Shown piece by piece: positions 1 to 64,000 of a stretch of 64,000 bases of DNA. The stretch comes from an uncultured Nitrososphaeraceae archaeon (lineage in GTDB: Archaea > Thermoproteota > Nitrososphaeria > Nitrososphaerales > Nitrososphaeraceae), in NCBI GenBank assembly GCA_963729045.1, contig CAVSMN010000007.1:96001-160000 (forward strand), given 5' to 3'. A model generated the notes under the pieces. The model was not told the DNA's origin. It did not search any database and saw only the letters and a program-made list of their open reading frames with translations. A program made the translations under genes and the position numbers. The stretch's first letter is position 1. Every line of letters starts with the position of its first letter.

Positions 1-785
1 TAAAGCCTAACTCTTTGATCTCAAATACTATTTTATCAATTTTGTCAAGATCGTATAACTTGATGATTTCACTCTTCTCTACCTCAATTCTCAGCTATTG
101 TGTCATGATCTCTTACTCTAACCTGTCTTACATCCGATAATCTTTTTATTATTATCTCACATCTTTCAATGCGTTTTAATTTGATAGAATTAATTTCCGT
201 TCCGTGAGGAACCCGTGACGCCAAGCATGAATTCGAAGGTTTATCATGAACAGATAAATTATTGATTTTGGCAAAGTGACGCACTTCCTTCTTGCCCAAT
301 CCAATTTCCAATAGGGGACTCTTGATCCCATTAGAATGCAGTGCGACCATTCCTGGCCTATCATCATCTAAGTCATCAAGATTAGTACCATCTACGATCA
401 GAGTGATATTTTTCTCTTTAGCTAACTTTAGCAAATTAATGGCCAGCTCATTTCTGCAGTGAAAGCAACGAAGTTTATCGTTCTTGGTGAAATTTGGATT
501 ATCTAATTCGTTGTATTCTAGTAAAAGATGAATTACATCAATCTCTTTGGCCACTTTTTTAGCTGTTTCTAATTCTTCGTTTGCCAAAGTCTGATAATTT
601 GCTGTGATTGCCAGAACCTTTTCTTTTCCAAGTGCCTGTCTTGCTGCGAGGGTCACTAATGCGCTATCTACTCCTCCGGATAGGGCGACTAGAACTTTAC
701 AATTTCTGGATTTAAACCAATTAATTAGTAGATAATATTTACTTTGGTTTGAATCCTCCTCACTCTTGATTGAATTAATCGACAT
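1..785 (-). CDS. larE: ATP-dependent sulfur transferase LarE (NPN cofactor synthesis); apparent +1 frameshift near 93; runs off the window edge
   Basis: PP-loop SGGVDS, RCFHCR, DGTNLDD..RPG, SCLASR, QVRVR. Removing one G after GCT restores ARIEVEKSEII...IKELGF to position 1. Confidence 0.9.
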
Positions 786-795
786 CTAAGATCAG

Positions 796-2055
796 CTATA
801 TATCGTATAGATTCCTTTGAAATATTAAATTATTGACTGTTTCCATCGTCTTCCTCAAAGAAAGGCCAAGCTTGTTTGCGATTTCTCTAATATTATCAAA
901 CTCTGGTTTTACGTTAATTATTCTTCCTTGCTGATCCTTTGATATCTTTACACTTATGACATATTCATGATTTTCAATTATGATAGGGAGCAGTACACTA
1001 AACCGTTCCAGTTTATACCTTTCATTTGTTGTTTTTCTAATACCTAATGTTCCTGTCTCATTAAAAATCCATTCAATGATATTTTTTTCAATGTCCTCGG
1101 AACAAATAACCTTGAGAATATGTACTGGTCTGTTCTTCTTAGTTATTCCGTTTACCATTGTGACATCCTTCACTCCTACATCCTGTTTTGATAACTTTTC
1201 TACCAAATCACCAATCATCTCACCGGTCATATCATCAATATTTGTCTCAAGAACCGATACTGTATCTGAATGTATGGAGTAGTGAATATTCGATTTTCCA
1301 ATAGAAATTCTTAATATGTTAGGAATACCCTCAAATTTCTTAAATCCAGCACCATATCCTATCTTATGAGGTATAAATTCAGGATATGTACTAATAATTT
1401 TGGGATTCAATCCTGCTAATATTGCTGCTCCAGTAGGGGTAGTTATTTCAGAGTGCACTGGACCTCCAGTTATTGGTAGCTCTAAAATCCTAAAAATTTC
1501 CAACACTGCGTTTGTAGGATTTGGAATCGTTCCATGTGAGAATTGGGTTGTTCCTCCTCCAACAGCAACCTTAGTAGAATAAAAAGTTGTATCGAAAAAT
1601 AAATCCAAGTCATCCAGAGCAGTTGCACTTCCAATTAAATCTGCAGCCGTGTCAAGGCTAGACGACTCGTGGAGGTGCAAGTCTCTAACTTCTCTACCGT
1701 GAATTCTTGCCTCTACTCTAATTATAGTTTTTATCGTCTCCATTACAAATTTTTTTGCCATTTCAGAAAGATTTGTAACATTGCAGCTATCGGCCAAAAT
1801 TCTTAACATCTCAGAGGCATTTCGTTCCAATGATTTCTCTTCAATCTCAAAAAGAAATTTTGTTGCCCTTATTCCATTTGATTCAGAATTTATGAATTCT
1901 ATCTTTTTTATTCTCGTATCGGAAAATAGTTTCTCTATACTCTTTATGTTATTTATGATTCTGTTCTTATTGGCACCACAATCCACCAAAGCAGATAAGA
2001 ACATATCTCCTGAAATTCCTGCAACCTGTGGATCAATTACAACTACTTTTCTCAA
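796..2055 (-). CDS. larC: Nickel pincer cofactor nickel chelatase LarC (track ORF extends to 2139; likely start TTG at 2055)
   Basis: GISGDMFLSALVD, EARIHG..LHLHE, EITTPTGAAI, LETNIDD, KKNRP, ETGTLGIR, KPEFD motifs. Confidence 0.9.
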   Translation of the reverse strand: MRKVVVIDPQVAGISGDMFLSALVDCGANKNRIINNIKSIEKLFSDTRIKKIEFINSESNGIRATKFLFEIEEKSLERNASEMLRILADSCNVTNLSEMAKKFVMETIKTIIRVEARIHGREVRDLHLHESSSLDTAADLIGSATALDDLDLFFDTTFYSTKVAVGGGTTQFSHGTIPNPTNAVLEIFRILELPITGGPVHSEITTPTGAAILAGLNPKIISTYPEFIPHKIGYGAGFKKFEGIPNILRISIGKSNIHYSIHSDTVSVLETNIDDMTGEMIGDLVEKLSKQDVGVKDVTMVNGITKKNRPVHILKVICSEDIEKNIIEWIFNETGTLGIRKTTNERYKLERFSVLLPIIIENHEYVISVKISKDQQGRIINVKPEFDNIREIANKLGLSLRKTMETVNNLIFQRNLYDI

Positions 2056-2212
2056 ATATAATTTTATTATATAGACTCCTCTATAATGGGTTTTATAGTC
2101 CAGATAATTAATCACGGATCGAATGCCTCGATAAGACATTGATATGATTATTAAATCTTTGAATATTAGGAGAATTTAAAACTATAAATAAAAAAAATAA
2201 TGTCACATTTGT

Positions 2213-3130
2213 ATGACAATATCTATTATTGGTTCTGGTAGAGTGGGGGCCTCGGTTGCCTTAAATTGCGGTATAAGAGAATTAGATCCTCAAATAAATC
2301 TAATCGATATAATCGAGGGATTGCCGCAAGGGGAAGCAATGGATATCAATCATCAATTGTCTGAACAAGGTATAGACAGTTTTGTCCAGGGCACCAATGA
2401 CTTTAGTATTTTGAAGGATTCGGAGATAGTCATTTTAGTTGCCGGGATTGGGCGTAAACCTGGAATGACGAGGATGGATCTTCTTAAAACAAATGCTTCT
2501 ATTGTTAAGGATGTTTCATCAAAAATTGCTCAACATCGTCAAACATGTAAACTAATTATAGTAACTAATCCTTTGGATCCAATGACATATCTTGCTCTAA
2601 AGACCACAAAATTTCCTAAAAATAATGTAATGGGAATGGGAGGAATGCTGGACTTGTCGAGATTCTCTAGTTTTATCAATGAATATACTCGTATGTCTAG
2701 AAATTCAATTTCAGCAATGGTGATTAGTGAACATGGAGAAAGGATGTTACCACTAATTAGATTTTCTTCGATTTCTGGAATACCTTTAAGTCATTTCATA
2801 GATGAAAAGCAATCAAAAGAAATCTATGAAAAAACCAAACAAGTGGCTGCTGAAGTCATTAAATATAAAGGCGCTACAGTATACGCACCAGGCAATGCGG
2901 TGGCAACTATGGTTGAATCAATAGTAAAAGACAAAAGAACTGTTATTCCATTATCTACATATCTTGATGGTGAATATGGGGTAAAAGATGTGTGTATTGG
3001 GGTTCCTGCGGTACTTGGGAAAGATGGAGTAGAAAAGATTGTAGAATTACCCCTAAACGAATTTGAACAACAAGAGTTCACAAACGGAGTTAAAAATGTG
3101 AAAGAAGCAATCTCTCTTCTGCCGCTTTAA
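2213..3130 (+). CDS. mdh: Malate dehydrogenase (LDH-like)
   Basis: GSGRVG Rossmann motif, [14 protein letters not shown] substrate loop with Arg, TNPLD, LDLSRF, EHG. Confidence 0.93.
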
Positions 3131-3131
3131 C

Positions 3132-3923
3132 TTGTTTGTATGGTTTATGGACTTAAGAAATATTTTATTAGATTATTACAATGACAAGAAAAGCCTTGAT
3201 GAAGTGATCAAATCTATCTCCCTTTTTTCTGTAGAATACATCGAGAACGATATAGCCCAAATCGATATTAACCGCGATTTTAGAAAATCTATTCCAGAGA
3301 TTATTCTGGCATCACACAAAAAAACTAGCGAATTGGTGATCATTATTAATCGAATCCTTGAGAAAAAAGGCTATGTCCTTGTGAGTAAAATTAAGCCTTT
3401 GATAGTAGGCAAATTGGTAAATTATTATAGCGAAAAGGGTCTTGTGGTAGACAGAGGCCACAATGGAACTTCTATACTAGTGTATGACGAGATAACTTCT
3501 CTTCCTAAAAATAGAGGAGGTAAAGTGGGAATCATTTGTGCTGGTACATCTGATGTGGGGATTGCTGAAGAGGCACGATTGGCAACTTTAGCAATGGGTT
3601 GCACGTCTTATCTTGCTTATGACGTAGGTATAGCTGGGATTCACAGATTGCTCAACTCATTGAAGCAAATGATGTCGAGCAATATCGATGTGATAGTAGC
3701 AGTTGCTGGAATGGAGGGGGCACTTCCAGCTGTGGTAACTTCTCTGGTATCTGTTCCAGTAATAGGTGTACCTTGTTCTGTGGGATATGGTTATGGCAAT
3801 AATGGTAAAGGTGCGTTGGCATCCATGCTGCAGACCTGTTCATTTGGTCTTTCTGTTGTAAATATAGATAACGGAATAGGGGGAGGCATTTTTGCAAGTA
3901 TAATCGCGAACAAGGGCCGGTGA
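3132..3923 (+). CDS. larB: Nickel pincer cofactor biosynthesis protein LarB
   Basis: AGTSD..AEEA, DVGIAGIHRL, AGMEGALP, PVIGVP.SVGYG, VVNIDNG. Confidence 0.92.
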   Translation: MFVWFMDLRNILLDYYNDKKSLDEVIKSISLFSVEYIENDIAQIDINRDFRKSIPEIILASHKKTSELVIIINRILEKKGYVLVSKIKPLIVGKLVNYYSEKGLVVDRGHNGTSILVYDEITSLPKNRGGKVGIICAGTSDVGIAEEARLATLAMGCTSYLAYDVGIAGIHRLLNSLKQMMSSNIDVIVAVAGMEGALPAVVTSLVSVPVIGVPCSVGYGYGNNGKGALASMLQTCSFGLSVVNIDNGIGGGIFASIIANKGR

Positions 3924-4493
3924 AGAGTTCAAATACTTTTATGATTCTTATACAAAATATCTGTTAACCCTACGTTGTTTTTGACTCATTCGTAAAGTTT
4001 TTGATGACGGTTCGTAAATTCCTTTTGAAAAGCCTATTTATCTTCTCGCTAAGAGAAAATATGATCTATAAACTCCTGTTCAGCTGATTGCCCTTACAGA
4101 CAAGAATACAAAGGGTTAATGGACCTGCCTTTTGCTTGGACAATTAGCCTTCCAATACTTTTTTGGGATCTTCCAACAATTATATGCGAAAATGCATACC
4201 TTGCTTTATGTAATCATTCTGTTTTTTATGACTGACAGGCTAATCCAAGATTAAAGAATAATCTAATGTTATCATAGTTTTTCGACCTTTCATAAAGTCT
4301 ACCATGCATAACAGATTCAAAATGACTAAAATATTCTGATTGATTTAACAGTTATACAATGAATCTTATTTTGAACTTGATGATATGTTTGATCTCCTCA
4401 TTCATTAACATTATTTCTTTATCTATTTTTTAAAACGTTTATAAGAGATTTAAGAGAATTTTTTTGATTGTTAGAATAAAGGAGAAGTAATGA

Positions 4494-5066
4494 ATGTCTT
4501 ACATTAAAACGCTTAAAAGAATAAGAAATAATAAAACAAATTATAGAAAAAGAAAGGCTGTGTTAATTAGCAAAAGAAATTTCATAACGGTAAGAATCAG
4601 TAATCAAAATATTCACTGTCAATTGATCAAACCGTCGATTAAAGGTGATATCGTCCTCTCATTTTCCAATAGTAAAGAGCTGGCAAAATTTGAGTGGAAA
4701 GGTTCTACTAATAACTTATCTGCTTGTTATCTGGTCGGATTGATGCTTGGAAAAAAAATGCTTGCCAAAAAAATTGATTCTGCAATTTTGTATACTGGTC
4801 AGAGATCTTTCACAAGCAAAGTAGCAGCCTGTCTTAAAGGTATTGCTGCTGCTGGAGTCAATATTCCATTATCTGAAGAAACTTTGCCTGATGAAAATCG
4901 AATAAATGGTACCCACATATCACTATATGCCACAATTCTTAAGGAGGATAAAAATAAATATGAGAAACAATTTTCCGGGTTATTTAGTAAGAATATTAAT
5001 CCAGAAGAATATCCAAAACATTTTGAAGAAGTAAAGACTCGAATTTCTGCCGGAAATTTCAATTAG
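4494..5066 (+). CDS. rpl18: 50S ribosomal protein uL18
   Basis: KTNYRKRK, archaeal L18 pattern, position before S5. Confidence 0.93.
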   Translation: MSYIKTLKRIRNNKTNYRKRKAVLISKRNFITVRISNQNIHCQLIKPSIKGDIVLSFSNSKELAKFEWKGSTNNLSACYLVGLMLGKKMLAKKIDSAILYTGQRSFTSKVAACLKGIAAAGVNIPLSEETLPDENRINGTHISLYATILKEDKNKYEKQFSGLFSKNINPEEYPKHFEEVKTRISAGNFN

Positions 5067-5207
5067 GGTGAAAACTTGACTACAATAATATTCACCGAAA
5101 GAATAATAAACAAAAAAATAACTGATTTTGATAAGGTACTAATGTGTTGAGAATGAAAGTTATTATGATTAATGGATTGATAATGCCTTATGGATCGGGT
5201 GTAATTA

Positions 5208-5828
5208 ATGAGTAGGATGTCTAGGCCTAGTGAACCTGAGGTAGAATGGAAACCCAGAACTACACTAGGTATTATGGTAGCCAGTGGTAAAATTAACTCT
5301 ATGGAGCAAATATTTGAGAATGGAATGAGGATTCAGGAATCTGAGATTGTGAAACACCTTTTGCCTGATATCAAAACTCAGGTAGTAAGCGTCGAAATAG
5401 TACAAAAACAAACCGATGCTGGCGAACTCACTAGATTTAATGCTCTTGTGGCAATAGGCAATGAGTCTGGGTGGTTTGGAATAGGAAAAGGTAAAGCCTC
5501 ACAAATGAGAAACGCTATAGACAAGGCCACCAATGCTTCTTATTTAAACGTCATTCCAGTAAAATTGGGATGCGGAAGTTGGGAATGTCGATGTCACCAA
5601 GCTCATTCGGTGCCGTTTAAAGTGCAGGGTAGAGGTGGCAGTGTAACGATTGAATTGATCCCTGGCCCTCGTGGATTAGGTATAGTAGCTGGTGAGAATA
5701 TTAGAAACTTGTTGAAATTAGCGGGATTAAAGGATTGCTGGAGTAGGTCTTTTGGATCTACTAATACGATGTCGTCTACTGCAAAAGCAATTTTTAGTGC
5801 ATTAAGAAGTACGTTTATCACAGGATAG
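5208..5828 (+). CDS. rps5: 30S ribosomal protein uS5
   Basis: WKPRT.LG, QKQTDAGE, GCGSWEC, PGPRGLG. Confidence 0.95.
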   Translation: MSRMSRPSEPEVEWKPRTTLGIMVASGKINSMEQIFENGMRIQESEIVKHLLPDIKTQVVSVEIVQKQTDAGELTRFNALVAIGNESGWFGIGKGKASQMRNAIDKATNASYLNVIPVKLGCGSWECRCHQAHSVPFKVQGRGGSVTIELIPGPRGLGIVAGENIRNLLKLAGLKDCWSRSFGSTNTMSSTAKAIFSALRSTFITG

Positions 5829-5836
5829 GAATTGAA

Positions 5837-6307
5837 ATGGTGTATTTAGTAGTTAGAATGAAAGGAACTGTTAACATTCCCAATTGGGCAAATGTAACAC
5901 TTGAAAGTTTACATCTTAACAAGAAATTTCGTGCAACTTTGATTCCAGAAAATGACCAAACATTGGGGATGCTCAGGAAAATAAAAGAAATTGTTGCTTG
6001 GACTTCCGTTGAGGAAAACTTTATCAGAGAATTCATAGAACAAAAAGGCCGTGCATCATCATCTAAATTGTTTTCCAATCAGAGGCAGGAGGAATCTGGA
6101 AAAACATCCAATACTGACATTAACAAGGTTGTCTCTGATGTCTCTAAGAATGAAACATATCTTTCCAAATTAGATGGAATAAAACCATGGTTTGCGTTGA
6201 ATCCTCCAAGAGGCGGATTTAAGAAAAAATCAAAGCTTTTGCACTCTCAAAACGGAATATTGGGGGAGAATAAAGATTTGTTAGAAATCGTAAAGAGGAT
6301 GATGTAA
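5837..6307 (+). CDS. rpl30: 50S ribosomal protein uL30
   Basis: YLVVRMKG, KPWFALNPPRGGFK, synteny. Confidence 0.93.
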   Translation: MVYLVVRMKGTVNIPNWANVTLESLHLNKKFRATLIPENDQTLGMLRKIKEIVAWTSVEENFIREFIEQKGRASSSKLFSNQRQEESGKTSNTDINKVVSDVSKNETYLSKLDGIKPWFALNPPRGGFKKKSKLLHSQNGILGENKDLLEIVKRMM

Positions 6308-6406
6308 TCTATGAACAATAATTATTTGTCGTTTAGTAAAGCATTGCAAACTTTAATATTTATACCCAAAGTTGCTTATCCACTAAGGGACATTTGGTGA
6401 TAATGG

Positions 6407-6844
6407 ATGGCTACTCGATTAAGAAAAAGTAGAAAACAGCGCGGAAGTCGCTTCTGCGGATGGGGCCAAATTGGTCAACATAGAGCTTCGGGAAGTAGAG
6501 GAGGTGTAGGAGGCGCTGGAAAGCACAAGCACTTCTTCATCAGAACACTTAAAGAGGAACCGAATCATTTTGGGCATGAACAATTTCATGCATTAAGACC
6601 AAGCGATTCTTTAAGATGGATAAATCTTAAAGACTTGAATGAGTTGGTAAAATATTCAGAAACTAGTGAAGATGGTAAGGTCATACTTGATTTAGAAAAG
6701 TTAGGGTATGATAAGGTATTGGGTAATGGAGCCATAAACTCTGCCCTTACAGTTCGGGTAAAAAGGATCTCAGACTCTGCCAAGAACAAAATCACAGCAG
6801 CTGGAGGAGAGGTGCTAATTTTAGATGAGCTCAGTACAGAATGA
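6407..6844 (+). CDS. rpl15: 50S ribosomal protein uL15
   Basis: RGSR..GWG..GQHR.SG.RGG.G.AG..KH, KVLG.G, KI.AAGG. Confidence 0.95.
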   Translation: MATRLRKSRKQRGSRFCGWGQIGQHRASGSRGGVGGAGKHKHFFIRTLKEEPNHFGHEQFHALRPSDSLRWINLKDLNELVKYSETSEDGKVILDLEKLGYDKVLGNGAINSALTVRVKRISDSAKNKITAAGGEVLILDELSTE

Positions 6845-8276
6845 TGGTATATTTAGAACAATCGTAAAGACAATCTCCCCTGTTATCCCACAAGTTGAGA
6901 AACCTAAAAAGAAAATTACTCTAACTAATAAATTGATATGGACTGGCATTGCTATGCTTATATACTTAGTAATGGGCCAGGTTCCATTATTTGGAATAAT
7001 TATCGATCCCGCAAATGATCCATTGGCTTTTGCCAGAGTAATCTTTGCTGCCCAACAGGGAACTTTGTTGGAGCTTGGAATTGGTCCTATTGTTACTGCT
7101 GGATTGTTAATGCAGTTATTGAAAGGTTCGGATATATTAAAACTAAACTTTAAGGATCCTAATGATAGATCCCTTTTTACATCTGCTACAAAAATAGTGA
7201 CAATAATTGTAATCGTTGCAGAAACACTACTGTATGGTGTAAGTGTATATGGAGGTGCTACTCCGTCGGGCCTCCACTTGGCCGTATTAATAGCGCAGTT
7301 GATGGCGGCGTCCATCATAGTCATGTACCTTGATGAATTGGTTCAGAAAGGATGGGGGCTTGGCTCAGGAATCAGTATATTCATTATGGCCGGGGTCGCG
7401 CAAGCGATAATGTGGAGTCTCTTTAATCCCATACCAATACCTGGTGGCACTGAACCTAGTGGCTTGATACCCTTCATGATCACAAGCGGAATGGAGGGTA
7501 ATATAGGAGACGCTATACTCCGTGCGTCACCACCTGCACCTGTACCAAATATGCCCAGCCTCTTTGGATTTGGGATGACCGCGGGGATATTGCTGCTATT
7601 GGTCTACGTTCAGGGTATACACGTGGACATACCTATAGTATCGACCCGGTATCGGGGCTTTACTGCGACATATCCCATCAAATTACTTTATACGTCCAAC
7701 ATCCCCGTGATTTTGGCGTCTGCGCTTTTGGCGAACGCGCTTTTCATAGGGCAAATGCTCTGGGTAAATTACAATCCTAACAACGATAATCCTGCCTTCA
7801 ACTATATAGCGCAGTACGACGCGCAATCGCAGAAACCTACTGGAGGTCTGTTTTATTACATTACTGCGCCTAGATCCTTTGAGGCTGTCGTAGCGGATCC
7901 CGTTAGAGCGGTTGTATACGTACTGTTCTTGACGACGATTGTTACCATCTTTGGCCGGCTTTGGGTGGAGCTAGGTGGACTCTCTGCGAAGGCGGCGGCG
8001 AAGAACCTATTGGATGCGGATGTCCAAGTACCTGGTTTTAGACGGTCGGAAAGTTCAGTGGAATCCCTGCTGAACCGGTATATCCCGTCTGTGACTATAA
8101 TAGGAGGAGTAATAATCGGGTTATTGGCTTCTGTATCAGATTTATTCAATGTTTTCGGAACTGGAATAGGTTTGTTACTGATGGTGGATATACTTGTGAA
8201 CTACTATAACTTGTTGGTTAGAGAACAAGTCGACGTTCATATGCCAAAATTGGCTTCCTTATTAGGACGCACATAG
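6825..8276 (+). CDS. secY: Preprotein translocase subunit SecY
   Basis: ELGIGPIVTAG, KGWGLGSGISIFI, YPIKLLYTSNIP, VPGFR, GTGIGLLL. Confidence 0.97.
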   Translation: MSSVQNDGIFRTIVKTISPVIPQVEKPKKKITLTNKLIWTGIAMLIYLVMGQVPLFGIIIDPANDPLAFARVIFAAQQGTLLELGIGPIVTAGLLMQLLKGSDILKLNFKDPNDRSLFTSATKIVTIIVIVAETLLYGVSVYGGATPSGLHLAVLIAQLMAASIIVMYLDELVQKGWGLGSGISIFIMAGVAQAIMWSLFNPIPIPGGTEPSGLIPFMITSGMEGNIGDAILRASPPAPVPNMPSLFGFGMTAGILLLLVYVQGIHVDIPIVSTRYRGFTATYPIKLLYTSNIPVILASALLANALFIGQMLWVNYNPNNDNPAFNYIAQYDAQSQKPTGGLFYYITAPRSFEAVVADPVRAVVYVLFLTTIVTIFGRLWVELGGLSAKAAAKNLLDADVQVPGFRRSESSVESLLNRYIPSVTIIGGVIIGLLASVSDLFNVFGTGIGLLLMVDILVNYYNLLVREQVDVHMPKLASLLGRT

Positions 8277-8423
8277 AAGAATTTGGTCACATGATAATGA
8301 TTTCAAAATCAAAATCATTATCATACCATATATTCTCAAATTTTAATACTTTGCAAATTAATGAAACTATTATTATCAATTATAAAGCTAAAAATAAAGG
8401 ATTTATTTTCTAAATAGAATTAT

Positions 8424-8999
8424 ATGACTAAGCGCGTTATGATAGTTGGGATTCCAGGTGTAGGAAAATCTACTGTTATAACAAATGTATTTAATTTGCT
8501 CTCTCAAGAGGGTATCGATACTAAAATCGCCGAATTTGGTAAGATCATGTTCGAACAAGCAAAACTCCTATCGATCAACAATCGCGACCAACTCAGGAAG
8601 TTATCTATAGAGCAGCAGAGGTCTTTACAGGAAATGACTGCAAACTATATTAATTCGTTAGGTAATGACGTTGTAATTATCGACACCCACTTATTTATCA
8701 GAACTGAGCACGGGTATTATCCAGGTATGCCGTTAAAATTATTAAATATAATAAATCCTTCGCACTTGATTCTGATCACAGCAAAATCCGAAGAGATTCA
8801 TAAAAGAAGGACTGACGATAATAGCAGACAAAGAGATCTGATTTCTATTGACCGTATTAGCGATGATTTAAGGTTATCTGAGAGTATGATATCTTCAAGC
8901 TCCATAATATCTGGTTGCCCTTTCTATATTATACAAAATAATACAAATGAGATTGAAAAGGCTACAGATGATATTTGTGAGGTCATATTAAGCAAATGA
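8424..8999 (+). CDS. adk: Archaeal adenylate kinase
   Basis: GIPGVGKST P-loop, RDQLRKL, IDTH, GYYPG. Confidence 0.92.
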   Translation: MTKRVMIVGIPGVGKSTVITNVFNLLSQEGIDTKIAEFGKIMFEQAKLLSINNRDQLRKLSIEQQRSLQEMTANYINSLGNDVVIIDTHLFIRTEHGYYPGMPLKLLNIINPSHLILITAKSEEIHKRRTDDNSRQRDLISIDRISDDLRLSESMISSSSIISGCPFYIIQNNTNEIEKATDDICEVILSK

Positions 9000-9063
9000 T
9001 AGCAAAAAAATCATTGATAGCTTTATATATACATAGGTCACTATTGACCAAAATCTAGTTTTA

Positions 9064-9696
9064 GTGTTAAAAATGGGATCGAATCAAATTAAGGATATTA
9101 AGAAAAGTGAAGACAATGTGGATCGAAAGATGAGTATTGTAATTTCTGGATGGCCCGCTGTGGGAAAGACTACGATTGCTGAAAATCTAGCAAAGGATTT
9201 TAATCTAAAACTTTGGAACGGGGGAGATATATTAAAGATGATGGCGTTTGAAAGAGGTTATTCTTCGTCACTCAATCATGATTGGTGGGATACAGAAGAG
9301 GCAGCTAAATTTATGAAAGAACGCAACAATAATCCAAACTTTGACAGAGAGGTAGATAATCGTTTGATTGAGCTTGTCAAAGAGGGAAACGTCGTCATTA
9401 CTAGTTATACGTTACCATGGATCTCAGACGCAACAATAAATTTTTGGTTGCAGGGCTCTGTTGATAATAGATCAAAACGTATGTCAATGAGAGATAAAAT
9501 AGATATTAATACTGCCAAGAAAATAGTACAACGACGCGATGTTGAAAATAAATTAATTTATCAAAAACTATATCAGTTCGAATTTGGGGAAAAGCTAGAT
9601 GTATTCGACTTTGCCATGAATACTGATATCTTGTCATTAGAATCTTTAATTATTATTTCAAAAAACATAGTAGAGAATGTATTAAGTTCATCTTGA
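9064..9696 (+). CDS. cmk: Cytidylate kinase (start probably later, near 9130)
   Basis: ISGWPAVGKTT, FDREVD, synteny before cbf5. Confidence 0.85.
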   Translation: MLKMGSNQIKDIKKSEDNVDRKMSIVISGWPAVGKTTIAENLAKDFNLKLWNGGDILKMMAFERGYSSSLNHDWWDTEEAAKFMKERNNNPNFDREVDNRLIELVKEGNVVITSYTLPWISDATINFWLQGSVDNRSKRMSMRDKIDINTAKKIVQRRDVENKLIYQKLYQFEFGEKLDVFDFAMNTDILSLESLIIISKNIVENVLSSS

Positions 9697-9727
9697 ATAT
9701 TATGAAATTTAAAGGTAACGAAAATTA

Positions 9728-10775
9728 ATGGAATTTAATCTTCCTCAATTAGACAAATTAGTAAAGATAAATGATGGAACGTCCGATGAGAAATTTGGAT
9801 ATTATCCTAATAATAGACCCATTGCCCAATTATTAAGTTATGGACTGATTTTGTTGGACAAACCACCTGGCACTACAAGTCACGAAATTGTTTCATACGT
9901 TAAGAAAATACTTGGTTTGGAAAAAGCTGGACATAGTGGTACCTTGGATCCAGGGACTACTGGATTGTTGCCTATTGGTTTAGATGAAGGAACAAAAATA
10001 GTCCCAGGTACTACTCATGGGGCCAAAGGAATATGTTGCCTTGGCTAGACTTCATAGTCATGTTTCCAATGAAAAACTTGGTCAAGTACTGAAGGAATTT
10101 ACGGGTCTTATATATCAAAAACCACCCCAAAGATCATCTGTAAAACGTGAGACACGCATTAGAACGATTTACGAATTGGAATTACATGATCAATTTGATC
10201 GATTGTTATTATTAAGAACAGTATGTGAGTCTGGAACATACATTCGTAAACTAATATATGATATAGGGGAAGTTCTTGAAGTTGGTGCTTCAATGATCGA
10301 GTTACGGAGGACTAAAGTTTGTAATTTTGTAGATGAAACCGACTTTGTTAGACTACATGATCTGGTAGATGCATTTCAGTTGTATAAAGAATCCGGCAAT
10401 GAAGAGAAACTTCGACGAATCATGCTTCCAATTGAAATGGCTATGACTCATATTCCAGCAATAACTATTAGGGATACTGCAATTGATGCTCTATGCCACG
10501 GCGCACAGTTAGCACTGCCTGGCATAGTCTCAATTCCTCAAAACCTAAAAAAGGGTGATTTAGTAGGTATCTATTCACTAAAAGGAGAAATCGTCGGACT
10601 GGGTATTTCTGTATTAGATTTTGATGAATTTCTTAGTAAAAAGAAGGGAATTTGCTTCCAAATAAAGCGGATCGTTATGAAACCAAACACATATCCCAAA
10701 TTTTGGTCCACATCCGACACTAATGCGAACCCAGCCAACCATAATGTAACCAGTGATGAATCGATCTTTACCTAA
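9728..10775 (+). CDS. cbf5: H/ACA pseudouridine synthase Cbf5; apparent +1 frameshift near 10008
   Basis: LDKPPG.TSHE and GHSGTLDP in the first ORF; KEY, YQKPP, GTYIRKL and PUA domain in the second; one extra G in CCAGGTA. Confidence 0.93.
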
Positions 10776-10852
10776 TTATGAATTGCTGATCCAACCACAA
10801 CATGTGATTGCCAGGCAATTTAATTCGAAGTAGACCGATCAGAACTAAATTA

Positions 10853-11011
10853 TTAAATAGTCTCCCCGAATCCTGGGCTTGTTTTATCTAGCATCGATAT
10901 TTTTCTTGCGAGGTTTTCCATAGTACCGGGCAAATGACAATTACACATGCAGTCATCACATTCTATGTGTTTTAAATTCTTGCAAGAGTTTGAAAGTTGT
11001 AATTTTTCCAT
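10853..11011 (-). CDS. 52-aa Cys/His-rich microprotein
   Basis: Hand translation: MEKLQLSNSCKNLKHIECDDCMCNCHLPGTMENLARKISMLDKTSPGFGETI*. Confidence 0.55.
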   Translation of the reverse strand: MEKLQLSNSCKNLKHIECDDCMCNCHLPGTMENLARKISMLDKTSPGFGETI

Positions 11012-11106
11012 ATACCTATCTTTTGATAACGTGTTCTAAATTTAATTGTTTAATCCATAGAAAATTTTATTTAATTTTGATGTGTTATATCATCAAGTAC
11101 AATTTG

Positions 11107-12156
11107 GTGGTGAGATTTGGTAATAAGGATCTGGCTAAATATCCTTTCTTAAAAGAAGCATTTTCGTATATTACTAAATATGATTTTAAACTCGATGATC
11201 TCGAAAGTAGAGATTATCTGCATCTAGTAAACAAGGCTAATGAAAAAATAGAGCAATATTTATTTTTTGAAAGAGATGAATATCAAATTAATTATAACAA
11301 AACACATGAAACGATAGTACAGGAAGAGGTTATCATATTCCTTATCTCATTGTTATTAGTCAAATCTGTTTCAATCGAAGCAGTGACTAAAAAATTTGCA
11401 TTGTTGGAATCAATGAGATTTGAAAAGTACCTTATTTCTGATTTAAATACAGCCAATCGAGATGATAAAACTATCAAACTAATACTCTACAAGATTTTTG
11501 AGGATTTATTTAGTACTAAAATCTTGTTAGAAGAAAATGTTTATAACTTTTACAAAATCCGAATCACTGATTATTTGGATCACCCCATTGCATTTCAAGA
11601 GAAAGAATGGAATTTAGTCAATAGGACTCTTCACAATGGATTTGTGTATTTGGATGGAAGTGAAATAGTAAGGTTATTCAGAAATGAACTTTATTTATTA
11701 ATAATTGACAGGATCAAGAAAATGAACATTGATAGAATCCCAGATACCATAATGGCGATTTCAAGTTCTATCAAAACTCGTTGGGAACAAATGCACCCGT
11801 CATTTAATACACCTGTTTACAAAGCAGTTACACCTCCATGCATCCAACACATATATGATCAAATTAGTAAAGGTGAGAATTTGCCCCATCCTGCAAGGTT
11901 GCTTTTGGGCACATTTCTAATTTATTCCAATAAAACTCTGGATGAGATGTTAGATCTTTTCAAACGATTACCCGATTTCGATGAAAAAATTACTCGCTAT
12001 CAGTTGGAACATCTTGCAGGTAAAAAAGGTGGTTCTAAAAGATATTATGTTCCCTCTTGTGAAAAGATTAAACTAGAAAATTTATGTTATGAGACAAAAA
12101 TATGTCAGGGAATTAGCAATCCTATTCAGCTCATTAGGAAGAAATCGGATATCTAG
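11107..12156 (+). CDS. priL: DNA primase large subunit (track ORF from 10990; likely start near 11107)
   Basis: LAKYPF, WNLVNR.L..G.V, PPCI, NLPH.AR, PDFDEKITRYQ, YYVPSC..C..C (4Fe-4S domain). Confidence 0.9.
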   Translation: MVRFGNKDLAKYPFLKEAFSYITKYDFKLDDLESRDYLHLVNKANEKIEQYLFFERDEYQINYNKTHETIVQEEVIIFLISLLLVKSVSIEAVTKKFALLESMRFEKYLISDLNTANRDDKTIKLILYKIFEDLFSTKILLEENVYNFYKIRITDYLDHPIAFQEKEWNLVNRTLHNGFVYLDGSEIVRLFRNELYLLIIDRIKKMNIDRIPDTIMAISSSIKTRWEQMHPSFNTPVYKAVTPPCIQHIYDQISKGENLPHPARLLLGTFLIYSNKTLDEMLDLFKRLPDFDEKITRYQLEHLAGKKGGSKRYYVPSCEKIKLENLCYETKICQGISNPIQLIRKKSDI

Positions 12157-12164
12157 TATGTCTG

Positions 12165-13389
12165 ATGCACTATCCTTTGATTCAAACGATTCCATCAAAA
12201 AGGGCAAGCATACATCCAAATACCAAAATGCAGAGCCTGGACGATAAGAATAAGAATTGGCTTGAAGGGATCTTCAGGAAATACTACTTTTATCATTACT
12301 CACAACTTGAACTGCATGAGTTGATTAATGAACATGAATTTGGATTTAGACTGTTCGACGGAAAAATCCATCGGCACTTAGCCTTTAACGATAAGAAAGA
12401 ATTATATGCGTATATCATAAAATTTTCTCCTTCAGATATCTTTTATTCCTCATCCAGGTATCAAAATCCGAGGGCAGAAATCGATCAAAAAGGTTGGATC
12501 GGGTCTGATCTTATATTTGATATTGATGGAAAGGATCTTCATTTAGAATGTGCTCAAAGTCATAACTTGGTTATGTGTAAGGATTGTAGTTTTATTTCTA
12601 AAGGTATCATCTCCAAATGTGAAGTATGTAATAGTACTCGATTACAAATTATCGATATACCGTGCACTAGATGTATCAAATCTTTAAACGGGGAAGTCAA
12701 AAAGCTAATAGAAATACTTCATGATGATTTTGGGATTGATAAAGAATGTATATTTATCTATTTTTCGGGCAACAACGGATATCACATTCACGTTGTCGAT
12801 AAGAATTTTTATGGTGCATCTGCTAAGAAAAGAAATGCTTTTGCACAATATTTAATGTGTAAAGGATACATGATTGAGAATTTAGGATATTAGAAAAAAC
12901 ACCGAAGGTGTACTTATTCCGATGCACAACAAGGTTCTCTATAACCAGGGCTGGAGAAAAAGAATTTTTGATTCCATGCATTTACCCATTCAGAATCATA
13001 GGATTGATGACAAGTTTGTCAAGAAATATAATCGCATGCAGGATGCAAATAGTAACAACATCAAGGACATTATTAGTACCCATATTTTTGACCTATCTGC
13101 AAAAATCGATCCTAACGTCACTATGGACATTCATCGAATATTCCGACTTGCTGGCTCCATTAATAGTAAGAGTGGATTAATCAAAGCTTTTTGCAAAGAC
13201 TTGGATTCATTCAATCCATTTGTGGATGCCTGTTTTATCGGAGATTCTAGTGTTGAAATAGAATCAAAATTAGACATAAAAATATCATTGAAAGGAAAAC
13301 AATTTAATATAAAAACTGGAATGAATACTCTTCCAGAGTATGTGGCAGCCTATGTGATTTGTAAGGGCATTGGAGATATTCAAGAATAA
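12165..13389 (+). CDS. priS: DNA primase small subunit; apparent +1 frameshift near 12889
   Basis: EFGF, DLIFDID, Zn-binding Cys cluster, FSGNNGYH; continues as KIDPNVTMDIHRIFRL.GS.NSK. Confidence 0.92.
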
Positions 13390-13432
13390 ACATAGTATTA
13401 AATTATGATGCCCAGGTTATGAGTAATGGACC

Positions 13433-13801
13433 ATGAATTCAGATTATGAGCCAACTGTAGAATACTGGGTCATTGCATTTTTCAAATCACATTCAAAAAA
13501 TAGAACATATTACAGGCAATTCATGGCTGCCGGATTTTATGAAGCTTTTGATATTGTGATGACTTTTTCTGAAAAAACATCTTGTCAAATTCTTTGGTAT
13601 AAAGAGAAACGAAAGTGTGATTCAAAATTCACAGAATTAGGTATACCTTTATTGGAAAGCTTTTGTACTTTTTGCAATAAAGAGTTTAATAATATTGAGC
13701 CAATAAAGTGTAATTATGAAAAAAATAACTTCAGTTGCAAGTCTGAATTTTGTTCTTTAGATTGTAAGCAGGAACATTTTTATTTTAAGCATGTTAGATG
13801 A
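13433..13801 (+). CDS. Hypothetical protein with Cys-rich C-terminus
   Basis: 122-aa ORF containing CTFC..C..C..FCSLDC..H. Confidence 0.7.
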   Translation: MNSDYEPTVEYWVIAFFKSHSKNRTYYRQFMAAGFYEAFDIVMTFSEKTSCQILWYKEKRKCDSKFTELGIPLLESFCTFCNKEFNNIEPIKCNYEKNNFSCKSEFCSLDCKQEHFYFKHVR

Positions 13802-13818
13802 CTACTTGATTTTTGTAA

Positions 13819-14092
13819 TCAGGTCGCTTTTCTTATTATTTCTAAGTATCTATTTACCATTTCCGGATCAATTACACCTTGAACCACCGAGGGAGCACCG
13901 GATTCCAAAACTATATCCATTGCTACTGCACTGTAGGGGATATCAAATTCCTCAATCTCTTGCGAATCTTGAGTTTCATAAATTTGTTCATCGCTATTTC
14001 CAGTAATTTTGAATGCCACAATCCTGTCAATCTTACGCATACCTGATCCTCCGCCCCTACCTCCTGCTGATCCAGCTCGATTCTTTAACCAT
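13819..14092 (-). CDS. Small hypothetical protein; apparent +1 frameshift near 14085
   Basis: Track ORF 13819..14040. Upstream sequence reads MVKNRAGSAGGRGGGSG-MRK if one A is removed. Confidence 0.7.
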
Positions 14093-14305
14093 CAAAACAA
14101 ATATTGTATTTTCATTCCTTAGTGTCATCTACTAGGTTCAAATTAATTTCCTGAGATGAAACTATCAATTTCCGCCTTGGAAGTTGCAGTGTCCCTGATA
14201 CTTTAAAGACCATGCGATTAAGAGAATGCATGCTCATAAAAATATTTATTGTATCTGGTATTTTGGTAGAAATAAATAATGAGTAGATAAAGTAATCTAT
14301 CAATT

Positions 14306-15364
14306 ATGGCTAAGCCTAACAACGGGAGTTATCTTACTACAATCGCTTGGGAAAATGATGGTGTGAAATTGATTGATCAAACTAAATTACCTGAATCACT
14401 TGAATACATAACCTGTAAAAACTATATGGACATTGCAGACGCGATAAAAAAGTTGGCAATTCGTGGCGCACCTGCAATTGGTGTTGCTGCCGCTATGGGG
14501 CTTGCCCTGTGTGCTAATAATAGCACCTGCAATAACAAGGCAAAGATGATGGAGGAGTTAGGACTTGCGTACGATATTTTGCTCAAAACCAGACCCACAG
14601 CCATTAACCTAAAATGGGGATTAGATAGAATACTTGAGGAAGCAAAGAAATACGATGGGGTAGACGATATCAAGAAACATACAATTCTTCAAGCAATTCA
14701 GATGTCTCATGACGATGTTACAACCAATAAGCTGTTGGGAAAATTTGGCTCTGATTTGATCAATGATGGGGAGGTAGTAATGACTCATTGTAACGCTGGA
14801 GCATTGGCTACAGTTTCTTACGGAACAGCGCTGGGTGTAATAAGGTCAGTAATGGAGTCGGGGAAGAAGATTAGTGTTATTGCAACAGAGACCAGACCCG
14901 TAATGCAAGGATCAAGACTTACCGCTTTTGAGCTAGTGCATGATGGTATCGACGTTAGTTTAATCCCAGATACTGCAGTCGGTTATCTTATGTCAAATAA
15001 GATGATAGATAAAGTAGTGGTAGGAGCTGATCGAATACTAAAATCTGGCCATGTTTTTAATAAGATTGGTACTTATCAGGTGGCTCTCCTGGCTAAAGTG
15101 CATAATATCCCATTTTACGTTGCTGCACCATTGTCAACTTTTGATATGGATAATAACGAGGAAGATATTATTATTGAAGAGCGTTCCGTAGATGAAGTAG
15201 TAAAAATAGGTGAAAAAAGAATAGCACCAGTAGGGGTAAGAATTTTTAATCCTGCATTTGATGTAACCTCTCCAGACCTAATTGCTGGAATAATCACGGA
15301 GAAGGGTGTGATTTATCCACCATATGAATTAAGCCTGAGGTCACTATTTAAGTCTGACAAATAA
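14306..15364 (+). CDS. mtnA: S-methyl-5-thioribose-1-phosphate isomerase (eIF-2B family)
   Basis: IRGAPAIG, TRPTAINL, THCNAGALAT, ETRP..QGSRLT, NKIGT, NPAFDVT. Confidence 0.92.
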   Translation: MAKPNNGSYLTTIAWENDGVKLIDQTKLPESLEYITCKNYMDIADAIKKLAIRGAPAIGVAAAMGLALCANNSTCNNKAKMMEELGLAYDILLKTRPTAINLKWGLDRILEEAKKYDGVDDIKKHTILQAIQMSHDDVTTNKLLGKFGSDLINDGEVVMTHCNAGALATVSYGTALGVIRSVMESGKKISVIATETRPVMQGSRLTAFELVHDGIDVSLIPDTAVGYLMSNKMIDKVVVGADRILKSGHVFNKIGTYQVALLAKVHNIPFYVAAPLSTFDMDNNEEDIIIEERSVDEVVKIGEKRIAPVGVRIFNPAFDVTSPDLIAGIITEKGVIYPPYELSLRSLFKSDK

Positions 15365-15428
15365 TAGGAATGCTACGTCTAAAATCCAATCAAAAAAATT
15401 TAAAAAGCGGTTGACTACACATTGAATA

Positions 15429-16041
15429 GTGCATACAGAGCAAATAACAAAGGATAGAGTCTTTTCTGAATTAAGAAAATGTATGGATCCAGAAATTCCA
15501 GTTAATGTAGTAGATCTTGGGTTTGATCTATAATGTGGATGTTTCTGATAAAAATAATATTGATATTAAAATGACTATGACTACTCGTGGTTGTCCCTTA
15601 CACGATACTTTGGTAAGTGACGTAAAAAAATATGTTAATACCATAGAGGGTGTTGGGGATATCAACGTACAAATAGTGTGGGATCCTCCATGGTCTATTG
15701 AAAAAATGAATCCGGCGGTTAGGGATAAACTAGGATTCGGCAAACCAACCTTGAGATTTAAGATTGACTATGAAAAGTATATGCCCATGAAGGCTGGCAA
15801 AGTAACTAAGCAGGAGGATGAGTCCTTAGCTCTAGTTAATGAAAAGGGTCAAGGATTCATGGTTAATGAAAACATTATCGAGTTTTGGGAAAATTGTACT
15901 GGAGATAAAACCATAAACCAATTAGCCGACAATTTCTCAGAAAAATTAAGTCTCCCACGACAACAGGTAGAACAAGAGGTAGTTCAGTTGATTCAACAAC
16001 TGATGGAAGCGGAATTGTTAATGCCTTCTAACGCGAATTGA
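15429..16041 (+). CDS. DUF59/MIP18 (SufT-like) metal-sulfur cluster assembly protein with PqqD-like C-terminal domain; apparent +1 frameshift near 15520
   Basis: GTG start at 15429 gives CMDPEIPVNVVDLG; shifted frame gives LIY..MTMTTRGCP..VWDPPWS; C-terminus FWENCTGDKTINQL..LMEAELL. Confidence 0.8.
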
Positions 16042-16145
16042 TCGGGTTTAGATAGGTAGGACCCAGCCTGATCAGCCCAAATCAATCAAACCAAATCATG
16101 CAAGAGCATCCCAATTTGCTCAAATCATGACGCCTTGATTTGATA

Positions 16146-16520
16146 TCAATTGGTTTCTTTATTGTGAGTTTCCTTCAATTTCAATGAGATTAGATTTCTT
16201 AATTCATCGTCTACAATATTATCCGAATTTATGTTCAAGGATTTGGCGATAATTTCTAGTTTTTGCCGTTCGGATGATATGGGTCCTTGAATCTGTGGCC
16301 CTTTGTAAACGTGATCATCGGTAGTCATTGACGCATCTGAAACGAACATGTTTTTTTGATCCATTATTTTCCCTTTAGCCTTTTCATATTCTCCTACAAA
16401 TTTACCCATGGTTTTTGAAATACTTCCAATTTTCTTTGGAAATATGAAAATAATTACAACAATAAAAATGATAAACCATTCAGAACCTGCGATATTTAGC
16501 GCATAGCTTGGGAAAAACAT
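16146..16520 (-). CDS. tatA: Twin-arginine translocase TatA/B family subunit
   Basis: GSEW, one TM helix, PKK, amphipathic helix GKFVGEYEKAK. Confidence 0.75.
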   Translation of the reverse strand: MFFPSYALNIAGSEWFIIFIVVIIFIFPKKIGSISKTMGKFVGEYEKAKGKIMDQKNMFVSDASMTTDDHVYKGPQIQGPISSERQKLEIIAKSLNINSDNIVDDELRNLISLKLKETHNKETN

Positions 16521-16669
16521 TGCCTACAATTAATGGACAAATGCAGTAATTTTTCTTTTACTAGCGTTATAGTTTCCAAAAGGACTAACCTTTGATTTAG
16601 TTGTTTACCTCAAGGAGAAATGAAAATCTTTGTCAAAATATAATAACAAGATAATAAAATATTCAAATT

Positions 16670-18073
16670 GTGAAATCAGGCGGAAACAAGGAAAAGCCTA
16701 ATAGTCTCTTACAGAGCGATGTTATCTTAGAACCTTTCGACAATCTCATTAGAAAATTCAAGTCAGGTGAATACATCGTATCAGTTTATGGCTTAGGTCA
16801 TGTAGGAGCTCCGATTGCCTCTGCTTGGTTGAGGTCGGGTGTGACTGTAATCGGCATTGATAAGTCTGCAAAAGTTTTAGAAAATGCTCGAAAAGGATCA
16901 ACTCATATTCCGGAACCTATGGTTAATGAAACTTTTACCAATGGGTTAAACAATAACAAATTTTTGCTATATGATGACCCGATTCAAGCGTCCCGAAATT
17001 CAAAATTGAAGATGATATGCGTTCCTGTCTTGATAAGAAAAAACAAAGCTGATTTAGATGCTGTAAAAGAGGTGGCCTTAGCTATTGGGACTGGTTTGAA
17101 GAGAAATGACATCGTCTCTATACATCCATCTGTTCCGCCTGGAACCACTGAAAAGTTTTTGATTCCTATTCTAGAGAAATCAAGTGGCATGAGATCTGCA
17201 TCGGATTTCTTTGTTATCTATAATCCCGAAAGAATTTATGAGGGTCGTGCCATTTTTGACATCGAAGAGGGTCATCCTGGAATAGTATCCTCAAATGATG
17301 ATTATAGTCTAGATCTTGCGGAAAAATTGTTTGGTCTTATTTATAAGAAAGGACTAGTACGAATTTTGGGAATTAAAACCGCTGAAGCTGAAAAATTATT
17401 TGAAGGTGTTTACAGGGATGTAAATATAGCACTCGCAAATGAGCTTGCCAAGTTGAGTGATAAATTAAATATTGATTTTTGGCAAGCCAAAAAGGCAGCC
17501 AACTCACAGAATTTCTGTCATATCCATGATCCAGGAATTGGGGTTGGTGGTGCATGTATTCCAATATATCCTCAATTCATTCTTGATGTTGCAACAAAAA
17601 ATAAGATAAATTGTAGAATTACTAAAAGTGCTAGAGCAATTAATAATGATATGCCTTCATACTCTTTGAATAGTGCATTAAAAATGCTTCCAAGAAAGGT
17701 AATTAGGAAATCCAAAATAACAATTTTAGGCCTTGCTTTTCGTGGGGGAGTGTCTGACACCAGACTCTCACCCACTTATGATATTTTAAAAGAATTGACA
17801 AGATTAAAAATTAAGGACGTTATAGTTCATGATCCGCTGGTAACAGAAGACAATCTAATTTCAAAATATAAAAATGTAGAACTAGTTAATAATTTAGATT
17901 ATGCTGTTACCAATCGCGATCTAATAATCTTGGCTACCAATCATCAAGAATATTTGAAGCTCAATCCCTCCATAATCAGGCAAACTCCTATTTATGATGG
18001 GCGAGGCTATCTTAACCCCGATGATTTCGAAAAAAAACTGTATAGAGGAATAGGTAGACCAATTCAGCCATGA
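16670..18073 (+). CDS. Nucleotide sugar (UDP-hexose/HexNAc) dehydrogenase
   Basis: GLGHVG, PPGTT, PERI..G, AEAEKLFE..YRDVNIALANE, PG.GVGG.CIP, GLAFR..D.R.SP. Confidence 0.9.
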   Translation: MKSGGNKEKPNSLLQSDVILEPFDNLIRKFKSGEYIVSVYGLGHVGAPIASAWLRSGVTVIGIDKSAKVLENARKGSTHIPEPMVNETFTNGLNNNKFLLYDDPIQASRNSKLKMICVPVLIRKNKADLDAVKEVALAIGTGLKRNDIVSIHPSVPPGTTEKFLIPILEKSSGMRSASDFFVIYNPERIYEGRAIFDIEEGHPGIVSSNDDYSLDLAEKLFGLIYKKGLVRILGIKTAEAEKLFEGVYRDVNIALANELAKLSDKLNIDFWQAKKAANSQNFCHIHDPGIGVGGACIPIYPQFILDVATKNKINCRITKSARAINNDMPSYSLNSALKMLPRKVIRKSKITILGLAFRGGVSDTRLSPTYDILKELTRLKIKDVIVHDPLVTEDNLISKYKNVELVNNLDYAVTNRDLIILATNHQEYLKLNPSIIRQTPIYDGRGYLNPDDFEKKLYRGIGRPIQP

Positions 18074-18140
18074 TTCTGTGACTCTACCTCAATTTGATTT
18101 CTAATAACATTTTTATTTATTTTCATAACAAACTATCTTT

Positions 18141-18695
18141 ATGGTCAAGACACAGTCTTCACAAAAACTGATAGCTGGATCTCAGGCACCTGATTTCTTG
18201 CTAAAGGGAGTTGACGATAAAAATTACTCTTTAAAGGATATTAATTCGCGTACCCTTTTGATAGTGTTTATTTGTAATCATTGTCCTTATGTTAAAGCAA
18301 GAATAAATGATTTGATCTCTTTGCAATCTAAATTTGATAGCTCTGATTTACAAATTATTGGAATCAATAGTAACGACTCAAATTATGAAGGAGAGGGATT
18401 TGCTAATATGGTGAAATTTGCTCAAGAATATTCCCTCAATTTCCCGTATCTTATAGATGAAACTCAAAGAGTGGCTAAGGACTACGGAGCAGTGTGTACC
18501 CCAGATCCATTTCTATTTGATGAATCCAAAAAACTTGCTTTTCATGGCAAAATTAATGACGCTTTAGAACCTGGCTCTAATGCCACAGTCAACATTATGG
18601 AAAACAATATTCAAAAAATCCTGGATGGAAAAAAATCTAGTATCGAAAAGGATTTTGATCCATCAATTGGATGTTCAATCAAATGGAGTAGTTAA
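18141..18695 (+). CDS. Thioredoxin-fold AhpC/TSA family protein
   Basis: APDF.L, FICNHCPYV, GAVCTPD, SIGCSIKW. Confidence 0.9.
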   Translation: MVKTQSSQKLIAGSQAPDFLLKGVDDKNYSLKDINSRTLLIVFICNHCPYVKARINDLISLQSKFDSSDLQIIGINSNDSNYEGEGFANMVKFAQEYSLNFPYLIDETQRVAKDYGAVCTPDPFLFDESKKLAFHGKINDALEPGSNATVNIMENNIQKILDGKKSSIEKDFDPSIGCSIKWSS

Positions 18696-18782
18696 TGCAC
18701 GGAATATAAGGAAATCAGATGACATAAAGTCGAATTTTTTATAATCAGTTAAGTAATTATAAAATATGAATTCAATACATCT

Positions 18783-20303
18783 ATGGTAAAAATATCAATA
18801 AAGAGTATTGATGATGTAGATATATTTGAAGGATTATTTGTCATTGGACTAGATGAGAGTAATAAGGATCTAGATTACTTGAGGAATAATACTAAATTGA
18901 TAGATAATTTGAATATAGACAAAGTCATTCAGGAGGAACATTTAGAAAAAATGAGGAAATTTGGAAAAAATATAATCCTATACATGAATGATGGCGATAA
19001 GTTATTAAAGATAATGTTATTAGGGATTGGAGATAGTAAAAAACTTAATGAAGATAAGTTTAGACAACTTGGGGGAATAATCTCTCTTAAAGCAAAGGAG
19101 TTAAATTTTCACAATGTCATTATATCTAATTTCTATTCGAGTTCCACCAATATTGAATCAATAATCGAGGGCCTAGTCTTATCCTTGTACGAATTTAATA
19201 AATTTAAGGAGGATAGAATAGACAAATCTCTCCTAACCTTTTATGAAAAATATTCTGCAAGCATTATCGCCCCAGACGATTCTAATCTTGGGAATAAAAT
19301 TGAAATTGATAAGATAGTGAATATATGTGAATCCGTTTTTTATGCTCGAGACCTTGCAAATTCTCCACCAAATGTGATAGATCCAAATGCTCTAGCTAAC
19401 TCAGCTAAAACTCTAGAAAAAATGAAAAACATTCATGTTGACATATTAAATCAGGACCAAATTAAGGACTTGGGTATGAATGGCATTATATCAGTTGGAA
19501 AAGGCAGTGAAAATGAACCCAAGTTGATCATAGTGGAATACAATAATTCAATCACATCAAAAGACAAACCAATAGTTCTTGTCGGAAAAGCAGTAACGTT
19601 TGATACTGGTGGTATATCGATCAAACCCAGTGATAGGATGGATGAAATGAAATTTGATAAGAGCGGTGGGTGTACAGTCTTAGGGATAATGAAGGCATTG
19701 GGGAATTTGGATCTCCCAATAAATGTAGTTGCTCTTATCCCGGCAGTAGAAAATATGCCTTCTGGATCTTCGTATAGACCAGGGGATATTATTCGAATGT
19801 ATAATGGTAAGACCGTCGAAGTTTTGAACACGGACGCTGAAGGCAGATTGATCTTGGCCGATGCATTGGCTTATGGTGTTGCCAAATATTCTCCAAAATA
19901 TATCCTTGATTTTGCTACCTTAACAGGTGCATGCATAATTGCCCTAGGAACAAACATAGCAGGAATTATAGGGAATGACGATAAATTGATTAGTAAATTA
20001 ATATCGCTATCTCGTAGTACTGGGGAGAAAATTTGGCAATTACCATTATCCGAGGAGTTTTCAGATCTTATAAAAAGTAATGTTGCTACTATCAAGAACA
20101 TTGGTGGCAGAACCGGTGGAACGATTACGGCTGCAGCATTTTTGTCACATTTTGTGAGTGATGTTCCATGGGCTCATTTTGATATTGCCGGAACTGCATG
20201 GACCCAAGATGGGACTACAGAAAAGAGTTATAACCCTAAAGGCTCTACTGGGTTTGGAATTCGTACCATTATAAAGTTCCTCGAAGAACATCAAAACCTG
20301 TAA
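18783..20303 (+). CDS. pepA: Leucyl aminopeptidase (M17)
   Basis: GKAVTFDTGG, MKFD, NTDAEGRL, ATLTGA, HFDIAG. Confidence 0.95.
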   Translation: MVKISIKSIDDVDIFEGLFVIGLDESNKDLDYLRNNTKLIDNLNIDKVIQEEHLEKMRKFGKNIILYMNDGDKLLKIMLLGIGDSKKLNEDKFRQLGGIISLKAKELNFHNVIISNFYSSSTNIESIIEGLVLSLYEFNKFKEDRIDKSLLTFYEKYSASIIAPDDSNLGNKIEIDKIVNICESVFYARDLANSPPNVIDPNALANSAKTLEKMKNIHVDILNQDQIKDLGMNGIISVGKGSENEPKLIIVEYNNSITSKDKPIVLVGKAVTFDTGGISIKPSDRMDEMKFDKSGGCTVLGIMKALGNLDLPINVVALIPAVENMPSGSSYRPGDIIRMYNGKTVEVLNTDAEGRLILADALAYGVAKYSPKYILDFATLTGACIIALGTNIAGIIGNDDKLISKLISLSRSTGEKIWQLPLSEEFSDLIKSNVATIKNIGGRTGGTITAAAFLSHFVSDVPWAHFDIAGTAWTQDGTTEKSYNPKGSTGFGIRTIIKFLEEHQNL

Positions 20304-20347
20304 CATATTTCTATTTTTTTATTATAGATTAAATGGATAAAAGTAAA

Positions 20348-20466
20348 GGTGCCAGCACTGCTGTTTCCCAACGGCTCACGCACGTCAGTATCCAGCAGCG
20401 ACATCAGGTTTGACTTCCGGGTTCGGAATGGGACCGGGTCGGACCCTAACGCTATGGCCGGCTACC
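20348..20466 (-). rRNA. rrf: 5S ribosomal RNA (not linked to 16S/23S in this window)
   Basis: Reverse complement GGTAGCCGGCCATAGCG...CCCGGTCCCATTCCGAACCCGGAAGTCAAACC...GGGAAAC...GCTGGCACC; helix I ends pair. Confidence 0.95.
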
Positions 20467-21070
20467 TTTTATTATATTTCCGTCAATTTAATCCTTCCTA
20501 TGTCTTCAACCTGTGAAACAAGAATTACATATCTTTCGTCGGATGGTGAATTCGTAGATAATATGTGTCTCTTGTATATACCTACTTGACCAGTTATTAA
20601 GAATGGGTACAATTAATGATAATTCACACTATCAAGTTTATGTGGTTTTCAAATTTCATTTGCAATGAAGATTAGAATTACAGGGTTGTTTCCTAAGATA
20701 GGAAACCTGTAAGATACTCATAACAAAGTTTATTTGCAAAAAAGTGTTAGTTTGAATATATACCAGAGTTACCATTCAATTAAGAAAAAGATTAGTGAAT
20801 TGTCGTCTAGAGGGCAATGATTCTGTTAATATTCATGCTGTGATTTTGAAAACCTGAGCATATCAATCCTACTGTATCAATTCTGATCTTTATTATTTAA
20901 TTTCTGCTTAGATCATGATTTTTTTGTGCCTTTAATAGCTAGTTTGATCTTTATAGTTAAAGACCAATTCATTATAAAGTCTTGAAAATTCTTAAATATC
21001 GTCTTTTGACTATTTTGCTCCCTCTAATTCACGATTTATATAAAAGATTTGTGAATATTATTATAAGCAA

Positions 21071-22879
21071 TTGGATAAACATGGAAATTTGACTCATAGA
21101 GTTGCTGTTTTAGATCAGGAATTGTGCCAACCAAGAAAGTGTGGTCTAGAGTGCATAATCTATTGCCCTGTAAACAAGACTGGTGGAGAATGTATTATTC
21201 AAAGGCCTGATGATGGGAAGGCTGTTATTTCTGAGGATTTATGTACGGGATGTACTATTTGTATTAAAAAGTGTCCTTTTGATGCTATTGTAATAGTTAA
21301 TCTGGCCCAGGAAATTGGTGTAGATAAAATACATCAATATGGAATCAATAGCTTTAGATTATATAAAATTCCTATACCAAAAGAAGGTACTGTAACAGGT
21401 ATTGTGGGTAGAAACGGTATGGGAAAGTCTACAATAATAAATCTGCTTTCAGGAAATATAAAACCCAATTTTGGTTACTATGATAAGGAATTAAGTTGGG
21501 ATGAAATTTTAACAAAGTTATCTAACATTGAGCTTCGGAAACACTTTGAAAAAATTCATTCCAAATCATTGCGTACTTCAATAAAACCTCAGCTTGTATA
21601 TCTAATCCCAAAGGTTTTCAAAGGTACAGTATCTGAATTACTGAAAAAATACGATGAACGGGGGGTTTCGGATATCTTGATAGAAGAGTTAGGTCTAAAA
21701 TATTCACTAGATAGAGACCTTTCAACGCTGAGTGGAGGAGAATTACAAAGGGTAGCAGTTGCTGTTGCTGCTGCTAAGGATGCAGAATATTACTTTTTCG
21801 ATGAACCTTCTTCTTTTAATGATATTTATCAACGATTGGCTGTGGGACGGGTTATAAATAATTTAGCTAAAGAGGGTAAAAGCGTAATGATTGTAGAACA
21901 TGATATGTCTTTACTTGATTACTTATCAGATAACATCTACCTAACTTATGGAGAACCCGGTGCCTATGGTATAGTATCGTCCCTTCAAAGCACTAAAGTT
22001 GGTATAAATAATTTCTTAGAAGGGTATATTCCTACTGAAAATGTTAGGTTCAGAGATAAAGCGTATAAATTTGATATATCGAGTATTACCGAGACTGTTC
22101 TCTCATCTTCTCCTATAGTGGAATATACTGCCCTTACCAAAAAACTTGGTCAATTTTCTCTTACTGTTGATAGGGGAGAAATTTATGAAGGGGAGGTTGT
22201 TGGAATTGTTGGGGCAAATGCTTTGGGTAAGACCACCTTCATGCGAATGCTGGCTGGCATGGAAAAAATCGATCAAGGTGGCTTAGACACTACCGTAAGG
22301 ATATCCTACAAGCCTCAGTATCTCAACCAAGATATTGATGGTGATGTGCGCTCTTTAATCTATTCTGCAAACACTGGACCATTCGAAGGCACCACAGTAG
22401 AAGAACACGTCCTTTCTCCATTAGGAATCAAAAAGTTGTATGACAAATCCGTAAAGGGCCTTAGCGGGGGTGAATTGCAAAAAGTGGCAATATCATTATC
22501 ATTAATTAGGCAGGCTGATGTGTACGCACTAGATGAACCCTCTGCATTTCTCGATATAGAAGATAGAATAACATTTGCGAAATTCATACAGAGATTTACT
22601 AAATCAAATGGCAAGTCTGCATTAATTATAGACCATGATATTCAATTGATAGATCTGGTTTCGGATCGATTAGTTATGTTCGAAGGTAACCCTGGTATAA
22701 AGGGGACTGGTACATCTCCCACTACCAAAGAAATTGGTATGAACAACTTTCTTGAATCCCTCTCAATTTCATTTAGAAGAGATGAGACAACTGGTAGACC
22801 TAGAGTTAACAAAGATAGCAGCAGGTTGGACAGACAGCAAAAAACAGCTGGCAATTACTATTACTTGAAGAACAAATAG
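21071..22879 (+). CDS. Ribosome recycling ATPase ABCE1 (RLI)
   Basis: N-terminal 2x[4Fe-4S] Cys motifs, two Walker A motifs, LSGGELQ twice, GRPRVNK. Confidence 0.96.
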   Translation: MDKHGNLTHRVAVLDQELCQPRKCGLECIIYCPVNKTGGECIIQRPDDGKAVISEDLCTGCTICIKKCPFDAIVIVNLAQEIGVDKIHQYGINSFRLYKIPIPKEGTVTGIVGRNGMGKSTIINLLSGNIKPNFGYYDKELSWDEILTKLSNIELRKHFEKIHSKSLRTSIKPQLVYLIPKVFKGTVSELLKKYDERGVSDILIEELGLKYSLDRDLSTLSGGELQRVAVAVAAAKDAEYYFFDEPSSFNDIYQRLAVGRVINNLAKEGKSVMIVEHDMSLLDYLSDNIYLTYGEPGAYGIVSSLQSTKVGINNFLEGYIPTENVRFRDKAYKFDISSITETVLSSSPIVEYTALTKKLGQFSLTVDRGEIYEGEVVGIVGANALGKTTFMRMLAGMEKIDQGGLDTTVRISYKPQYLNQDIDGDVRSLIYSANTGPFEGTTVEEHVLSPLGIKKLYDKSVKGLSGGELQKVAISLSLIRQADVYALDEPSAFLDIEDRITFAKFIQRFTKSNGKSALIIDHDIQLIDLVSDRLVMFEGNPGIKGTGTSPTTKEIGMNNFLESLSISFRRDETTGRPRVNKDSSRLDRQQKTAGNYYYLKNK

Positions 22880-22900
22880 GTTTACCAGTTGCATCATTAA

Positions 22901-23746
22901 ATGAGTAAATTTTTAAAAAAACTTCTCAAAGGCGTATTAGCGGATGAGGATCTCGAAAAAGTTTATTCTTCATTTGATATGATAGGTGATATAGCTATCA
23001 TTAAGATACCTGATTCTCTGTTAGCAAAAAAAAATATCATTGGAGAGGTTATACTAGAAAGTATAAAAAATCTAAAAACTGTTTGCTTACAAAGTTCATC
23101 GGTTTCCGGAGAATACAGGTTACGTGGGCTAGAAGTCATTGCTGGATATGAGAAATACGTTACCTACTATCGGGAGTATGGTTGCAAGTTTTTAGTTAAC
23201 GTGGCCACCTCTTATTTCTCACCTAGATTGTCTACCGAACGACTCCGAATTTCAAATCTGGTTTCTCCCGGAGAAATAGTAGTAAATATGTTTGCAGGGG
23301 TAGGAACATTTTCAGTTATAATGGCAAAAAATCATCAAATAAAGGTATACAACATTGATTCTAACTTGGATGCATACATCTTGAGTATTATGAATTCAAA
23401 AATAAACAAATTAAAGGATCGCGTCTTTTCAATACACGGAGATTCCCAGGAAGTACTTCGTTCAAACAGCTTTAAAGAGCGTATCGATAGAGTTCTACTC
23501 CCATTACCCGAAAGAGCTCATGAGTTTGTAGATATTTCCATAAATTGCTTAAAAACCTCTGGAGGGCATTTACATTTCTTCTCACATATAAAAAGTGATA
23601 CCAAAGCTGGGGTTGTCCCAATTTCTGAGGCTCATATTCGCAACTTATTCTCAAAGTACAACTTTGAAATAGAACATACCCAAATAGTCCGAGATGTAGC
23701 TCCACGAATTTATCAAACAGTTACGGATCTCTTTATTTCCAAATAA
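22901..23746 (+). CDS. Trm5/Tyw2-family SAM-dependent tRNA modification enzyme
   Basis: FDMIGDIAI, YFSPRLSTER, NMFAGVG. Confidence 0.85.
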   Translation: MSKFLKKLLKGVLADEDLEKVYSSFDMIGDIAIIKIPDSLLAKKNIIGEVILESIKNLKTVCLQSSSVSGEYRLRGLEVIAGYEKYVTYYREYGCKFLVNVATSYFSPRLSTERLRISNLVSPGEIVVNMFAGVGTFSVIMAKNHQIKVYNIDSNLDAYILSIMNSKINKLKDRVFSIHGDSQEVLRSNSFKERIDRVLLPLPERAHEFVDISINCLKTSGGHLHFFSHIKSDTKAGVVPISEAHIRNLFSKYNFEIEHTQIVRDVAPRIYQTVTDLFISK

Positions 23747-23770
23747 TCCGATCTATTTAGTAAGGGAATC

Positions 23771-23980
23771 TCACTTTGCATTCGTATTTTTTTCATTGAC
23801 TGTAAGTGTAACTCCAATCCACCCGACTATAAAGAATACTACGCCCACGATTACAGCCACAGTAAACTTTAGCAACAGAATACCCAAATCTGTTGCAAAA
23901 AGAGTATAAGTATAAGCAGTAAAAAAGGAGATTGCTATCAAAATTAATACGATTCCCTTGATTTTTTCGATTCCATTCAT
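23771..23980 (-). CDS. Small two-TM membrane protein
   Basis: 69-aa hydrophobic ORF ending GWIGVTL. Confidence 0.7.
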   Translation of the reverse strand: MNGIEKIKGIVLILIAISFFTAYTYTLFATDLGILLLKFTVAVIVGVVFFIVGWIGVTLTVNEKNTNAK

Positions 23981-24043
23981 AGTTTTTTCATTCTAAAACT
24001 CTTGTATTTAAACTATCGAATTACCGTAATAAAGTATATTGTG

Positions 24044-25168
24044 CTATTTGTTTGTAAATACCAAACTAGGCCTTTCAATTGTTTTGATGTAATTCTCCTC
24101 TAACTTGTGTAAGAATTGTTCTTTAGTTAAATTGTCATTATTAAGGAAGGCAGCAATAGAACAACCACCTGCACCCGCACCTTCCTTTACAAATCCTTCA
24201 GAGTAAGATCTCAATCCTTTTTTGGTTGAATTTTCTAGAAGGAGATCAATGTAGAAAATAGGTACCTCATCTGAAATGTTATTCATCAATCCAACAATGT
24301 CTGATTTTTTATCATTAATTATGTAAGAAGTTGTTCCTATACAGATGTTATCTCTTAACTTTACATTCAATGACTTTAATAAAGCTAGGATACAACACAT
24401 TTGAGTTCCTCCGGCCAAGATAATTTTCTTCTTACTGGAAATGATTTCTTCAGTTAACCCAACAACTGTGGGCATTAGGGGGTCCCCCAAGTTTGCTATT
24501 GCCCTAAAGGGGTCGTTTGAACAATCTCCAGTTCTCATTTTTGATCTCGAGAGAGCTTTCTCTACTATCTTGTTTTTCAATTCATTAGGGTTGTCTGGCA
24601 TACTACTACTGACCTTGTTATATCCATCAACCCCAAGAGCCTGCATGACACCCAACGCAGTTGTTGTACCTCCTGGAATACTTTCTCCTATAATTACAGT
24701 TTCATTTATTTTGGCCAATTCTTTCCCAAGCAATTTGCCCATATCATAGTTTTTTATTACATTGCCTATTTCTAAACCCGGTTCTTGAAGTATGTTCTTG
24801 CCAAATTCGGAATCAATATTAACATAAGGTAAGTTGGGTTTGATTTTGGACCCAGAGTCGACTACTGATATCGGGATATTTGATAAATCCAGTGCAGTTT
24901 TTGAAATTATTGCAGGAGTTGGCTTTCCATCTGGCGTTGCAGGAATTGTATCAATGCATTTACACCTACCATAATAAATATACTCTGCATCGGCGGCGGG
25001 GGTATATTTCAATAGTTCTGTGTTTGCTCCGGCAACTGTAAGACCGGGAATAGTAGATGTTTCCGTATAGGATATTGCCAAAATAAAAGAAGTTCTGTTT
25101 GATTTAAAAGACAATAAATCATTATTGCCTCTTTTAGAAGGCAGACTCTGGATAACGTCAGTAATCAA
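24044..25168 (-). CDS. cobT: Archaeal nicotinate-nucleotide:lower-base phosphoribosyltransferase CobT; the track ORF's N-terminal extension to 25282 comes from a low-complexity insert
   Basis: TET..IPGLTVAGA, TPAADAE, GESIPGGTTTA, SSS, AGGTQM, G.VKEG.GAGG. Confidence 0.88.
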   Translation of the reverse strand: MITDVIQSLPSKRGNNDLLSFKSNRTSFILAISYTETSTIPGLTVAGANTELLKYTPAADAEYIYYGRCKCIDTIPATPDGKPTPAIISKTALDLSNIPISVVDSGSKIKPNLPYVNIDSEFGKNILQEPGLEIGNVIKNYDMGKLLGKELAKINETVIIGESIPGGTTTALGVMQALGVDGYNKVSSSMPDNPNELKNKIVEKALSRSKMRTGDCSNDPFRAIANLGDPLMPTVVGLTEEIISSKKKIILAGGTQMCCILALLKSLNVKLRDNICIGTTSYIINDKKSDIVGLMNNISDEVPIFYIDLLLENSTKKGLRSYSEGFVKEGAGAGGCSIAAFLNNDNLTKEQFLHKLEENYIKTIERPSLVFTNK

Positions 25169-25200
25169 CAAAATTCTGTCAAATTCTATTAATAATAACC

Positions 25201-25436
25201 TTTGCTGGTTGGAAGGAAAGGAAAGAGAAAAGGAAAAGAAGAAGAAAAAGGGTTGTTGTTTGTGAATAAAGCCTTTCCCCATCCAATCATTGTATCATTT
25301 CTATTCCATTAAGAAGGTTGGGTCGGAGACGGACACCACAACAACAACAACAGCAACAGCAGCAAGCAGCTGCAGCAGCGGGAAGGCGGGAAGGGGAAGG
25401 TGAGCTGATAAGGGTGGTGGTGGTGGGTTAGTGTCC
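25201..25436. repeat. Low-complexity block: polypurine tract, CAA/CAG runs, G-rich tract
   Basis: 42-nt pure purine run 25211-25252; (CAA)n(CAG)n 25336-25379; GGG/GG runs 25380-25427. Confidence 0.85.
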
Positions 25437-26051
25437 TTATGAGCTCATGAATTTAAGGAAATCATCCTCATTCTTGAACTTGAAAACAAAATTGGATTCA
25501 AATTCTTTTTTTAATGTTGATGTTTTACTTGAACCATAATGATGACCAGGCAGGATTGTCAAATTTCCATCCAGGTTTACTAGTATACCGTATATCGAGT
25601 TAAACATTTCATGTGGATTACCCCCGGGCAGGTCTAGTCTTCCACAACTACCTACGAAAACGGTATCTCCGGTAAGCATTACTTTGTCATCAATTATTAG
25701 GCAAATACTATCCTTAGAGTGGCCCGGAGTATGGATTATTTTGATCTTTGAATCACCAAATTCAATAATCTGGCCATCATCTACCTCAATGTCCTTCTCT
25801 AATGGTGATAACTTATGTTGTATCACCTTTGCCCCAGTAGTATTTTTTACTTGTTCATTACCAAATATGTGATCAAAATGTGAATGTGTGTTTAGGATAT
25901 ATCTATTACCAAGCGAATTTCTTTTCAGGTATTCAAAGATAACTTCCAAGTTCCAAGAAGGATCCACAATAATTGTATCGTTATTTTTTTCATCTACAAT
26001 AATGTATGTGAAGTTTGCCATTTCTCCTACCAGAAATTGTTCTACCTTCAA
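25437..26051 (-). CDS. MBL-fold metallohydrolase (glyoxalase II-like)
   Basis: THSHFDH, HTPGHS, TGDT.F..CGR.D.PGG, PGH. Confidence 0.9.
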   Translation of the reverse strand: MKVEQFLVGEMANFTYIIVDEKNNDTIIVDPSWNLEVIFEYLKRNSLGNRYILNTHSHFDHIFGNEQVKNTTGAKVIQHKLSPLEKDIEVDDGQIIEFGDSKIKIIHTPGHSKDSICLIIDDKVMLTGDTVFVGSCGRLDLPGGNPHEMFNSIYGILVNLDGNLTILPGHHYGSSKTSTLKKEFESNFVFKFKNEDDFLKFMSS

Positions 26052-26057
26052 GCCCTA

Positions 26058-26801
26058 TCACACAACCCCTTTTTCTGCTTCAAATGGTATGCCGATCTTT
26101 TTAACTATTAGCCTCCCAACGATCTCCGGATTCTTGAGTAACCCATGTTTTGGTCGATGAAATGTTATTGTTGCGTCTGCTCTAATCGCTTTATCAATAA
26201 TTTTTCCACTGTCCGGATCTAATCCTGAAGGGATATCAACTGCGAGTATAAAAGTAGTTCCTTTTTTATCATTTATTGTTTCAATCACTTTTGAATGAGG
26301 TTCTTTTATTTCTCTTTTGATTCCTGTTCCAAATATCCCGTCCAAAATAATATTTGACTTTTTAATCTCGTCCTCAATTTCAGTAACATTGTTTGATTCT
26401 AATGTAAATTTTCTTATCGATTCCATTTTACTTATGATCTGCCAATTTAAAATGGATTCTGGGGTTTTTAGGTCCTCAGGGGAACATAAGAGGATCACCG
26501 ATAAGTTGATTCTATTATTAGATTTATTTCGTGCAAGAATGTATCCTGATAGGTGACGTATTGCAACCAATGCATCACCACCGTTATTTCCCTTTCCACA
26601 AACGGCTACTATAGAATTATCTAGTATGTTTTCTTTGAATTCATCTATCAAGAAATCTGCAATTCTAGAACCAGCATTCTCCATCATCAAAGTTTTCTTC
26701 ATAGAATAATTGGATTCTCCGTTGTTTTCTATCTCGTACATCTGACCCGAAGATATCGGCTCATACCCTTTTTCTATGGCATAATTGCTTTTCATATTCA
26801 T
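26058..26801 (-). CDS. nnrE: NAD(P)H-hydrate epimerase
   Basis: LMMENAG, CGKGNNGGD, DGIFGTG, AVDIPSG. Confidence 0.92.
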   Translation of the reverse strand: MNMKSNYAIEKGYEPISSGQMYEIENNGESNYSMKKTLMMENAGSRIADFLIDEFKENILDNSIVAVCGKGNNGGDALVAIRHLSGYILARNKSNNRINLSVILLCSPEDLKTPESILNWQIISKMESIRKFTLESNNVTEIEDEIKKSNIILDGIFGTGIKREIKEPHSKVIETINDKKGTTFILAVDIPSGLDPDSGKIIDKAIRADATITFHRPKHGLLKNPEIVGRLIVKKIGIPFEAEKGVV

Positions 26802-26863
26802 GAATTTACTTACCTTGAAGACTTTATTAATAAATTTTTTCCTAAAAAATGGCCTAAAATCTT

Positions 26864-27154
26864 TTACTGATATGAATGTAATCTCTTTTCTTCATGAGCT
26901 TTTACTTTCTGATCAAGGGGGTCTTTATGATCTTTTGCTATGTGAATTTTATAACAATCATCATGAAGGATCCCTAATTCACAGAATTCACAAGATGTTA
27001 CAAATTCTAATTCCTTGAAATCATCCTTGCAAAAACTGCATTTCTCATTGGGTAATGACTCAGTTAATAACGGTTTTAGCCATCCCTCTCTCCATAAGAC
27101 GTTGACCAATAAATAAATGGTAATCTGATCCCATAAATATCTGTTATACATCAA
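26864..27154 (-). CDS. Small Cys/His-rich hypothetical protein (true start may be ATG at 27083 with a +1 error)
   Basis: CSFC...CEFC...H..C...H...H pattern. Confidence 0.65.
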   Translation of the reverse strand: MMYNRYLWDQITIYLLVNVLWREGWLKPLLTESLPNEKCSFCKDDFKELEFVTSCEFCELGILHDDCYKIHIAKDHKDPLDQKVKAHEEKRLHSYQ

Positions 27155-27632
27155 AAGGCATAAGATAATTTTTTAGTTTAACTTTTTTGATTTTAGAATC
27201 ATAAATTGCAAATGTGTCTCCGTTATAATTGCATTTAATCATAGGAAATATTTTTGGCTTTTTTTTAAACCTTATGATTTTATAATACTCTTTTGTTTTT
27301 CTTGGTAGGTATTTTATCTCCCCCTTAACTATTAGTCTTTGTTTTCTCATAAATTTAAATGCCAAAATTATATATCTGTCTTGGTAAGCCTCAAACATTT
27401 GTGTAATGAGATAACATCTGACAATTTGATCTTGGGGAACATAAATGCTATTACTGGTAGCCGTTTTTGCCTCTATTGATAATAATATAGAATCTGCGTT
27501 ATTTACCGCTACAATGTCGGGTAAGCCTGTACTCGATCCTCCCAATCTTCGCGCAATCCATTCTCCAGAATTAAGTTGCTTAACCAAACGATACTCAAAA
27601 TTATACCCTCTGCTCCTGCGAATATTGGTCAT
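27144..27632 (-). CDS. Hjc-like PD-(D/E)xK resolvase/nuclease
   Basis: RGYNFE, GGSSTGLPDIVA, IEAK. Confidence 0.8.
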   Translation of the reverse strand: MTNIRRSRGYNFEYRLVKQLNSGEWIARRLGGSSTGLPDIVAVNNADSILLSIEAKTATSNSIYVPQDQIVRCYLITQMFEAYQDRYIILAFKFMRKQRLIVKGEIKYLPRKTKEYYKIIRFKKKPKIFPMIKCNYNGDTFAIYDSKIKKVKLKNYLMPFDV

Positions 27633-27717
27633 CCATTTCAACGTTTGATTTAGATGCCATAAATTTTTTTTTATGCATTCGTAGCAACTATTTATAACCA
27701 GCCAAGAAACTCTAATT

Positions 27718-28353
27718 ATGACTTTTGATATTGATTCTACCAAATTACAGGATTCGTTGAATGAATTTTCGTCTTATCTAAAACAAGTGGAATCAAGCAG
27801 GGAGAAATTAATAAAGGAAAATAGGGAAATAATTGCCTTGAGTAGCAAGGCAATTATATTATTACATAGCGGAAAGACTGTTGAAGCAACTGAACTAATT
27901 AATAATGCGTTTTCTTTGCTTTCAGAACTCAAAAAATATGTTATTTCTGATTTGGAACGTTATTTGTGGCCTGCGGAACAAGAATACGTTGAAGCTGCTA
28001 TTTTAAAAGAGATTGTTGAAAGGAAAGATCATTTTAGCGGACATATCGAACTGCAGGTTTCATTAAACGCATATGTTACAGGGTTGTTAGATTGCATTGG
28101 TGAAATCAAGCGAATGATCTATGATAATCTTAGGAAGGACGATTTTGAGTCATCCTTGTCCTTGTTTACCATTATGCAATCCTTATATGATTTAATATAC
28201 CCGTTTGCATTCTACGACAATATTGTCTCTGGGGTCAGAAAGAAACTAGATGTTGGCAAACGGATAATTGATGACGTTCGTATCTCTATTACGGAGGAAT
28301 ACCGGCGAAAGAGCTTTCTAGATCGGATCGACCGTGTGTCTCTCGTTAAATAA
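27718..28353 (+). CDS. Translin/TRAX family protein
   Basis: RE..I...REI, QEYVEA, Y..GLLD.IGE.KR, RKKLD. Confidence 0.85.
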   Translation: MTFDIDSTKLQDSLNEFSSYLKQVESSREKLIKENREIIALSSKAIILLHSGKTVEATELINNAFSLLSELKKYVISDLERYLWPAEQEYVEAAILKEIVERKDHFSGHIELQVSLNAYVTGLLDCIGEIKRMIYDNLRKDDFESSLSLFTIMQSLYDLIYPFAFYDNIVSGVRKKLDVGKRIIDDVRISITEEYRRKSFLDRIDRVSLVK

Positions 28354-28424
28354 TTGGTTATTATGGATACCTAGAGCATTGGAATCCACCTTCTGGTCCT
28401 AACTTAAAATATAGAGTATAGGGT

Positions 28425-29885
28425 TTAAGCGAATTTGGCAAAAGCTTCAGATAAATATCTGTTTAGCTTTTTGGACCAATCGGGGAATCCTTGTGATGAA
28501 TCGGGATAATTTCTATAATGTTTCACTAACTCTTCATTCATCTGAGAAGTGAATTTCAAGTCTTCTGCAAGTTTCTTGTTAAGTGCTCCTCTTATCATCA
28601 TACTAAGTTTACTAACGGTGCTAAATTCTGGATGCTCCCCATTAGTTATCTTATCAACGTCCATTTTTGACAGAAAGTGCTTCATGCCATAGTTAATCTG
28701 TTCGTTAGTAAGTTGTTGGAGCATTCTTCTGAATACTTCTAAACCAGCAGTCTTGTAGCCATATTCGTTAATGAAATTCTTATTGTATTTCCAAAGTCCA
28801 TTCTCTGAAACGTCTCCTGATTCTATTGCTTCAACCAGATCTTTTCCAGCTATTGTGGCTGCAATTATAGCAGGACCTATGCCACCAGCATCCAGCGGCT
28901 TTGGCATCCATGCCGAGTCTCCAACCATCATGTAGCCATTGGCAACCATACAATCGTTCTGCCTCCTTACGGAAACCTGCCATGTGCCCCATTCATTGCC
29001 TAGGTCTTCCTCCCCTATTGCTAGTCTTGGATTTGATATAACTGGATTAACTCCAACATAATCATCTATTAACTTCTTCAAATCCCTCTTTGTTCCAATT
29101 TCCTTGTTTGCTTTATCAAACAGCTTTTGTTGAACACCCAAACCAATATTCACTTTATTTTCTCCTTTTGGAAACACCCATCCATAACCACCTGGAGCCA
29201 ATTTTTGATCTAAGTGAATAATACAATATTCAGGGTCAAAAAACGTCTTGTCTTCATTACCTTTATTATCAAAATCGTAAATATATCTACCAGTAGATTC
29301 TAGATCATTTCTATCAATCCTTCTTTGTATGTGAGAATTAATTGGTAGATTTGTTCGTAGTACTGAAGTAACACCAGTGCAATCAACTATTACTTTTGCT
29401 GTTTTCTTAAATATTTCCTTAGTTTTTGTATTTTCCCCTTCAACACCTACAATAAAATTATTCTCAACTGTTAGTTGTCTAATCATGATATTACTAGCTA
29501 TTTCAACACCCATTTTGGTCGCCTCCATAACTTGCTTTTGAGGTAATTGTTTTCTATTTAAAATATATCCCTCTCCATCAAATGACACTCGAGTTTCATG
29601 ATCCGGTGAAAAAGCAACTACTCCCTTTACTGGATGTTCAATTTCTGGGTAACCCCATGATATTTTGATTCTATCGGTCATGTAATCAACAGTATTTTTG
29701 CCAACTGCATCGCCACAAATCCAACCCGAAAGGGTCTTCCTTCCTTGAATGTCGATAGAGTTCCTATCTAGTACTAAAACCTTCATTCTTTGTTTAGAAT
29801 AATATGCTGCAGATGAGGCTACTATTAGTCCAGCTAACCCTCCACCTGCTACTATGATGTCATAATCTGTATTTGACAGGCTCAT
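28425..29885 (-). CDS. Geranylgeranyl reductase family flavoprotein
   Basis: YDIIVAGGGLAG, CGDAV, PGGYGWVFPK, VGDSA..P...GGI. Confidence 0.88.
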   Translation of the reverse strand: MSLSNTDYDIIVAGGGLAGLIVASSAAYYSKQRMKVLVLDRNSIDIQGRKTLSGWICGDAVGKNTVDYMTDRIKISWGYPEIEHPVKGVVAFSPDHETRVSFDGEGYILNRKQLPQKQVMEATKMGVEIASNIMIRQLTVENNFIVGVEGENTKTKEIFKKTAKVIVDCTGVTSVLRTNLPINSHIQRRIDRNDLESTGRYIYDFDNKGNEDKTFFDPEYCIIHLDQKLAPGGYGWVFPKGENKVNIGLGVQQKLFDKANKEIGTKRDLKKLIDDYVGVNPVISNPRLAIGEEDLGNEWGTWQVSVRRQNDCMVANGYMMVGDSAWMPKPLDAGGIGPAIIAATIAGKDLVEAIESGDVSENGLWKYNKNFINEYGYKTAGLEVFRRMLQQLTNEQINYGMKHFLSKMDVDKITNGEHPEFSTVSKLSMMIRGALNKKLAEDLKFTSQMNEELVKHYRNYPDSSQGFPDWSKKLNRYLSEAFAKFA

Positions 29886-30534
29886 CTTTTCCTGATATTA
29901 GGTACAGGAAAGGATAATTAAAGCTATGTTGTCTATATCTGCCAAAAAATGATCCTTTATTATGTAAAATGAAGTAAAAGGACAAATGAGGATTATAAGC
30001 GGCTATTGATGTTAAATAACATTCTTTTAAGACATGAATATATAGAATGTCTAACGTTTTCTACCAACTAACCTTAATACCATAGATGAATATAATAAAG
30101 CAATTGATTCTTTGTCATCCCTAGAAAGATAAATATTAGTGATAAAGAGGTTTGGCTGGTTTCTTATTTATTGGTGATGAGGTCAAGACATCTGTGACCG
30201 AATTTGACTTGCTGAAACACTTGGGTTTGATAAAGATTCTCCTAATGTATTTAAAATATCTCTGGTATTGTAATCAAGTACGATAGATAGATTTTATGAG
30301 ACAGATATCGATTGCTGGCCTGGGCTGAACTTAACATGGAAATGATACCATCTTCGAATCTTAAGAATAAGTCAAATTGTACCTTATTCCATAGATACTG
30401 ATTACTTGGACCCAGGTCAGATGATGATTCCTACAAGAAGAGATAAATAGTAATGAGTGGGTCTTTGATACGCTTTATCTGAAAAGACTTTGAACTTCTA
30501 AAAGCTCAAGTATTATGGCTAGATTATTAATATC

Positions 30535-30693
30535 GTGACGACAGAAATCGACCAATTTTTTCGTAATATCAAGTGTGATCACTGTAATAAAATAATTGAA
30601 AAGAAGGTAAAGTATTACTTTGACCAACCTAATGTTGTTTTATTATCAGTTGATGTGTGTAGTGATTGTAGCTACCGCATAAGTTTGAAATAA
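30535..30693 (+). CDS. 52-aa zinc-finger microprotein
   Basis: Hand translation: MTTEIDQFFRNIKCDHCNKIIEKKVKYYFDQPNVVLLSVDVCSDCSYRISLK* (CxxC...CxxC). Confidence 0.6.
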   Translation: MTTEIDQFFRNIKCDHCNKIIEKKVKYYFDQPNVVLLSVDVCSDCSYRISLK

Positions 30694-31116
30694 TTCTGGA
30701 TCAATGCATCTACACATATGGCAAACAAAATAGGATTTTCAATGCTTACATTCTCTAGTTTGTCTGGGATTTTAGAACATTCTGAACTTTTCGAATCTCC
30801 CGCTATTTCCATCCATTTCATTTATTCCTAGCCAAAAATGGTCTATAAATGGATTAGGTTCTAACTCTTTACTAATTACAGCTCACTTTACAATTAAATC
30901 CGCCTCAAAAATCATGTTAGATTTATTACCGCTCTCGATTGTGATAAATAATTACTCCGGATCACTTTTGAACAAGAAAATTAATTTCTAATTTCGCACA
31001 ATTATTTGATAACTAAACCTAAACCTTTCTAGATAAGTATAACTATTCTTGTGGTAGAACCCGAAGTTGACACAAAAATATAAAACAAATTAGTCCCTTA
31101 ATTATTGCATAGCGAA

Positions 31117-31275
31117 TTGGAGCGAGAAATTGACACCGTAAAACCCGACCTGAAAAGAACAAAAATAGAGTGCATTAGGTGTGGTTCGATAATGGGGGAA
31201 ATTACAGTCTGTCATCTAAAATGCCTAAACTGTGGAGCGGAATTGACTTGTTCTGATAAAGGAAATTTCTGGTAA
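31117..31275 (+). CDS. 52-aa CxxCG-type zinc-finger microprotein (HVO_2523-like)
   Basis: Hand translation: MEREIDTVKPDLKRTKIECIRCGSIMGEITVCHLKCLNCGAELTCSDKGNFW*. Confidence 0.75.
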   Translation: MEREIDTVKPDLKRTKIECIRCGSIMGEITVCHLKCLNCGAELTCSDKGNFW

Positions 31276-31571
31276 ACACCATTTAGCATAATGGGGATTC
31301 CTGATGATACAATGATAATGAAATCAACTTGACAATCTTTTTCAATTTATCCTTTATCCTAAAATATTTTTCTCTGAGGTTGCGATTAAACACTTATTTA
31401 ATGCCATTTTCATTCATGTAATCACGAATTGCATCTTGTAATTGTTTTTGCATACTTGTTACCCGCCAAGCTCTCATCAAGCATAACCTAATCACCTGTC
31501 TTGACCATGGATGCTGAAATCCGGAATATCTAAACCAGTTAGAATAAATTCTAGATTTTTTAATAATCAAT

Positions 31572-32138
31572 GTGAATAAAAAAAATCTGTACTATTCAAA
31601 TGAAAAAAAAGTTAATCCTTATTATTTTGACGGCCAGGTAATAATTAGAGAAATTTATAATGAATCTAATAGTAATGATCAGGAAGTATATTTTGTAGAA
31701 TTTTCTACTGGTGCATTGACTACTATTCATTTTCATGAAACTGAACAATTCTTAGTTCCTGTGTACGGAAATGGCGTGATTGGTGAAATCGAGACTAACA
31801 AGTCTAATTCTTTGTTGGATTCGACTTTTGAGAATCTGATCATAAAATCACTTAATGTTGGAGAAATCGTTTCAATCAAACCAAATATTTTCCATTTTCA
31901 TGGTGCTTCTCCAGGTCAAAATTTTTCACATATGGCATTTAGAAAGATGTTTGAAACTAGACAAGGATCTGAAAAGACTGAACCAGAACCAGTTCATACA
32001 CTAACAAAATGGGGTTATGAAATTATCGCTAAAGAACTCGAATCAGACGATCAATCTCAAATATTAAATGAGTTGAATAGAATTTCTGAAAAAATTCGAA
32101 GTGCCGTTTATGCATGGGCAAAGGACAAGAATCTCTGA
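31572..32138 (+). CDS. Cupin domain protein
   Basis: F..GA.T..H.H..Q and P...HFHGA cupin motifs. Confidence 0.82.
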   Translation: MNKKNLYYSNEKKVNPYYFDGQVIIREIYNESNSNDQEVYFVEFSTGALTTIHFHETEQFLVPVYGNGVIGEIETNKSNSLLDSTFENLIIKSLNVGEIVSIKPNIFHFHGASPGQNFSHMAFRKMFETRQGSEKTEPEPVHTLTKWGYEIIAKELESDDQSQILNELNRISEKIRSAVYAWAKDKNL

Positions 32139-32186
32139 CCCGATAAATTATAGAAAAAAGTGATGTTTGAATCAAAAAAATGATGG

Positions 32187-32429
32187 CTAGTTACTTTCGT
32201 TTTCGTTAATTGAAAGACTATCCTCTAAGTCATTTACTGGATTGCTGATGCTTGTATCGTTTTCAAGAATTCCAGTGTTATTTCCTTCTATTCCTTCAAA
32301 TTCTTGGACTGTTTCGGTATCGTTAGGATACATGGCTGTTGTATTTTGTGCAAACGCATTACCAATGCTAAAACTCACAAGTATTGCTGCAAAAGTAAAA
32401 ACTGTGACAATGACTTTTCTATTTTCCAT
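32187..32429 (-). CDS. Small secreted acidic protein
   Basis: Signal peptide ending AFA-Q; several NxT sequons. Confidence 0.7.
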   Translation of the reverse strand: MENRKVIVTVFTFAAILVSFSIGNAFAQNTTAMYPNDTETVQEFEGIEGNNTGILENDTSISNPVNDLEDSLSINENESN

Positions 32430-32538
32430 TGAATAAAAAAGTATTAATGTTTTATAAAAGTATATTGAAAATTATTATATTATTTAGAACAGGATCAGTA
32501 ACCAAAAGAATAATGACGAGTTTGGCTTGATTCTTTTA

Positions 32539-33525
32539 TTACTTTGTAAGATTGTTAAGCCATCCTAGCTTTCTGAAATAGTATAGCATTATGATTACCG
32601 ATCCAACTGAAAATCCTGCGGTAACGATTAATGGCATAAAATCTATAAAATTGTAGCCATAATTCGTGCTTCCTGGGATATTGATATTCATTCCATAAAA
32701 AGTTCCGACTACTGTTACTGGAATTGATAATGTAAACAGGATTGTCAAGAAACTCAATATCTTGTTAGTTTTCTCACTGCTTAGCATATGATCTGTATCT
32801 TTGTATATTTCGATGGTTTCTTTTGACTCATCTAGTGCTTCAAGTACTTTGGAAACATGATCATTGATGTCATTAAAATAAGAAATAAGGTCTTCCTCTT
32901 CTAAGTCGGTAGAGAATTTTCTTACGTCCCTTGAAATGATTTCCAACATGATTCTTTTCAGAGGGACTACTATTCGTCGAAGAGTAGTTATTTCTCGCCT
33001 CAACATGGAGATTTCTTTTGCCACAGCCACTTGGTCATCAAAAACTGCATCCTCAATATCATCCAGGTTGCCTATTACCTTCATCAATATATGAAGCAAA
33101 TCATCCACCAGAGCGTCTAAGATTGAGTGCAAAAGGTATCCTGGAGAATTTCCCATTATGTTTTGTTTGTTCTTTCCATTATCTAATTTGCAAGCCTGAA
33201 ATAGCTCAGAGAGTGGTTTCAAGTCACCATGATGAATGGATATTAAAAAGTCTTTTCCAATGAATAATGAGAGTTGGCTAAATTTAGGGGAAGTTTTTTC
33301 CTTCTGGGTCGTCGGAAATTGTAAAATAATAAAAACATGATCCTCGTACCTATCTATTTTGGGCAATTGATTTTTGGACAAACAATCTTCAATGTTTAAT
33401 TCATGAAGTGAATATTCTTTGGAAACCAGGTCCATTTTTTCCCTGGTCGGCTGTTCGATATATACCCATTCCAATCCTCTACTTCCCAGTGAATCCAACC
33501 CATGAAATCGATTAGATAACTTCAT
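32539..33525 (-). CDS. corA: CorA family Mg2+/Co2+ transporter
   Basis: YGMN signature, two C-terminal TM helices, IEDCL..QLPKID. Confidence 0.92.
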   Translation of the reverse strand: MKLSNRFHGLDSLGSRGLEWVYIEQPTREKMDLVSKEYSLHELNIEDCLSKNQLPKIDRYEDHVFIILQFPTTQKEKTSPKFSQLSLFIGKDFLISIHHGDLKPLSELFQACKLDNGKNKQNIMGNSPGYLLHSILDALVDDLLHILMKVIGNLDDIEDAVFDDQVAVAKEISMLRREITTLRRIVVPLKRIMLEIISRDVRKFSTDLEEEDLISYFNDINDHVSKVLEALDESKETIEIYKDTDHMLSSEKTNKILSFLTILFTLSIPVTVVGTFYGMNINIPGSTNYGYNFIDFMPLIVTAGFSVGSVIIMLYYFRKLGWLNNLTK

Positions 33526-33614
33526 CCTACATAACCCTTGTTAGTCTCATTTAATTTCAATAACTCCCTACTAATTAATCTACTATGGACCGAAGTTTTA
33601 ATTTCAATATATAA

Positions 33615-33995
33615 TTATTTTTTAGGTGGAAAATCCTTCAAATTATCTGACTTGCACCTGTGGCAATTCGGTGACTCCGATGAGGCGAGATAATTAATGT
33701 AATAGCAATTTGCACATTGCTTTCGTACAAACTTTGATATTAGCATGACTGCGCCAGAGTCTTCCTTGATGACTAAAACATTTCTATGATGGAGATCAGT
33801 TATAACGATATTAAATAATTTGATTATCTCTTCCATGTTCCATGTTTTATATTTGAGGTAATTTTCTTTCATGAAACGGCAGATTTCGTTAGTATCAAAT
33901 ATGCTCTTAAAGTCATTATCATTCCTATTGTTTATTCGAAAGAAATAATCTCGCAGATACCATTCAAATTCGAATGATAGAATTTCAGTATTCAA
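33615..33995 (-). CDS. Hypothetical protein with C-terminal zinc ribbon
   Basis: CANC...CHRC. Confidence 0.7.
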   Translation of the reverse strand: MNTEILSFEFEWYLRDYFFRINNRNDNDFKSIFDTNEICRFMKENYLKYKTWNMEEIIKLFNIVITDLHHRNVLVIKEDSGAVMLISKFVRKQCANCYYINYLASSESPNCHRCKSDNLKDFPPKK

Positions 33996-34100
33996 GTTCT
34001 TTTTTTAATAAATATTATTATTTTTTAATTCTTTCGATTTAATAATACATAGTAATCAAAGCAAATCTTAATTTATCAACTGATCGATGGATCGGCTGAT

Positions 34101-35193
34101 TTATGTTGTTGATGGCGAATCTGCAAATTGCATGGAAATTACTTTCTTTAACTTTGTAAGGTTATAACCCAGTTGAGCTGAAACTGGGATGATTTGATCG
34201 ATGTTTTCAGTTACATTCAGACTCTTTCATCTTGTCCTTGATTTCATTGTTTTTTACCATGTCTATTTTGTTAAGTACTAGTATACATTTTTGAAATGGA
34301 ATTTGCAATTTTGATAAGATTTCCAGGGAACTCATCAATTTTTTCTTGATAATGGGAACATCATCAGCAAAATCAATTATCAACAAAATTACATTAGCAT
34401 AATTCAGTTCAGATAATGTAGACTTGAAGGCTTCAATCATGTATGGGGGTAACTTACTAATGAACCCAATTGTATCTGATACAAGAACTTTCCTCCCTTC
34501 AATCTCAGAAGAACGGGTAAAGGTCGTCAATGTTGTAAAAAGTTTCGTACTTGTCTCTTTATTCTCGTTAGTTAGTATGTTAAACAACGATGTTTTACCC
34601 GCCGAAGTATAACCAGTTAACGATATCAATGGAATGCTACTTGAGAGCCTTTGGACCCTGTGGAGAGCTCTTTTTCTCTCTTCTGCTTGTAGTTTTTTCT
34701 TCAATAACGCGGATCTCCTCTTAATGTCCAAAATGTGCACATCTGCATCATATTTTCCTAATCCATAAAATCCGGGCTGCTCCCCTAACTTTGCAAGTTT
34801 TGCCTTTTCTTTCACTCGGACAATATCATATTTTAGTTGTGCTAACTTTACTTGAATCTTTGATTCATTTGTTACCGCTCTATTTAGAAAAATTTCTAGA
34901 ATCAATTTTTCTCTGTCCACAATGTCTATCTTGCACAATCTTGCAAGATTGTATTGTTGACTTGGTTTTAGTATTTCATCAAATATGATTACATCAGGTT
35001 TTAGTGCTGCAACTCTTTCTTTGATCTCTTCTGCCTTCCCCTTTCCAACACCAAATCTAGAACGGGTAATGTTTTTTTGGCTAATCACTTCTAGGATGGA
35101 ATACCCAATTGATTCAGCAAGGCCTTTCGCCTCGGATAGGGCAAATTGGTTTGGATATGTGATTAATATCGCTTTCCTATCCTCTGAATACAT
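34101..35193 (-). CDS. hflX: GTPase HflX; apparent +1 frameshift near 34227
   Basis: GYTSAGKTS, DTIGFI, NKID; G5-like PVSA continues in the shifted frame to a stop at 34101. Confidence 0.92.
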
Positions 35194-35320
35194 TAATTTT
35201 AAATTTTCTATTCAAAGTATCCAATTTAAACCATCAGCTCATGCGACCACCATCAATTTGGAATTTTGACGAGATTTATTTGATAAAGTTAAATAATTTG
35301 TCTTAAATATCATATATTGT

Positions 35321-35818
35321 TTGCAATTAGCATTAAGGAGAGTTAACGGCTATTTAATCCGAAGATGTGCTTACGAGGATTTAAATTCAGTAATCAGCAT
35401 TAATTTAAAGACTCTTCCGGAACATTATACTGAGTATTTTTTTGAGTCTCTCTTACGCGAAATTCCAGAAGCATTCATCATAGCTGAAATTAATAATATG
35501 GTAGTGGGCTATATAATGTGCAAATTAGAGTTTGGCTTCTCGAATTTTAGGAAACTCGGGTTCGTGAAAAAGGGACATGTTGTATCCATAGCATTGTTGC
35601 AAGAGCACAGAGGAAAAAATATCGGTGAGGCATTGATGATGGAGGGAATTAACGGGATATCAACAAGAAAGGGTGACGAGATATATTTGGAAGTTCGTAC
35701 TAGTAACGGTCCTGCTATCTCGTTATACCAAAAACTCGGGTTTCAAATCAAATCAGTATTAAAATCTTATTATAGAGATGGGGAAGATGCCAATTTGATG
35801 GCCCTAGAAATATCATAA
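35321..35818 (+). CDS. N-terminal protein acetyltransferase (Ard1/RimI GNAT)
   Basis: LPEHY, GHVVSIA, LEVR.SN..AI.LY, YY.DGEDA. Confidence 0.92.
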   Translation: MQLALRRVNGYLIRRCAYEDLNSVISINLKTLPEHYTEYFFESLLREIPEAFIIAEINNMVVGYIMCKLEFGFSNFRKLGFVKKGHVVSIALLQEHRGKNIGEALMMEGINGISTRKGDEIYLEVRTSNGPAISLYQKLGFQIKSVLKSYYRDGEDANLMALEIS

Positions 35819-36458
35819 AGTCAACAAACTATTACAATTATCTTGTATCAAAATATGAATTAAATATATGGTATTTTGCTATATCAGTATGAATATTTTT
35901 GAGCCCTCCACCTTATTAGCTGTTTTCCCATATGTTTTCATCTCCTCTTTTCCAATATTTGGAATAATATTGGTTACATATTGGCTGGTAAAGGATAAGA
36001 GATCAAAAATCAGAAAAAATTGATTTAGTAACAACTGTTGGGTTTGAAGTTCTTTTCTCATAATAATACCATTAATTGGTATAATTATTGAATTTTTGTC
36101 ATTTTCTGCACTGACTTGAATTGTTGAATTTATTATCTTACTGCATTATGATGGTAGTCTGACCATCAATAATCCAGCATCCAATAGAGATATTATTGTT
36201 ATTCACCATAGAGAATCCCTTTTCAAATCAGTCAATCAAAACCTTGTGAAGTAAAATATGTGAATACAAAGAGGTAGCAGAAGAATCTTATCAAAACATT
36301 TCTTTTAAAAGTGCTATTTGGAGACAATAAAACCAATCAAGAACATCTGATAAGAATCTTCTATCATTTTGAAGAAACGATTATTATTTGACAAATGAGT
36401 ATATTTTTTTTTATCCTGTATTTAATCTAACTAGACTATTAGAGACATTGAAATCAGT

Positions 36459-36752
36459 TTGCTGATAAAGGGAAGAGAAAGGGGTAAAACAAAGTATCGG
36501 GATAAGTGTCAAATCTTCTACCTAATTGTAAAGAGTTGCATAGGGAAATATCAAACCAAGAATAAACTAAGTTATTACAGTTCATATAAAAGATTGAATG
36601 ATTATTTGGCAGACTTGATACGTTTGAATTTATTATTGTTTGATGAGAAAAAACAAAGATTCATAGCGACTCCCAAGGGAAATGACTTTGTAAGGAAATA
36701 TGATAATATCATAGAATATATTCCATCTTTCAAGAGAGATTATGAAATCTAG
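36459..36752 (+). CDS. Winged helix-turn-helix protein
   Basis: KYRD...I, YL..L....LL, TPKG..F pattern of archaeal wHTH proteins. Confidence 0.7.
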   Translation: MLIKGRERGKTKYRDKCQIFYLIVKSCIGKYQTKNKLSYYSSYKRLNDYLADLIRLNLLLFDEKKQRFIATPKGNDFVRKYDNIIEYIPSFKRDYEI

Positions 36753-36989
36753 TGCCTACCACTGATGCCATGGTGGGTAACCCCTTTAATTCATACCCGA
36801 TTGGTTCATATTTTATTAATTTTTCTTCCTTTGGTCACTCAGTGGTTCAAATTTTCTATTTTCAAATGGTAATCTAATGGACTGGATATTGTCATTTATT
36901 TTATATTTATTTCAAAATTCTGAGCTAGTATCATTTATGTTCTATAAGGTGATAGTATTTTCTATAATGGTTTTAACATAATATTGTTG

Positions 36990-37003
36990 ACTGACCAGTC
37001 AGT
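36990..37003. promoter_or_regulatory. Candidate TetR operator ACTGAC-CA-GTCAGT
   Basis: Perfect 6-bp inverted repeat about 10 bp upstream of the 37013 operon, whose second gene is a TetR regulator. Confidence 0.6.
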
Positions 37004-37012
37004 AATATTTAT

Positions 37013-38176
37013 ATGACTTGTTTGCTAGGTAGATATATGGAACCGATCCTTTCTCCATCGACCAATGCTCTTAAATTTTCTATGGTTGTGTTGATGTTTG
37101 CATCTGTTGGTTCCTTAATGCAAATAAGTGCTGGTAATTGGGATGTCACTTCACATTTATTGTCAAGCCCTGAATCGTTTTTTACACCTTCTCATGCCTT
37201 ACTTTACACTGGCATAGGCATTTTATCACTTTCTTCCATCATTGGAGCTATCCTAATGCTAAAATTTGGAGAATTAAAGAGGCACGGTTTAACTCTATCA
37301 TTCAAATTACTTATTATAGGATCAATAATTTCAATTATATCAGGCCCAAGTGATTTTATTTGGCACCAAACCTTCGGTGTCGATGGATTTCTGAGTCCAA
37401 CACATCTGATGTTAATTACAGGAATGCTAATCAATTCCTTAGCTGTAGTAATCGGGCTGGTTCGTTTAACTTCATTTGTCAAGACCGGCACCTTTTATCA
37501 AATTGGGAGGATTTTCATAGTCCCCGCTCTAATAGCAGTATGGCTAAATTTGCTATCCTATGTTTACATGCTTGCTTTGCCAATTTCTGATGGCGAACTG
37601 TTTAACTTTAATCTAAACCCAATAGCAGAATCGTTAATCGCGTTAGTATTATTGCCATTGATTAATTCAGGACTGTTCCTGTTTGTTTTGAGGAAAACCC
37701 ATACATTCGGGTTCGCTAGCGCCATAGCAGCAGGAGTCATCTTATTAACAGCATTTACTAATATATTACCCTCTCAAGCACTCTCGAATTTACTCCCTTT
37801 TTACCTATTATCAATTATTCCATTTGTATTAGTCGACATGCTAGTTTACGACAAATTGCCATTGGGCAATAGAATAATTAGCAATAAACTCAAATTCGCA
37901 ATAGCTGGTGCTATTTCTGGTTCGCTTTTTTATGTTATTGGATATCCTCTTCTTCCTCTGACACTGTCTAATTACCTGATGCCTGTGGATTTGGAGCAGA
38001 CCGGATTTGTAACTATTGTTGATATAATTCCAAGTTTTGAAAGTTCTTTACACGTGGTATTGCCAATAACCATTCTTATCGGTGCTATTCTGGGGATACT
38101 GTCTTCCCGGATTTACGAAAGAATCGATGGTTTCAAGGAAAAAAATTCAAAATCTGATAAAGTGATTTTTGAATAA
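37013..38176 (+). CDS. Polytopic membrane protein with two AmoC/PmoC-like D-x3-H-x12-H motifs
   Basis: WDVTSHLLSSPESFFTPSH and SDFIWHQTFGVDGFLSPTH; about ten hydrophobic segments. Confidence 0.75.
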   Translation: MTCLLGRYMEPILSPSTNALKFSMVVLMFASVGSLMQISAGNWDVTSHLLSSPESFFTPSHALLYTGIGILSLSSIIGAILMLKFGELKRHGLTLSFKLLIIGSIISIISGPSDFIWHQTFGVDGFLSPTHLMLITGMLINSLAVVIGLVRLTSFVKTGTFYQIGRIFIVPALIAVWLNLLSYVYMLALPISDGELFNFNLNPIAESLIALVLLPLINSGLFLFVLRKTHTFGFASAIAAGVILLTAFTNILPSQALSNLLPFYLLSIIPFVLVDMLVYDKLPLGNRIISNKLKFAIAGAISGSLFYVIGYPLLPLTLSNYLMPVDLEQTGFVTIVDIIPSFESSLHVVLPITILIGAILGILSSRIYERIDGFKEKNSKSDKVIFE

Positions 38177-38808
38177 TGTGCGCAAAGGTTACTTTACAAC
38201 ACAAGTTAGAAATTCGAGATCGGATCATTGCCGCTGCACTAATTTCTTTTTCTAAAAAAGGGTTTGATAAAACAAGAATGGACGATATTGCTTTAGAGTC
38301 AAATGTGAGCAAGGGAACTCTCTATATTTATTTTGAGAGTAAAGAGGACCTTTTTTATGCATTATGTGAAAAGAACTTGGTTGAACTAAGAAAACAATTA
38401 TTTTCATTATTCGATACCAATCATGAACTCAATAATACAAAGAATCAAAAATTAATTTCCGATACAAAAGAATATTACAATAATTTTAGCCATTTTGAAA
38501 ATAGTTACATAATTTTTCTAGAAATCTTGTCGAAATCCACACGAAATGAAAAATTAAGATCAATACTATATTCTCAACACAAACAGATTTTTGAGGTCAT
38601 GAAAGAACATATCCTTAGCTACTTCAAGAATGACCAAAAAATCACTATTCTAGAAGATCATGAGATTGATTGTATTGTTATGAGCCTAATTGCAGTTTAC
38701 AACGGCCTAATGATGAATAGGCTACTCGGAGTAGAAGAGGAAGCAAACAAAAAGACATGGGTTGACAGCGTAAGCAGGATTCTCGGGACTACCGTAAAGG
38801 TACAATAA
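38176..38808 (+). CDS. TetR/AcrR family transcriptional regulator
   Basis: F..KGF..T.MDDIA....VSKGTLYIYF.SKEDL; TAATG overlap with the upstream gene. Confidence 0.93.
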   Translation: MCAKVTLQHKLEIRDRIIAAALISFSKKGFDKTRMDDIALESNVSKGTLYIYFESKEDLFYALCEKNLVELRKQLFSLFDTNHELNNTKNQKLISDTKEYYNNFSHFENSYIIFLEILSKSTRNEKLRSILYSQHKQIFEVMKEHILSYFKNDQKITILEDHEIDCIVMSLIAVYNGLMMNRLLGVEEEANKKTWVDSVSRILGTTVKVQ

Positions 38809-39119
38809 ACTATCAGTGCAAAGTCTCTTGTTTATACTCTAGACCATTTTACTAATGTCTTTTTACTTATCTGAGGGAGGCTTTTTCGTATTTGATAGAT
38901 ATCTTGATAATGTTTTACCCAGAATTAGCACAAAATAGAATTTCATAAAACTACCAAAAATTGAAGTAAATATCGGTTATGGGGACAATTGCAATTGATA
39001 TCAATTTGGTGAGAGCAGTCTTCTAAAGAGACCAGAAATATTTCAATTCATTATTACATTAAAAGAATTTCTAAATACGTCTGTTTTGTTAATTCTTTTT
39101 TATGAAAAAGTATTTAAAG

Positions 39120-39356
39120 TTAATTGTTCACATATTCAATTGCAATTGATTCGTCACAGTTTGATAATTTCAATCTCTTTATCAATGTTTCAAGGCTGCA
39201 ATCATTATCTATTTGGATTTTGTCTTTAACCGCTACATATTGATTGCTAAAATCTCTCTTCAATCCATCATAATTAGAATAAAACCATTCAAAATTGTCT
39301 CTTAATTTTTCAAATTTTACGAATGCTTCATCATTTAAGGAAGATTCAAGACTCAT
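39120..39356 (-). CDS. Small DUF5678-like hypothetical protein
   Basis: NFEWF..NY..L...F.NQYVAV. Confidence 0.6.
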   Translation of the reverse strand: MSLESSLNDEAFVKFEKLRDNFEWFYSNYDGLKRDFSNQYVAVKDKIQIDNDCSLETLIKRLKLSNCDESIAIEYVNN

Positions 39357-40037
39357 CTTACATGACTAAGAATATTATAGTAAATTCTTTCATAAAAATG
39401 TTATGATATTTTTCATTGGTAACATTATGATTTTCTCCGTAAGCAATTATTTCGGCAAAAATCAGTAAGCAAGGTTGAAAATACCAGCTGGAATATGTTA
39501 AAGTGCATCCTAAGGAGGGAAATCATGTTGTATATTTAGTCCATTTTGACAACGAAAACTTGCATGATTCTCAAGAATAGTTGGGAGTTAGTACCACTGT
39601 CTGTGTTCCATTAAAAATAAAGTTCAATCTGCAGAGGTTTAATCTCTTACTTGGCAACGACAATGTTAATAATTTCTTCTACGCATTCACAGAAATTTGT
39701 TAACCTGTCGTGATGACTTGGGGTTTTCTTATAAATATTTTAGCAATAAAGATTTGTATAAAAGTATAATAAATAATAATCTTCTTTAAAGTAACAAATG
39801 TCAGAATCCTCTGACGTATATCATTCATACTAGCAAAAAAATCTTTGCCAATTTCTATATCAATTAGCATGTATTAATTTAGAAAAGTTTTGAATGCATT
39901 CTTTACAAATAAAGATATACCTCTCTAGATTCTGGAATTTCGATCCTTTAATGTTAATAAATATCTATGATTTGATATTAGTTAACTAATGGTTTCTGTT
40001 GTAATGTTATTATTAGATTAGCGTTTATTTTGTTTTA

Positions 40038-40634
40038 GTGAAGGGATTCCTATCTGTAGAAAGATTAAAAGGTCTGAGTGATTCTGTTCTTTTGGTCGCC
40101 TTAACGATACTTGCGTATAATCTTATCCCTCCTAACTTAGTAAATGGTCAAGCAGATCCAACAGAACTTGACAGTTTCTATGATACTCTTTATGGCATGG
40201 TGTCTAGTTTTTTTGTAATTTTTGTATTTTGGATGCTATATATGAAGATACTTGATCATCTCACAGTGCCTGATGACATAGTAATATTGACTTCGTTGGT
40301 ATTCTTTTTATTTATACTAGTAATACCGGTGTTTACTCTGGCACAAGTACAGTACGAAAGTGCTTCAGCAGTAGTTTTTCTATCACTACTAATGATTCTT
40401 ACTGACTTGATCTTAATTTTCTTATGGAAGTACATACACAATAAATCACTGAGTGTTGACCATGGAAATAGGGAATTAAGAAGTATTCATAATATGTTTT
40501 TTGTAATTCCAACTCTTTACATCATATCCATTCTGTTAACATTTTATAGCATCAAACTTTCAATAATATTACCAATTGTAATGATTCCAACTTTATTATT
40601 GTTGAAGGGTCTCTTCGGTAAGAATGATAGGTAA
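40038..40634 (+). CDS. TMEM175 family potassium channel-like protein
   Basis: ERLKGLSDSVLLVALTIL variant of the RxxxFSD helix-1 motif; about six TM helices. Confidence 0.8.
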   Translation: MKGFLSVERLKGLSDSVLLVALTILAYNLIPPNLVNGQADPTELDSFYDTLYGMVSSFFVIFVFWMLYMKILDHLTVPDDIVILTSLVFFLFILVIPVFTLAQVQYESASAVVFLSLLMILTDLILIFLWKYIHNKSLSVDHGNRELRSIHNMFFVIPTLYIISILLTFYSIKLSIILPIVMIPTLLLLKGLFGKNDR

Positions 40635-41135
40635 TAGAGGCACCTATTTCCCAGATATTAATAAATGGAATATGGAATTTTAATTAAAGATTTGGCAGAT
40701 AGGGCCGATTTGAACGTTGAGATGAGTTAATATCCTTATAGTATAGATACCGAAAAAGGAAGAATAATTACACTAATAAGAACATCATACTAATTAAGAT
40801 TGGCTATATTACTGTATTAAAAGAAACCAGATGCAACAAGAGTAGGGCTAGTCTAATCACCTTTGAATAGATGTTTTGTTCTTTAATAAAGAATTTAATG
40901 GGAGTAGAGTACTCACACAATAAATGAGAATATTGTAATTATGGCAATGATATAATTCCTGGTTTGTTTGAGAAGTTAATGTCTGCTATAAATGTTGCAG
41001 TAGTATTACTCACTTTTAGTTGTAAACATTTGATCACTACCCAACTTCAATACACTGCTAACATTCTTTTGAAAAACACACACAGGTGAGGGCTGGATGC
41101 TTACTTGATGGATATTGAATACTAAATATATCTAA

Positions 41136-41606
41136 TTATCTACGACCTCCAAAGCCGCCATGTTCACCTGCGCCATTCTGTGGTGAAAAGCCCCCGCCAT
41201 TCTGTGGTGAAAAGCCTCCGCCATAGTGTTCATGTGTAACTCCAGTGTGATGGACATATGCCCCACTACCACTTGATTGCACATGATTACCAGTATTGTA
41301 TATCGCATAGTGGCTGTGAGTACCACTAGAGTGATTATCATAGGCGGTTCTGCTATCTCCTCTGTTATCATGAATCACCTTGTTACCATTATCATCATAA
41401 TGAAATTTCTGGCTATGATTGTTATCTACATAATAGTACTTGTGACCATCATTATCGTACCAATAGTGGTGACCTTGAGCATTGGTATAATAGTTATTAC
41501 CATTTTGATCCTTGTAGTAGTTATTACCACTGTCATCAGTGTAATAATAGTTGTCACCTCTATCGGAGTTGTCGTTATCTTCATCGTAGTAAATTGGTTT
41601 TGGCAA
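41136..41606 (-). CDS. Tyr/Asp/Asn/His/Gly-rich repetitive protein, probably 5'-truncated
   Basis: Repeated YYxDxxGN-like units, His-rich middle, GGGFSPQN twice (24-bp repeat). Confidence 0.55.
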   Translation of the reverse strand: MPKPIYYDEDNDNSDRGDNYYYTDDSGNNYYKDQNGNNYYTNAQGHHYWYDNDGHKYYYVDNNHSQKFHYDDNGNKVIHDNRGDSRTAYDNHSSGTHSHYAIYNTGNHVQSSGSGAYVHHTGVTHEHYGGGFSPQNGGGFSPQNGAGEHGGFGGRR

Positions 41607-42168
41607 TTGTTATGACCCTGTTAGTATTGAAAATTGTTGTACCTGATCTATCTAGTCCAGAAGCTGAAAATGAGCTTCCAAAACGATTACTTGAATTGGG
41701 GACGGATGTTTGGAACTATGCAACTAGCTTCATAATCTTGAAGTTTATTGGATTGCTCATGATGATCAATTTCACTACATCAAGCGTGCGATTCGAATGC
41801 TTTTCTGGATAACTATCTTTTATTTAATGTTCATAGCATTCATATCAATTTCTAATTCTAATTAGAAAATATGGAGATCAGCAGATCTCATTATCATATA
41901 TGGAATCAATATTATTATAATACTAATTTGGGCATACTTGCAATGGAAGTACGCTACAAAAGAACATCGTTTAGTAGATAGCGATCTCGATCCCAAATTC
42001 ATAACAATAGTGTCAAGAAGAGTAATTGTAGGATTAATACCTTACTCGATAGCGATTGCTGTTTAATTTCTAAATACTCAAGTATCTATTATATTATTTG
42101 CATTGATTTCTATATATTATCTCATACCTCCAAAATATTTTTGGCTTCGATTTACTAAAGATAGGTAA
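41597..42168 (+). pseudogene. TMEM175 family pseudogene
   Basis: AIVMTLLVL..., YATSFII, then shifted FYWIAHDDQFHYIK and WKYATKEHRLVD; N-terminus missing, internal stop and frameshifts. Confidence 0.8.
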
Positions 42169-42365
42169 AAACTATCATGTCAGATTTATCTGGCCTTACC
42201 ATCATGATATTAGATCGACAGCACTTGAGAACGACTCGATGTTACATAGCCTGGAGTTTGTATACTTGTTTTTTTAGATTATGGATAAAGATTGCATGTT
42301 AATCAAGCTTTAGTTTGAATAATTCCTACTTTTATACTCGGTTCTTGGATACCACTCTTTGTCAG

Positions 42366-42392
42366 TTCAGATAAATCCAGGATTTATCTGAA
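42366..42392. other. 27-bp perfect inverted repeat TTCAGATAAATCC-A-GGATTTATCTGAA
   Basis: 13-bp arms are exact reverse complements. Confidence 0.8.
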
Positions 42393-42524
42393 TGTGTTGG
42401 CAATTCTCAAACCATAACCATCATAATGATGATTGTTGTTTCTTTATAGGTCACTACGGTAAAGTTCCATAACTGATTAAGCAAGAAAGATAATGCTACA
42501 TTACTAGCTATATCTGCCATTGTA

Positions 42525-43922
42525 TCAACCAAAGTCAACGTCACTAAGATCCATAGTATTTCTATATCCACTTTCTCTCAAGTGCTTAATTGTTCTAGGT
42601 GAAAAGTCAAATATCTTATTTGATATCGTGTTCTCATCATTTTTGCGGTTTATTCTTACAACTTTTTCTATTTCAAATTGTCCTATTAGCATGTCCGAGT
42701 ATTTTCTAGGTTTGATTGCTTGGCCGTGGTTCATTGTATTTTTATTCAATAAATTATTGATGACATCATCTTTTGCACCAGCATCTTTTGCAATCTTGAT
42801 CAATTCCCTTGCCAGATCCACATAGTCTGATACAAGCAACAAAGCCTGTTGCTCTCGTCCTGTTCTGTCTGAATAGGTTATGTCACTATTTCTGTTCATA
42901 ACACCATCATGATCCAAAGGAATTGTGTCTTGTTTAACTGGATGAACATTGACGATACCTATCCCTAATTTTGGAACTGAATCTTTCAAACCTTTTACTT
43001 TTAGCCAATAAAGACGGTGCAGTCTAACAAGTTGTGTTAAGGGAGTGTTACTCATTATTCCTCCATCCCAAAAGTAGCGCATATTCTTCTCATAATTAGC
43101 GCTATTGCTATTGTAACTTTCTACTTCTAAGGGAGTATAACTATAATTGATAGGCACCGAGGCGCTTGCAATAACATGATCTGAAGTAATTCCGTCGTTA
43201 TATCTAATAACATGTTCATGTCCAACTTCTTTTCCATCATGAGTAATATATTTTCCATATCCAGATTTTCTGGAGCCATCTTCCGTTTCATAACTATCAA
43301 ATGTTACAGGGGCCCCTTCTGCTACGTCAACACTCACGAGGATGAGTCTTGGTTGAGGTAATGATGATTTCTCATCGAAACTTGTTGCGATAGGGAATTT
43401 TGCGAATCTCTCTAAACTTCTCTTTAACGGTCCACTGTCAAAACGATACCATACATTTAGAGGATCAAAAAACCTAGTATCACCTAGCGGGGCTAAAGGG
43501 GAGAAGACTGTGGGTACTCCTGTAATCACAGATAGCTTTGATGAATAATATCTTCTTGCGGCTTCACCAGAAGCAAAACCGGGGTGAATGTAGTTATGTA
43601 GGAAATCCCACCAAGCAGTAAAACCCGGAATACGGTCTAGTGGTGATTCCTTTGACAAATACTCCCAGAACTCATTTAGTCTTTCTGAAGAGCCTTCCCA
43701 CGTATTATTTTCTGTCACATAGCTTACAATTATTGCAGCATTTATCGCACCTATTGATGTTCCAGCGACAATATTTAAGAATGGTTTATCTTTTTCTCCT
43801 TTTTCCTTGTCTGCTTTGGTAACCTTTTCATATAGTGCTTGGTAGGCTCCTGCTTCATATGCACCAAGTGAGCCTCCACCCTGTAAGACTAATGCTCTTT
43901 GGTTATCCTGATATTTACCCAT
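42525..43922 (-). CDS. Patatin-like hydrolase
   Basis: LQGGGSLGAY oxyanion motif, GTSIG nucleophile elbow, WDGG, C-terminal FDFS...I......GY. Confidence 0.9.
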   Translation of the reverse strand: MGKYQDNQRALVLQGGGSLGAYEAGAYQALYEKVTKADKEKGEKDKPFLNIVAGTSIGAINAAIIVSYVTENNTWEGSSERLNEFWEYLSKESPLDRIPGFTAWWDFLHNYIHPGFASGEAARRYYSSKLSVITGVPTVFSPLAPLGDTRFFDPLNVWYRFDSGPLKRSLERFAKFPIATSFDEKSSLPQPRLILVSVDVAEGAPVTFDSYETEDGSRKSGYGKYITHDGKEVGHEHVIRYNDGITSDHVIASASVPINYSYTPLEVESYNSNSANYEKNMRYFWDGGIMSNTPLTQLVRLHRLYWLKVKGLKDSVPKLGIGIVNVHPVKQDTIPLDHDGVMNRNSDITYSDRTGREQQALLLVSDYVDLARELIKIAKDAGAKDDVINNLLNKNTMNHGQAIKPRKYSDMLIGQFEIEKVVRINRKNDENTISNKIFDFSPRTIKHLRESGYRNTMDLSDVDFG

Positions 43923-44451
43923 ATGAACTGAGTTTGGAAAGGATGTTATTATGTTAATCTATTACTGACAGACCTTGCGATAGTATACTGAAGATACATG
44001 ACTGAGCCTATCGAGATTGTAGTAACGTTTTCCATGATTCTTGTACGTATAAGTTAGGACTCACTTTCATTAAAGCGAAATCCAAATCCTAAAACCCCCC
44101 AACAATACTGTTTCTAAAATAAAAATTTTGAAAAAGTAAAAATTAAATTCAAGGATCATGTCAGATTCGTGCAATTTATTATTTTCAAAGGTTAGATCTA
44201 CCTTTGATTACTATTTCTCTTAATCTGACATTTCAAAGTATACCCATATCTTCGGATTTTAAATCGGGACTTTACCCTCTATCCTCATACTTATGCCAGT
44301 GAAGTATTGGACTTTATTCAACCTTGAATCATATTTTCACAATCCCTGTTTGTGGTTATTATAATCGTGAATCGAAAATGGTTGAATGAACAATCCAATT
44401 ATTAAATAACAATACTTATATAATTATTTTTAATAAAAAATTAGATGTATT

Positions 44452-44916
44452 ATGACTGCAAATGAAAAATTCAAAAACATATATGAAAATGCATATCGTC
44501 AGCAAAAACAGACAATCGGATCAAATTATACCCAATTCAAAAGCATGATTGAAACCACATATCTTCAGCATATACAAGCGATCGAATTAAATTATACCCA
44601 ATTCAAAAGCATGATTGAAACCGCATATCATCAGCAGATACAAATTATTAAAACGAATGCTTCTATAATGAAAACCTATTATAGCATGTTTGGAAATAGC
44701 GAGATAGTAAAAAATATTGAAAAGATGGAATCTGATTTTTTAATTCTAAATGAGGAATCAAAAAAATCAATGATCAGCCAGTTGGACCTCATTAAAGATA
44801 ATTACCTATCTAATGCTGCTAGATTAAATGAAGAATATCATAAGATACCTAACATTGAGAAGTTTATTCCCAATACTGATGGCTCAGGGGAGTCCGATAG
44901 TAATTTAAAGAAATAA
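44452..44916 (+). CDS. Helical Gln/Asn-rich protein with a 22-aa internal repeat (possible phasin)
   Basis: NYTQFKSMIET twice; 34-bp identity at 44523 and 44589 (66-bp period). Confidence 0.55.
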   Translation: MTANEKFKNIYENAYRQQKQTIGSNYTQFKSMIETTYLQHIQAIELNYTQFKSMIETAYHQQIQIIKTNASIMKTYYSMFGNSEIVKNIEKMESDFLILNEESKKSMISQLDLIKDNYLSNAARLNEEYHKIPNIEKFIPNTDGSGESDSNLKK

Positions 44917-45199
44917 TATTAGTTGAATAGTTTATTTCGCTCTTCATTTTATGGGTTTTTAGCAGGTTCATAATGAAAAGAATAAAACTTTTTTTGCACA
45001 TGTAGTATTCTACTTTAAAACAACTCAATTACATGCCAAATTCACCCAATTTCATTTGTAACCATATTCCAATTAGAGGTTTTGGCATCTGAACAGTTTG
45101 AATGTGAAATGGTCTTGTTTGAAACCCTCTTGATTAAGGTGTTATCGACCACTAATCATTTTATCAGTAATGCCTATTACATTAATTCTTAAGAAATAT

Positions 45200-45395
45200 C
45201 TGATTTTGTACCTAGGCTTCAAATCCCAACCCTTGTCCTACCATTTCTTTTAATATTGTATTGCGATATCTGTTAATTTGAATCCAATTTGGGATACAAA
45301 TATTCAAAAATCAAAAAATTTAGCATCTGTTGATACAAAGAAACTCTAATAATTGTCTCCTTCGAGTAAGACGCCGGGAGAGGGATTTGAACCCT
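45200..45395. repeat. Left copy of ~195-bp direct repeat containing the tRNA-Ser 3' end (att-like core 45372-45395)
   Basis: Near-identical to 48475-48672; exact 24-bp core CGCCGGGAGAGGGATTTGAACCCT. Confidence 0.9.
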
Positions 45396-45975
45396 ATGGT
45401 TGGTAATGACAGTATTGAATACAATGATGAATTGTGGATATGGTTCAAAGATCATTTGGTTAAGCAGCAACAAAGTCCTCATACGATGTGGAATAAGGTT
45501 CAATATGTCAAGAGGTTCTATTATATTCTTGAAAAATAAAATACTCAAGATCTTTTTTCGGTTTCTATGGAAACACGCTAGCATGTAATGAAGTCCTTAG
45601 CCTCATTATCAAAATACTTGGGAATTTATGATTAGTGGTAGAATTTGATCAAAAGATATCAACTCAAGTGGCGCAAGAAGGGCGGCTTTGATGTCTTTGG
45701 AAGTATTTTTGACAACAATGAGAGATATTATTCTTCAATGTTGAGGTGGATCAAAATTTCAATAGCCGTATTGCCAAAGGAGTGCGCCAACATTATATTG
45801 TTTACTACCTTAACGAGGCTGCAATCCGATGAATCTTACAAGGCCATTGAATTGATCAAAGCCTTCCTCAGCAGATTATGATAGGGAAAGAATATTGCTT
45901 CTTCATTATAAATTTCCAGAGAAATTTTTGAGGGTATCCAAAAAAAGCATATGTAAGCGTCATCACCGATAACTA
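45396..45975 (+). pseudogene. SSV/pTN3-type tyrosine integrase remnant
   Basis: Fragments WFKDHL, HVMKSLASLSKYLG, IKRYQLKW, FTTLTRLQSDE (degenerate TGLRxxE), LLHYKFPEKFLR..KK; stops and frameshifts; catalytic C-terminus absent. Confidence 0.75.
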
Positions 45976-46209
45976 CCTGACTGGATTCTATGTACAATGG
46001 GGATATTCTGTTTCTTTCTTTCACCAATCATGATTGAAATAGAGTATCTTCAAGCTATAGGTTTATCGTTAAATTAGCGGCGCCTTATAAGCACAATTAA
46101 GTTTTATAGTTCATCAATCCTAAAAAAGGGAAAAAATGGGATGAGATTTCAATACGATCTTGAATCAAAAATACATAATTTTAAAAGTGCATTCTGAAAC
46201 GCATGCAAA

Positions 46210-47302
46210 TTAGTGAATTATGGTCACTAAGCCTTCAGTACCAGTGAGTGTACCCGTTACGTAAGTAGCATTGTTTGAAGGATTATACGTAAGTGCCAAG
46301 GGCGCATTATTGATATTTAGAGTTTCTGATATATCATTATAAATACTGTCTATAATAGATACAGAATTTGATACCACGTTAACTACGTAAATGTTGTTGT
46401 TAGCTGGATTAAATTCCAATGCAACAGGTTCGGTACCGACCACCGTATTGCCCAGTAACGTTTGATTTGATCCTCCAATTACCGAAACAGTTCCTGAATC
46501 CCGATTAGCTACGTAAATGTTGTTGTTAGCTGGATTAAATTCCAATGCAACAGGTTCGGTACCGACCACCGTATTGCCCAGTAACGTTTGATTTGATCCT
46601 CCAATTACCGAAACAGTTCCTGAATCCCGATTAGCTACGTAAATGTTGTTGTTAGCTGGATTAAATTCCAATGCAACAGGTTCGGTACCGACCACCGTAT
46701 TGCCCAGTAACGTTTGATTTGATCCTCCAATTACCGAAACAGTTCCTGAAGCCCGAATTAGCTACGTAAATGTTGTTGTTAGCTGGATTAAATTCCAATG
46801 CAACAGGATCACGGCCAACATCAACTTCCTTTATAACTGTATTAGTATTGCTGTCAATTATTGAAATTGAGTTAGAAATCGTATTTGCTACATAGATATT
46901 GTTGTTAGCTGGATTAAATTCCAATGCAACAGGATCACGGCCAACATCAACTTCCTTTATAACTGTATTAGTATTGCTGTCAATTATTGAAATTGAGTTA
47001 GAAATCGTATTTGCTACATAGATATTGTTGTTAGCTGGATTAAATTCTATTGCTTGTGGTGACATGCCCACGTCAATATTGTTGATTACAGTATTATTAG
47101 TACTTTCAATAATGGAAACAGTTCCTGAATCACGATTAGCTACGTAAGTGTTGTTGTTAGCTGGATTAAATACAATTGCTTGAGGGAATTTTTCTACCGA
47201 AATGGTCGAAATTATACTGTCTCCAAAGACATGATCCACTCCTTTTGATGAAGTTAGGATCATAAGCGTAAAAATTAATCCTGCAAAAACTATTGAGAAC
47301 AT
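46210..47302 (-). CDS. Secreted YVTN/YncE-type beta-propeller protein; apparent +1 frameshift near 46756
   Basis: Signal peptide; repeated P.A..FNPANNNIYVAN...VS.I blades. Confidence 0.85.
46383..47048. repeat. 126-bp tandem repeats (three of type A, two of type B), one blade each
   Basis: Unit starts at 46383, 46509, 46635, 46762 (+1 base), 46888. Confidence 0.9.
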
Positions 47303-47792
47303 ATCTTATGTTGTGTTATTACAGGTGATGTATATAACAATTTCACAGATGTTTGTGGCTCTGGTGAATTGGCTTAATCCCTGAACCAATAAGTTTTTGC
47401 GTTATTTGGAATCCGAATCTCATTGCTAATTGTATTTTGTTTTCACTGAGATGGCCATACTCCCTGTTTTCGTTACAGGGCTTATTACCAAACTTTGTCT
47501 TATCTAATTTATTTGGCGTCACAAAAATAGATATCCTGAATAGTATTCGATTAAATAGTTAATTTCTTGTTTACAAAGTCTATTAAGTATACTTCTATCT
47601 TCTTGCTATGTTGTGAATGAGGTCTCTTATTACAAGAGATACTTGTCTGAGGCCCCAAACATTTTCTAGAAGTTAACAGAGCCGAAAATTAAGGACATCC
47701 AAAACTTCAATTTGATTATTCTATGAAATACGACTGCCTGGATACCTTAGTAAGAAACTATCTTTCGTCATCTTCAATTAGCAGCATCTAGC

Positions 47793-48360
47793 CTAACTAA
47801 TGGTAAATACAAATGGTTTCGTAACGTTACCGGGCTGCATATTCTCTGTCAGGTGATAAACAGTGGCGGTTGCTGGAGTCTTCCCAGCCTTGATTGCTTG
47901 GTATAATGTACCAGGAACCGGACCAGCAACTGTAACCTCTTCTCCATGGTTTAATTCGAATGGGGATGAAGTAGCGGTGCAGCCTTGGAATTGATCCTGT
48001 CTTATGACTACATTTGCATAAAGAACGCAGTTAAAGGTGAATCACAACGGCCAGCAGGTAACATTATACTGTCTGGTGATTTATTAACCACTGTTGCTGG
48101 TAGTTCAAAAGTGCTCCCTGCCTTTACATTTGAAGGTGAAGGACGAATATACGACCAGTTCGACTCCGCTATTTGTTGCATTCACTGTGGAGTTGGTATT
48201 GGAAGATTGGGAATATGCCTATCGATCTTGGACCAATGAAACACCGAGGATAGTAGTAGTAATTAGTATGGCTACTAACGGTAATATGATAACTTGTATA
48301 AATTTGCGGTTAATCGCAGCCTTCTCATTCTTCTTCAAGGCCTTTGTATCTGTCACACAT
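47793..48360 (-). pseudogene. Secreted-protein pseudogene
   Basis: Hand-read fragments: hydrophobic leader, SPSNVKAGSTFELPATVVNKSP..GRCDSPL, GCTATSSPFEL..GEEVTVAGP..YQAIKAG..KPFVFTIS*; internal stop and frameshifts. Confidence 0.6.
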
Positions 48361-48474
48361 TATTCATTCAAACCCATTTTATAACGTTAACAGCTGCATC
48401 TTTTACACAGATTCATAACAGAAGTATTAGATCCATTGCCGTCCTATATTTGATAACTGCATAAAGTAGACTTC

Positions 48475-48672
48475 CTGATTTTGGAACCTAGGCTTCGAAT
48501 CCCAATGTCTGTCCTACCATTTCTTTTAATATTGTATTGCGGTATCTATTAATTTTGAATCCAATTTGGGATACAAAATATTCAAAAATCAAAAAATTTA
48601 GCATCTGTTGATACAAAGAAACTGTAATAATTGTCTCCTCGAGTAAGGCGCCGGGAGAGGGATTTGAACCCT
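48475..48672. repeat. Right copy of ~195-bp direct repeat, overlapping the tRNA 3' end
   Basis: Matches 45200-45395 with scattered substitutions and indels. Confidence 0.9.
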
Positions 48673-48749
48673 CGAGGCCCTCACGGGCCACAAGCTATAT
48701 AGTTTCCTAATTTCCAGGCTTGCGCCCTTCCAGGCTAGGCGACCCCGGC
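48649..48749 (-). tRNA. tRNA-Ser(GGA) with a ~15-nt intron at 37/38
   Basis: GCCGGGG/CCCGGC acceptor stem, CAAGC-CT-GGA-A-[ATTAGGAAACTATAT]-A-GCTTG anticodon arm, long variable arm, GGTTCAAATCC T-arm. Confidence 0.92.
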
Positions 48750-50086
48750 TTTTGATTAAATGATAATTGTCCTCTTTTTATGTATATCTAATATTAATTT
48801 ATATTTTAAAACTAACTCATCTCTATCCTGTCAATCATCCGACCGGACAACAAATCAAATTTATAAATCTTTGAATGGCCGGTGCTACTCTTATGATCTT
48901 GAACATCTGAATAAAATAGAAAATTTTGATTACATTGAGTACATACCCAAACAATATTTAGATCTTTGTCATTCATGTCTTTGTCTAAGCATACGATTCA
49001 AACATACGATATAAGCAGTTTGAAAACAAATAATGTTAATTTATTTTGATTATTCTTTAGTAAAAATATCTCCAATTATTATAACGATAAACTGTAAATA
49101 ACTATTTTAATACGGCGCTGTTCAGAGTGTTTATTACATGATATTTCTATGTATTAATCAAACTCTCTTGACATCCTTTATAAAAGATTGCCATAAATTA
49201 TAAAGTACATTTTTTGGATAGTTTAATAATTGTGGCAAATTTCTCGACGTTGTTAATTCTTACACCATGATAACCACGGAAATGATCATGCCGCTTTACT
49301 TAAAGATCAGATTTGTTCCTTTGTGAAGCAAAAACAAATCCTATCATAACTAAATATTTGTATCATTACTCAATCTAAGTATTAGTTAATAGAATGGTTT
49401 GTTACAAATCTTTCTTGTTTAAGTATTTGATATTGTTAGTGTAAATTTAATATTTTAAAAAATTTAGAGTCACGAAGGATTCCTTTGACGCGGTCCTGAG
49501 GAACTTGCATTTGCATCCTTCAACCATATCTCGAAACTAAAAAAGTAGAAATCAATTTCACCTCAAAGTTATATGACTAAATTCAAATTTTTGTAATCTG
49601 TCTTTAAAACATTCTGATTATCTTGAATCTAGATAGATTAATTCAACTTGGATTTATTCTATAATCTTTTAACAGATTAAATGACAATACGTCATAAATT
49701 TCATATAGGTTAATTTATTTCGCTAGAAATAGCATACTTTTAGATGAACGCATTTCATCGGACATTATAAGAGTATGAATAGGGTTAACGAACCAGTTGT
49801 GGCCTTGCTTCCTCATTTGTTCTTACCCCTAGGATTATGTCCGCAATTAGATTGTAACCTAAAAGTTATTTTTGAATTAGAGTTGTCATTATTATAAATT
49901 TATCCACGTTACAATGACTCTTTCATAAGTTCAATACAACATAAAATATGGATATGGATTCAGAATATCCATTCTCCAAACATTGTAAATGGAATCCTTT
50001 CAGTTCGTTTAGTTACAAATCATGTTGTTTGGAGTGGATCTTTAAATGATTAACTTATAAATTTCAGACCTACAAGATTATCCACA

Positions 50087-50957
50087 TTGGTTCTAAAATT
50101 AGGTGTTCATGTGTCTATTAGTGGTGGTATTTCAAATTCAGTTGATAACGCACTAAAAATTGGCTGTTCAGCTTTTCAGATATTTACAAGAAGTCCTAGA
50201 CAGTGGAAGACTAAGGAACTGAGTTTATCTGAAACCGATATGTTCAAGGAAAAATTGGGTAATAGTTCAATTGATCCTGAATCCGTTGTTGTACATATGC
50301 CATACTTGCCTAATCTTTCGGCACCGACCAGTGAAATGTATGAAAAATCAATATTAGTATTGACAGATGAAATAACACGTTGCAATATGTTGGGCATACC
50401 TTATCTTGTTATACATCTGGGAAGTCATCTAGGTCAAGGAACTAAAAAATGGGATAAACCAACTCGTAAATGGATGTACAAAATCATTGCAATCATACAG
50501 TGACCTGGGCTTACCAAGCAACAGAGTTAAAATCCTTTTGGAAAATAGTGCAGGACAAAAAAATAGTATTGGAAGCCAAATCGAGGAAATCCAAAGCATA
50601 TTCAACATTCTTGGGAAAACTGATTATGGCTTGTGCATAGACACGTGCCATTTATTTGCCGCGGGCTATGATTTATCAACTGAAAGTGGTGTTTCAACCC
50701 TTTTTGAGAAAATAGATAGTCATATTGGTATAGAAAACATAAAAATAATTCATTTAAACGATTCAAAAGGAGACTTGGGATCTAACCTTGATAGACACTA
50801 TCACGTTGGTTTAGGAAAAATTGGAGAAAGTGGCTTAAGATATTTAGTAAATTACAAGAAATTAAACAAGGTCCCATTCATTATGGAAACGCCTATTGAC
50901 TCGGTTAGAAATGATCTTGATAACATCGAATTCGTAAGAAATGTCCTGGGAAATTGA
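50087..50957 (+). CDS. nfo: Endonuclease IV; apparent +1 frameshift in an A6 run near 50445
   Basis: G.HVSI.GG, QIF.RSPR.W, HMPYL.NL, HLGS; then LLENSAG, C.DTCH, HLNDSK, DRH, ETP. Confidence 0.92.
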
Positions 50958-51349
50958 TCGTAATTGATAATCATGATTGCTTTAATTTTGCTTTCATATT
51001 CATAAGATAAAGTACATGACTATTGAGGATGGCTCATTTTTGTTAAACAACGATATGGATTACTTATTTTATTTGATCAAATTAAGAAGCTTTATCATAC
51101 AAAAATACTCTCCATGATCAAAAAGGTAGCGAATATTAGGATTATTTCATTGATGTAACTTATTTGTAATTGATTTTAGGGTTATAATTTAATTTTAGAA
51201 TTCTAATACGACTTTACATCTGGAATAAATCATATACTGTTCAATATTGTAATTATATGGTAAAATTTTGGATTTCAATATAAAAATATTACATCATGTG
51301 TGTGAATAAAATATAGTTTAAATAGCAGGGTACCGATACTATATATACC

Positions 51350-51510
51350 AGACCCATTAACAAGCTCCACTGAAAGAAGGTAGTAAAGGCAAAGTCTATT
51401 GGTATGCATACTAGGTAAATCCCAGTTTAGTGCTGATGTTCATGCCTTGTAAGAAATGATCAACCATTTTAAGAACTGTTACCCTTTGCAGAGCCTTTAT
51501 TACCTTTTAA
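51350..51510 (+). ncRNA. Candidate structured RNA or MITE-like element
   Basis: 14-bp terminal inverted repeat 51377-51390 / 51493-51506, nested stems, TATA-like TTTAAATA at 51317. Confidence 0.35.
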
Positions 51511-52037
51511 AAATATAATTCAACGCATACTAATTTACAAATTTGATTAGAGAATTTCCAAAAAATATTTTTTCGCTGTCTGCAAATCAATATAGTTATC
51601 AGGATTCTTTTAGTTTTATTCCCAAATAGCTTGGTTTCGAAATTTACATTTCTTGAATTAATAGTTAGCCCTTGATTAAAAGTAAGATGTTAAGAGTCGC
51701 TGATCCGCTATTAAAAATCAAGATTTTCAAGGATGTTTGATACAGATTCTCGATTATTATTAAACTTATTAATCAAGATAGTTAACCAGATTTATGATAC
51801 GAATAAAGGAGGGAAAACCTAACTCGGACCTATCTGAGAAAGTATTTCTTGTGCTTGACAATCATAGCGAAATAATTTACGATTCTTATCCTGTTGTTAT
51901 TAAACCACCTAACATGAACCATCTTATGTACAAGGCGTCAATTATGGAAAAACAAATAAAGCAATGGTAGTGATTTCGGTTAATTCTTATTAAAAGATGT
52001 ATATACCAATCATGTCATCATAGTACAGGGTAGATAC

Positions 52038-52919
52038 ATGGTCTCTCAATCTTATGAGAATAAATTCGGTATAAAATTATCGGATGATCAACGAATCAGC
52101 AATCTTGATAGTAATGGATTGATCAAAACTGAGGAGTTAGTGCAAAAAATTCCGTTATATAACGAAAAGCTTGACGTTACCAAAAAAAGTGAGAATGGCA
52201 ACTTGAAAATTGAAAAGAAATGGATCACAGTGAAGAAGGAAATCGAGATTCCTTTAAAATATGAAGAGATTTTCATAAACGACAAAGTTTTTGATTCTTA
52301 TAGTGACAAGGAGAAAGGTGAAATTTTCTTCCAAATAAAAAGCAAGATATCTGATGCATTTCTACGAGAAAGAACTGATGAGAAGGACAACAAACAGCCT
52401 GATCCAACTGGTAGCGAGGTAGAAATTGTTTGCTGGGAACCCGAAGGAATGGAATTGAACAAGAATGTAATAAGTGAAAAAGCTATTTCGCTTTCATATG
52501 TTACATTGAGCGACCAAACAAACATCCAACAGGCCGACCAAACAAACATCCAACAGGCCGACCAAACAAACATCCAACAGGCCGACCAAACAAACATCCA
52601 ACAGGCCGACCAAACAAACATCCAACAGGCCGACCAAACAAACATCCAACAGGCCGACCAAACAAACATCCAACAGGCCGACCAAACAAACATCCAACAG
52701 GCCGACCAAACAAACATCCAACAGGCCGACCAAACAAAGACTCAAGAGACTTTTGAACTATGGGGTGAAGAAATTATTATAGATAAGAAAATGGTTAAAC
52801 TAGCCGAGATTGTTATCAAAAAGTATCAAGTGAACGAAAAACGGAAAATCGATGTAGAGGTTAATCGAGAAAAACTTACCTTAAAATTTCCTGGCAATTT
52901 CAAAGAAGAGATATCCTAA
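52038..52919 (+). CDS. DUF2382 (YsnF/AvaK-like) protein with an 8-aa tandem repeat
   Basis: IPL..EKL.V.K and EEI.I.K....EIV..K; (DQTNIQQA)x9. Confidence 0.75.
   Translation: MVSQSYENKFGIKLSDDQRISNLDSNGLIKTEELVQKIPLYNEKLDVTKKSENGNLKIEKKWITVKKEIEIPLKYEEIFINDKVFDSYSDKEKGEIFFQIKSKISDAFLRERTDEKDNKQPDPTGSEVEIVCWEPEGMELNKNVISEKAISLSYVTLSDQTNIQQADQTNIQQADQTNIQQADQTNIQQADQTNIQQADQTNIQQADQTNIQQADQTNIQQADQTNIQQADQTKTQETFELWGEEIIIDKKMVKLAEIVIKKYQVNEKRKIDVEVNREKLTLKFPGNFKEEIS
52511..52738. repeat. Perfect 24-bp tandem repeat, 9.5 copies
   Basis: Unit CGACCAAACAAACATCCAACAGGC. Confidence 0.97.
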
Positions 52920-52995
52920 TTCAGAATTTATTTTATTGGTGATGGTTAAAATCTCAATCCATATTATTTTATATATCTTCCTATAAGTATAATTT

Positions 52996-53919
52996 GTGCG
53001 TGTTAGTAACAATAAGGATAATATAGATTGGAAAAATGTTATTAAAAAAGAGGTAATTGGCACCGACGGTTTGGATTTGGGGGAAGTGGTAGAAATTGGC
53101 GATAATTTCATTGTGATACAGAAGGGGCTATTTAACAAGAGAAGGTTCGTAATACCAAAATCAACCGCTGAAAGTTTTGATGGAGATATACTCCGTGTTA
53201 AAGTAAACGAAAAAGAGTTAACGGGATATGAGGAAACAGCCGACCCTGCATTCAAGGACTATTCTAAATTTAAATCATCGGATATGTCCAAAGAAATGGA
53301 GACTAGAATTCCTGTAATAGGGGAGAATCTGCAAGTTTCAAAAAAGGTTGTCGAGGATAAGGTCGATATCATAAAGGAACCTGTTAAAGAAACAAAAACC
53401 GTTGAGATAGATTTGACGTATGAAAAAGTTACCATTGAACGTATACCATTTAACAGTGAAGAGACTGGAATAGAAAAATCTCCTGACCAAAACCAAGGAC
53501 TAGGGGGATCTGATATTGAAAGGCCAGTATCTTCTCAAACTCAATCTCTTCCTGACCAAAACCAAGGACTAGGGGGATCTGATATTGAAAGGCCAGTATC
53601 TTCTCAAACTCAATCTCTTCCTGACCAAAACCAAGGACTAGGGGGATCCGATATTGAAAGGCCAGTATCTTCTCAAACTCAATCTCTTCCTGACCAAAAC
53701 CAAGGACTAGGGGGATCCGATATTGAAAGGCCGGTATCTTCTAGAACTCAAATTTCCATTCCGCTCAAAAGAGAGGTTCCGATAGTAATCAAGAATCCGT
53801 ATGTTCGGGAAGAGGTAGTCATAAGAAAAAAGCCAGTGAAGGAAACCAAAATAATTACTTCAGATGTGACAAATGAGGAGGTTACTTTTGAGGACAAATC
53901 CAATCGCGATCTGACATAA
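52996..53919 (+). CDS. PRC-barrel + DUF2382 protein with a 23-aa tandem repeat
   Basis: KKEVIGTDG.DLGEV.E, IPVIGENLQVSK, VREEVVIRK. Confidence 0.82.
   Translation: MRVSNNKDNIDWKNVIKKEVIGTDGLDLGEVVEIGDNFIVIQKGLFNKRRFVIPKSTAESFDGDILRVKVNEKELTGYEETADPAFKDYSKFKSSDMSKEMETRIPVIGENLQVSKKVVEDKVDIIKEPVKETKTVEIDLTYEKVTIERIPFNSEETGIEKSPDQNQGLGGSDIERPVSSQTQSLPDQNQGLGGSDIERPVSSQTQSLPDQNQGLGGSDIERPVSSQTQSLPDQNQGLGGSDIERPVSSRTQISIPLKREVPIVIKNPYVREEVVIRKKPVKETKIITSDVTNEEVTFEDKSNRDLT
53481..53751. repeat. 69-bp tandem repeat, about four copies (PDQNQGLGGSDIERPVSSQTQSL)
   Basis: Units start at 53481, 53550, 53619, 53688. Confidence 0.95.
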
Positions 53920-54284
53920 AAATTCGATTATACTTATTTATTGAGATAACTAATTTTAAGAGTTTCAATTATCTGATATTGACTAAAACTGCATTTGTTG
54001 GAAGATGCGAGAACCATTTTTATTGGGCATCACCAAGACTAGATTGAATGTATGGCTTTTGATTAATAGGAGTAATATGCACATTCATTTTTCTCCTTTC
54101 ATTTTGATCTAATTTCATACCATGTATTAAATTACTCAATATCATTAAAATCTCATTATTGAATAATTTTTATTGCAATCTAACGTATTTTATATTACTT
54201 TTTTCATGAAAAAATTGCAAATAAAATATTTTTTGCCCACAAATAGATTTAAGGATCTGAATTTTCATATATGATTAATTATCG

Positions 54285-55748
54285 ATGAATACCTATGATG
54301 AAATAATACAGCTAGCGCTAGAGAGAGGATTTTATTTTCCAAGCAGCGAATTATATTCTGATGCAAATGCTGGATTTTGGGAGTATGGACCCAATGGCGT
54401 AAGAATGAAGAATAAGTTCTTAGAATTATGGAGAAGAGAATTAGTTCGAAGAGACAACATGCTTGAAATAGATGGATCACAAATAATGAGCAAAAATGTA
54501 TTCATGGCTTCAGGTCACTTGACAAATTTCACCGATCCTATAGTTAAATGTAAGAAATGTTCAAGCTCATTTAGGGCAGACAAGCTGATACAAGAGGTGG
54601 TCAAAATAGATGTACCAGAACGAATGGAAAATGAAAACGTTGATGAGCTAATTCTAAAGAACAATATTAAATGTCCACTTTGTAAGGGAGAAATCTCTAA
54701 ATCTGAACGATTTAATATGATGTTTAAGATAGAGATCGGTCCAAATCGAGATGAGGCTTACTTACGTCCTGAGACATGTCAATCTATTTTTGTCGATTTC
54801 TCTAGATTATTTAAAGTTAGCAGAGGAAAGTTACCGTTAGGTATAGCACAAATAGGCAAGAGCTTTAGAAATGAAATATCACCAAGACAAGGACTTTTGC
54901 GATTGAGGGAATTTTATCAGGCCGAGATTGAGATATTTTGTAATCCTGCGAAATTAAATGATTTGAATAAGTATGATGAAATAAAGAATACTCTTTTGAG
55001 ATTTTATGATACTCGTATAATTGAACTATCAGTTGAAGAAGCATTAGAGCAAAAGATATTGCCAAATAAGTTAGTTGCTTATTATCTAGCATTACTTGTA
55101 GAGTTCTTTGATAAGACTGGAATAGACAAGAAAAGGACCAGACTCAGACGTTTGTCAGATCAAGAGAAGGCATTTTACTCTACCGTCGCATTTGATTTCG
55201 AGGTAGATACATCCATAGGATGGTTAGAATTAGTTGCATGTAACTATCGTTCCGATTATGACCTAAAGTCTCATTCGGCTACTAGTAAAACTAATCTTGA
55301 AGTAATGGATGACGATACTAAAGTATTGCCACATGTATTTGAGCTCTCATTAGGAGTGGATCGGTGTATTTATTCAATACTAGAGCATTCTTACTTTATA
55401 GATAGGCAAAATGACGATCGAGTAGTCTTGAAACTAAGGCCATACCTTTCACCCATTCACGCAGGTATACTTCCATTAGTAAAAAAACAAGAGTTTAAGG
55501 ATAAAGCTGCTAAACTCTTATCCAATATTAAGAGGGATTTTGATGTTTTCTATGATGAATCTGGCTCAATCGGTCGTCGTTACCGTCGTCTTGAAGAAAT
55601 CGGAACCCCTTTTGCCTTTACAATCGATCATCAAACCCTTACTGATGACACCGTCACGGTCAGGTTTCGTGATTCTATGAACCAGGAGCGAATTAAAATA
55701 GAGGAAGCGCACTCGTTTCTGTCTAAACAACTGTCTACCTTAACATAA
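54285..55748 (+). CDS. glyS: Glycine--tRNA ligase (alpha2 type)
   Basis: YGPNG, ASGH..F.DP, LRPETCQ, FRNEISPR, RLREF.QAE, GSIGRRYRR.EE.GTPF. Confidence 0.95.
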   Translation: MNTYDEIIQLALERGFYFPSSELYSDANAGFWEYGPNGVRMKNKFLELWRRELVRRDNMLEIDGSQIMSKNVFMASGHLTNFTDPIVKCKKCSSSFRADKLIQEVVKIDVPERMENENVDELILKNNIKCPLCKGEISKSERFNMMFKIEIGPNRDEAYLRPETCQSIFVDFSRLFKVSRGKLPLGIAQIGKSFRNEISPRQGLLRLREFYQAEIEIFCNPAKLNDLNKYDEIKNTLLRFYDTRIIELSVEEALEQKILPNKLVAYYLALLVEFFDKTGIDKKRTRLRRLSDQEKAFYSTVAFDFEVDTSIGWLELVACNYRSDYDLKSHSATSKTNLEVMDDDTKVLPHVFELSLGVDRCIYSILEHSYFIDRQNDDRVVLKLRPYLSPIHAGILPLVKKQEFKDKAAKLLSNIKRDFDVFYDESGSIGRRYRRLEEIGTPFAFTIDHQTLTDDTVTVRFRDSMNQERIKIEEAHSFLSKQLSTLT

Positions 55749-55818
55749 TTTGAAATTTTTGCGCGTCGCTTACCAATATGCACTATCTGTTTCATCGATG
55801 TGATTTTTCTGTTTGCTT

Positions 55819-56106
55819 TTATCTATTCCTGTCTTCCAAATATCCTTTATCTTTTTTTTCCTTCATGTATTCTATATAATTCATAATTAGTGACTCTTCC
55901 TTAAAGATCCCCTCCGCCGCTATAACTGAAGGAGTTCTTGTAGTTGGTAACTCACCACAGCAACTTTCCTCAAATTTCTGTATGTGGTATTTGACGAATT
56001 CTATTCCATTATTCATGAATAGTTCTACTATTTTTTGTGATTGGGGTGAATCATCAACTAATATAATAGGTTTTCTGGCTCTCAAATAAATCCCTTGTAC
56101 TATCAT
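55819..56106 (-). CDS. Small glutaredoxin-like hypothetical protein
   Basis: 95 aa; ESCCGELP..TPSV. Confidence 0.6.
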   Translation of the reverse strand: MIVQGIYLRARKPIILVDDSPQSQKIVELFMNNGIEFVKYHIQKFEESCCGELPTTRTPSVIAAEGIFKEESLIMNYIEYMKEKKDKGYLEDRNR

Positions 56107-56236
56107 TCAGGAAGGACAATCAGTTTAATATTTTTTCGATTACATTTTATCATAATTTGTCTCTATTTTGAGAATTTTCACTTGGGCAATAGCAAACTAA
56201 AAATAATTTCAATTTATATAATAAATTAAAACACAC

Positions 56237-56806
56237 TTGAACACGCTTTTAATAAACAACTTTTCACCCTTCATAGGAGACATTGTAGAACTATTGAATG
56301 AGCTTGAGAATAACTTTGAATGCTATGATTGTAATCAAATTCATGCCCTTGACACCCATTTAGAGCTTCTTGAGCGATTTGATAATGTCATCTTGTCAGG
56401 TCGTCAACAAAACTCCCCACTTATTAACAAGATAAATTCTCGTATTGTAAAGGGGTGTTTAGTATTGGACAAACCATTGTTGGGAATTTGTTATGGGGGG
56501 CAGATTCTAGGACTGACCCTGGGTTGCACATTAAGAAAAATTCAAAAAATTAAAGATACAATAGAAATTGATCTAATAGAACCAACTCCTATACTTGAGG
56601 GCTATAAATCAGTTAGGATGTATGAGAGCCACAATTTCTGCATTTCAACTCTGTCCGATGATTTTAGGTTGTTGGGAACTTCTTCTCACTGCAATAATGA
56701 GTTATTCTGTTTGAATAAAAAACCATTATTTGGAACGCAGTTTCATCCCGAAAAGAGTGGCAAGCCCGGAAGGGACCTTTTGGAGAACTTTCTCAACATA
56801 CATTAG
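56237..56806 (+). CDS. Class I glutamine amidotransferase (GuaA-like)
   Basis: LGICYG.Q, ESH, QFHPE catalytic triad motifs. Confidence 0.88.
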   Translation: MNTLLINNFSPFIGDIVELLNELENNFECYDCNQIHALDTHLELLERFDNVILSGRQQNSPLINKINSRIVKGCLVLDKPLLGICYGGQILGLTLGCTLRKIQKIKDTIEIDLIEPTPILEGYKSVRMYESHNFCISTLSDDFRLLGTSSHCNNELFCLNKKPLFGTQFHPEKSGKPGRDLLENFLNIH

Positions 56807-56882
56807 GATTACCGGGCGCAATTTCTAAATAGGTTAGGCGCTAGCATTATGATTTTTATTTGCTATCTAGTATAGTTACGCT

Positions 56883-57857
56883 GTGTACAAAAATGAAAAA
56901 GATAATAATATACAGATATCGCTTCCCCTTGTTAGTAAAAATGAAGATAATGTAGTTTTTCCGCTTGTAATAAATGTATTAACAAAATTCTGGGGTGAAA
57001 TAACACCAGATGACGAAATATCACAGAGAACTACTCTATATGCGAATCATAGAGGCACTATTTTTATAGAAGGGTTAGAAATTATTGAGAAAAAATTCAA
57101 TTTATTATCCAAAGTATATCGAGGCTCTTTAGATGATCTGAAGAAACGACTTGGTCAAGGGATTCCTCTAATCGTTATCTTGCCTGGTATAAATGAGACT
57201 ATCCAATTTGCTACTATTGTGACAGGTTATGATCCTGAGGAAAAAAGATTAATAACCTATGTTCCTGAACCTGATTCATTTGGAGCCATTCCAGAAGAAA
57301 AATTTTTTAGCGAATGGGCGCAGGAGGATTTTTTAACCATGATAATATACCCGGAAGATGCCAAAGATATACTCAAAAACAGTTCTTTTATGTTTGAAAA
57401 AACTAATCGAATTTCTTTAGAAGCTGAAAGATTAAAAATCCAAGGTAAGACCAAAGAAGCTTTAGAATTACTTACAAAGTCACTTGCCAGTAACGATGAA
57501 GGGAAAGACAATCCACAATTGCTGTTAATGATCGCAGGGATTCTTAATGAGAAGGATGATGAAAAATGTGTTGAACTTTATGAAAAGATTATAGAACTAA
57601 ATCCAAAATTTTATTTGGCACATAGGGGAATAGGGAATTATTACCTTAAAAGGAAAAATTATTTAAAATCTAAACAGCATTATCTAAATGCGATAGATAT
57701 CAACCCATCACGCTACGGACCAATTTACAAGAACCTTGGTATTACTTACTTAAACCTTGGTAACGACGCATCTGCAAAAGAATCGTTTAGGGAATATCTT
57801 CAACGTGTCCCCAATGCTCCTGATAGGAAAAATATTCTCGATTTCATAAATTCATAA
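56883..57857 (+). CDS. Peptidase C39-like domain fused to TPR repeats
   Basis: LKK.L.QGIPLIV..., IVTGYD, F...W; C-terminal TPRs (NPKFYLAHRGIG, IYKNLG). Confidence 0.75.
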   Translation: MYKNEKDNNIQISLPLVSKNEDNVVFPLVINVLTKFWGEITPDDEISQRTTLYANHRGTIFIEGLEIIEKKFNLLSKVYRGSLDDLKKRLGQGIPLIVILPGINETIQFATIVTGYDPEEKRLITYVPEPDSFGAIPEEKFFSEWAQEDFLTMIIYPEDAKDILKNSSFMFEKTNRISLEAERLKIQGKTKEALELLTKSLASNDEGKDNPQLLLMIAGILNEKDDEKCVELYEKIIELNPKFYLAHRGIGNYYLKRKNYLKSKQHYLNAIDINPSRYGPIYKNLGITYLNLGNDASAKESFREYLQRVPNAPDRKNILDFINS

Positions 57858-57898
57858 TTGTTGCTCTGACAGAAGACCGTTATTGTGATAGATCAAGT

Positions 57899-59164
57899 TT
57901 GCATGACATCAATATGAGCAACATAGATTTTCGCTTCTCCACAGATAATAAACATGCTATCGTGATGGAGCCTACAATCAAGTCCATTTCATTCATGAAA
58001 TTCTTGAAAAAATCAGCCGTTGCATTGTTAAAATCAAATAATTATAAACCAGAGTCTATCAAAACGGAAGGATTCTACTTGATAATATTCTTACACGATG
58101 ATTCACAACTAGTTCAAGCTACTGAGTTATTAAGGAAAATATCTGGACTTTTATATATTTTCATAGGCGCAGTCATGAAGCTTGAATACGTTACTTTATC
58201 AAGTAACGTTTTATCAATAGCAAATAAATTATTATTGAATGGTGAAAAATACCTAATCAAGATAGAAACTTCAAAATTGACGGAGTCCAAAGATGATGAC
58301 TTTACATATTTTAGACATGATCTTGAGTTTTTTATTCAAACTGAATTATCTAGCAAAGCACTAGACCTTGTACCTGTACAAGATGAATCTCAGGCCGATA
58401 AAATATTGTACATACTAATTGGGAACAAAATAGCATTCATAAGCTTATTAGTGCTTAAAGGTTCTGATTGCACTCCTTTTAATTTCTTACAGGATATTGT
58501 TTTATGTCCTGTTTATGATGATTGTTCTCTACTGTCACTAGTACAGGTTTTAGATTCAGGTTATATGCCGTTACCAATATTTTTCTTTCGTAATCGAGCT
58601 CAACTGATAAAAATAATAAGAAAATTTGATGAAATAATTAGGAACTATCCAATTGATTCCATTACATTCTATTTACTCCCTATGAACGATATACAGCGGC
58701 CGTCGGTCCGACATGTCAATAGAGCATCTGAAGATGATGATATATCCAAGGAATGGAGGAGCCAAGTTCTAAGATTAATATATGAACAAGTTATCATCAA
58801 GATTCTGCTAAATTCCAATCTTGACTCTATGTTTATAAGCTTTCCATTTGTTCCGTTTATTCATCCCAGCTGGTTTATAGAGAAAAACATTAAACTGTTC
58901 AACGAATCAAAAAAAATACTCCTTACACCACTTCTTTTTAGTTTTACTCCACGAGCATTTGAAAAGAAACTGACAACATTAATTGATACAAACTATACCA
59001 TACATCAAAATACTCTAATCCGAAATTATTTAGTTGACAGTGAACCAAAGAATTTTGCCAAGGTTGTGGACAAAAATGCAAACTCAATTGGCCAATTGAA
59101 TTTTAAGAAATTTTCATTTAACGTACGAAAGAACGATATCCTTGACATTCTGGATTCCATCTAG
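57899..59164 (+). CDS. Hypothetical protein, possibly a degenerate ThiI/THUMP-like protein
   Basis: 421-aa ORF; weak THUMP-like segment (KISGL..I, EKYLIKIE, ADKILYI); no PP-loop visible. Confidence 0.45.
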   Translation: MHDINMSNIDFRFSTDNKHAIVMEPTIKSISFMKFLKKSAVALLKSNNYKPESIKTEGFYLIIFLHDDSQLVQATELLRKISGLLYIFIGAVMKLEYVTLSSNVLSIANKLLLNGEKYLIKIETSKLTESKDDDFTYFRHDLEFFIQTELSSKALDLVPVQDESQADKILYILIGNKIAFISLLVLKGSDCTPFNFLQDIVLCPVYDDCSLLSLVQVLDSGYMPLPIFFFRNRAQLIKIIRKFDEIIRNYPIDSITFYLLPMNDIQRPSVRHVNRASEDDDISKEWRSQVLRLIYEQVIIKILLNSNLDSMFISFPFVPFIHPSWFIEKNIKLFNESKKILLTPLLFSFTPRAFEKKLTTLIDTNYTIHQNTLIRNYLVDSEPKNFAKVVDKNANSIGQLNFKKFSFNVRKNDILDILDSI

Positions 59165-60296
59165 TTTGTTACTTATTTCCATCAATTTCGATACCTTGTC
59201 TTGGTAAGAATTATCACAAATTAATTCGTTTAGCGCATCGATAAGTATGGTTTGATTCATTGTCTTTGAATTAATCGCCTTACCTATGCCAAGTTTCTCT
59301 ATTTTGTACGAATTTGCCAATTGCTCTCCGTGACTTTGAATAGGAATGGAGATAATTGGCTTTCCATATTGAATAGCTTGTGATATGGCTGTGTGTCCTC
59401 CACGCATAATAATGACATCCGAAAGAAAAAAAATTTCGTCTTTGTATGGACACCACTCAAAATACCACATATTACTAGAAATTTTTTTGGGGATCACCTT
59501 GCCGTTTGACTTTCCTTCTGAGAACACAAATTGAAGGGATGGCGCCTTCTTGAAAACTTCGATGAGCTTCATTATTATTGGTATCCTGGTTCCCATGGGT
59601 CCACTTATGTGGACAAAAATAAGCGGCTTTGTCACTGTCAATTTGTAGAACTTCCTTTGCTTTAGAAAGGCTATTTTCAGTAATTTTTGCTCTCGGGGTT
59701 ATGAATCCAACATAATCTAATTTAGATTTAATTGATTTTACAGAATTTATTGTACCCTCTGAAATAGTGTAGGGAGGAGGTAAGTCAGGTATTAGAATTT
59801 TGTCTGACATATTCCAAAAACCTCCCATTAACTCGCCATTGCACGTTTCAAATAATCTCGCAGCCTTAAACTCTCGCAGTCTGGGAGTTAGTAGAAGTTT
59901 GATCTGATTAATTATCAAGATTTTTGGTAAGTTTAATATTCTTGCGGCTATAAGGGGGGATAATCTGGAATCAGATATAATAATATGGGGATTGAATTTC
60001 TTTAAGTATCTTATTTCCTTATTTACTTGAATAGGTAAATTGACCAGCCATTGTGGTATCTTATTGATGTTACTCATAACTGAAAATTCGCCATCCCTCC
60101 CCCACATGAATTCTACTGGAGGAACTTTTTCACACTCAAATCCTTGGCTCATGATATAATTACGGGCCTCACCAAAGGATGAGAAGCGCAATTCGATGCC
60201 GGGTTCTTTTATATTTTCCGCTAATATCAAAAGTCTGCTGGCGTGACCTAAACCCACGCCATATGGTGCCAAATAAACCCTTTGCATCATAAACAC
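59114..60296 (-). CDS. GT-B glycosyltransferase (GT28/MurG-like); apparent +1 frameshift near 59628
   Basis: GVGLGHASR, ISDSR, PDLPPPY; C-terminal RGGHTAISQAI..GKP..IP...HGEQ..N. Confidence 0.85.
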
Positions 60297-60473
60297 GATT
60301 TTTGAAGAGACTAAAAAGTGTTCAGTTGCTAAGTCTCATCTTCATGCTGATAGCAACTGTAGGCAAAAACGAAATTATCAAAAAATCTGGTAATTAAAAC
60401 AATAATTATTGATTTCTGAACTATAGATACATAATATTACTGCAGACTTTGCCCAATTAAGCATACATACATC

Positions 60474-60845
60474 CTATTCTTTAATTTTTTGACCATTTGA
60501 TTTGATTTTAGAAATTTCAGGAATCATCCAGATAAATTTTGTGTGAATGCAGTTATTCGATTGATCTGTTTCACATTGCAACTCCCCATTTACATAGAAC
60601 ACATCAACTAGTATTTTTTTTTTGACGTCTTTAAGGGTTATTCTATTTCCTTCATAGGAATCAACCGATAAAGACGGAGCAACCCTTGATAGGAATTCCT
60701 CTTTCTCTAAATATCCTTTCAAAAAATCGTTTACATATTCCTTAATATTTAGGCGTTTTTGAATTGCTCTCTCTTTCATCTTTTGATAATTCTCTACAAA
60801 GATCTCTACCGTAACTACACTTCTTCCTCCTCTCTTAACGGGCAT
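60474..60845 (-). CDS. Hypothetical protein, possible ribbon-helix-helix regulator
   Basis: N-terminal beta strand VVTVEI plus two helices; C-terminal C..D...CIH. Confidence 0.6.
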   Translation of the reverse strand: MPVKRGGRSVVTVEIFVENYQKMKERAIQKRLNIKEYVNDFLKGYLEKEEFLSRVAPSLSVDSYEGNRITLKDVKKKILVDVFYVNGELQCETDQSNNCIHTKFIWMIPEISKIKSNGQKIKE

Positions 60846-60922
60846 AATTCACAATAGCATGTGCTCCTGTTTAATAATTTCTATTAACATGTGATAAAAT
60901 GTAATTAGATATTATTATATAC

Positions 60923-60955
60923 TATAACATAGATATAACATGTTATAATATGTTA
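60923..60955. promoter_or_regulatory. Palindromic operator-like array centred on TATAACATGTTATA
   Basis: 14-bp perfect palindrome 60934-60947 with extra TAACAT/ATGTTA half-sites on both sides. Confidence 0.5.
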
Positions 60956-62458
60956 GTGAAATTAATATTTTTATTGCATTTGACTCTTTCTCTGCAAGGA
61001 GAAAAGATAAAGAAAACAAGACCCATTCGCAAATCAGGAGGCATTCAAAGGGATAAAAAACTTCGTAGGCTCAAGAAAAGTGGACAGAAACGATAAATTC
61101 AGAAATCAATCATTGAGGACTAAGAAGTTTATTTGGGTCTTTACAACGCGTCATAAATTTCTATGGACCAGCACCTTTTGATACCTTGGTTCTCTTGACA
61201 ATCTTGCTGTTTCTATTGAAAAAGTTATTGCTGTTATCAATACTTGTTATTTGTAGAATATTAGACAGCCTTTTGAACGAAGACATTAATGGAAATTGAA
61301 ACCTGAACATTTTTCGAGTTGAATGGAATGGGAATTTCCGAACCACTAACGGCGCTAGTTTAGGCCTCTCATGTCGATTGGATCGACTATTCCAGAATTT
61401 CAATATTCATCCAGCTTGAATAATATATTGATAGAGTCAAAGAGGAATCAATTCATGGGCATGTTGCTTAGTCATTAGGAAATATATCCTTGGCTAGTTA
61501 TAGAAAATATAAAATTTTATACATTATTGCTAATTATTTAAAATACTTATAGTTTTAAGTAAATGAATATAGAATTATATCAATAGTAATTCTAAATTTA
61601 GAAAATTATCGTGTGCTGTCCTCAAACTAACAAACAGGGTTTATAGTGCTTGGTTTTTTTAAATGAGCAAATATGCTAATAATGTTATATAAGCAATTTG
61701 GTTGTACACAGATATAATATGGTTAATTATTTCAGTAACGGTGTGCACTTGGTGTCGTTTTGTATACTCGGTGTCGCTTTTTATCTTTTACATAAATAGT
61801 CAAGACAAGTATGAGTACAAGTCCTCTATACTATAATTATTACTTAAATCTTTAAAAGGATCTTGTAGTCCTTGCAATTCGTATTTCTTTGCATTAATAG
61901 TGTAATATATGTAATGCTCTTTCTATGATCATTAGTGCTTAAGAAGGCATTAAGAGGCTGGCCTAGGTTTAAACTAATAGTTTTGAATCGTTATATGGTG
62001 TTCGATTTAATACCTTAAATTATTTTGATTTATCTATCCTGTTATTTTCACTTAGATCCGTTTTATTTTCCTACTCATGAAAAACTACTGTATCGATTTC
62101 CTTATGGTCATCCTTTAATTGCTGATTCACTAATTCTTTGATAGATTGATGATCAGCTTATCTAATTTCATAATAATTTGCTTTTGAAAATGGGGCATTA
62201 TTTAAGCGTCATTATGATTTCTTTTATTTTTATTTTTTAGATTGAGAAGGAGCATTTTAGATTGGGCCTGAGGAATGTGGGACTGATTTTTTTGAATTTA
62301 ATAATTAAAACTTGGAAATTTGGTTGTCGCTCATTTGTTCTAAAAAAATATAGATTAGAGTTAAAGTAATAGATGCTTGAAATAACATTGTCTGCTTTCA
62401 AAGCATTCAATTAGCATAATCGTAAAAAATAAAAATGATTTACCTTAACTAATCACTA

Positions 62459-63460
62459 TTAGTCAGATTCTTCTGCATAAATCAATTTCATTTCATCGAA
62501 AGTGAGTTTCTCTCCGCTCGACATTTTCTTCATGGCGACCTCCTTTAGCGAATTCCATAAATCTTGATTTTCTCTGTTTTTGCGCATTTTGTCTTGAGGT
62601 ATTTCGTGCCTGATCTTTCTTTCTGGACTATAACGTCTCTGTCTCTCTGAAGAATGCTGTAACCTATTTCTCTTAAACTCTATAGCATTAAGTTGGGTAT
62701 CTACCATTTCTATCTTAGCCCCGGCTTCTCTAACTCTGTGAATCACACCTCGTCTTTCTTCATAAAGTTCTTCCCTCCTATTCAACAACTCATCTAAATT
62801 TGACTTTATTTTACCAATTCCCTTTCCAACATCAGCTTTTTGGTCAAATATTTCATTCATTTTTCCCTTAATGTCATCAAACTTTGTTGCCAGTGATTTG
62901 TAAGTATCTTCCTTCTTGTGAATTACTTTTAGGGCATGCAACCTAGTAGCTATTTCCTTTGATTTTAAGACCAACCGTCTTTCTTCATCCTTTGATAATT
63001 TCTTTGTTTGAATGTCCCTCTCTATTTGCTCTAGTGCTTTTGTCAAATTTGATAGATTATACTTGTCTCTTCTAGACCTTGGACCTCCTCCGCTAGATGC
63101 TTTGGTATCCAGTGTTTTCATTCTTTTTCTTTCTTCAATCAGGTTGCTCTTTAATTCTGTAAATTTTGCGTAATCTGCATCCTTTACTTCATTAATTTGT
63201 TTTAGTTTTAGTCTTTCAGCTTCTAACTTTACTCTTTCTTCGTCAATAACCTTCTTTGTTTCTTCAATACTTTCATTGATTTTCTCAATTTGGGTTTCCC
63301 CTAGTTTTTGTTCTTCTATTAATGATTTTTTGAAGTCTAACAGAGTCTTTTGATTTGAATCTATTGAATTTTCCGATCTATTGTCTTTTTTTGTCGTAGA
63401 TCCTGAAGCTGCAGCAGAAGGAGCTGTAGCTGGATTTCCACTGTTCTGTTCTTGAACCAC
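62459..63460 (-). CDS. Archaeal coiled-coil protein
   Basis: LEQIE..IQTKKL...EER.LV and C-terminal K..SGEKLTFDEMK. Confidence 0.8.
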   Translation of the reverse strand: MVQEQNSGNPATAPSAAASGSTTKKDNRSENSIDSNQKTLLDFKKSLIEEQKLGETQIEKINESIEETKKVIDEERVKLEAERLKLKQINEVKDADYAKFTELKSNLIEERKRMKTLDTKASSGGGPRSRRDKYNLSNLTKALEQIERDIQTKKLSKDEERRLVLKSKEIATRLHALKVIHKKEDTYKSLATKFDDIKGKMNEIFDQKADVGKGIGKIKSNLDELLNRREELYEERRGVIHRVREAGAKIEMVDTQLNAIEFKRNRLQHSSERQRRYSPERKIRHEIPQDKMRKNRENQDLWNSLKEVAMKKMSSGEKLTFDEMKLIYAEESD

Positions 63461-63781
63461 GCCGCTTACAACCTGTTAATATATGGAAAGATATATTTTT
63501 TCTGATTGCATTTCGGTTACCTGCTTCTCAAATCAACGAGGATAGGTGAATTCAAAGTCCACTGATAGGATTTTTGAAAAATAAATTGATTTTGAAGGCT
63601 ACATTGGCTACAAAGACGATGATTGACTTTGTTATTCATCGAGCCAGTAAAAGTCAAATATCACCTTCAGATCTAAATATCATCTTGATTTACTGCAGAT
63701 AATGACTATATTTCAGACGATTGTGAATATCATACAAACATATATTTATATTCTATCTTGTGGATTAATAGATGAGTAATA

Positions 63782-64000
63782 ATGGATGATTTTGATAAAG
63801 ATTTTCCAGGATTTGATTGGAAAAATACTCCCGCTTATAAACATCCAGGAGGAAAAGACTGTCCTTGTCCGAAGCACGAGTATATTAGAGAGCAAATTAA
63901 TGTTGCCAAAACTTTAAATACAAATAGTAAAAATGTAGATACTGATAAAAAACCTGCTTCAAATGTTACCCTTAAATTTTGTCCTGATCATTATAATGTT
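63782..64000 (+). CDS. Hypothetical protein, partial at the window end
   Basis: Open frame MDDFDKDFPGFDWKNTPAYKHPGGKDCPCPKHEYIREQI...FCPDHYNV. Confidence 0.65.
   Translation, partial: MDDFDKDFPGFDWKNTPAYKHPGGKDCPCPKHEYIREQINVAKTLNTNSKNVDTDKKPASNVTLKFCPDHYNV

Follow-up and report, generated by a model that had tools for sequence, protein, structure and literature searches.

Where codon usage is biased over part of a gene, the stretch tends to be short, the bias weak, or the cause a foreign origin. In the window analyzed here (the whole 64,000-nucleotide stretch of DNA, from an uncultured archaeon of the family Nitrososphaeraceae), an essential gene, secY, contains an island of rare codons that extends over 278 codons. 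What is this block, where does it come from, and what keeps it in place?

A block of shifted synonymous codons inside secY

The secY gene (SecY/Sec61 alpha translocon subunit; positions 6825..8276, plus strand; 483 codons) was identified from its ORF, Pfam domains, and alignment with Sec61 alpha: the product matches the SecY family with an E-value of 6e-63 as well as the Plug domain (Sec61 plug), and the Sec61 alpha alignment spans residues 10-471. The gene belongs to the usual row of uS5, uL30, uL15, secY, and nucleotide kinases. Its start overlaps by 20 nt the end of the uL15 gene (6407..6844, plus strand), the 5′ neighbor in the same operon-like row, which shows an ordinary GC3 of 0.32; on the 3′ side lies a nucleotide-kinase-like gene of the AAA_17 family (8424..8999, plus strand), also of ordinary GC3 (0.36), which served as the dS baseline.

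The block, which is rich in G/C-ending codons, in GCG, and in CpG, occupies positions 7260..8093 on the plus strand, in frame, that is, codons 146-423 of secY (278 codons). It extends over what we take, from the Sec61 alpha topology, to be the segment from TM4 to the cytosolic loop before TM9. Directly 5′ of the block is an AT-rich third-position trough (7122..7259, plus strand; secY codons ~100-145), with GC3 of 0.13-0.20. A GC3 scan along secY bears out the compositional shift: GC3 is 0.536 in the block vs 0.293 in the rest of the gene, and a two-change-point fit delimits the block as codons 147-423 (7263-8093).

The sequence-only reading that drew attention to this region had counted by hand 22 GCG among the 28 alanine codons of the block and none among the 12 elsewhere in secY, and an exact recount agrees: the block contains 22 GCG, 3 GCC, 2 GCT, and 1 GCA codons, and the other 205 codons of the gene include 8 GCT, 2 GCA, 2 GCC, and no GCG. 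For arginine, the block uses CGG five times, CGT once, and AGA three times vs four AGA and one CGC in the rest of secY. The number of CpG dinucleotides is 53 in the block (63.5 per kb) vs 10 in the remainder (16.2 per kb). Codons ending with G or C are more frequent in all four-fold families of the block, with both the G-ending and the C-ending codons elevated in most families, and these four-fold families are shifted far more than the two-fold ones. The suggestion that the two-fold families approach 50:50 in the block is partly correct: shifts are seen for Phe, Tyr, Asp, His, and Lys, whereas Asn, Glu, and Gln hardly moved. The codon choice for Ile also shows little or no change, the Ile codons of the block following the native, ATA-rich usage. 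Within the block, GC3 is weakly linked to hydrophobic segments (rho 0.16, P = 0.01).

Verification of the assembly

Abrupt compositional edges would also be expected if the assembly were chimeric or if a secY fragment from another organism had contaminated the bin, and they are the one observation in favor of such an artefact. We give this explanation practically no credence. The genome contains a single copy of secY, and positions 6400-8700 are spanned at more than 99% identity by a 7.3-kb contig of an independent metagenome, from sediment, that differs at 17 positions and by a single 1-nt gap. Contigs from two RNA libraries, which can contain DNA and provide no strand, ends, or level, bridge both block edges, at 7107-7357 (over 7262) and at 7996-8260 (over 8095). 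In one further public run (X6), the block was not covered at the chosen similarity. Furthermore, the feature is common to the assemblies of 18 species, including the single-contig genomes G012, G015, and G080. Thus, the block is not an assembly error, and the chimera originally proposed as one explanation is ruled out by the independent contig, the RNA-library contigs, and the shared presence of the block in the 18 species assemblies.

A unique island in the genome

The source genome consists of 2.85 Mb in 22 contigs at 34% GC, the window being part of contig 7. Genome-wide, GCG accounts for 9.0% of the Ala codons (2430/26891) and CGG for 4.3% of the Arg codons, so that the block is a case of rare-codon enrichment, with GCG at 79% vs 9% genome-wide and CGG in 5 of 9 Arg codons vs 4%. 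As the reference, we used 1921 ORFs that start with ATG and encode 120 aa or more; together, they account for 55% of the genome. In 14072 windows of 100 codons from these ORFs, the mean GC3 is 0.295 (SD 0.062). By the GC3 of its best window, secY ranks 13th among the 1921 ORFs, the higher ranks being occupied by foreign-looking or spurious ORFs; by the GCG fraction, it comes first among the 935 ORFs that contain 12 or more Ala codons. The window with the most GCG codons lies in the secY block, where 12 of 14 Ala codons are GCG; the next native ORFs reach 5-6. In the other ORFs near the top of the ranking by GCG fraction, GCG is not a favored codon. Taken as a class, membrane proteins use GCG at 12% vs 9%, an effect too weak for the block to be an instance of a general membrane-protein trend.

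A frame-independent scan detected 48 islands in the genome with a GC content of at least 0.45, and that in secY belongs to the five richest in CpG, with 42 CpG per 600-bp stretch vs the mean of 11.9 in this CpG-poor genome. The other CpG-richest islands are whole foreign-looking genes and long GC-rich islands, which probably are rRNA operons. In neither the window scan nor the island scan was a comparable partial-gene island seen elsewhere in the genome.

Distribution of the block in the genus and the order

The genus is represented by 34 species genomes, and secY was found in 32 of these with this query; there was no match in G255 (84% complete) and G257 (80% complete). The 18 species in which SecY is at least 89% identical form clade A. 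The block is present in all 18, among them three single-contig assemblies, and the same GCG-rich codons recur in all these closest species, a sharing by close relatives that the sequence-only reading had named as counting against its interpretation. Across clade A, GC3 is 0.37-0.54 in the block vs 0.21-0.34 in the 5′ part of secY, and GCG accounts for 9-22 of the 25-32 Ala codons of the block vs 0-4 of 9-11 in the 5′ part. In the block of subclade A1, the fraction of GCG among the Ala codons is 0.61, that of GCC 0.10, and that of CGG among the Arg codons 0.42; in several A1 species, GCG reaches 63-79% of the block Ala codons at a GC3 of about 0.5.

In the other 14 congeners (clades B and C and their kin, at ~79-84% identity), the GC3 offset is weak, between +0.04 and +0.17, and GCG codons are few. 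The 5′ edge of the block is found throughout the genus at codons ~143-148. In clades B and C, this is where a trough with a very high AT content ends; the change-point fits place that trough at codons ~100-148, with GC3 of 0.02-0.17. Outside the block, GC is low in all 32 congeners with secY. Beyond the genus, we examined 86 rows from the order, 81 of them distinct (five loci are represented twice). In these non-genus secY genes, the difference in GC3 between the block and the 5′ part is +0.02 on average (SD 0.05), with a maximum of +0.13, and GCG accounts for at most 44% of the block Ala codons in the 81 genes, even at a GC3 of 0.87.

Some of the Ala sites are GCG almost without exception in clade A. 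Codon 157 of secY (7293..7295, plus strand) is GCG in 14 of the 14 clade-A species with Ala at this position and also in most of clades B and C; the adjacent codons 161-162 (GCG GCG; 7305..7310, plus strand) are GCG in 14/15 and 15/15 clade-A species, respectively, and codon 298 (7716..7718, plus strand) in 15/15. More generally, GCG is over-dispersed over the Ala sites among mutually diverged lineages (P about 0.001): four Ala columns are GCG in all five lineages vs 0.68 expected, and three are GCG in none vs 0.28 expected. The columns that are nearly always GCG are those of codons 157, 161, 162, and 298.

Tests for a foreign origin

The sequence-only reading suggested an intragenic patch from a higher-GC relative as one possible source of the block. 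In the block tree and the flank tree alike (quick LG+G4 protein trees, built without L026, L029, L030, and L031, rows that are partial or distant), the genus is recovered with 100% support and a stem of 0.22, and clade A is nested inside. The ratio of block to flank distances is uniform, at 1.1-1.4, and clades A and B (0.222) are as far apart as clades B and C (0.224). None of the outgroup genera is nearer, in relative terms, in the block than in the flanks, and the high-GC genera are the most distant. We found no donor among the 19 other genera of the family or in other families, and no higher-GC congener among the 32 genus genomes with secY. A viral scan yielded 15 pattern matches, none of which was confirmed, and the plasmid collection that was searched contained no match. 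A sliding divergence scan revealed no steps at 7262 or 8095, the two edges where a recombinant patch would have its breakpoints. The one recombination tract seen is a stretch of low divergence between L002 and L005, at 6750-7425, which overlaps the start of the block and ends off the block edge; this tract indicates that recombination does occur in secY. Given the congruent trees, the lack of a closer genus and of a GCG-rich donor, and the low GC of the congeners, a patch from a higher-GC relative is unsupported; the congruence of the block and flank trees indicates that the block is native and vertically inherited.

An older event is a subtler possibility, namely, that a segment of secY was replaced through homologous recombination, in the ancestor of the clade or of the genus, with DNA from an unsampled GC-rich, GCG-preferring close relative, and still decays toward the AT-rich usage. 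The abrupt 5′ edge that is common to the species is compatible with this scenario, and clades B and C resemble faded versions of clade A. The Arg codons, which change slowly, fit as well: at the conserved Arg positions of the block, CGN is present in 4-7 of the 7-9 positions in all 26 genus rows analyzed, whereas other genera mostly have AGR. We nevertheless consider such a replacement quite unlikely. The trees are congruent, with an equal stem of 0.22 even though the block normally evolves ~1.1-1.4 times faster; no outgroup genus approaches the genus in the block, with the high-GC genera the farthest; all 32 congeners are low in GC outside the block, and no sampled secY of the order exceeds 44% GCG; the Ile codons of the block are of the native, ATA-rich kind; and the viral and plasmid searches produced no copy. 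The failure to find a donor, together with the congruent trees, argues against an old transfer.

Search for an embedded second signal

Could the nucleotide sequence of the block carry information other than that for SecY? Stops are indeed present in all five alternative frames, as originally noticed, and across all 15 species compared, no position of the block belongs to a stretch of at least 60 open codons in any of the five alternative frames. Because no alternative frame is kept open across the 15 species, an overlapping (dual-coding) gene was rejected. The block likewise shows no RNA structure beyond that of shuffles preserving the protein and the codon usage (z from -1.21 to +0.52 in six species), contrary to one of the possibilities raised at the outset. 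No Rfam family was detected in the block (best E-value 0.98), no repeats were found, and there is no DNA motif around the CpG or GCG, with any base following GCG. Nor is there an island of synonymous constraint at the trough or the boundary; the constrained stretch consists of the first 15 codons only. Hence, the idea of synonymous recoding that carries a second signal is supported only insofar as the bias is apparently actively maintained; no sequence-specific signal, be it a motif, a conserved alternative ORF, excess RNA structure, an Rfam family, or a repeat, was found in the block, and the suggested control of the translation rate is a form that such a signal may take.

Codon reassignment was also considered and rejected: in other sequences, the columns with GCG contain Ala, Gly, or Ser, which indicates ordinary decoding. 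The genome encodes tRNA-Ala(CGC), tRNA-Ala(GGC), and tRNA-Ala(UGC), and tRNA-Ala(CGC) is present in 5/5 genomes checked, which represent all four clades of the genus; therefore, the tRNA gene content does not explain the difference of clade A.

A role at the DNA level, with the codon choice a by-product, could involve, for example, a chromatin or histone-binding landmark, or the suppression of spurious AT-rich promoter or terminator signals in an essential operon. A role of this kind requires no sequence-specific element, and it would be in line with the position of the island among the CpG-richest 600-bp stretches of a CpG-poor, 34% GC genome (42 vs 11.9) and with the AT-rich trough that precedes it. 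However, the 5′ part of secY, which is equally hydrophobic and T-rich, stays AT-rich; T-runs are not avoided in the block; a requirement for GC does not predict GCG over GCC; and no comparable partial-gene island is seen elsewhere in the genome. On balance, we view a DNA-level role as very unlikely.

Substitution dynamics

In every close pair, dS in the block is about twice that in the 5′ part of secY, yet it is similar to that in the neighboring genes, among the highest of the local values. It follows that the slow part is the 5′ part of secY, and the block turns over near the local background. Between A1 and A2, the four-fold mismatch is 0.59-0.71, and pS is 0.69-0.76 even in the secY 5′ part; with the divergence near saturation, the bias evidently persists past synonymous saturation.

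Substitutions were polarized by outgroup parsimony in five sister pairs, with L002 included in two of the five. In the block, we counted 72 W>S and 64 S>W substitutions, for an implied GC3* of 0.52 (current value, 0.49); because parsimony counts are biased, as indicated by the implied GC3* of 0.42 vs the actual 0.31 outside the block, with a like correction the block could drift to ~0.41, still above its flanks. Per W site, W>S substitutions occur at a rate of 0.140 in the block vs 0.090 in five neighboring gene segments (1.55-fold; Fisher P = 0.001), and the S>W rates are equal, 0.129 in the block and 0.127 outside. One pair, L004/L006, with 19 S>W vs 4 W>S, looks like decay in that lineage. 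Among strains, the sister-polarized third-position variants in the block, a small sample, include 7 clear S>W vs 1 W>S. Given that the strain variants are mostly S>W and the fixed differences are balanced, mutation apparently pushes toward AT, and fixation does not. The singleton test did not separate the block from the outside; this test and whole-clade Fitch parsimony are too biased or underpowered to discriminate decay from maintenance.

These dynamics also bear on the old replacement. The excess of S>W among strain variants, the net S>W of one lineage pair, and the possible downward drift after correction for the parsimony bias all speak for a decaying patch. However, L002 and L008 retain 78-79% GCG despite 33% four-fold differences in the block, so that pure decay would need an ancestor with nearly 100% GCG.

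The block GC3 could also be held near 0.5 by a W>S rate that is raised through a non-adaptive regional bias of fixation or repair, for example, GC-biased gene conversion at a tract of secY that is prone to recombination. This explanation, which we consider unlikely, accounts for several of the observations: the W>S per-site rate that is 1.55 times that outside at equal S>W rates, the joint rise of G- and C-ending codons in most four-fold families, the dS at the top of the local range, and the evidence of recombination in secY from the tract at 6750-7425. It would also account for the slight genus-wide increase of the GARP content and GC12 in the block (GC12 of 0.473-0.477 vs 0.455 in other low-GC genera), which the 5′ flank of secY does not show. 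However, a uniform bias does not predict that GCG is six times as frequent as GCC, that change is nearly absent at Asn, Glu, Gln, and Ile, that the two-fold shift is much weaker than the four-fold shift, or that the same Ala sites are GCG in diverged lineages. The lone recombination tract does not end at the block edge, no initiating repeat or motif was found, and there is no second copy that could act as a donor. To our knowledge, GC-biased gene conversion has not been established in archaea.

Apparent maintenance of the codon bias

Our analyses show a genuine feature that has no counterpart elsewhere in the genome, is present throughout the clade, was inherited vertically, and is roughly stationary; the block apparently is an evolved feature maintained in 18 species, with the protein unchanged. 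The explanation we favor, with about an even chance of being correct, is that the block is native sequence in which selection, probably at the level of translation or the mRNA, maintains the codon choice in place. Because the pattern is amino-acid-specific and partly site-specific, selection on codon choice is the most likely agent, and it fits better than a codon-blind repair bias; we infer that selection, rather than repair bias, keeps the codon bias of the block. Some observations speak against selection: no general codon rule predicts secY, considering the slight GCG excess of the membrane proteins as a class (12% vs 9%) and the codon usage of the other GCG-high ORFs. The weak link to hydrophobic segments, the presence of tRNA-Ala(CGC) in all four clades, the bias of the parsimony counts, and the net S>W of the L004/L006 pair count on the same side.

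If selection is indeed responsible, the synonymous choice in the block would have shifted in place, with the ancestry of the protein unchanged, toward G/C-ending codons, above all, Ala-GCG and Arg-CGG/CGN. Despite the AT-biased mutation of the genome, the shift would then have been preserved in a clade that comprises no fewer than 18 species, or at least its decay would have been strongly retarded. Two agents can be envisaged. The genome-rare codons, decoded by their cognate tRNAs, might set the rate or accuracy of elongation while TM4-TM8 are made and inserted; alternatively, selection might act on a bulk property of a GC-richer mRNA segment.

A bolder version, which strikes us as quite improbable, is that the block is a codon-level control device, a tRNA-gated, single-gene regulator of the protein-export capacity. 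The middle of secY would be loaded with codons of the nearly idle tRNA-Ala(CGC) and tRNA-Arg(CCG), so that the synthesis of the translocon, or the pace of the membrane insertion of SecY, would depend on the state of these tRNAs. If this were the case, the block would represent a regulator of export capacity in soil archaea resembling ammonia oxidizers.

With a chimera, transfer, an overlapping gene, RNA structure, and a DNA motif all tested and excluded for the block, secY offers a clean natural case for asking whether archaeal synonymous sites can be held by decoding selection or by a local repair bias, and one that bears on the tuning of SecY biogenesis. There is also a practical implication: detectors of gene transfer or chimeras that rely on composition would wrongly flag the secY block in this genus.

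Comparison with known systems

Full-text searches of the literature, in which the sources were represented by excerpts, returned no earlier description of such a block. The GC3 islands attributed to GC-biased gene conversion at recombination hotspots in eukaryotes (PMC5576983 and 10.1101/2021.05.05.442789) resemble the block in the regional rise of GC3, the elevated W>S rate, and the slight drift of amino acids toward those with GC-rich codons; the block differs in that it is archaeal, is confined within one gene, shows a strong preference for particular codons and sites (GCG by far exceeding GCC), and comes with no hotspot element that we could find.

Mosaic genes that result from intragenic recombination followed by amelioration share with the block the abrupt edges inside a conserved gene that encodes an intact protein. 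Unlike such mosaics, the secY block shows no tree incongruence and no donor-like usage in the order, and its bias outlasts near-saturation.

In tRNA-dependent, codon-biased translational regulons, transcripts are tuned by a single isoacceptor or its modification. Similarly, the secY transcript is loaded with a codon that is best read by the little-used tRNA-Ala(CGC), and likewise with Arg-CGG. In contrast to these regulons, secY stands alone, no regulon having been found, and the likeness is drawn from the codons and the tRNA gene content.

Finally, clusters of rare codons and programmed segments of slow translation are known in membrane and multidomain proteins, where they are involved in co-translational targeting and folding. 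The block is far longer than such clusters, 278 codons vs tens, is dominated by one codon (GCG), and is limited to one gene in one clade, and any slowdown it might cause is putative. What the block has in common with the rare-codon clusters is that SecY is a polytopic membrane protein and that locally concentrated, genome-rare codons are kept among orthologs as a regional property rather than a fixed sequence; indeed, the enrichment is retained past synonymous saturation in 18/18 clade-A species, with some positions nearly fixed.

Codon usage, divergence and reading frames in the 5' part of secY

In the 5' third of secY (6825-7259, forward strand), together with the adjacent uL15 gene (6407-6844, forward strand), the synonymous rate is lower than in the uL30 gene, the GC-rich block of secY and the downstream kinase genes. 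The same two segments prefer GCT, GGT and ACT-type codons, a pattern that looks as if it reflects ordinary codon-usage selection. Synonymous entropy is very low (0.23) in the first 15 codons of secY.

Comparison with the sister-species locus L005 suggests a recent homologous-recombination tract over the 5' part of secY, at about 6750-7425, because the two sequences are almost identical there (divergence 0.00-0.03), whereas divergence on either side is 0.05-0.11.

The AT-rich 5' part of secY is overlapped by an antisense ORF of 167 aa (6821-7324, reverse strand). Across 7055-7231, the antisense frame is open for at least 60 codons in 15 of the 15 clade-A species compared (congeners sharing the GCG-rich block), and it is the sole alternative frame of secY so conserved in these species; this openness may be a mere consequence of codon structure. 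The conserved part of the antisense ORF lies outside the GC-rich block.

secY and tRNA-Ala(CGC) fragments in congeners

In one congener (L141, G261:C80:27900-30200), secY is matched as four pieces in different frames, covering residues 1-288, 328-402, 401-452 and 286-482. The source genome is 71% complete, and the split may stem from frameshifts, disruption of the gene or errors in the assembly. The complete genome of another congener, G015, contains both the intact tRNA-Ala(CGC) gene and, roughly 5 kb away, a partial copy of it (L121, G015:C1:1320128-1320183; 56 nt, 93% identical); ARAGORN calls no tRNA in this copy.

Other GC-rich regions of the genome

Within the window, an ORF of 293 aa (52038-52916, forward strand; C7:148038-148916) contains a 100-codon stretch with GC3 of 0.53, in which none of the 9 alanine codons is GCG; by GC3, this ORF ranks 16th of 1921 ORFs. 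Outside the window, a 5.8-kb island (C10:159401-165200; GC up to 0.61, GC3 0.68-0.84) holds an ORF of 1147 aa and two smaller ones, and looks foreign against the 34% GC of the genome. The GC-rich islands at C12:212601-218300, C12:366301-371900 and C20:175501-181200 (GC up to 0.56-0.58) form three similar pairs, each containing an identical 123-aa ORF; these are probably three rRNA operons, with the ORF being spurious.
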